A stretch of 24,000 bases of DNA from Superficieibacter electus (lineage in GTDB: Bacteria > Pseudomonadota > Gammaproteobacteria > Enterobacterales > Enterobacteriaceae), in NCBI RefSeq assembly GCF_002915575.1, contig NZ_PQGD01000007.1, positions 132,776-156,775 on the forward strand. The letters are read 5' to 3'. Under the pieces are notes generated by a model. The model did no database searches. It had not been told where the DNA came from and saw only the letters and a list, made by a program, of their open reading frames with translations. A program made the translations under genes and the position numbers. Below, piece by piece: positions 1 to 24,000 of this stretch (positions within the stretch are counted from its first letter, which is position 1; each line of letters begins with the position of its first letter).

Positions 1-488
1 ATGAGACGCGTCCGCTGCTGCAGGGCGGGCGGCTCACCGCGTGGGAGTTGGGTGAACTGGGTATTCCTTATCAGTTGATTACCGACTCGATGGCTGCCAG
101 CCTGATGGCACAAGGTCAGGTTGACGCCGTATGGGTCGGCGCGGATCGTATTGCAGCGAATGGCGATGTAGCGAACAAAATTGGGACTTATTCACTGGCA
201 GTACTGGCGAAATATCATGGTATTCCCTTTTACGTCGCCGCGCCGCACACTACGCTGGACAGGTACTGTGCTGATGGTAACGCCATTCCCATTGAACAGC
301 GAGCAGCCAGCGAAGTAACCGGCGTGGCGGGCAGTTTTGGCGCAGTACAATGGGCCGCGCAGGATGCCAAAGTCTATAATCCGGCGTTTGACGTAACGCC
401 TGCCGCGCTGATTAGCGGCTGGGTACTGGATACCGGCGTTGTCACATCACAGGCCGTTAAAGCGGGTGTCTTCAGGCCGACAGCGTAG
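1..488 (+). CDS. mtnA: methylthioribose-1-phosphate isomerase, C-terminal part (5' end outside the window)
   Basis: The reading frame is open from the window edge ([32 protein letters not shown]...). It contains [18 protein letters not shown] and PFYVAAP, typical of the MtnA/eIF-2B-related family. Stop TAG at 486-488. Confidence 0.85.
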
Positions 489-527
489 GCTGCCTCTGAA
501 ATATGTCTGGACGTCTAAGCGTCTTGA

Positions 528-555
528 TTGCTAAATGATGTTGGCATGTTATAGT
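528..555 (+). promoter_or_regulatory. putative sigma70 promoter for ybdL
   Basis: TTGCTA (528-533), 16-nt spacer, TATAGT (550-555), about 35 nt upstream of the ybdL ATG. Hexamer match only. Confidence 0.35.
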
Positions 556-589
556 GGCTTTAATCGTCTATGAAAAGCGGATACAAAGC

Positions 590-1750
590 ATGAGCAGCAA
601 TCCATTGATCCCACAAAGTAAATTGCCAAATCTTGGCACCACAATCTTCACGCAAATGAGCGCGCTGGCGCAACAGCATCAGGCGATCAATTTGTCACAG
701 GGGTTTCCTGACTTTGACGGTCCGCGTTATTTGCAGGAGCGGCTGGCGTATCATGTTGCGCAGGGCGCGAACCAGTACGCCCCGATGACCGGCGCTCTGG
801 CGCTGCGCGAAGCCATTGCTGATAAAACCGCTGAGCTTTATGACTATCGTGTGAATGTGGACAGCGATATTACCGTAACGGCTGGTGCGACTGAGGCGCT
901 GTACGCGGCGATAACCGCCCTGGTGCGCGAAGGCGATGAGGTTATTTGCTTCGATCCCAGCTATGACAGTTATGCCCCGGCGGTTGCGTTGTCCGGCGGG
1001 GTGGTTAAACGCCTGGCACTGCAACCGCCGCATTTTCGCGTGGACTGGCAGGCATTCGCCGGTTTACTCACTGAACGCACCCGGCTGGTGATCCTGAATA
1101 CGCCGCATAATCCTTCGGCGACTGTCTGGCGCAATGACGATTTTAGCGCGCTGTGGCAGGCGATTCACGATCGGGAAATTTATGTCGTCAGTGATGAAGT
1201 TTATGAGCATATCTGTTTTGCCCGTGAAGGACATGCCAGCGTGCTGACGCACCCGCAGTTGCGTGAACGCGCCATTGCCGTGTCGTCATTTGGTAAAACC
1301 TACCATATGACCGGATGGAAAATTGGTTATTGCGTCGCTCCGGCAGCCATTAGTGCGGAGTTACGTAAGGTGCATCAGTACTTAACTTTCGCCGTAAACA
1401 CGCCGGCGCAGTTGGCACTGGCTGACATGTTGCGTGCCGAACCTGAGCATTATCGTTATCTGCCGGAGTTTTACCGTCAGCGGCGCGATGTATTTATTAA
1501 CGCGTTGAGTGACAGTCGTCTGGAGCTTCTGCCCTGCGAAGGAACTTATTTTCTGCTGGCTGATTATAGCGCGATCTCCGATCTGGATGATGTTAGCTTC
1601 TGTCGCTGGCTGACGACCGACGTCGGCGTTGCGGCAATTCCTCTGTCGGTATTTTGCGCCGATCCTTTCCCGCATAAGCTAATTCGCCTGTGCTTTGCGA
1701 AGCAGGAATCGACGCTGCTGGCCGCCGCAGAGCGGCTATGTAAACTGTAA
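590..1750 (+). CDS. ybdL: methionine-preferring class I PLP aminotransferase
   Basis: From ATG 590 the protein (MSSNPLIPQSKLPNLGTTIFTQMSALAQQHQAINLSQGFPDFDGP...) is 386 aa. It aligns end to end with E. coli YbdL as I recall it. PLP-lysine context SSFGKTYHMTGWK. The ORF-track start at 554 is a GTG extension. Confidence 0.93.
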   Translation: MSSNPLIPQSKLPNLGTTIFTQMSALAQQHQAINLSQGFPDFDGPRYLQERLAYHVAQGANQYAPMTGALALREAIADKTAELYDYRVNVDSDITVTAGATEALYAAITALVREGDEVICFDPSYDSYAPAVALSGGVVKRLALQPPHFRVDWQAFAGLLTERTRLVILNTPHNPSATVWRNDDFSALWQAIHDREIYVVSDEVYEHICFAREGHASVLTHPQLRERAIAVSSFGKTYHMTGWKIGYCVAPAAISAELRKVHQYLTFAVNTPAQLALADMLRAEPEHYRYLPEFYRQRRDVFINALSDSRLELLPCEGTYFLLADYSAISDLDDVSFCRWLTTDVGVAAIPLSVFCADPFPHKLIRLCFAKQESTLLAAAERLCKL

Positions 1751-2377
1751 TTACTTAACGGTCCAGCCTTCGGAGTATTGACGGTCGCTAAACAGTTCCA
1801 GCAGACCATTTACCTGTTTCAGGCGCAGTACTTCGTCGGCATCCATTCCCAGCTCTTTGCCTATTTTTATATTATCCCAGCCCAGCTGTACCAGCTCGCG
1901 GACAATTTCCGACATCGCATTAATTTGATGGCGGCCCCTGGCACGATTATGACGTATAGTGGACGCCATGCGGGAAGAACGTTTGTCTGCGCTCTCCTTC
2001 AGGCGTGCAATGGGCAGGTACCCTTTGAGCTTTCGCACCAGCGAGCTTTTACATTGCGCCAGCTGCTGGCGATGAAAACCATCGATGATTTCATAGCCGC
2101 CGCGCTCGCTCTCAGCAACCACGACGGGTTGGGTAAAACCATCCGCTTCAAGAGAACGCAAGAGAAGCCGGTTTTCTGGTGGCGCGACATTATTGGGGTT
2201 GTAATTATTAGCGGCGAGCTTCTCATTTTTTACCCATAATACACAGTCGACAGGGTTGTCATTAAAAGGGCTAAACTCGTGTAACACCCGGCGAAAATTA
2301 TTGATTGCTTCAATACGTTCTGCCTCTGGCAACTTGTCCAGATAACAAGCCAGAACCAACATTATTCGCTCTTGCAT
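1751..2377 (-). CDS. ybdM: ParB/sulfiredoxin-like nuclease-domain protein with C-terminal HTH (YbdM/IbrB family)
   Basis: ParB-N-like core FTQPVVVAESERGGYEIIDGFHRQQLA and a C-terminal helix-turn-helix-like IKIGKELGMDADEVLRLK. ATG at 2377 gives 208 aa; the alternative GTG at 2389 gives 212 aa. AAGGAG lies upstream. Either start overlaps the 3' end of ybdN (stop 2362-2364). Confidence 0.85.
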   Translation of the reverse strand: MQERIMLVLACYLDKLPEAERIEAINNFRRVLHEFSPFNDNPVDCVLWVKNEKLAANNYNPNNVAPPENRLLLRSLEADGFTQPVVVAESERGGYEIIDGFHRQQLAQCKSSLVRKLKGYLPIARLKESADKRSSRMASTIRHNRARGRHQINAMSEIVRELVQLGWDNIKIGKELGMDADEVLRLKQVNGLLELFSDRQYSEGWTVK

Positions 2378-3585
2378 AAAATATTCCACTCCTTGCGTTT
2401 ATTTTTTATCCGTTCATTGTAGCGGTGGTAATGCGCTGGTTTATTTGGGCTAAATGATAGCATTCGACACCAGTAGTCGTTATTGAGTAAAACCTTGCAT
2501 ATACGTCGCCAGGAGGGGATATCTTTTGAACCAATATCTCCCGCCTGAGTATCTGGAATATCCGCCATCCCCTTATTTTGGTACCAGCGCAAATAAACGG
2601 CAATTTTATTGCGATAATGTTCAGCGGTCTTCTGCGGCATGCTCTCAAGCAACAATAGTGCGTAGCTTTTCCAGGTGTGATTATTCGGCTTCATCAACTG
2701 GCGATGGCCGTAGAATTTACTGTCCTGGCCGGCATAAATCCCGCCGCTGTGCACCCCGCTCACACGCTGACACATACGGCCCCAACGCTCAGGCTCCAGC
2801 ACATGATACAGCCAGAGCCCCTGACGCTGCTCGGGGCCAAAAGGTTCACAAATGCGCATATAGCGTGGCGGCACTCCCGCCTGATACATCAAATTATACA
2901 AAGGATTATAGGGTTTATTGCTTTTAGCAAACCATGTCCAGATATCTGCGGTCTTCCAGTCATAGATAGGATACACATACCAGGTATGAGCGCCCGGGGC
3001 GAGCGTGGTCCAGGGTTTGTCATCAGAAAAACGATGTTTACTGCGCGAGGCGATACTGAGAAACCGATTGTAGGATTCATCAGCGCGGATACCAATCATC
3101 ACCGCCGCCGGACGCTGCTGTGAGAACCATTCAGCAAATTCCTGAACAAACACCTCAAACGACATGCCATGTTGATAAAAGGGAAAAAATTCGGGATCGG
3201 TAATCGCATCCTCCGGCGGCTGCCGCACCCATTCTGTACCCGGCTCCCAGCATTGCCATTCAGGGTTAAACTGCGTTAACGAATTCTGCGTGGTGAGCGG
3301 CAGGGCTACCCAGTAAAACGTATCAATGACATCCTGATAATAATCACGCAGGTATTCACAATGCGAGATGGTACAGGAGAATTGGGCTTCCCAGTCAATA
3401 AAAAGAACGCTGATTTTTTTTCCTGATTCACGCGCCAACTGGGCGGCGAGATGAAGCATTAACGTTGAATCTTTGCCCCCGGAAAAAGAAATACATACGC
3501 GAGTGAAATTTTGCAGCGTCCATTGGATACGCTCCCGACTGGCTTCCAGAACATTCTGGACCAGGGGTAATTTATGTAGAGACAT
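2362..3585 (-). CDS. ybdN: PP-loop ATPase / PAPS-reductase-like protein with a DUF3440-type C-terminal region (YbdN/IbrA family)
   Basis: 407 aa. The PP-loop SGGKDS is encoded at 3466-3483 (reverse complement TCCGGGGGCAAAGATTCA). The length and sequence match my recollection of E. coli YbdN (406 aa). Confidence 0.88.
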   Translation of the reverse strand: MSLHKLPLVQNVLEASRERIQWTLQNFTRVCISFSGGKDSTLMLHLAAQLARESGKKISVLFIDWEAQFSCTISHCEYLRDYYQDVIDTFYWVALPLTTQNSLTQFNPEWQCWEPGTEWVRQPPEDAITDPEFFPFYQHGMSFEVFVQEFAEWFSQQRPAAVMIGIRADESYNRFLSIASRSKHRFSDDKPWTTLAPGAHTWYVYPIYDWKTADIWTWFAKSNKPYNPLYNLMYQAGVPPRYMRICEPFGPEQRQGLWLYHVLEPERWGRMCQRVSGVHSGGIYAGQDSKFYGHRQLMKPNNHTWKSYALLLLESMPQKTAEHYRNKIAVYLRWYQNKGMADIPDTQAGDIGSKDIPSWRRICKVLLNNDYWCRMLSFSPNKPAHYHRYNERIKNKRKEWNILCKSE

Positions 3586-3639
3586 TTTACTACCTTATTT
3601 TAAATGTTCAAAAGGTTAAAGTAAATTCTCAGGGAGATA

Positions 3640-3665
3640 AACCCCGTGCTGTTAATTTCGGGGTT
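3640..3665 (-). terminator. hairpin downstream of ybdO (weak intrinsic terminator candidate)
   Basis: AACCCCG (3640-3646) pairs with CGGGGTT (3659-3665) around a 12-nt loop. On the minus strand the hairpin is followed only by TTTAT, so the U-tract is poor. Confidence 0.35.
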
Positions 3666-3740
3666 ATTATTACGCATCTTTTTAAAGTAGTAAATTAATT
3701 TGTTTTATTAGTCAGGTGAATAATATTTTTGGGGGCAATA

Positions 3741-4640
3741 TTAATTTTCGGTGATCGTATTAATGAATTCTGAAAAGGTCTGATTGTTAAGCGAGGCCCG
3801 ATTATACATAATGTAGATATTAAAGGGCGAGAATGTGATGGGAAGTGTGATTTTTTTCAGATTAAGAGAGTGCTTAAAAGCCTCATAAGTATTCTCTGTC
3901 ATTAAACCTACCAGGTCGGAGGCACTGAGTATATTCATAATGCTAATAAATGAATCACTGCGAAAAGCAATTTTTCGTCCAGGGAGTAAGGCTTCTACTT
4001 CTGCCTGGAACTGACGTAAACCAGGGTCTTTGTTATCAAGGAAAGTGAAATCTTCATTAAGTAACGCTTCGAGGTTACTACTGTTACCCAGCCGGGGATG
4101 ATCTTTACGGCATACCGCGACGACCGGTAGCTGCTTGTAAAGTGAGCAGCAAATGGAACGATTTGCGGTAGGGGAAACCGAAAAAATAAGATCGGCTTTG
4201 CGGTAGGCCAGCAGATCTTCAGCTGACTCAGACGACATCAGCAGATCGTGGTGCTCAATTTCGAACTGGGTGCTGCGCAGTAATAGTTGCAGGGGGTTGA
4301 TTAACCCGGCCGTGAGCAATAATTGTGGACAGTAAATAACGAAATGTTTGCGCAGCGACGAACTGTGGGTGATGTTGATGGTTTGTTCAATTTGGTTAAG
4401 GTTTTGTTCCAGATGGAGATGCAGGTTAATGCCCACGGTGGTGGGGGTAATGCCTTTGCCGGATCGGATAAACAAAGGATCGTCCAGTTGAACACGCAGA
4501 CGTTGTAACGACTGGCTAACCGCTGATGGGGTAATATATAGGGTGGCCGCTGCTTTACTGATACTCAAATGTTGATAGATGCACTCAAAAATAACCAGTA
4601 AATTGAGATCGAACTTTTTAAGGTCATAGAGATTAGCCAT
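3741..4640 (-). CDS. ybdO: LysR-type transcriptional regulator
   Basis: 299 aa. N-terminal LysR HTH ISKAAATLYITPSAVSQSLQRLR. Same position and orientation as E. coli ybdO, upstream of ybdN-ybdM. Markedly AT-rich: 23 G+C in the 60 nt at 3781-3840, counted by hand. Confidence 0.85.
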   Translation of the reverse strand: MANLYDLKKFDLNLLVIFECIYQHLSISKAAATLYITPSAVSQSLQRLRVQLDDPLFIRSGKGITPTTVGINLHLHLEQNLNQIEQTINITHSSSLRKHFVIYCPQLLLTAGLINPLQLLLRSTQFEIEHHDLLMSSESAEDLLAYRKADLIFSVSPTANRSICCSLYKQLPVVAVCRKDHPRLGNSSNLEALLNEDFTFLDNKDPGLRQFQAEVEALLPGRKIAFRSDSFISIMNILSASDLVGLMTENTYEAFKHSLNLKKITLPITFSPFNIYIMYNRASLNNQTFSEFINTITEN

Positions 4641-4684
4641 AACTCAGCCTTATGTATTGCGGTTTGTCCAGGAATGTTATATAG

Positions 4685-4693
4685 ATTATAACA
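4685..4693 (-). promoter_or_regulatory. extended -10 promoter element (TGtTATAAT) for ybdO, embedded in a 6-5-6 dyad
   Basis: The minus strand reads TTGTTATAATC, i.e. TGnTATAAT, about 45 nt upstream of the ybdO ATG. The same bases form the dyad GTTATA-tagat-TATAAC (4676-4692), which also fits a LysR T-N11-A autoregulatory box. Confidence 0.4.
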
Positions 4694-5212
4694 ATGGTTT
4701 TTTCGTATTCATTCACAAACCGCGTGATCAATTATATCTACTAACGATTTGACTTAAAATAAAGATATCATAAAAAGCAAGCATTAACCAGACGATTTAT
4801 GATAGTGATATGGATGACAACGATTACTTACATTTCTGGCATGAATTCACTTTTCAGGCATGAGAGAAATCTGTAGCAATGCCAAATAAATTAATTATTC
4901 ATGTAATTAATGAAAATAAGTATCGGTTACACAGGGAAGCTAATTTACCGGCAGCGGACAGTCATCTTAATTGATAGTCTTAGTGATTAAATGGTGTAGG
5001 CTATCAGAGCCATAGGCAGGGCCTCTTAAATCCTGATTGCCCTTTTAACTATAGGGTGATGTAATCCCGCACGCTGGGACCCGGTCATTACTCGTCAGTC
5101 CATCGCTTCAGGCAGTATTGAGTCTGTTAACTTGTTCTTAACATTTATTGTGACTCTCTGCTACACGATTGCATTTATGCCCGGAGTTCACAACATCGTC
5201 ATACGATGGTTG

Positions 5213-5249
5213 TTAGCTAACGCTTATTGATTTGATAATGGAAACGCAT
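5213..5249 (+). promoter_or_regulatory. OxyR binding site of the ahpC promoter
   Basis: TTAG-n7-TTAT-n7-ATAA-n7-GCAT follows the ATAG-n7-CTAT-n7-ATAG-n7-CTAT spacing. The stretch attgatttgataatggaaacgcattagccgaatc is nearly identical to the E. coli ahpC OxyR region as I recall it. It lies 60-95 nt upstream of the ahpC ATG. Confidence 0.6.
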
Positions 5250-5309
5250 TAGCCGAATCACAAAAATTTCGTTAACTTACACCTCAACGAAAACACGGAG
5301 GAAGTATAG

Positions 5310-5873
5310 ATGTCCTTGATTAACACTAAAATCAAACCTTTTAAAAACCAGGCGTTCAAAAACGGTGAATTCATCGAAGTTACCGAAAAAGATACCGAAG
5401 GCCGCTGGAGCGTCTTCTTCTTCTATCCGGCAGACTTCACCTTCGTCTGCCCGACTGAACTGGGTGACGTAGCGGATCACTACGACGAACTGCAGAAACT
5501 GGGCGTGGACGTTTACTCCGTTTCCACTGACACCCATTTCACCCATAAAGCATGGCACAGCAGCTCTGAAACTATCGCCAAAATCAAATACGCGATGATC
5601 GGCGACCCGACCGCTGCGCTGGCACGCAACTTTGAAGTGCTGCGTGAAGATGAAGGCCTGGCTGACCGTGGTACTTTCATCGTTGACCCGCAGGGCATCA
5701 TCCAGGCAGTTGAAGTGACCGCTGAAGGTATTGGCCGCGATGCGTCTGACCTGCTGCGTAAAATCAAAGCCGCTCAGTATGTTGCTTCCCACCCAGGCGA
5801 AGTGTGCCCGGCTAAGTGGAAAGAAGGCGAAGCGACCCTGGCTCCTTCCCTCGACCTGGTCGGCAAAATCTAA
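5310..5873 (+). CDS. ahpC: alkyl hydroperoxide reductase, peroxiredoxin subunit C
   Basis: 187 aa, [28 protein letters not shown]... Peroxidatic Cys in FTFVCPTE and resolving Cys in EVCPAKW. Strong SD GGAGGA upstream. Near-identical to E. coli AhpC. Confidence 0.98.
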
Positions 5874-5914
5874 ATTTCCGTCGTCTTTCACGCCATAGCG
5901 GCGTTGGCGTCGCC

Positions 5915-5958
5915 TGCTCACCCCGGTCACTTACTCATGTAAGCTCCCGGGGATTCAC
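5915..5958. repeat. ERIC (IRU) enterobacterial repetitive intergenic consensus, central inverted-repeat core
   Basis: tgctcaccccggtcacttactc matches the reverse complement of the ERIC2 primer sequence at 19/22. atgtaagctcccggggattcac matches ERIC1R at 21/22. The flanks (about 5893-5998) look like degenerate ERIC arms. Confidence 0.8.
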
Positions 5959-6006
5959 AGGCTAGCCGCCTTGCTCTGACGCGAAATACTCAGGAAATTA
6001 CTTCGG

Positions 6007-6034
6007 AACGGGTGCGTTGTGCCCGTTTCTTTTC
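6007..6034 (+). terminator. intrinsic terminator/attenuator between ahpC and ahpF
   Basis: AACGGG (6007-6012) pairs with CCCGTT (6022-6027) around a 9-nt loop, followed by TCTTTTC. Confidence 0.55.
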
Positions 6035-6113
6035 TAACACCATGATTCAAGTTGCATTCAGGTAGCCTCACAAGGCGGCTTGCATGATGATGTTTTAAGC
6101 CCAGGAGATATCC

Positions 6114-7679
6114 ATGCTCGACACAAACATGAAAACCCAGCTCAAGGCCTATCTTGAGAAGCTGACAAAACCTGTTGAGCTGATTGCCACGCTGGACGAC
6201 AGCGCCAAATCGGCAGAAATCAAGGAATTGCTGGCTGAAATTTCAACGCTGTCAGAAAAAGTTTCATATAAAGAAGACAACACACTGGCGGTGCGTAAAC
6301 CTTCTTTCCTGATCACTAATCCGGGCTCTGCGCATGGTCCGCGCTTTGCTGGCTCACCGTTAGGGCATGAGTTTACCTCACTGGTACTGGCGCTGCTGTG
6401 GACTGGCGGTCATCCCTCGAAAGAAGCGCAGGCGCTGCTGGAGCAGATCCGCGATCTGGACGGCGATTTTGAGTTTGAAACCTATTATTCACTCTCCTGC
6501 CATAACTGCCCGGATGTCGTGCAGGCGCTGAACCTGATGGCAGTACTGAATCCGCGTGTCAAACACACGGCTATCGACGGCGGCACGTTCCAGAACGAGA
6601 TCACCGATCGCAATGTAATGGGCGTCCCGGCAGTATTCGTCAACGGTAAAGAGTTCGGTCAGGGCCGGATGACGCTGGCTGAAATCGTCGCCAAAGTGGA
6701 CAGCGGCGCAGAAAAACGCGCGGCACAGGAGCTGAATGCGCGTGAAGCCTATGATGTGCTGATTGTTGGCTCCGGCCCGGCGGGCGCGGCGGCGGCAGTG
6801 TACTCGGCGCGTAAAGGTATTCGTACTGGCCTGATGGGCGAACGCTTCGGCGGTCAGGTGCTGGACACCGTGGATATTGAAAACTACATTTCCGTGCCGA
6901 AGACCGAAGGTCAGAAGCTGGCGGGTGCATTAAAAGCGCACGTTAGTGAGTACGCGGTGGATGTGATTGATTCGCAAAGCGCCTCCCGTCTGGTGCCTGC
7001 GGCGCAGGAAGGTGGCTTACACCAGATTGAAACGGCCTCTGGTGCCGTCTTAAAAGCGCGTAGCGTGATCATTGCGACCGGCGCGAAATGGCGCAATATG
7101 AACGTGCCGGGTGAAGATCAGTACCGTACCAAAGGGGTGACTTACTGCCCACACTGCGACGGCCCGCTGTTCAAAGGGAAACGCGTTGCGGTGATCGGTG
7201 GCGGTAACTCCGGTGTGGAAGCGGCTATCGATCTCGCGGGTATTGTTGAGCACGTCACCCTGCTGGAATTTGCACCTGAAATGAAAGCGGATCAGGTTCT
7301 GCAGGATAAAGTGCGCAGCCTGAAGAATGTTGACATCATCCTCAACGCGCAGACCACCGAGGTGAAAGGCGACGGTGCAAAACTGACCGGCCTGGAATAC
7401 CGCGACCGCGTCAGCGGCGATGTTCATCACGTTGAACTCGCGGGTATTTTTGTGCAGATTGGCCTGCTGCCGAACACGACCTGGCTGGAAGGCGCAATTG
7501 AGCGTAACCGGATGGGCGAAATCATTATTGATGCGAAGTGTGAAACCAGCGTTAAAGGTGTTTTCGCTGCGGGCGACTGCACTACCGTGCCGTACAAGCA
7601 GATCATCATTGCTACCGGTGAAGGGGCAAAAGCTTCGCTCAGCGCGTTCGACCATTTGATCCGCACTAAAACCGCATAA
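6114..7679 (+). CDS. ahpF: alkyl hydroperoxide reductase, flavoprotein subunit F
   Basis: 521 aa. N-terminal CHNCP and C-terminal CPHCDGP redox centres. FAD motif [11 protein letters not shown] and NAD(P)H motif [18 protein letters not shown] upstream. Confidence 0.98.
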
Positions 7680-7711
7680 TTAAAAAGTAAGATAATACCT
7701 GCACTGTGAGC

Positions 7712-7737
7712 GGGCCACCTTAGGGTGGCCCTTTTTA
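7712..7737 (+). terminator. rho-independent terminator after ahpF (hairpin shared with convergent uspG)
   Basis: GGGCCACC (7712-7719), loop ttag, GGTGGCCC (7724-7731), then TTTTTATT. A perfect 8-bp GC-rich stem. Confidence 0.8.
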
Positions 7738-7747
7738 TTGGCCGCGA

Positions 7748-8176
7748 TTAACGCACGACCAGTACCGGAATGGTCGCGTGCCGGATGACGTTTGAGGCAT
7801 TGGACCCCAGCAGATGGGTGGCAATAGACGGGTTACGCGATCCGATCACCACGACATCGGCGTTTAACTCTTCGGCCAGTTCATTCACCGCATCGCGCAC
7901 GCTGCCCATTCGGACATGTACCTTAATCCGCGAAGGATCGAGGGTGAAATGTTCAACCATGGTTTTTAAACGGGCTTCAGCTTCCTGCTGTAAATGCTCC
8001 TCAAAGCGACGTAAATCGGCAGCAAAACGCTGCATCGTCATGCTCGCAGAGCCTGGAAGGACATGCAGCAGATGAATGATCCCTTTCTGCTGCGCCAGAA
8101 ATTCGGCATGGCGCACGGCTTTATCGCTCAGCGCCATTTCAAAAACGTCAACCGGCATAATGATGGTGTTATACAT
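7748..8176 (-). CDS. uspG: universal stress protein G
   Basis: From ATG 8176 the protein is 142 aa ([29 protein letters not shown]...[35 protein letters not shown]), matching E. coli UspG in length and sequence. The ORF-track start at 8182 adds two residues. Confidence 0.9.
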
Positions 8177-8305
8177 ATCCATTCCTCCTTGTGATCATTG
8201 CTGATATCAAAGCATATTTTACTCCGGAGAGATGTTTGCAGGTTCGCAAAAATGGGTTGCTGGCGCGTGAGGAGGTGTAAAGTTTTGTATCCGAAGAAGG
8301 CGGAA

Positions 8306-8327
8306 AGAGGATGCGAATACATCCTCT
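8306..8327 (-). terminator. hairpin downstream of rnk (weak terminator candidate)
   Basis: AGAGGATG (8306-8313) pairs with CATCCTCT (8320-8327) around a 6-nt loop. The minus-strand trailing sequence is TTCCGCCTTCTT, a poor U-tract. Confidence 0.35.
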
Positions 8328-8357
8328 GAAAAGCGACGGTGCGCTTAAGGCAGAAAG

Positions 8358-8768
8358 TTAACGCTGATAGTCACCGGCAGCTTCAGGCTGGTATAACAGC
8401 TCCAACACCTCAAGGTGTGCCGAGGTGCCGCCGGGCAATTCCCAGTGGATTGAACTGCCTACTTCAAGACCCAGTAGCGCCGCGCCTACCGGGGCGAGGA
8501 CAGAAAGTTGAGTGCTGCTGTCGGTCATCTGCGCCGGGAACACCAGCGTTCTTGTACGTTCTTCACCGGTGGTCAAATCGCGAAATTTGACCGTGCTGTT
8601 CATACTCACCACATTACCTGGCAGTGATTCAGGAGGGCACATCTGCGCACGATCCAGTTCTGCATTCAGCGCGTCGGCAACCGGCAGCGCGGCATAAGCA
8701 GGTTTCTCCAGCAGACGGTCAATTCGCTCGGCATCAAACTCATTGATGATAATCGCAGGTCTGGACAT
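8358..8768 (-). CDS. rnk: regulator of nucleoside diphosphate kinase (GreA/GreB C-terminal-domain family)
   Basis: 136 aa, [42 protein letters not shown]... Same length as E. coli Rnk and collinear with it. Confidence 0.92.
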
Positions 8769-8810
8769 TTTTTACTCCGTGTTATTGTTGAAAGCTATAC
8801 GCTGCAAAAT

Positions 8811-8845
8811 CCAAAAGAAAACCCCCACCTTCAGAGGTGAGGGTT
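8811..8845 (-). terminator. strong minus-strand intrinsic terminator with no annotated gene upstream of it
   Basis: AACCCCCACCT (8820-8830) pairs with AGGTGAGGGTT (8835-8845): 10 bp plus one C/A mismatch, 4-nt loop. On the minus strand it is followed by TTTCTTTTGG. It lies 45-75 nt upstream of the rnk ATG. Confidence 0.6.
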
Positions 8846-9015
8846 AGCAGACCCCATCATACTGAGAGTTGGCCCGACTTTGAAGTGACCTGGCGCACAG
8901 AAGTCAGCGCCTGTGTCGCAGGCATTTTTTGCGACGGCCATCGCTTTTCATCATTCTGGCTTATGCTTTTAAACATCGTTGCATAGTGCAGCGCCCGGAC
9001 ACAACAGGAGTGCTC

Positions 9016-9846
9016 ATGAGTCATTTTGATAAACTTACCCTGAAAGATGGCAGTTACCTTTATTTTAAAGACTGGGGAAGCGGTCAACCTGTCGTGTTCA
9101 GCCACGGCTGGCCGTTAACGGCGGATGCCTTTGAAGATCAGATGCTTTATCTGGCCTCGAAAGGGTTTCGCGTTATCGCGCACGATCGTCGGGGTCACGG
9201 TCGCTCCGCGCAGCCCTGGGAGGGGCATAACATGGATCAGTATGCCGATGACCTGGCAGAACTGACTGCGCACCTTAATTTACAGAACGCCGTTCATGTC
9301 GGACATTCGACCGGCGGGGGCGAAGTGGCGCGTTATATTGGCCGCCACGGCGCAGATCGTGTCGCCAAAGCCGTACTGATTGGGGCAGTGACGCCAATTA
9401 TGATCAAGACGGATTTCAACCCGGATGGCGTTGAGAAGGCGGTTTTTGACGGCATCCGCGAAGGCGTGATTAACGATCGGGCGGCATTTTTCTACGAACT
9501 GACAAAAGCGTTTTACGGCTATAACCGCTTCGGTACAAAAGAATCAAAAGAAGTGCGCCGCAACTTTGTCCGTCAGGGGTTGCAGGGGTCGATCAAAGCG
9601 CTTTATGACTGTGTCTCCGCCTTTTCAGAAACCGATTTTCGCCAGGATCTTCAGAAAATGACCATGCCTGTGCTGGTGATCCACGGCGATGACGACCAGA
9701 TTGTGCCATTTGAGACCTGTGGCAAGGCGGCAGCGGAACTATTGCCGAATGCTGAACTGAAAGTCTATAAAGGCGGTTCGCACGGGATTTGCACTACCCA
9801 TAAGCAGGATATTAATGTCGATCTGCTGACGTTTATTCAGTCTTAA
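9016..9846 (+). CDS. alpha/beta-hydrolase of the non-heme haloperoxidase / arylesterase (PFE-like perhydrolase) family
   Basis: From ATG 9016 (SD AGGAG at 9006-9010) the protein is 276 aa. [19 protein letters not shown], nucleophile elbow [12 protein letters not shown], acid [12 protein letters not shown] and His in GGSHG are collinear with Pseudomonas fluorescens aryl esterase as I recall it. The ORF-track start at 8929 is an unsupported extension. Confidence 0.9.
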
Positions 9847-9853
9847 TATTCGG

Positions 9854-9879
9854 CCCGGCGTCACAGGATGGTCGCCGGG
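9854..9879 (+). terminator. GC-rich hairpin after the hydrolase gene (no U-tract)
   Basis: CCCGGCG (9854-9860) pairs with CGCCGGG (9873-9879) around a 12-nt loop, followed by GCAAAAATC rather than a T-run. Confidence 0.3.
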
Positions 9880-9930
9880 GCAAAAATCAGGGCAATTCCA
9901 GGGTAATATAGAGCATCTGTTTTTACCGGA

Positions 9931-10791
9931 ATGCTCCCCATGCCTGTGCTGTCGCTGCCTGCCGATCAACAATTTTTTGCCGATCTACTCAGTGGTCTGG
10001 TGCTCAATCCACAGCGGCTGGGGCATGTCTGGTTTGCCGGCGCGCCAAAAATGGCAGCGGGAGAGCTGTTTATTGATTTTCCGCGCCTGGAAGTCGTGCT
10101 GCGCGGCGAATATGGCAACCGCCTGGAGCCAGACCAGCGGCGTATCGGGCAGGGGGAAATGCTGTTTATTCCTCCGCGTGCCGCCAATGCGCCATGCTTT
10201 GACAAGCCGGTGATGGTGCTGAGTCTGGTATTCGCCACGGCCTGGCTGGGTCTGGCGTTTTATGATAACCGCAGCGGCATAACCCCTGTTCCGCTGCGCA
10301 AAATTGAACTACCTCATCTCCAGCGTGGTGAGGGCGAGGCGATCCTGACCGCGCTTACCCTGCTCAGCCGTTCCCCGCAGGATCAGGATATCATCCGGCC
10401 ATTGACCCTGAGTCTGCTGCACTTATGCCGAAAGGTCGTCAATACCGAGCCGGAGCGCACCCAGTCGCGTCCGGCGTTTTTATACCAGAGCATCTGTAAC
10501 TGGTTACAGGAGAATTACGCTGAGCCGTTAACCCGCACCAGCGTGGCAGAATTTTTCACCATTACGCCAAATCATCTTTCCCGTCTGTTCAGCGAGCAGG
10601 GGACTATGAGCTTTGTCGATTATCTGCGCTGGGTGAGGATGGCGAAGGCGCGGATCATGTTGCAGAAGTATTCGTTTACGGTGGGAGAGGTGGCGCGGCG
10701 CTGCGGCTATCCGGACAGCGACTATTTTTGTCGGCTGTTCCGGCGTCAGTTTGGGCTGACGCCGGGAGAGTACCAGGCGCGCTTCCAGTAA
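9931..10791 (+). CDS. ypdC: AraC/XylS-family transcriptional regulator
   Basis: 286 aa. C-terminal AraC HTH pair (SVAEFFTITPNHLSRLFSEQ ... VARRCGYPDSDYFCRLFRRQFGLTPGEY). It is convergent with fryA, as ypdC is in E. coli (285 aa). Confidence 0.8.
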   Translation: MLPMPVLSLPADQQFFADLLSGLVLNPQRLGHVWFAGAPKMAAGELFIDFPRLEVVLRGEYGNRLEPDQRRIGQGEMLFIPPRAANAPCFDKPVMVLSLVFATAWLGLAFYDNRSGITPVPLRKIELPHLQRGEGEAILTALTLLSRSPQDQDIIRPLTLSLLHLCRKVVNTEPERTQSRPAFLYQSICNWLQENYAEPLTRTSVAEFFTITPNHLSRLFSEQGTMSFVDYLRWVRMAKARIMLQKYSFTVGEVARRCGYPDSDYFCRLFRRQFGLTPGEYQARFQ

Positions 10792-10794
10792 CGG

Positions 10795-13290
10795 TCAGAA
10801 CGTCAGTTCTGCGTTGAGCAAATCAAGAATCGCCTGCGCGTCGCGCGCCGAGAACAGCGACTCGCGAAAGGCTTTATTAACCAGCTTACGCGCCAGTTGC
10901 GAAAATACTTTTACGTGATTGATCGCTTCATGTTCACCCAGGGTCAGCATAATCACCAGTTCGACCTCACCCATCTCCGACTCCCAGTCGATTGGGGCGG
11001 GCAGGCGGGCAATGCTGATGCTGGAATGGCGTATCCACGGCGATTTCGTATGCGGGATCGCCACGCCAAAACCGACGCCGGTGGTAACGATTTCTTCCCG
11101 CTGCCAGATATCCTCCTCCAGCTCAACCGGCCGGTCGGTGCGCCCGTTAACGGCCAGATTGCCGCACAGATACTGAATCACCTGCTCCTTGCGCGTGAGA
11201 TTATCCAAAAAGCAGATATTTTCCAGTGCCAGCAGCGGACGCGCATCTTCCTGCGGGGCAAAATCCGCCAGCAGCGTTTCAATGTCGTCGGCACTGCGGC
11301 ATTCACAGGCGTTATCGGCCAGTTGACGACAGGCCTGGCTATCAAGCTGGCGCAGCAGACTTTTAATTGCCGGAATGCGCGGGCCGCTCATGCTAAGCTC
11401 ATCCAGCTCCATGCCGAGCAGCAGCGGCAGATAACGCGGTTCACCGCCCAGCTCGCCGCAGATGCCCACCCATTTGCCGTGGCGATGAGCCACGCTTACG
11501 ATCTGGCGCAGCATGCGTAGGAAGGAAGGGGTAATCGGGTTGTACAGCGGTGAGACGCGCGGATTATTGCGATCGACCGCGTACAAATACTGCGTCATGT
11601 CGTTTGAGCCGATGCTGAAAAAATCCACCTCGTCACAGAAATGGTCGATGATATAGCAGACCGACGGCACCTCAACCATGATCCCCAGTGGCAGGCTGGC
11701 GGCGTAGCGTAGCCCCTGCGACTGGAGCTGGGCACGCACCCGCTCCAGCTCCTGTTTCACCCACAGGATCTGATCCAGGCTGTGCACCATCGGGATCATC
11801 AGCAGCGCATTGCCAAATGCCCCGGCACGCAGAATCGCCCGCAGTTGTGTGCGGAAAAGATCGGCAAATTCCGGATAAATACGCACCGCCCGATAGCCGA
11901 GGAAGGGATTCTCTTCCTGCGGAATGTTCAGGTAAGGAAGCGGTTTGTCTCCACCGATATCCATGGTGCGGAAAATTACCGGTTTGCCGTTTGCGGCCAG
12001 CAGTACCTGCTGGTAGGCTTCAAACTGCTCCTGTTCATCCGGCGCTCGTTCCCTGTCCATATACAGCATTTCGCTGCGAAACAGCCCCACGCCCTCCGCG
12101 CCGAGCGAAAATGCCCCCGGTGCTTCCAGTGCGCTACCGATATTGGCCGCGACTTCGAGACGTTTGCCGTCGAGAGAAAGCGCCGGAAGGGCGGCCGCCT
12201 GTGCCTGCTGACGGGCCTGATTGTCGGCAAGCTGACGCGCAATGGCATAATAGCCTTTGATTGCTTCGTCAGGCTGCATGACCAGCACGCCGCACTGACC
12301 ATCAAGTACCGCTTCACGGCCTGCCAGCGGGGCAAGTTGCGCCACGCTGATACCGCTGAGCACTGGCACCGAGGAGGCGCGCGCCAGAATTAAGGTGTGT
12401 GACGTGCGCCCGGTTTTTTCCAGTACCATGCCGTTGAGCTGGCTAAGGTCAAGACTTAAAAACTGGCTTGGCGTCAGGTCTTCGGCAATCAGCAGCGTTG
12501 GCCGGGTCAGCGTCTGGCTGACCTTCTTGCACCGATCCGGCCAGGTGATATGCAGGAGCTGTTCGCTAATATCACGGATGTCACTTACCCGCTCGCGCAG
12601 ATATTCACTGCTGGAGGCGGAGAGTTTTTCGCTGATCTGCTCCATGTTAACGATAATGGCCGCTGCCAGCCCCAGCCTGCTTTCCCGCATCAGACGACGA
12701 ATGTTGCTGGCAAACTCTTCGTCCTGAATTAGCGACAAATGGGCGCTGACGATAGTTTTACTTTCGCCGCCTAACACCTGAAGCTGCTGGTTGAACTGCT
12801 CGGCGAGCGCGGCGAGGCTGTGCTCAAGCCGGGTATTGTCTTCCGGGCTGGCGGCGATGGCGCGGTAACTTTCAAGGCTGTCGCTTTGCCAGAGGGTCAG
12901 GACGCCGCTGCCAATCCCGCCAGCGAGGACGTTACCGACGAGAAGATCGGGATTGAGCCGTGAGAGCGAACGGGGCAGCGGCTGGACGAGCGGGGCGGCA
13001 TTAACTGGCTGCTCGCTGTCACTGTCAATAAACCGGTGTTCAAGATAGTTTTCCAGCGCCCGGCGCGCCTGTTCTTCATCGCTGCCAGTGATTTCAAGGC
13101 TACAGCTATCGTTAAAGAGCGTACCGGTACCAATCAGCGCCAGCGAGCTTTTCGCATCCGCCTGACTGTTCAGCCGGTGGTTAATAAAGCGGATATCGCT
13201 CTGCCACTGGCTGCACTGCTCTTTCAGTTCCCAGGCGGGACGCGCATGCAAACCGTTCGGCAACGGGCAGAGAAATGGGATAGTTAACAT
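10795..13290 (-). CDS. fryA: PTS multiphosphoryl transfer protein (HPr-like / Enzyme I-like / IIA-Fru-like fusion)
   Basis: 831 aa. N-terminal HPr-like LPNGLHARPAWELKEQCS. EI phospho-His GRTSHTLILARA and EI C-terminal SIGSNDMTQY. C-terminal IIA with GVAIPHTKS. Same length as E. coli FryA and collinear with it. Confidence 0.93.
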   Translation of the reverse strand: MLTIPFLCPLPNGLHARPAWELKEQCSQWQSDIRFINHRLNSQADAKSSLALIGTGTLFNDSCSLEITGSDEEQARRALENYLEHRFIDSDSEQPVNAAPLVQPLPRSLSRLNPDLLVGNVLAGGIGSGVLTLWQSDSLESYRAIAASPEDNTRLEHSLAALAEQFNQQLQVLGGESKTIVSAHLSLIQDEEFASNIRRLMRESRLGLAAAIIVNMEQISEKLSASSSEYLRERVSDIRDISEQLLHITWPDRCKKVSQTLTRPTLLIAEDLTPSQFLSLDLSQLNGMVLEKTGRTSHTLILARASSVPVLSGISVAQLAPLAGREAVLDGQCGVLVMQPDEAIKGYYAIARQLADNQARQQAQAAALPALSLDGKRLEVAANIGSALEAPGAFSLGAEGVGLFRSEMLYMDRERAPDEQEQFEAYQQVLLAANGKPVIFRTMDIGGDKPLPYLNIPQEENPFLGYRAVRIYPEFADLFRTQLRAILRAGAFGNALLMIPMVHSLDQILWVKQELERVRAQLQSQGLRYAASLPLGIMVEVPSVCYIIDHFCDEVDFFSIGSNDMTQYLYAVDRNNPRVSPLYNPITPSFLRMLRQIVSVAHRHGKWVGICGELGGEPRYLPLLLGMELDELSMSGPRIPAIKSLLRQLDSQACRQLADNACECRSADDIETLLADFAPQEDARPLLALENICFLDNLTRKEQVIQYLCGNLAVNGRTDRPVELEEDIWQREEIVTTGVGFGVAIPHTKSPWIRHSSISIARLPAPIDWESEMGEVELVIMLTLGEHEAINHVKVFSQLARKLVNKAFRESLFSARDAQAILDLLNAELTF

Positions 13291-13312
13291 AACGGCTCCT
13301 GTAAACGCAAAA

Positions 13313-14353
13313 TCAGCATCTGAAATCCGTCAGATGCGCTACGGTTTCGGCGTTAATGTGAGTAAGCAGCGCCACCAGAAGCTGGTGGGTAAGGGCAATA
13401 TCATTACCGTCGGCAATTGAGGCGGCGCAGTGGCCGTGTCGCGTCGGCGTGCCAAGCACGATGGTTGGCACGCCGGTGCCGCTCAGATGCACTGCGCCGC
13501 CATCGGTGCCGCCGTTGCTGAACATATCGTGCTGAAGCGGTATGGCTGCGCCAGCGGCAATATCGTCTACCCAGGCGGCCAGTTTCGGCGGGGCCATCAT
13601 GGATTTATCATGCAGCACCAGCATCGGCCCTGCGCCGGTTTGACGGTGGTTATCACGCCCGTAGTCAAAATTCTTCGCCCAGCAGGCGGTGTCGAGAACA
13701 ATCGCCAGGTCCGGGTTAACTTTGCGGGTGGCGGTGTGGCCCCCGCGCAGACCGACCTCCTCACTGGAGCTGGCGACCAGCCAGATTTCCGCATCCAGCA
13801 GGGTGTGGTGTAATTCGCGCAGCAGTGATATCAACAGATAACAGCCGAGGCGGTCGTCAAACGCTTTACCCAGAAACTGATTGCGCGGCAGGGCGCTGAA
13901 GGCGGTGGCGAAAGTAACGCGATCGCCAGGCGCAATGCCGGCATTTTCCACCTCTTCAGCGCTGCGCGCGCCAATATCCACGCGCAGTTTTCCAACCTCA
14001 TTACCCTGACGTTCTCCTTCCAGTAGCCCGCTGATTTTTTGGCCGTCGTGGGTGGTGATACGTACCGTCTGTAGCTCGCGTGCGGCCATGCGAACGTTGC
14101 CAACAGGCAGAACATCAATGGCTCCGGTGCCGGAAATACTGCGCACAATAAAGCCCACTTCATCCATATGTGCGCAGACCATCACCTTCGGCCCGCGGCT
14201 TTCATTCAGACGAATAAGTACCGAACCCAGGCCGTCAAACAGCACCTCTTTGCCGTGCTTATCTGCTTCGGCGAGGATAATTTGCCGCACTTCCTGCTCG
14301 GCGGCGGCAATGGCGTCCGCCTCGCTTAATGCTTTGAGTAATGCTACATCCAT
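13313..14353 (-). CDS. ypdE: M42-family aminopeptidase
   Basis: 346 aa. CAHMDEVGF and [11 protein letters not shown] motifs. Collinear with E. coli YpdE. Its start overlaps the ypdF stop by 10 nt. Confidence 0.9.
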
Positions 14354-15438
14354 GATCCTTCTCCTGTCGGCAGCAGCGTTTTGGGCAGGGTGTAAAGTAC
14401 CTCCGCGCCGTCTGCCGTAACCAGTACAACATCTTCTATGCGCACGCCGCCTTCACCCGCAAGATAAATACCTGGCTCCACTGTCAATAGCATGCCGGGC
14501 TGTAAGCGCGTGGCGTCAGTGGGTGAGAACCGGGGATTTTCATGCACATCAATACCAATGGCATGGCCAGTGTTATGGCCGAATTGCGGACCATAGCCTG
14601 CCGTGGTAATGACATTGCGCGCGGCGGCATCAACCTCGCAGCAGGCAACGCCGGGACGGATGGCGGCAATTGCCGCCAGTTGCGCGGCAAGCACGGTGTG
14701 ATAAACCGACCAGAGCGGCATGTTTTCCGGGTCGGAATAGCGCCCCGCCACCAGAAACGTGCGCGTCATATCAGAACAATACCCCTGGTATTGGGCACCA
14801 AAATCGAGCGTTATCAGTTCACCTGCCACGATAACCTTCTCTGAGGCTTTACCGTGTGGCAGCGCACCACGCGGGCCGCTGGCAACGATGGTATCAAAGG
14901 ACGGTTTTTCCGCCCCCTGTTGTTTCATAAACCATTCCAGCTCGGCGGCGACCTCGCGCTCGCGCATTCCCGGCTGGATAAAGCGGCGGATATGGTCGGC
15001 GCTGCAATCGGCAATCCGGCAGGCTTCGCGGATGACCGCGATTTCCTGCGGCGTTTTGACCTGCCGGAGTGCATCCAGCGAGACGGTGACCAGCGTGGCA
15101 TTGAGCAGTTGTTGCCATTGACTGCCGGTTTGCCAGCTGACCTGCTCGCCTTCAAAACCCACCCGCAAAAGATTTTCTCTAGCAATAACCTGATTAACGA
15201 TCGCCGGCATCGGCTTACTGCTTTCCATCAGATGCAACTGATAGCCGCTGGTCTGCTCCGCTACCTGCGCGTAGTAGCGAAAATCCGCCAGGATATGCGC
15301 CGTGTGCCGGGTGACCAGCACATAGCCTGAGCTGGTGGCAAAACCCAAATGCGGCTGCTTGTTTTGCCTTGATGAGATCAGTACCGCATCAAGCTGTTGT
15401 GCTTCAAGCCAGGCGCGAAGTGTCGCGAGCAGCGTCAT
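14344..15438 (-). CDS. ypdF: M24-family Xaa-Pro/methionine aminopeptidase
   Basis: 364 aa, [33 protein letters not shown]... Pita-bread metal-ligand region [13 protein letters not shown] and EPGIY...GGVRIED. Confidence 0.9.
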
Positions 15439-15454
15439 GCTATGTCTCCTTATC

Positions 15455-16699
15455 TTACAGCGAGTCGATCAGCAGCTTGCCCTGGCGATAGCGCATATTG
15501 CGCAGGAAAATGACCATCAGTGCGGTGATCAGCGCGCCAATTAAAATGCCGAGCATATAGACCCCAAGGTTGGTGACTAATGGCCACGCCCAGATGGCGG
15601 ATTCCGGGAACCACTGTACCGCCCCGAGCCACACTGCGGTGGTCGAACCGACTATTGCGCCAGTCATATAGGATGGAATAGCGGTGATTGGGCTTTCCAG
15701 CGCAAACGGGATTGCCCCTTCGCTGATCCCCATAAAGGCGAGGAACATGGCGGTTTTACCCTGCGGATAAAGCTGGGCATTGAACAGACGTTTGCCGGTT
15801 AAGCGGCGATCGAGGATCGTTGCCAGACCCAGGCCAATGGGCGGGATCACAATCGCAATAGAGCGCGCAGTGACGGGCAACACATGATCGGTTGTAAAGC
15901 TGAAGGCAACGAAACCGGCGGCTTTATTAATCGGGCCACCGAGGTCGATGGCTGTCGCGGCAGAGATACCGGCGGCATACATTAACACGCCTTTCTCTCC
16001 GGCGGCGGTAAGCAGGGTGCGAATACCGCCGTTGATCCAGCCGCCAAACGGCGTGATGACATAATACATTGCCAGCATCACAAAAATAGCGGAAAGGATG
16101 GGTAGCAGAAAAGTCGTTTTAAAAGCCAGCAGGAAATCCGGCAACTGGATTTTCTGGTTCATCCACTTCACCAGATAGCCCGCTACGATGGAGATAATCA
16201 GCGCGCCGATAAACGTCGAAGGCACGGGTGCCGTGGTGACCCATTGCAACGTTGAAGGATCGAAATTGAGCACCTGGGTCGGCTGGGTGGACATCAGGCC
16301 GCCAATAAATCCGGCCGGGAAGGCCAGCTTGCCGCCGATGGAGTTCGCCACAAATGCCGCAAACATGGGAATGGCAAAGCCGAACAGCACACCGCCAAAC
16401 GACTGCGACAGCCAGGCAAATTTCAGCAGTGACAGGTCAAAGCCAGTGAATTTGCCTGAGTTAAGCGCGTCCATGATGCCGGTGTCAGCCGGAATATGCA
16501 GCCAGCTGTAAGCAATAAGCTGTGAAAATGCGAGGATTACCCCACCCATGATCAGGGTGGGAACCATCCGCGAAATACCCGACATCACATGCTGGGGCAG
16601 TTCGCCCCAGAAACTCGTGCGGGTGGCCGACGTGTTTTTAATTGCCGCAGCCCCGGAGGAGCCGGGGGCTACGGTGGCACTGCGTTTTTTAATGGCCAT
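15455..16699 (-). CDS. fryC: PTS fructose-like EIIC permease
   Basis: 414 aa polytopic membrane protein with the fructose-family IIC signature region [10 protein letters not shown]. Operon position matches E. coli fryC. Confidence 0.92.
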
Positions 16700-16719
16700 A
16701 GAGGTATCCCTGGAAACGA

Positions 16720-17049
16720 TTATTGTTGTTCAGCGGCAATTAATTCTTCGATTTCTTTAATAATGCCCGCCGCGTTTTTAATGGCGTCCTGAAGGGTGAT
16801 TTCATAAACGTCACGGGTCTCAAAACGTTCGTTATCTTCCGGGGTGACGGCGACGGAGTGGATGATAATATCGGCCTCGGCAATATCCTGTGCCGTTAGC
16901 CGATTCTGAATACCGTCCGCGCCCTGAGTTTCAATTTTGATCTCATCGTAACCCGCTTCCTGCGCGGCCTCTTCAAGCGCCTGAGCTGCCATAAATGTGT
17001 GTGCAAGGCCCATGGGACAGGCGCACAGTGCAATAAATTTCTTAGCCAT
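16720..17049 (-). CDS. fryB: PTS fructose-like EIIB component
   Basis: 109 aa. Phosphocysteine loop ACPMGLAHTFMAAQALEEAA, typical of IIB-Fru. First gene of the minus-strand operon. SD AAGGAG upstream. Confidence 0.92.
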   Translation of the reverse strand: MAKKFIALCACPMGLAHTFMAAQALEEAAQEAGYDEIKIETQGADGIQNRLTAQDIAEADIIIHSVAVTPEDNERFETRDVYEITLQDAIKNAAGIIKEIEELIAAEQQ

Positions 17050-17189
17050 GATGAACTCCTTTTAATAAAGACTGAGCGGATTATGGTCAGGAAAAAGGAG
17101 GTGAGTTAGCGGACAAATGATGCATTCACTGTAAAATTAATGCACAAAATCTGAAATGTGACGTGCATCCGCTTATAAGCAAACAGCAT

Positions 17190-17219
17190 GAAAACCCGCC
17201 GAGCGGAACGCCAGCGGGA
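17190..17219 (-). terminator. candidate intrinsic terminator of rna
   Basis: The minus strand reads CCCGC-tggcgttccgctcg-GCGGG followed by TTTTCATGCTGTTT. The stem is only 5 bp (17195-17199 with 17214-17218). Confidence 0.45.
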
Positions 17220-17225
17220 GAACGG

Positions 17226-18020
17226 TCAGTAACCGACAGCGTCGAGAACGAACGATTGACTACAGTTGCCGGGATGCGGCTGCGGCAGAAAAGAGGTGGC
17301 GCTGAGCGGGGCGTTGATGGCGGACGATTTAATGGTTATTTGAATTTCTGTCAAATAAGCCGGATTACCGTTACAGGTGAGCTTAAAGGCATTGACATTC
17401 CTGACACCCCAGGCGCGGGCAATAGCGTAATTAAACGTCGCCCGGTCAATCGTTTTTCCGTAGTTTTCTGCGATAAACGCGCCCAGTGGGCTTTGTCTGA
17501 CCTCCTGATTAAGGCGCACCATCGTGGCGACCCAGGCATCGGGATCGAAACCAAAGCAGACGCCGTGTTTGGCATACTCATAACGTTCCAGGCAGGAGGT
17601 ACCGCCCGCGCCTGGCATGACGCCGTTAAGTTTATCGGCCATTTCCAGCGAAATGCCGGTCTCAGCCGCCTGGCATTTACGGTTAGCTCTGGCTTCCGGC
17701 ATGTTCGGGACGGGGCGTGAAGCGCAGCCAAACCGCATCCAGCGCCGGTCGTCAACGCCGCGCGAGGCTATTGATTTGGGCAGGCCCGGCCACAGGCCGT
17801 GAACGGTAAGAAACGTGGCTTTATCGTCACTCTCTTTTTGCAAACGACACTCGTCAGGCTCGTTACGCTGCCTGTCGTGCTGGCTCTGACAAAAGCCGGT
17901 CTGCCAGGAAAGCGCCAGTACGTAGCGGTCAAAATCAGCATAGCGGGTGGCGACAAGCGGTGTTGCACCCGCGCTGGCCGCGCACAGCAGCGTGACACAG
18001 GCGATACTCTTCCTGAACAT
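17226..18020 (-). CDS. rna: periplasmic ribonuclease I (RNase T2 family)
   Basis: 264 aa with an N-terminal signal peptide. T2 catalytic motifs FLTVHGLWPG and YEYAKHGVCFG. Collinear with E. coli RNase I. Confidence 0.93.
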   Translation of the reverse strand: MFRKSIACVTLLCAASAGATPLVATRYADFDRYVLALSWQTGFCQSQHDRQRNEPDECRLQKESDDKATFLTVHGLWPGLPKSIASRGVDDRRWMRFGCASRPVPNMPEARANRKCQAAETGISLEMADKLNGVMPGAGGTSCLERYEYAKHGVCFGFDPDAWVATMVRLNQEVRQSPLGAFIAENYGKTIDRATFNYAIARAWGVRNVNAFKLTCNGNPAYLTEIQITIKSSAINAPLSATSFLPQPHPGNCSQSFVLDAVGY

Positions 18021-18100
18021 TTGTGATCCTGATGGTCTGACTCAATTAATTTCTGAAGATTATTAAAGCACAAAATGACGGCATAAGGCGTGCCGGGAGG

Positions 18101-18130
18101 GAAAAAGCCCGGCGACGTGCGCCGCCGGGC
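18101..18130 (-). terminator. rho-independent terminator of dcuC
   Basis: The minus strand reads GCCCGGCG-gcgcacgt-CGCCGGGC (perfect 8-bp stem, 18107-18114 with 18123-18130) followed by TTTTTCC. Confidence 0.8.
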
Positions 18131-18136
18131 AAACAA

Positions 18137-19510
18137 TCAGGGCGTGGGCAAACCGGGAACGAGGATTTCTGTGGCCACAATCACCACAATCAGACCGACG
18201 ATAACCGGCACAGACGTGCGTTTCACCACTTCAAAAGGTGAAATTTTCGCCATCCCGGCCACCGCAACCACGACGCCGGAAACCGGGGAAATGGTGCGCC
18301 CGAGGTTAGATGCCTGCAGCATCGGAATCGACAGGTACGCCGGGTTGATGCCTGACTGGTGCGCCAGTTTGGGGATCATCTCTACAAAGGCGTAAAAAGG
18401 CGCGTTACCGGAGCCAGTGGTCATGGCCGCCAGCATGGTGAGTACCACCAGTACCAGCATCAGGATAATACTGGCTGAACCAAAGGAGGTGGCAATGGAG
18501 ATCAGACTCTGAATAAAGCCGATAGTGCTCAGCCCCTGTGCAAACACGCCCGCAGCGACCAGCAGCATGACCACGCTGGCAAAGGCATCCGCCATACCGC
18601 GCCAGGCAACATCCAGCCCGGAGAAGACCTTCTGAATATTAAAGCCGCGCAGGAATTCCAGTACCGCCGCCAGCAGCATGCAGATCACCAGAATGGCGAT
18701 AATATGCAGTTCCGGCCCCCATTTACCGTCGAAAATCAGTACGCCGATAATCGGTGTAAACGGCAGAATGGCGTAGAAGGACGGGGCGGTGGTGGTAATT
18801 TCGTTGACATCAAGCATCTCGTGAGTGATGTGCTCTTTCTTATCCAGATAACGCTGCCAGAAGAAATGGGCAATCGCCATACTGATAATGGCAGCGATCG
18901 AAATAGGAAGCGTGGTTTTAAAGGCAAAATCAATCAGCGGCATTTCGGCGGCTTTTGCCGCCAGTACTACGTCACCCGAGGTCGGAGAGAGAATAATCGC
19001 GGCCGGAGAGGCGCAAATAGCGGCGGCAGCACCGCGGCTAATGCCAACGTTGACCATCACCGGGAACAGTGTTGCCATCAGCAGCACACCCAGCCCGGTG
19101 GCAGAGGAGACGGCAAGCGACATCAGGCAGGCAACGAAATAGGCGGCAATCATTAAAATATAGGGGGAGTTGATATAGCGTAGCGGTTTAGAGGCCAGCT
19201 TAACCACCATATCATTGGCACCAATATGCGTCATGTAGGCGGCAAATCCGCACAGCATCATGATCATCATCCCGAGGTCGCCACCCCGGCTCATCAACAG
19301 GATTTTGATATATTCGACGATATCGGTAGCGGAATAGCCCGTGCTGGGATTAGCTGCGGGTAAAATTTGATGTCCCAGAATGGCGCTGAGGATCAGCAAC
19401 AACAGGCCACCGACAAACAGTACGCCGGTAGCAGAATAACCTTTGATGATGTATCGGGCGACGCCGACAATCACCACTACTCCGATAAGGAGTTCAATAA
19501 ACGTTAACAT
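18137..19510 (-). CDS. dcuC: anaerobic C4-dicarboxylate transporter DcuC
   Basis: From ATG 19510 the sequence is MLTFIELLIGVVVIVGVARYIIKGYSATGVLFVGGLLLL..., near-identical to E. coli DcuC over most of its length. SD AGGTG. The ORF-track start at 19519 is a GTG three codons upstream. Confidence 0.93.
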   Translation of the reverse strand: MLTFIELLIGVVVIVGVARYIIKGYSATGVLFVGGLLLLILSAILGHQILPAANPSTGYSATDIVEYIKILLMSRGGDLGMMIMMLCGFAAYMTHIGANDMVVKLASKPLRYINSPYILMIAAYFVACLMSLAVSSATGLGVLLMATLFPVMVNVGISRGAAAAICASPAAIILSPTSGDVVLAAKAAEMPLIDFAFKTTLPISIAAIISMAIAHFFWQRYLDKKEHITHEMLDVNEITTTAPSFYAILPFTPIIGVLIFDGKWGPELHIIAILVICMLLAAVLEFLRGFNIQKVFSGLDVAWRGMADAFASVVMLLVAAGVFAQGLSTIGFIQSLISIATSFGSASIILMLVLVVLTMLAAMTTGSGNAPFYAFVEMIPKLAHQSGINPAYLSIPMLQASNLGRTISPVSGVVVAVAGMAKISPFEVVKRTSVPVIVGLIVVIVATEILVPGLPTP

Positions 19511-19609
19511 TATTATCACCTGTGACGTGGTAACCCAGAGAAAATCCTGCCTGAACAGTAATATGTAAATAATCTGCGGGAAATGTGCCGAAAAAATGGA
19601 CGAAATGTG

Positions 19610-19623
19610 CTGATAAAAATCAA
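19610..19623. promoter_or_regulatory. FNR/CRP-type palindrome upstream of dcuC
   Basis: cTGAT-aaaa-ATCAA matches 9 of the 10 specified positions of TTGAT-n4-ATCAA. It is centred about 106 nt upstream of the dcuC ATG. E. coli dcuC is known to be FNR-dependent. Confidence 0.4.
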
Positions 19624-19863
19624 TAAACGCGTGATTAGAAAGCGCGGTGAGTATAATTCATTCGTGTCGTCAGTGGCAGATGAAATATTCATTTTGTGAA
19701 TATGCATATGCTGCAAATATGATATTGATATGCTAAATAAAAGTTAATATTGGTTGAAATGTGGTCTTAATTAAATCGAAACGTAAATAAGCTAAAAATT
19801 GCTTTAATTTAAAAAAGCAGGCTGCGTATACTCGCCTCACCATTCATTGATTTGTGAAATGAT

Positions 19864-20253
19864 ATGCACGCCTGCTGGAGCAACCGTCTGCGCTTTGTGA
19901 AAAAGCATCTGCTGATGCTTTTACTGGCGTTTGGCTGGCTGCTGCTCCAGAGCCAGATGGCGCTTGCATCACATGATTGTGCCATTACCCCACAGGGTGA
20001 AACGGTCATGATGCAGCATCTTGATCACCAGATGACGCATTCCCAGGTCGCGAAAGCACCGCTGTGTGATAAACATTGCATTCCTGACACGGCGCAAAAA
20101 ATCGATCATCCGCCGCTGGTTGCGCTGCCAGTCGCGATCGTGCTTGCGGTGACACCGCTGCCGTGTCAGACCGCGCCGTACGGCGAGTGGTCGTTAACGC
20201 CACCCGCGGTTGGTCCTCCCGCCACCATCCGTTTCTGCCGCTTTAGAGAGTAA
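19864..20253 (+). CDS. small secreted Cys/His-rich protein, possibly CzcI/CusD/CopL-like metal-binding accessory protein
   Basis: 129 aa. Signal-peptide-like N-terminus (NRLRFVKKH + LLMLLLAFGWLLLQSQMALA|SH). Motifs HDC, HLDHQMTH and CDKHC. C-terminus PPATIRFCRFRE resembles the CzcI-type tail. It sits directly upstream of cusF and co-oriented with it. No clear SD. Confidence 0.5.
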   Translation: MHACWSNRLRFVKKHLLMLLLAFGWLLLQSQMALASHDCAITPQGETVMMQHLDHQMTHSQVAKAPLCDKHCIPDTAQKIDHPPLVALPVAIVLAVTPLPCQTAPYGEWSLTPPAVGPPATIRFCRFRE

Positions 20254-20307
20254 GCAACTGATAACACGTAATTTTTTATCTTAAATTCACGATTATCAGG
20301 AGTTGCT

Positions 20308-20625
20308 ATGTCTATTTTTTTCCGCGCGCTGGCTGGCGTGCTGCTCGGTTTGTCCCTTCTCAGTGCGCAGGCGCACGATCATCAGCATGCCGCCGCCGCA
20401 GGTCCGGTGTATCACGCCCAGGGCATCATCAAAAAAATTACCCCTCAAACGGTGACTATCGCGCATCAGGCGATTACCGATCTTCACTGGCCGCCCATGA
20501 CCATGCAGTTTGCCCTGCCGTCCAGTGGCGAAGGTACCTCACTGCATCCCGGTGATAACGTCGATTTCACTTTTGTGCAGGGTGAGGCATGCTACCAGAT
20601 TGTTTCACTGACCGCGCTGCGCTGA
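20308..20625 (+). CDS. cusF: periplasmic Cu(I)/Ag(I) metallochaperone CusF
   Basis: 105 aa. Signal peptide ending SAQA|HDHQH. The CusF metal site is conserved in IAHQAITDLHWPPMTMQF (His, Trp, Met-x-Met). SD AGGAG upstream. Confidence 0.85.
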   Translation: MSIFFRALAGVLLGLSLLSAQAHDHQHAAAAGPVYHAQGIIKKITPQTVTIAHQAITDLHWPPMTMQFALPSSGEGTSLHPGDNVDFTFVQGEACYQIVSLTALR

Positions 20626-20637
20626 TCCGGAGGCCAT

Positions 20638-21894
20638 ATGAAAATCCCTGCGCTGAGCCTGTGGCTCGGCGGGGTCTTGCTCGGTCTGGTTCACGTCACT
20701 GCCCTGGCAGAGTCGTGGACCCTCGCGCAAACCCAGGCCGCTGCCCGGCGCGATTATGCCGGACTTTCCGCCAGTCATAACGAAGCCCGCGCGCTGACGT
20801 CGATGGCGACTTCTGCCCGCGAATTGCCGGACCCTAAGCTGAAATTTGGTATTGAAAACCTGCCCGTGCAGGGCAGTAACGATCGCCGCTTTACCCGCGA
20901 AGGCATGACGATGCAGCGCATTGGTGTGATGCAGCGCTATGTCAGCAGCGAGAAGCGTGAACGCAAGGCGCTGACCCTGGAGGCGCAGGCGCAAAGCGTG
21001 ACGGCCCAGTCAGCGGCGATTGAGGCAGCGCTTCAGCGCGACGCTGCCCGGGCGTGGCTGGATCTGGCGCTGTCAGAAAAGGCATTGGCGACGGCGCAGC
21101 GGGTGGTGGCGGAAACTACCCGCCAGCAGTCGGCGCAAACGGTGAGCGTCGGTACCGGTGGCGCGATGCCCGATAGCGTACCGGCGCTACAAATGACGCT
21201 CAGTGCGATGCGCGATGAGGTCACGCTGGCGGAACGCGACGTGCAGCTTGCCCGCGCCCAATTAGTGCAGCTCACCGGCGAGCCGGTGACGGCCATCGCC
21301 GGGGCGCTCCCGCCTTATCAGCGTTTACCCGCCGATGAAAAATCGCTTCTGGAGGGCATTACGCTGCATCCGGAAGTGATCGCCGCCGCCCGCGAGGCGG
21401 ATACCGCCACATCACGCTCGGCACAGTCGGCGATTGCGGCTATTCCGGATGTCGAGGTGGAGCTGTACTACGCCCACCGTGCCGAAGGATACGACGATAT
21501 GGCCGGAGTGATGTTTACCGTGGACCTGCCGTTGTTCCAGTCGCGCCGTCAGGATAACGATCATGCCGCAGATGTGGCGCTTTCGATGCAAGCGAACGAT
21601 CGCATGGCGCAGACCGTGCGGGAACATACCGCCCAACTTAGCGCGCTGATTGCCGGGTATCAGGCGGCGCAAACCCTCTGGTTGCGCCAGCGTGATGACA
21701 TTCTCCCCTTACAGCAGCGCCGGCTGGCGTTGTTAACCGCACAGTATCACGCCGGGCAATCATCGCTTTCTGCACTGCTGTCAGCGCGTCGCGACCTGCT
21801 TACCAGCGAACTGGCCGCCAATAAAGCGGAAAAAGAGGTTGCCCGTAACTGGGCGGCGATCCGCTGGTTGATCCCTCAGGAGATAACACAATGA
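20638..21894 (+). CDS. cusC: outer-membrane efflux factor (TolC/CzcC-like; no lipobox)
   Basis: 418 aa. Signal peptide MKIPALSLWLGGVLLGLVHVTALA with no Cys, so it is not a lipoprotein, unlike E. coli CusC. Two-repeat OMF-like sequence. SD GGAGG. Its stop overlaps the cusB start (ATGA at 21891-21894). The symbol reflects operon position only. Confidence 0.8.
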   Translation: MKIPALSLWLGGVLLGLVHVTALAESWTLAQTQAAARRDYAGLSASHNEARALTSMATSARELPDPKLKFGIENLPVQGSNDRRFTREGMTMQRIGVMQRYVSSEKRERKALTLEAQAQSVTAQSAAIEAALQRDAARAWLDLALSEKALATAQRVVAETTRQQSAQTVSVGTGGAMPDSVPALQMTLSAMRDEVTLAERDVQLARAQLVQLTGEPVTAIAGALPPYQRLPADEKSLLEGITLHPEVIAAAREADTATSRSAQSAIAAIPDVEVELYYAHRAEGYDDMAGVMFTVDLPLFQSRRQDNDHAADVALSMQANDRMAQTVREHTAQLSALIAGYQAAQTLWLRQRDDILPLQQRRLALLTAQYHAGQSSLSALLSARRDLLTSELAANKAEKEVARNWAAIRWLIPQEITQ

Positions 21895-23324
21895 AAAAAG
21901 GAATACTGGCGGCGCTAATCCTCGCCGCTTTCGCCTCCGGCGCGGGATATTACGCAGGGAAAAAAGCATCACCCTCTGATGCGCAACCCGCAGCGCAGAC
22001 AGAACGAAAAGTGCTCTACTGGTACGATCCTATGGTTCCCGACCGACGTTTTGATAAACCCGGCAAGTCGCCGTTTATGGATATGCCGCTGGTGGCCCGC
22101 TATGCCGATGAAGCCCCCGCCGAAGGCGGCGTGACGATCAGCGCCCAGCAGCAGCAGAATCTCGGTATGAAAGTCGCGATGGTCGAAAAACGGCAACTAA
22201 CGGCGGATTTCTCCGCGTTTGCCACCGTCACCACCGACGAACGTAGTCTGCGTATCATCCCGTCCCCCGCCTCCGGGGTGGTGGAAAAACTGTATGTGCG
22301 TGCGCCGCAACAGTGGGTAAAAGCGGGCGAGCCGCTGGCACGGTTGTGGATACCAGACTGGACGGTGGCGCAGCAGGAATATCTGGCGATACGGCAGCTT
22401 GGCGATGCCGCCCTGACCCGCGCCGCGCGCGAGCGGCTGGGTTTGCAGTTTATGCCTGCGGCCATTATTCGTGAGCTGGAACGCAGCGGCCAGCCGCAAA
22501 CGCGCATGACCCTGCGCGCAGAGCGGGCCGGTTTTGTGGCAAAACTGGAAACCCGTGAAGGCGCACAGGTCACCGCTACTGCGCCACTGTTTGAACTGGC
22601 TTCGCTCGATCCGGTATGGCTGATTGTTGATTACCCACAACATCAGGCTGCCTTGCTAACGCCGGGACGCGAGGTTATTGCAGTTTCTGATAGCTGGCCC
22701 GGCGAGCAATTTCACGGAAAAGTGAGTGAACTGTTGCCCCAGCTTGAAACCACCACCCGCACGTTGCGGGCGCGTATCGTGCTGGAGAATCCGCAGCAAA
22801 AACTCAAACCCGGCATGTTTTTAACCGTCAAGGGTGAATCCGCGACGCGGGGATCAGCCGTGCTGGCGGTACCGGAGGAGTCGATTATTGCCACCGGGAA
22901 GACGACCCGCGTGCTGCTGGCCGATGATAAAGGACACTTCAGGCCCGTGAGTGTCACCGTCGGTACCACCGCCGATGGCTGGACGGAGATCGTAGACGGT
23001 CTGCAGGAAGGCCAACGGGTGGTCACCTCCGGCCAGTTCCTGATCGATTCTGAAGCCAGCCTGCGTAGTGCGCTACCGGAACAGGCTGCGGTTAAAACCT
23101 ATGAAACCACGGGCGTTGTTCAGGCGCTGGACGGCAACACCATTACCCTTGCACATCAGCCGGTGCCTGAACTCAACTGGAGGGCGATGACCATGGACTT
23201 TACGCTTAGTCAGCCCGCCACCGCGATCAGGGTGGGTGACAGCGTGATGTTTAGTTTTACGCTGGATGATGCGCAGGGCGCAACGATCGTCCACCTGATG
23301 CCGGCCGGGGAGGGGATGAAATGA
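21891..23324 (+). CDS. cusB: HME-RND membrane fusion protein with C-terminal CusF-like domain (SilB-like architecture)
   Basis: 477 aa. N-terminal anchor. Metal-binding region [29 protein letters not shown] core. Residues from about 404 (nt 23100-23324), [10 protein letters not shown]...[18 protein letters not shown], repeat the CusF His/Trp/Met-x-Met site. Confidence 0.9.
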
Positions 23325-24000
23325 TTGCTGCCGTTATTCGTGCCTCGCTGCGCAACCGCCTGCTGGTCATCCTCGCCGCCATTGGGATGGCTATCTGGGG
23401 ATTATGGGCAGTCCAGCGCGCGCCGCTGGATGCGCTACCGGATCTCTCGGATGTTCAGGTCATTGTGCGCGCCAGCTATCCGGGCAAAGCGCCGCAGATT
23501 ATTGAAGATCAGGTGACATGGCCGTTGACCACCTCAATGCTGTCGGTGCCGGGGGCAAAAACCGTGCGCGGCTATTCCATGTTTGGCGATGCTTATGTTT
23601 ACGTGCTGTTTGCGGATGGGGTTGATGTGTACTGGGCGCGCTCGCGGGTGCTGGAATACTTAAGCCAGATTCAGTCGCAACTGCCGGAAGGTGTATCAGT
23701 GACGCTGGGACCGGATGCTACCGGTGTTGGATGGATATATGAATATACGCTGGTGGATAGCACAGGTGCTCACAGCCTGGCCGAGTTACGTGCGCTTCAG
23801 GACTGGACGCTGCGCTACGAATTAAAAACGGTACCCAACGTTTCTGAAGTGGCAAGCGTGGGCGGGATGGTGAAACAGTATCAGGTGATCCCCGATCCGA
23901 CGCGAATGCGGGCACTGAATATTACCCATCAACAACTGATTGACGCACTGAAAGCGGCGAATCAGGAGAGCGGTGGCGCACTGCTGGAGATGGGCGAAGC
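23321..24000 (+). CDS. cusA: HME-RND inner-membrane pump, N-terminal part (3' end outside the window)
   Basis: The ATG at 23321 overlaps the cusB stop (ATGA). The translation [90 protein letters not shown]... is collinear with E. coli CusA. The frame is open to the window end, so it is missing from the ORF track. Confidence 0.92.

Follow-up and report, generated by a model that had tools for sequence, protein, structure and literature searches.

What does a PP-loop enzyme of the PAPS-reductase family do when it is encoded together with a ParB-like protein? The question is raised by two overlapping genes, ybdN and ybdM, in a window of 24,000 nucleotides from Superficieibacter electus (positions given here are those of the window, and the features listed with coordinates lie on its minus strand). 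Judged by their Pfam domains, their synteny and the source names of their relatives, the two genes are, as the first-pass annotation had proposed, the chromosomal ybdN-ybdM operon, orthologous to E. coli ybdNM and a member of the IbrA/IbrB family. This family is already known and annotated, and the literature that we searched reports no mechanism for it. Sandt and coworkers are said to have found in 2002 that activation of prophage eib genes requires both IbrA and IbrB. The pair described here has the enzyme domains (PAPS_reduct plus DUF3440), the IbrB-like ParB/HTH partner, the gene order and the 16-nt overlap of IbrA/IbrB of E. coli ECOR-9 and YbdN/YbdM of K-12; it shows no structural difference from them and is an orthologue in another genus. 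With E. coli ybdNM it also has the chromosomal locus in common, and 74% amino acid identity in YbdN.

Results

Organization and control of the operon

The gene order is ybdL-ybdM-ybdN-ybdO(citR)-ahpC, as in the ybdNM locus of E. coli, and the pair is flanked in the window by ybdL and ybdO. Among 32 enterobacterial loci, ybdL was kept in 26 and ahpC in 28; no dsbG ORF of at least 60 aa was present between ybdO and ahpC in the window. The ybdN gene (2362..3585; IbrA-like, COG3969) encodes a 407-aa protein, predicted to be a PP-loop ATP-pyrophosphatase-type enzyme, and ends with the TAA codon 2364..2362. Three candidate starts were considered for ybdM: GTG 2389, ATG 2377 and ATG 2362. The first reading had left the choice between 2377 and 2389; the former stands, being the sole start kept across orthologues (M1 invariant, n = 20), and the latter falls, as its GTG is not conserved. 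From this ATG, which is preceded by AAGGAG at 2394..2389, ybdM (1751..2377) encodes 208 aa. Since only ATG 2377 is conserved, and its three letters (2377..2375) lie inside the 3' end of ybdN, the true overlap of the two genes is 16 nt (2362..2377). The identical overlap was seen in 27 of the 32 enterobacterial orthologous loci, and of the 109 loci ordered ibrA to ibrB, 86 have an ibrB start that either falls inside the end of ibrA or is at most 20 nt away from it. This arrangement suggests that, as was anticipated, translation of ybdM is coupled to that of ybdN.

Directly upstream of ybdN and on the same strand lies the LysR gene already recognized there, ybdO (3741..4640), which matched the NCBIfam equivalog "transcriptional repressor CitR" at 1.1e-145 and is thus predicted to encode the LysR-type repressor of ybdNM. 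A citR homologue was found in 21 of the 32 enterobacterial loci but in no locus outside this group. CitR of E. coli binds upstream of citR-ybdNM, its sole confirmed direct target, and deletion of citR increases ybdN by log2 5.5 and ybdM by 2.5 (PMC9068703). The same deletion alters the expression of 86 genes, with flagella and the cys regulon up and lrhA down (PMC9068703); these changes may be attributed to YbdNM, or they could be independent of it. H-NS is reported to regulate citR itself in E. coli, and the fitness effects of deleting or overexpressing ybdM in this organism are of only 1-10% (PMC8764527).

The ybdO-ybdN intergenic region (3586..3740), presumably the ybdNM promoter/operator, is AT-rich (GC about 0.34-0.38) and contains a stem-loop, AACCCCG...CGGGGTT, at 3665..3640. 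Promoter-like hexamers were no commoner in this region than in shuffled sequence, so that no ybdNM promoter is claimed, and neither an inverted repeat of 12 bp or more nor a palindromic candidate site was found in positions 1500-5400 around the operon.

YbdN, a PP-loop enzyme distinct from CysH

The canonical PP-loop SGGKDS (aa 35-40) noted in the first reading is read directly at 3466..3483. It belongs to a PAPS-reductase-like alpha/beta domain (aa 30-234; 2884..3498) delimited by Pfam PAPS_reduct (E 2.7e-17), conservation and structural alignment, and is followed by a helical C-terminal region (aa 237-403; 2377..2877) that matched Pfam DUF3440 (E 2.8e-33) and, in PHROG, phrog_15645 (aa 204-403, 1.8e-95). 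As both Pfam matches are above their curated cut-offs, the long C-terminal extension ascribed to YbdN is real. The protein also matched phrog_2302 (2.3e-81, PHROG), and its top BFVD structural match bears the COG3969 annotation. YbdN is 74-89% identical to enterobacterial YbdN proteins, whose source names include "IbrA family prophage gene co-activator" and also "phosphoadenosine phosphosulfate reductase".

Among 129 non-redundant homologues, the PP-loop residues S35, G37, K38, D39 and S40 are each at least 95% conserved, as are the PAPS_reduct-family motifs D64-x-E66, GIR167xDE170S171xxR174 and YPIYD209W210xxxD214IW216; in a broader set of 35 sequences G37, K38 and S40 are invariant. The DUF3440 region has motifs of its own (R244-x-C246-x-P248-F-G250 and S358-W359-R-R...N369-D370), and its profile found no relative in the PDB. 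In the AF2 model of YbdN (pLDDT 85.6) the C-terminal region is helical, with residues 282-294 disordered. Foldseek searches, in which the N-domain alone was matched, gave CysH, FAD synthase/FMNAT, APS reductase, CysD and LarE as the nearest PDB folds, with TilS, TtuA and NcsA as weaker neighbours. For CysH, CysD and FMNAT/FAD synthase, E was 2e-6 to 3e-4 and the target-normalised TM 0.55-0.64, and the alignment to CysH, FMNAT and CysD spanned about 240 columns. The R-x-x-E-S...R and D-W motifs are common to YbdN, CysH, CysD and FMNAT/FAD synthase; however, identity to CysH, CysD and FMNAT is 14-18%, and YbdN has an extra helical domain. There is also a likeness to CysD-CysN, in which an enzyme is paired with an NTP-binding partner, although YbdM is ParB-like whereas CysN is a GTPase.

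The reductase name is not sustained by the family models. All CysH, APS-reductase and CysD NCBIfam models gave 18-40 bits on YbdN against cut-offs of 154-414; for the CysH type, these were 39.8 against 154 (PRK02090), 34.9 against 254 (TIGR02057), 31.3 against 165 (TIGR00434) and 17.9 against 235 (TIGR02055). The ECGLH cysteine and the APS-reductase Cys-Cys...CxxC Fe-S set are both absent from YbdN. As its PP-loop is canonical and of the ATP type, and the ECGLH cysteine is missing, YbdN is not regarded as a CysH-type reductase, which agrees with the initial view that it does not belong to the genuine assimilatory PAPS reductases. In the 129 homologues, conservation of the cysteines is 95% for C246, 92% for C373 and 71% for C112 and C363; C246 is absent from 13 of 35 distant homologues, and both C246 and C373 are lost in distant members. 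A cysteine census of the 129 and the 35 sequences revealed no conserved pair, cluster, dyad or Fe-S triad.

YbdM, a ParB-like partner with divergent motifs

YbdM is 100% identical to S. electus CHU32_10340. Pfam ParB_N reached 23.4 bits, just under its gathering score of 26.3, and TIGR00180 17.8 bits against a cut-off of 58. The ParB assignment was secured by phrog_2159 "ParB-like partition protein" (1.9e-67, PHROG), by the PDB matches of the YbdM family profile (ParB 4umk at 2e-6, Noc, Spo0J and SbnI) and by the name "IbrB-like domain-containing protein" given to its relatives in their sources. This result backs the ParB/Srx-type core of the first-pass annotation; the HTH that was proposed to follow it is probable.

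In 69 diverse IbrB-like proteins, D99, G100, H102 and R103 of the DGFHR motif (aa 99-103, 2069..2083, inside YEIIDGFHRQQLA) are invariant. An HMM alignment of the YbdM family to ParB and Noc sets this motif opposite ParB box II (GERR), of which, and of Srx GCHR, it is the likely counterpart. H143, N144, A146, R147, G148 and H150 of the IRHNRARGRH motif (aa 141-150; 1928..1957) are likewise invariant, and this motif may be equivalent to ParB box III (ENxxR). The probable HTH (aa 169-195, IGKELGMDADEVLRLKQ; 1793..1873) was placed by alignment to ParB-family profiles over aa 160-190 and by predicted helices at 169-176 and 180-195 (pLDDT 71-83), the only reasonably confident part of a structure model that is poor overall (pLDDT 49). 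L176, G177, M178, D181, E182 and L186 are at least 90% conserved there, and R185 is invariant (69 proteins).

YbdM resembles ParB in its N-domain, with putative counterparts of boxes I-III, and in the probable HTH that comes after it. Unlike canonical ParB, it has DGFHR instead of GERR and no C-terminal dimerisation domain, since the protein ends about 13 residues past the HTH; neither a ParA-like neighbour (window ORFs) nor a parS-like repeat (positions 1500-5400) was found near ybdM. Compared with VirB, KorB, SbnI, SerK and sulfiredoxin, YbdM alone is always encoded with a PP-loop enzyme; SbnI is a single ParB/Srx protein acting as both regulator and enzyme. VirB is an NTP-gated anti-silencer of the ParB family that turns on silenced horizontally acquired genes (PMC10770331). 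The nucleotide specificity of ParB folds is unreadable from sequence (PMC12704722).

Conservation and distribution of the pair

Of 160 homologous loci (80 viral, 80 cellular), 157 have a co-oriented IbrB core no more than 1.5 kb away, and the other three are contig ends. Homologues outside conserved pairs had been named at the outset as evidence against a two-gene module, an objection that fails with this degree of pairing. The paired loci include Bacillota, Actinomycetota, Bacteroidota, Lentisphaeria, Planctomycetes, an ANME-1 archaeon and Promethearchaeum. No third gene was conserved with the pair in the neighbourhoods of 128 non-enterobacterial loci, and a Pfam census of 150 flanking proteins from 48 non-enterobacterial genomes, in which the 25 families listed are those matched by most members, showed no defence-gene enrichment. 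The pair is a self-contained two-gene module moving among phages, plasmids, islands and chromosomes of bacteria and archaea.

In E. coli, where the matching genes are annotated ybdN/ybdM, 5398 of 5426 complete genomes contain ybdNM, and about 40% of complete genomes contain a second, island-borne copy. Accessory ibrAB-type copies, located on islands and plasmids, show about 56-62% identity; 729 plasmid records contain the pair, among them Klebsiella virulence plasmids in which it adjoins iroBCDN. On enterobacterial plasmids and islands these copies are next to autotransporter, fimbrial/adhesin, TonB-receptor, iro, iuc and PerC genes, and LysR regulators are also found beside some of them. Phage genomes with the pair number in the hundreds and come from six or more phyla and from archaea; the gene is carried by no fewer than 313 viral contigs and 224 phage records. 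Phage copies are located in replication/recombination modules, among ERF, SSB, DnaB-like, NinG, replication-organiser and SNF2 genes. An SNF2 gene also follows lmo1309-1310 in Listeria (PMC5736727). A subset of phage systems adds an unannotated third domain of about 130 residues ("domain X") or an SNF2 translocase.

Comparison with DNA phosphorothioation and BREX systems

DndC/DndB, SspD/SspE and BrxP share with YbdNM a DNA-linked combination of a PP-loop PAPS-reductase-family enzyme and a DGxHR-type ParB-superfamily partner (PMC10853773, PMC12839542). The analogy to DndC/DndB drawn in the first reading holds for this domain logic only, because the DndC and BrxP models matched YbdN over no more than a generic core of about 70-80 residues: 24.9 bits against a cut-off of 290.4 for TIGR03183 (aa 156-227 only), 23-29 bits for PADLOC DndC (partial region) and 22 bits for PADLOC BrxP (aa 26-108 only). 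PADLOC gave no system-level match. Unlike DndC, whose defining features (three 4Fe-4S cysteines and a cysteine dyad) were taken from PMC10853773, YbdN has neither the triad nor the dyad; DndC, SspD and BrxP have other C-terminal parts where YbdN has DUF3440. BrxP of BREX type 4 is a PAPS reductase-DUF4007 fusion in a PglZ/BrxC/BrxL operon, and YbdN has no such fusion or neighbours. In the 128 loci, and among the families listed for the 48 non-enterobacterial genomes, no DndA/IscS, DndD, DndE, SspA/B/C, PglZ, BrxC or nuclease neighbour was detected; ABC-ATPase/DndE and cysteine desulfurase were absent from the 25 families listed for the 150 flanking proteins. The suggested search for co-occurring restriction-like genes thus gave no Dnd, Ssp, BREX or nuclease gene with the pair in those 48 genomes. 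Lacking the Fe-S cysteine set and the DndA/D/E or BREX partners, YbdN was ruled out as a DndC, SspD or BrxP.

From its motifs and neighbourhoods, YbdN would then belong neither to the sulfate-assimilation reductases nor to the phosphorothioation enzymes. The absence of an Fe-S cysteine triad or dyad and of Dnd, Ssp, BREX or nuclease partners weakens the thiolation once suggested for it, and plain adenylation appears likelier. A LarE-like sulfur chemistry is possible in view of C246, which 95% of the closer homologues retain.

Discussion

The reading that we favour, tentatively, is that YbdN is an adenylating enzyme targeted to DNA, with YbdM as its ParB-like adaptor, and that the two together switch on otherwise silent mobile-element genes. 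The LysR repressor CitR/YbdO would keep ybdNM off, as is the case in E. coli; H-NS might also silence the operon, an extension from its regulation of citR, helped by the AT-rich upstream region. Upon derepression a single transcript would yield both proteins, and the 16-nt overlap would couple translation of ybdM to termination on ybdN. YbdM, as the targeting or switch subunit, would bind DNA through its HTH and an NTP through its ParB/Srx pocket (NPN, DGFHR and HNxARGxH). At or near that DNA, YbdN would bind ATP at the PP-loop and adenylate a substrate with release of pyrophosphate, and the AMP-activated group would then be resolved by group transfer; the likeliest substrate would be DNA or a nucleotide, and a DNA-bound protein or YbdM itself may also serve. 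The outcome would be a change in the expression of silent horizontally acquired genes, such as those of prophages, adhesin/autotransporter and siderophore islands, which matches the one known phenotype of IbrAB, the reported activation of prophage eib genes. As the family is found in archaea and in Gram-positive bacteria without H-NS, anti-silencing cannot be its general mechanism.

A different product and purpose, overlapping with this proposal, would be a covalent modification of DNA or of the dNTP pool, of phage origin, in which YbdN adenylates a base or the backbone, a new group is installed and YbdM positions the enzyme; the benefit would be evasion of host restriction or silencing, with secondary effects on expression. 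We consider it possible, though rather doubtful. The same domain logic is found in DndC/DndB and in DpdA with the ParB-like DpdB (PMC10853773, PMC12839542), the catalytic motifs of YbdN are invariant, and its conserved W92, W110, W113, W119, W210, W216 and W268 could stack on bases. The abundance of viral copies and their place in replication/recombination modules, by SNF2 translocases, speak for it as well, and this position fits DNA modification or an anti-restriction role equally well. However, neither a donor-group partner nor a cognate nuclease lies beside the pair, PADLOC recognized no complete system, and it is virulence and iron-uptake islands, rather than defence islands, that hold the enterobacterial accessory copies. 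We know of no report of an unusual DNA modification in E. coli K-12, which also counts against it, although the operon is repressed there. On similarly guarded terms, IbrAB/YbdNM might represent a new kind of nucleic-acid modification that operates without a sulfur relay or Fe-S cluster, is guided by a ParB/Srx-type NTP switch and puts a new covalent mark on DNA or a nucleotide, by which phages, plasmids and islands of bacteria and archaea would evade restriction or xenogeneic silencing; E. coli and its relatives would then have a repressed copy of it in their core genome.

The DNA-bound regulatory switch that the first-pass annotation offered as an alternative agrees with the context data no less well than modification. 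In its pure form, YbdM would be an NTP-gated DNA clamp like VirB or KorB, acting as a transcription co-activator or anti-silencer, and YbdN a non-modifying accessory, for instance a loader, a nucleotide supplier or an enzyme acting on YbdM. The eib phenotype that is attributed to Sandt and coworkers, the VirB and KorB precedents, the dedicated repressor of the operon and the proximity of accessory copies to surface-factor genes and PerC or LysR regulators are all in its favour. Nevertheless we judge it unlikely, given that YbdM has DGFHR instead of GERR and ends soon after the HTH without the dimerisation domain, and that the family is present in organisms devoid of H-NS-like silencers. Moreover, the catalytic residues of YbdN are strictly conserved across domains of life, which argues for real chemistry over a non-modifying role.

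More improbable still is that YbdN modifies RNA or tRNA in the manner of TilS, TtcA, ThiI or TtuA and thereby aids translation of AT-rich or rare-codon mobile genes, with YbdM as regulator or adaptor. Many PP-loop enzymes do act on tRNA, tRNA enzymes are among the weaker structural neighbours, and the co-activation phenotype could arise post-transcriptionally; but the partner is predicted to be a DNA-binding-type ParB/HTH protein, Pfam detected no RNA-binding domain in YbdN or YbdM, the nearest folds are small-molecule adenylyl- or sulfo-nucleotide enzymes and not tRNA enzymes, and YbdN has no Fe-S cysteine set of the TtcA/TtuA kind. We give slightly less credit to an anti-phage or toxin-antitoxin-like module in which YbdN would be the effector and YbdM the sensor or antitoxin. 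Mobile elements carry the pair, lmo1309/1310 of Listeria was flagged as a toxin-antitoxin pair through guilt by association (PMC7020466), NAP-PAPS-reductase(-ParBc) operons are candidate PANGU-like defences (bioRxiv 2026.04.06.716658) and YbdM overexpression costs 10% of the growth rate (PMC8764527). Against this, the pair belongs to the E. coli core genome, keeps its synteny across Enterobacteriaceae and is often carried by phages themselves; it matches only partial DndC/BrxP cores in PADLOC, and its flanks in the 48 genomes show no excess of defence genes. Genuine sulfur assimilation by a CysH-type PAPS/APS reductase is the least credible and is largely refuted, as the annotated name, the CysH fold, the rise of the cys regulon in ΔcitR (PMC9068703) and a viral "CysH + DUF3440" clade counted as AMG (bioRxiv 2021.01.05.425418) are outweighed by the family-model scores, the ATP-type PP-loop, the missing C-terminal ECGLH cysteine or redox pair, the loss of C246 and C373 in distant members, the extra 170-residue domain and the obligate ParB-like partner.

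In summary, for a pair first described as IbrAB in 2002 and near-universal in E. coli, what is new here is its constant pairing across the loci surveyed, the lack of a conserved third gene, and the contexts of the phage and enterobacterial accessory copies. The E. coli system is directly testable, since its repressor CitR is known and deletion of citR derepresses the operon. Viral surveys count the YbdN-type enzyme as a sulfur-metabolism gene (CysH), and the sequence evidence points to a mis-annotation, by which estimates of viral sulfur metabolism would be inflated. If the pair modifies DNA, it would add a new chemistry alongside Dnd, Ssp and Dpd; if it switches on silent mobile-element genes, it would bear on the regulation of adhesin, autotransporter and siderophore loci.

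Organisation and identity of the ybdN-ybdM pair

In the window, ybdO/citR (4640..3741), ybdN (3585..2362) and ybdM (2377..1751) are consecutive on the minus strand. The first of them matched the NCBIfam CitR equivalog (1.1e-145), in agreement with the LysR gene that the first-pass annotation had placed directly upstream of the pair. YbdN (407 aa) carries the Pfam domains PAPS_reduct (2.7e-17) and DUF3440 (2.8e-33), and its PP-loop, SGGKDS, is encoded at nt 3483..3466 of the minus strand, where that annotation had located it; YbdM (208 aa) matched the PHROG family phrog_2159, 'ParB-like partition protein' (1.9e-67), and does contain the previously described motif EIIDGFHRQQLA. The ybdM start had been left at either 2377 or 2389. 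Among three candidate starts, the ATG at 2377 was the sole one conserved in the orthologues, which retains the former position and not the latter, and its use implies an overlap of 16 nt with the ybdN stop (2364..2362, minus strand).

This pair is orthologous to E. coli ybdN-ybdM. It is flanked by ybdL and ahpC/ahpF, the same as in E. coli, with matching synteny in 21-28 of 32 enterobacterial loci, and the pair is annotated ybdN/ybdM in 5398 of 5426 complete E. coli genomes. A Superficieibacter electus protein matched YbdM at 100% identity; the closest database match of YbdN was 89% identical, and E. coli YbdN 74%. Megablast with this locus gave no match among E. coli genomes, the organism being of another genus; blastn at lower stringency recovered the E. 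coli orthologue at about 70% identity. The YbdN family amounts to 1861 clusters at 50% identity (E <= 1e-3) and to more than 7400 at 90% identity; homologues carry source names such as 'IbrA family prophage gene co-activator' or 'IbrB-like domain-containing protein', and the top viral structural neighbour of YbdN was annotated COG3969.

The ybdO-ahpC spacer (window 4641-5309, 669 nt) is AT-rich (GC 0.33-0.41) and held no ORF of at least 60 aa except one on the minus strand (5277..5930) that merely overlaps ahpC. Between these two genes dsbG, which occupies this position in E. coli K-12, appears to be absent from the window. Promoter and terminator scans around the operon stayed at chance level, and Rfam placed no RNA element inside or adjoining ybdNM; an rnk leader (RF01771, window 8810-8915, minus strand, 51 bits, gathering score 50) is unrelated to the pair. 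At the other border ybdL (plus strand, ending at 1750) and ybdM (minus strand, ending at 1751) are convergent and their stop codons abut with zero intergenic bases (window 1748-1753), leaving no space for a terminator, so that the transcripts must overlap; for E. coli, ybdL-ybdM is listed as a convergent excludon, detected in 50% or more of the RNA-seq samples (PMC12288877).

YbdN keeps the features of an ATP-pyrophosphatase

The AlphaFold2 model of YbdN, obtained with 140 sequences, was confident (pLDDT 85.6, pTM 0.79). Foldseek alignments of this model were limited to the N-terminal ~240 residues, at 14-18% identity, and comprised CysH, the PAPS domain of human FAD synthase, yeast FMN adenylyltransferase, APS reductases and CysD, followed by LarE, TilS and TtuA. 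Among 129 non-redundant homologues, conservation was at least 95% for S35, G37, K38, D39 and S40 of the PP-loop as well as for D64-x-E66, R167-x-x-E170-S171-x-x-R174 and D209-W210...D214-x-W216. Judged from these motifs, YbdN is under selection as an enzyme; its canonical SGGKDS loop is of the ATP-pyrophosphatase type, and all ATP-pyrophosphatase residues are kept. The C-terminal 170 residues, corresponding to DUF3440, are helical, and a profile search detected no relative of this region in the PDB.

Even though the fold of CysH is among the nearest to the N-terminal domain, YbdN lacks the CysH-type cysteine of the ECGLH motif, and all curated sulfate-pathway models scored 18-40 bits against cut-offs of 154-414. 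YbdN was thus rejected as a CysH-type reductase, which upholds the view that it is not a genuine assimilatory PAPS reductase. Just two of its cysteines, C246 (95%) and C373 (92%), are widely conserved, the former being missing in 13 of 35 more distant homologues. The DndC/DndB comparison drawn for the pair was weakened to one of domain logic: a generic core of ~70-80 residues did match the models, but the match was confined to it, and assignment of YbdN to DndC, SspD or BrxP was rejected. DndC is defined by an Fe-S cysteine triad plus a cysteine dyad (PMC10853773), whereas YbdN has neither; membership in a Dnd, Ssp or BREX system was likewise discarded because the partner genes are absent.

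YbdM is a ParB/Srx-type partner

YbdM scored 23.4 bits against Pfam ParB_N, just under the threshold of 26.3, and a profile built from 69 IbrB-like family members matched ParB, Noc, Spo0J and SbnI in the PDB. Three motifs, N57...N60-P61-N62, D99-G100-x-H102-R103 and H143-N144-x-A146-R147-G148-x-H150, were invariant in 69 diverse IbrB-like proteins; in the HMM alignment the first two lie opposite the PNPxQPR and GERR motifs of ParB/Noc. These profiles identify YbdM as a predicted ParB/Srx-fold protein, with a probable, conserved HTH after the three motifs. Its structure model, from 20 close orthologues, was of poor confidence (pLDDT 49). A canonical partition ParB was rejected, since the protein ends 13 residues past the HTH with no dimerisation domain, GERR is replaced by DGFHR, and no parS-like inverted repeat was found in 1500-5400. 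The DGxHR form is closer to DndB, Srx and SbnI than to CTP clamps. According to a recent survey, the nucleotide preference of the ParB/Srx fold is not predictable from sequence (PMC12704722).

Pairing is conserved across viruses, bacteria and archaea

The two genes form an obligate, self-contained and usually overlapping pair. Homologues were collected by a genome scan with a 10-sequence alignment, and the ORFs of 160 loci encoding YbdN homologues, 80 viral and 80 cellular, were searched with a profile of the YbdM ParB core; the cellular loci span Enterobacteriaceae, Proteus, an Aeromonadaceae MAG, Vibrio plasmids, Bacillota, Actinomycetota, Bacteroidota, Lentisphaeria, Planctomycetes, other phyla and two archaea. 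An IbrB-like gene was present on the same strand, at most 1.5 kb from the enzyme gene, in 157 of the 160 loci, and each of the remaining three is cut off by a contig end no more than about 400 nt from the enzyme gene, so the proposed conservation of the pair across genomes holds. The order ibrA->ibrB (the ybdN and ybdM homologues, respectively) occurred in 108 loci, comprising all 32 enterobacterial chromosomal ones, 42 other genomes and 34 viral contigs, and ibrB->ibrA in 49, mainly viral. For the former order, 72 of 109 cases have an ibrB start that overlaps the ibrA end, and in a further 14 the two are at most 20 nt apart.

Clustering of all adjoining ORFs revealed no third conserved gene. 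The 150 flanking proteins of 48 non-enterobacterial genomes were heterogeneous in a Pfam census, and the 25 families listed, those with the most members, contained no partner of the cysteine desulfurase, DndD/E, BREX or nuclease kind. Ten long homologues in which a natural YbdN-ParB fusion was sought had no ParB domain, and one had an ABC_tran fragment.

Viral neighbourhoods and domain X

On viral contigs the pair is found among genes for ERF, SSB, DnaB-like helicases, NinG, a replication organiser and SNF2 helicases; its viral setting is an early replication/recombination module. Streptococcus phage CHPC1230 has the pair, annotated IbrA/IbrB, between its lysin and early genes. A SNF2-family helicase gene was the first or second gene upstream of the pair in 10 of 128 non-enterobacterial loci (e.g. 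L142:4562-5992, in one of the fetched loci), and a 137-aa uncharacterised protein took the same position in 12 others (e.g. L127:5624-6034, with a weak phrog_26647 match). The SNF2 gene lmo1311 comes after the pair lmo1309-1310 in Listeria monocytogenes (PMC5736727).

An unannotated domain of ~130 residues, here called domain X (alignment A7), was observed in 58 of the 160 loci, nearly all viral (L030:1356-1778, L041:3068-3481 and 56 further loci), and is absent from the window. Its motifs are H-x-x-x-x-W-E, W-x-x-S-C-E-H-x-L-T-N, N-R-x-A-W-L-G-Q-A and A-N-x-x-A, with cysteines that vary; it is fused to the C-terminus of a long (~380 aa) IbrB in 29 loci and encoded by a separate gene adjoining the pair in 29, and had zero matches in Pfam, PHROGs and a PDB profile search. 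Domain X is likely a third component of the phage versions.

Accessory copies on islands and plasmids

A second, ibrAB-type copy was carried by 2146 of the 5426 E. coli genomes, and homologues occurred on 729 plasmid records. Seven accessory contexts were sampled. The pair lay between fecIRA and iroBCDN on the Klebsiella virulence-type plasmid pEcl8 of K. pneumoniae (L162:8989-10850), adjoined autotransporter genes in two contexts, and in another was downstream of a saf/afa fimbrial operon, with a LysR gene after it; it adjoined a TonB-dependent receptor on an E. coli plasmid, where a PerC-family regulator follows ~4 kb on, and on an E. coli chromosome, and directly preceded a PerC-family regulator on an island with iuc. 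These settings are horizontally acquired surface and iron-uptake loci. ECOR-9 IbrA and IbrB were reportedly both required for activation of prophage eib genes (a 2002 finding of Sandt et al.), and the accessory settings fit a pair that switches such genes on, the sample being small and such genes common in islands anyway.

On a Salmonella Newport plasmid, the LysR-family gene (L164:9595-10542) beside the accessory pair is reminiscent of ybdO beside ybdNM, although it is downstream of its pair and ybdO is upstream. Iron-uptake genes, namely fecIRA/iroBCDN, TonB receptors and iuc, recur beside the accessory copies (loci L162, L165, L167 and L168). In E. coli, the enterobactin cluster and the core ybdNM are a few genes apart, and a siderophore operon is under the control of SbnI, itself of the ParB/Srx fold. 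The association may be a real link or typical island content.

Regulation by CitR and published phenotypes

CitR (YbdO) of E. coli binds upstream of citR-ybdNM, its sole confirmed target, and represses the ybdNM operon: deletion of citR raised ybdN by log2 5.5 and ybdM by 2.5 (PMC9068703). Further CitR ChIP-exo peaks had no correspondence to differentially expressed genes, and 86 genes changed in the mutant, with the flagellar regulon up 4-5 log2, lrhA down 4.3 and the cys regulon up 2-2.8 (PMC9068703). Derepressed YbdNM is a candidate mediator of these changes. In MG1655 carrying plasmid pUUH239.2, YbdM protein was 29-fold up, and its deletion or overexpression had fitness effects of only 1-10%; the authors term it 'completely uncharacterized' (PMC8764527). 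A viral 'CysH' clade with DUF3440 has been counted among organosulfur auxiliary metabolic genes (bioRxiv 10.1101/2021.01.05.425418); its members are, on the present evidence, IbrA-like and probably not PAPS reductases. No mechanism for YbdN/YbdM or IbrA/IbrB is given in the literature searched.

Proposed function

We tentatively favor a reading in which YbdM would bind DNA and a nucleotide and target or gate YbdN, which would adenylate a substrate at the DNA, either DNA or a nucleotide, or possibly a DNA-bound protein; the outcome would be altered expression of otherwise silent mobile-element genes. A covalent DNA modification whose prime purpose is to evade restriction or silencing, a closely related reading, is possible but somewhat unlikely. 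It differs from YbdM-targeted adenylation chiefly in the product, and both could be true. That the pair is purely an anti-silencer, as activation of eib might suggest, is doubtful next to the conserved active-site residues of YbdN. Modification of RNA or tRNA (TilS was among the later structural matches) we regard as improbable, and a defence or TA module as very improbable; true sulfur assimilation is scarcely credible given the scores of the sulfate-pathway models.

Public records already annotate both genes, and neither the pair, its family name nor its uncharacterised status is new. What appears not to have been met in the searched literature is the pairing quantified across viruses, bacteria and archaea, the lack of a conserved third partner, the sequence case against the CysH and Dnd readings, domain X, and the island and plasmid contexts. 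Rather than opening a new question, these points sharpen the existing one of what this pair does.
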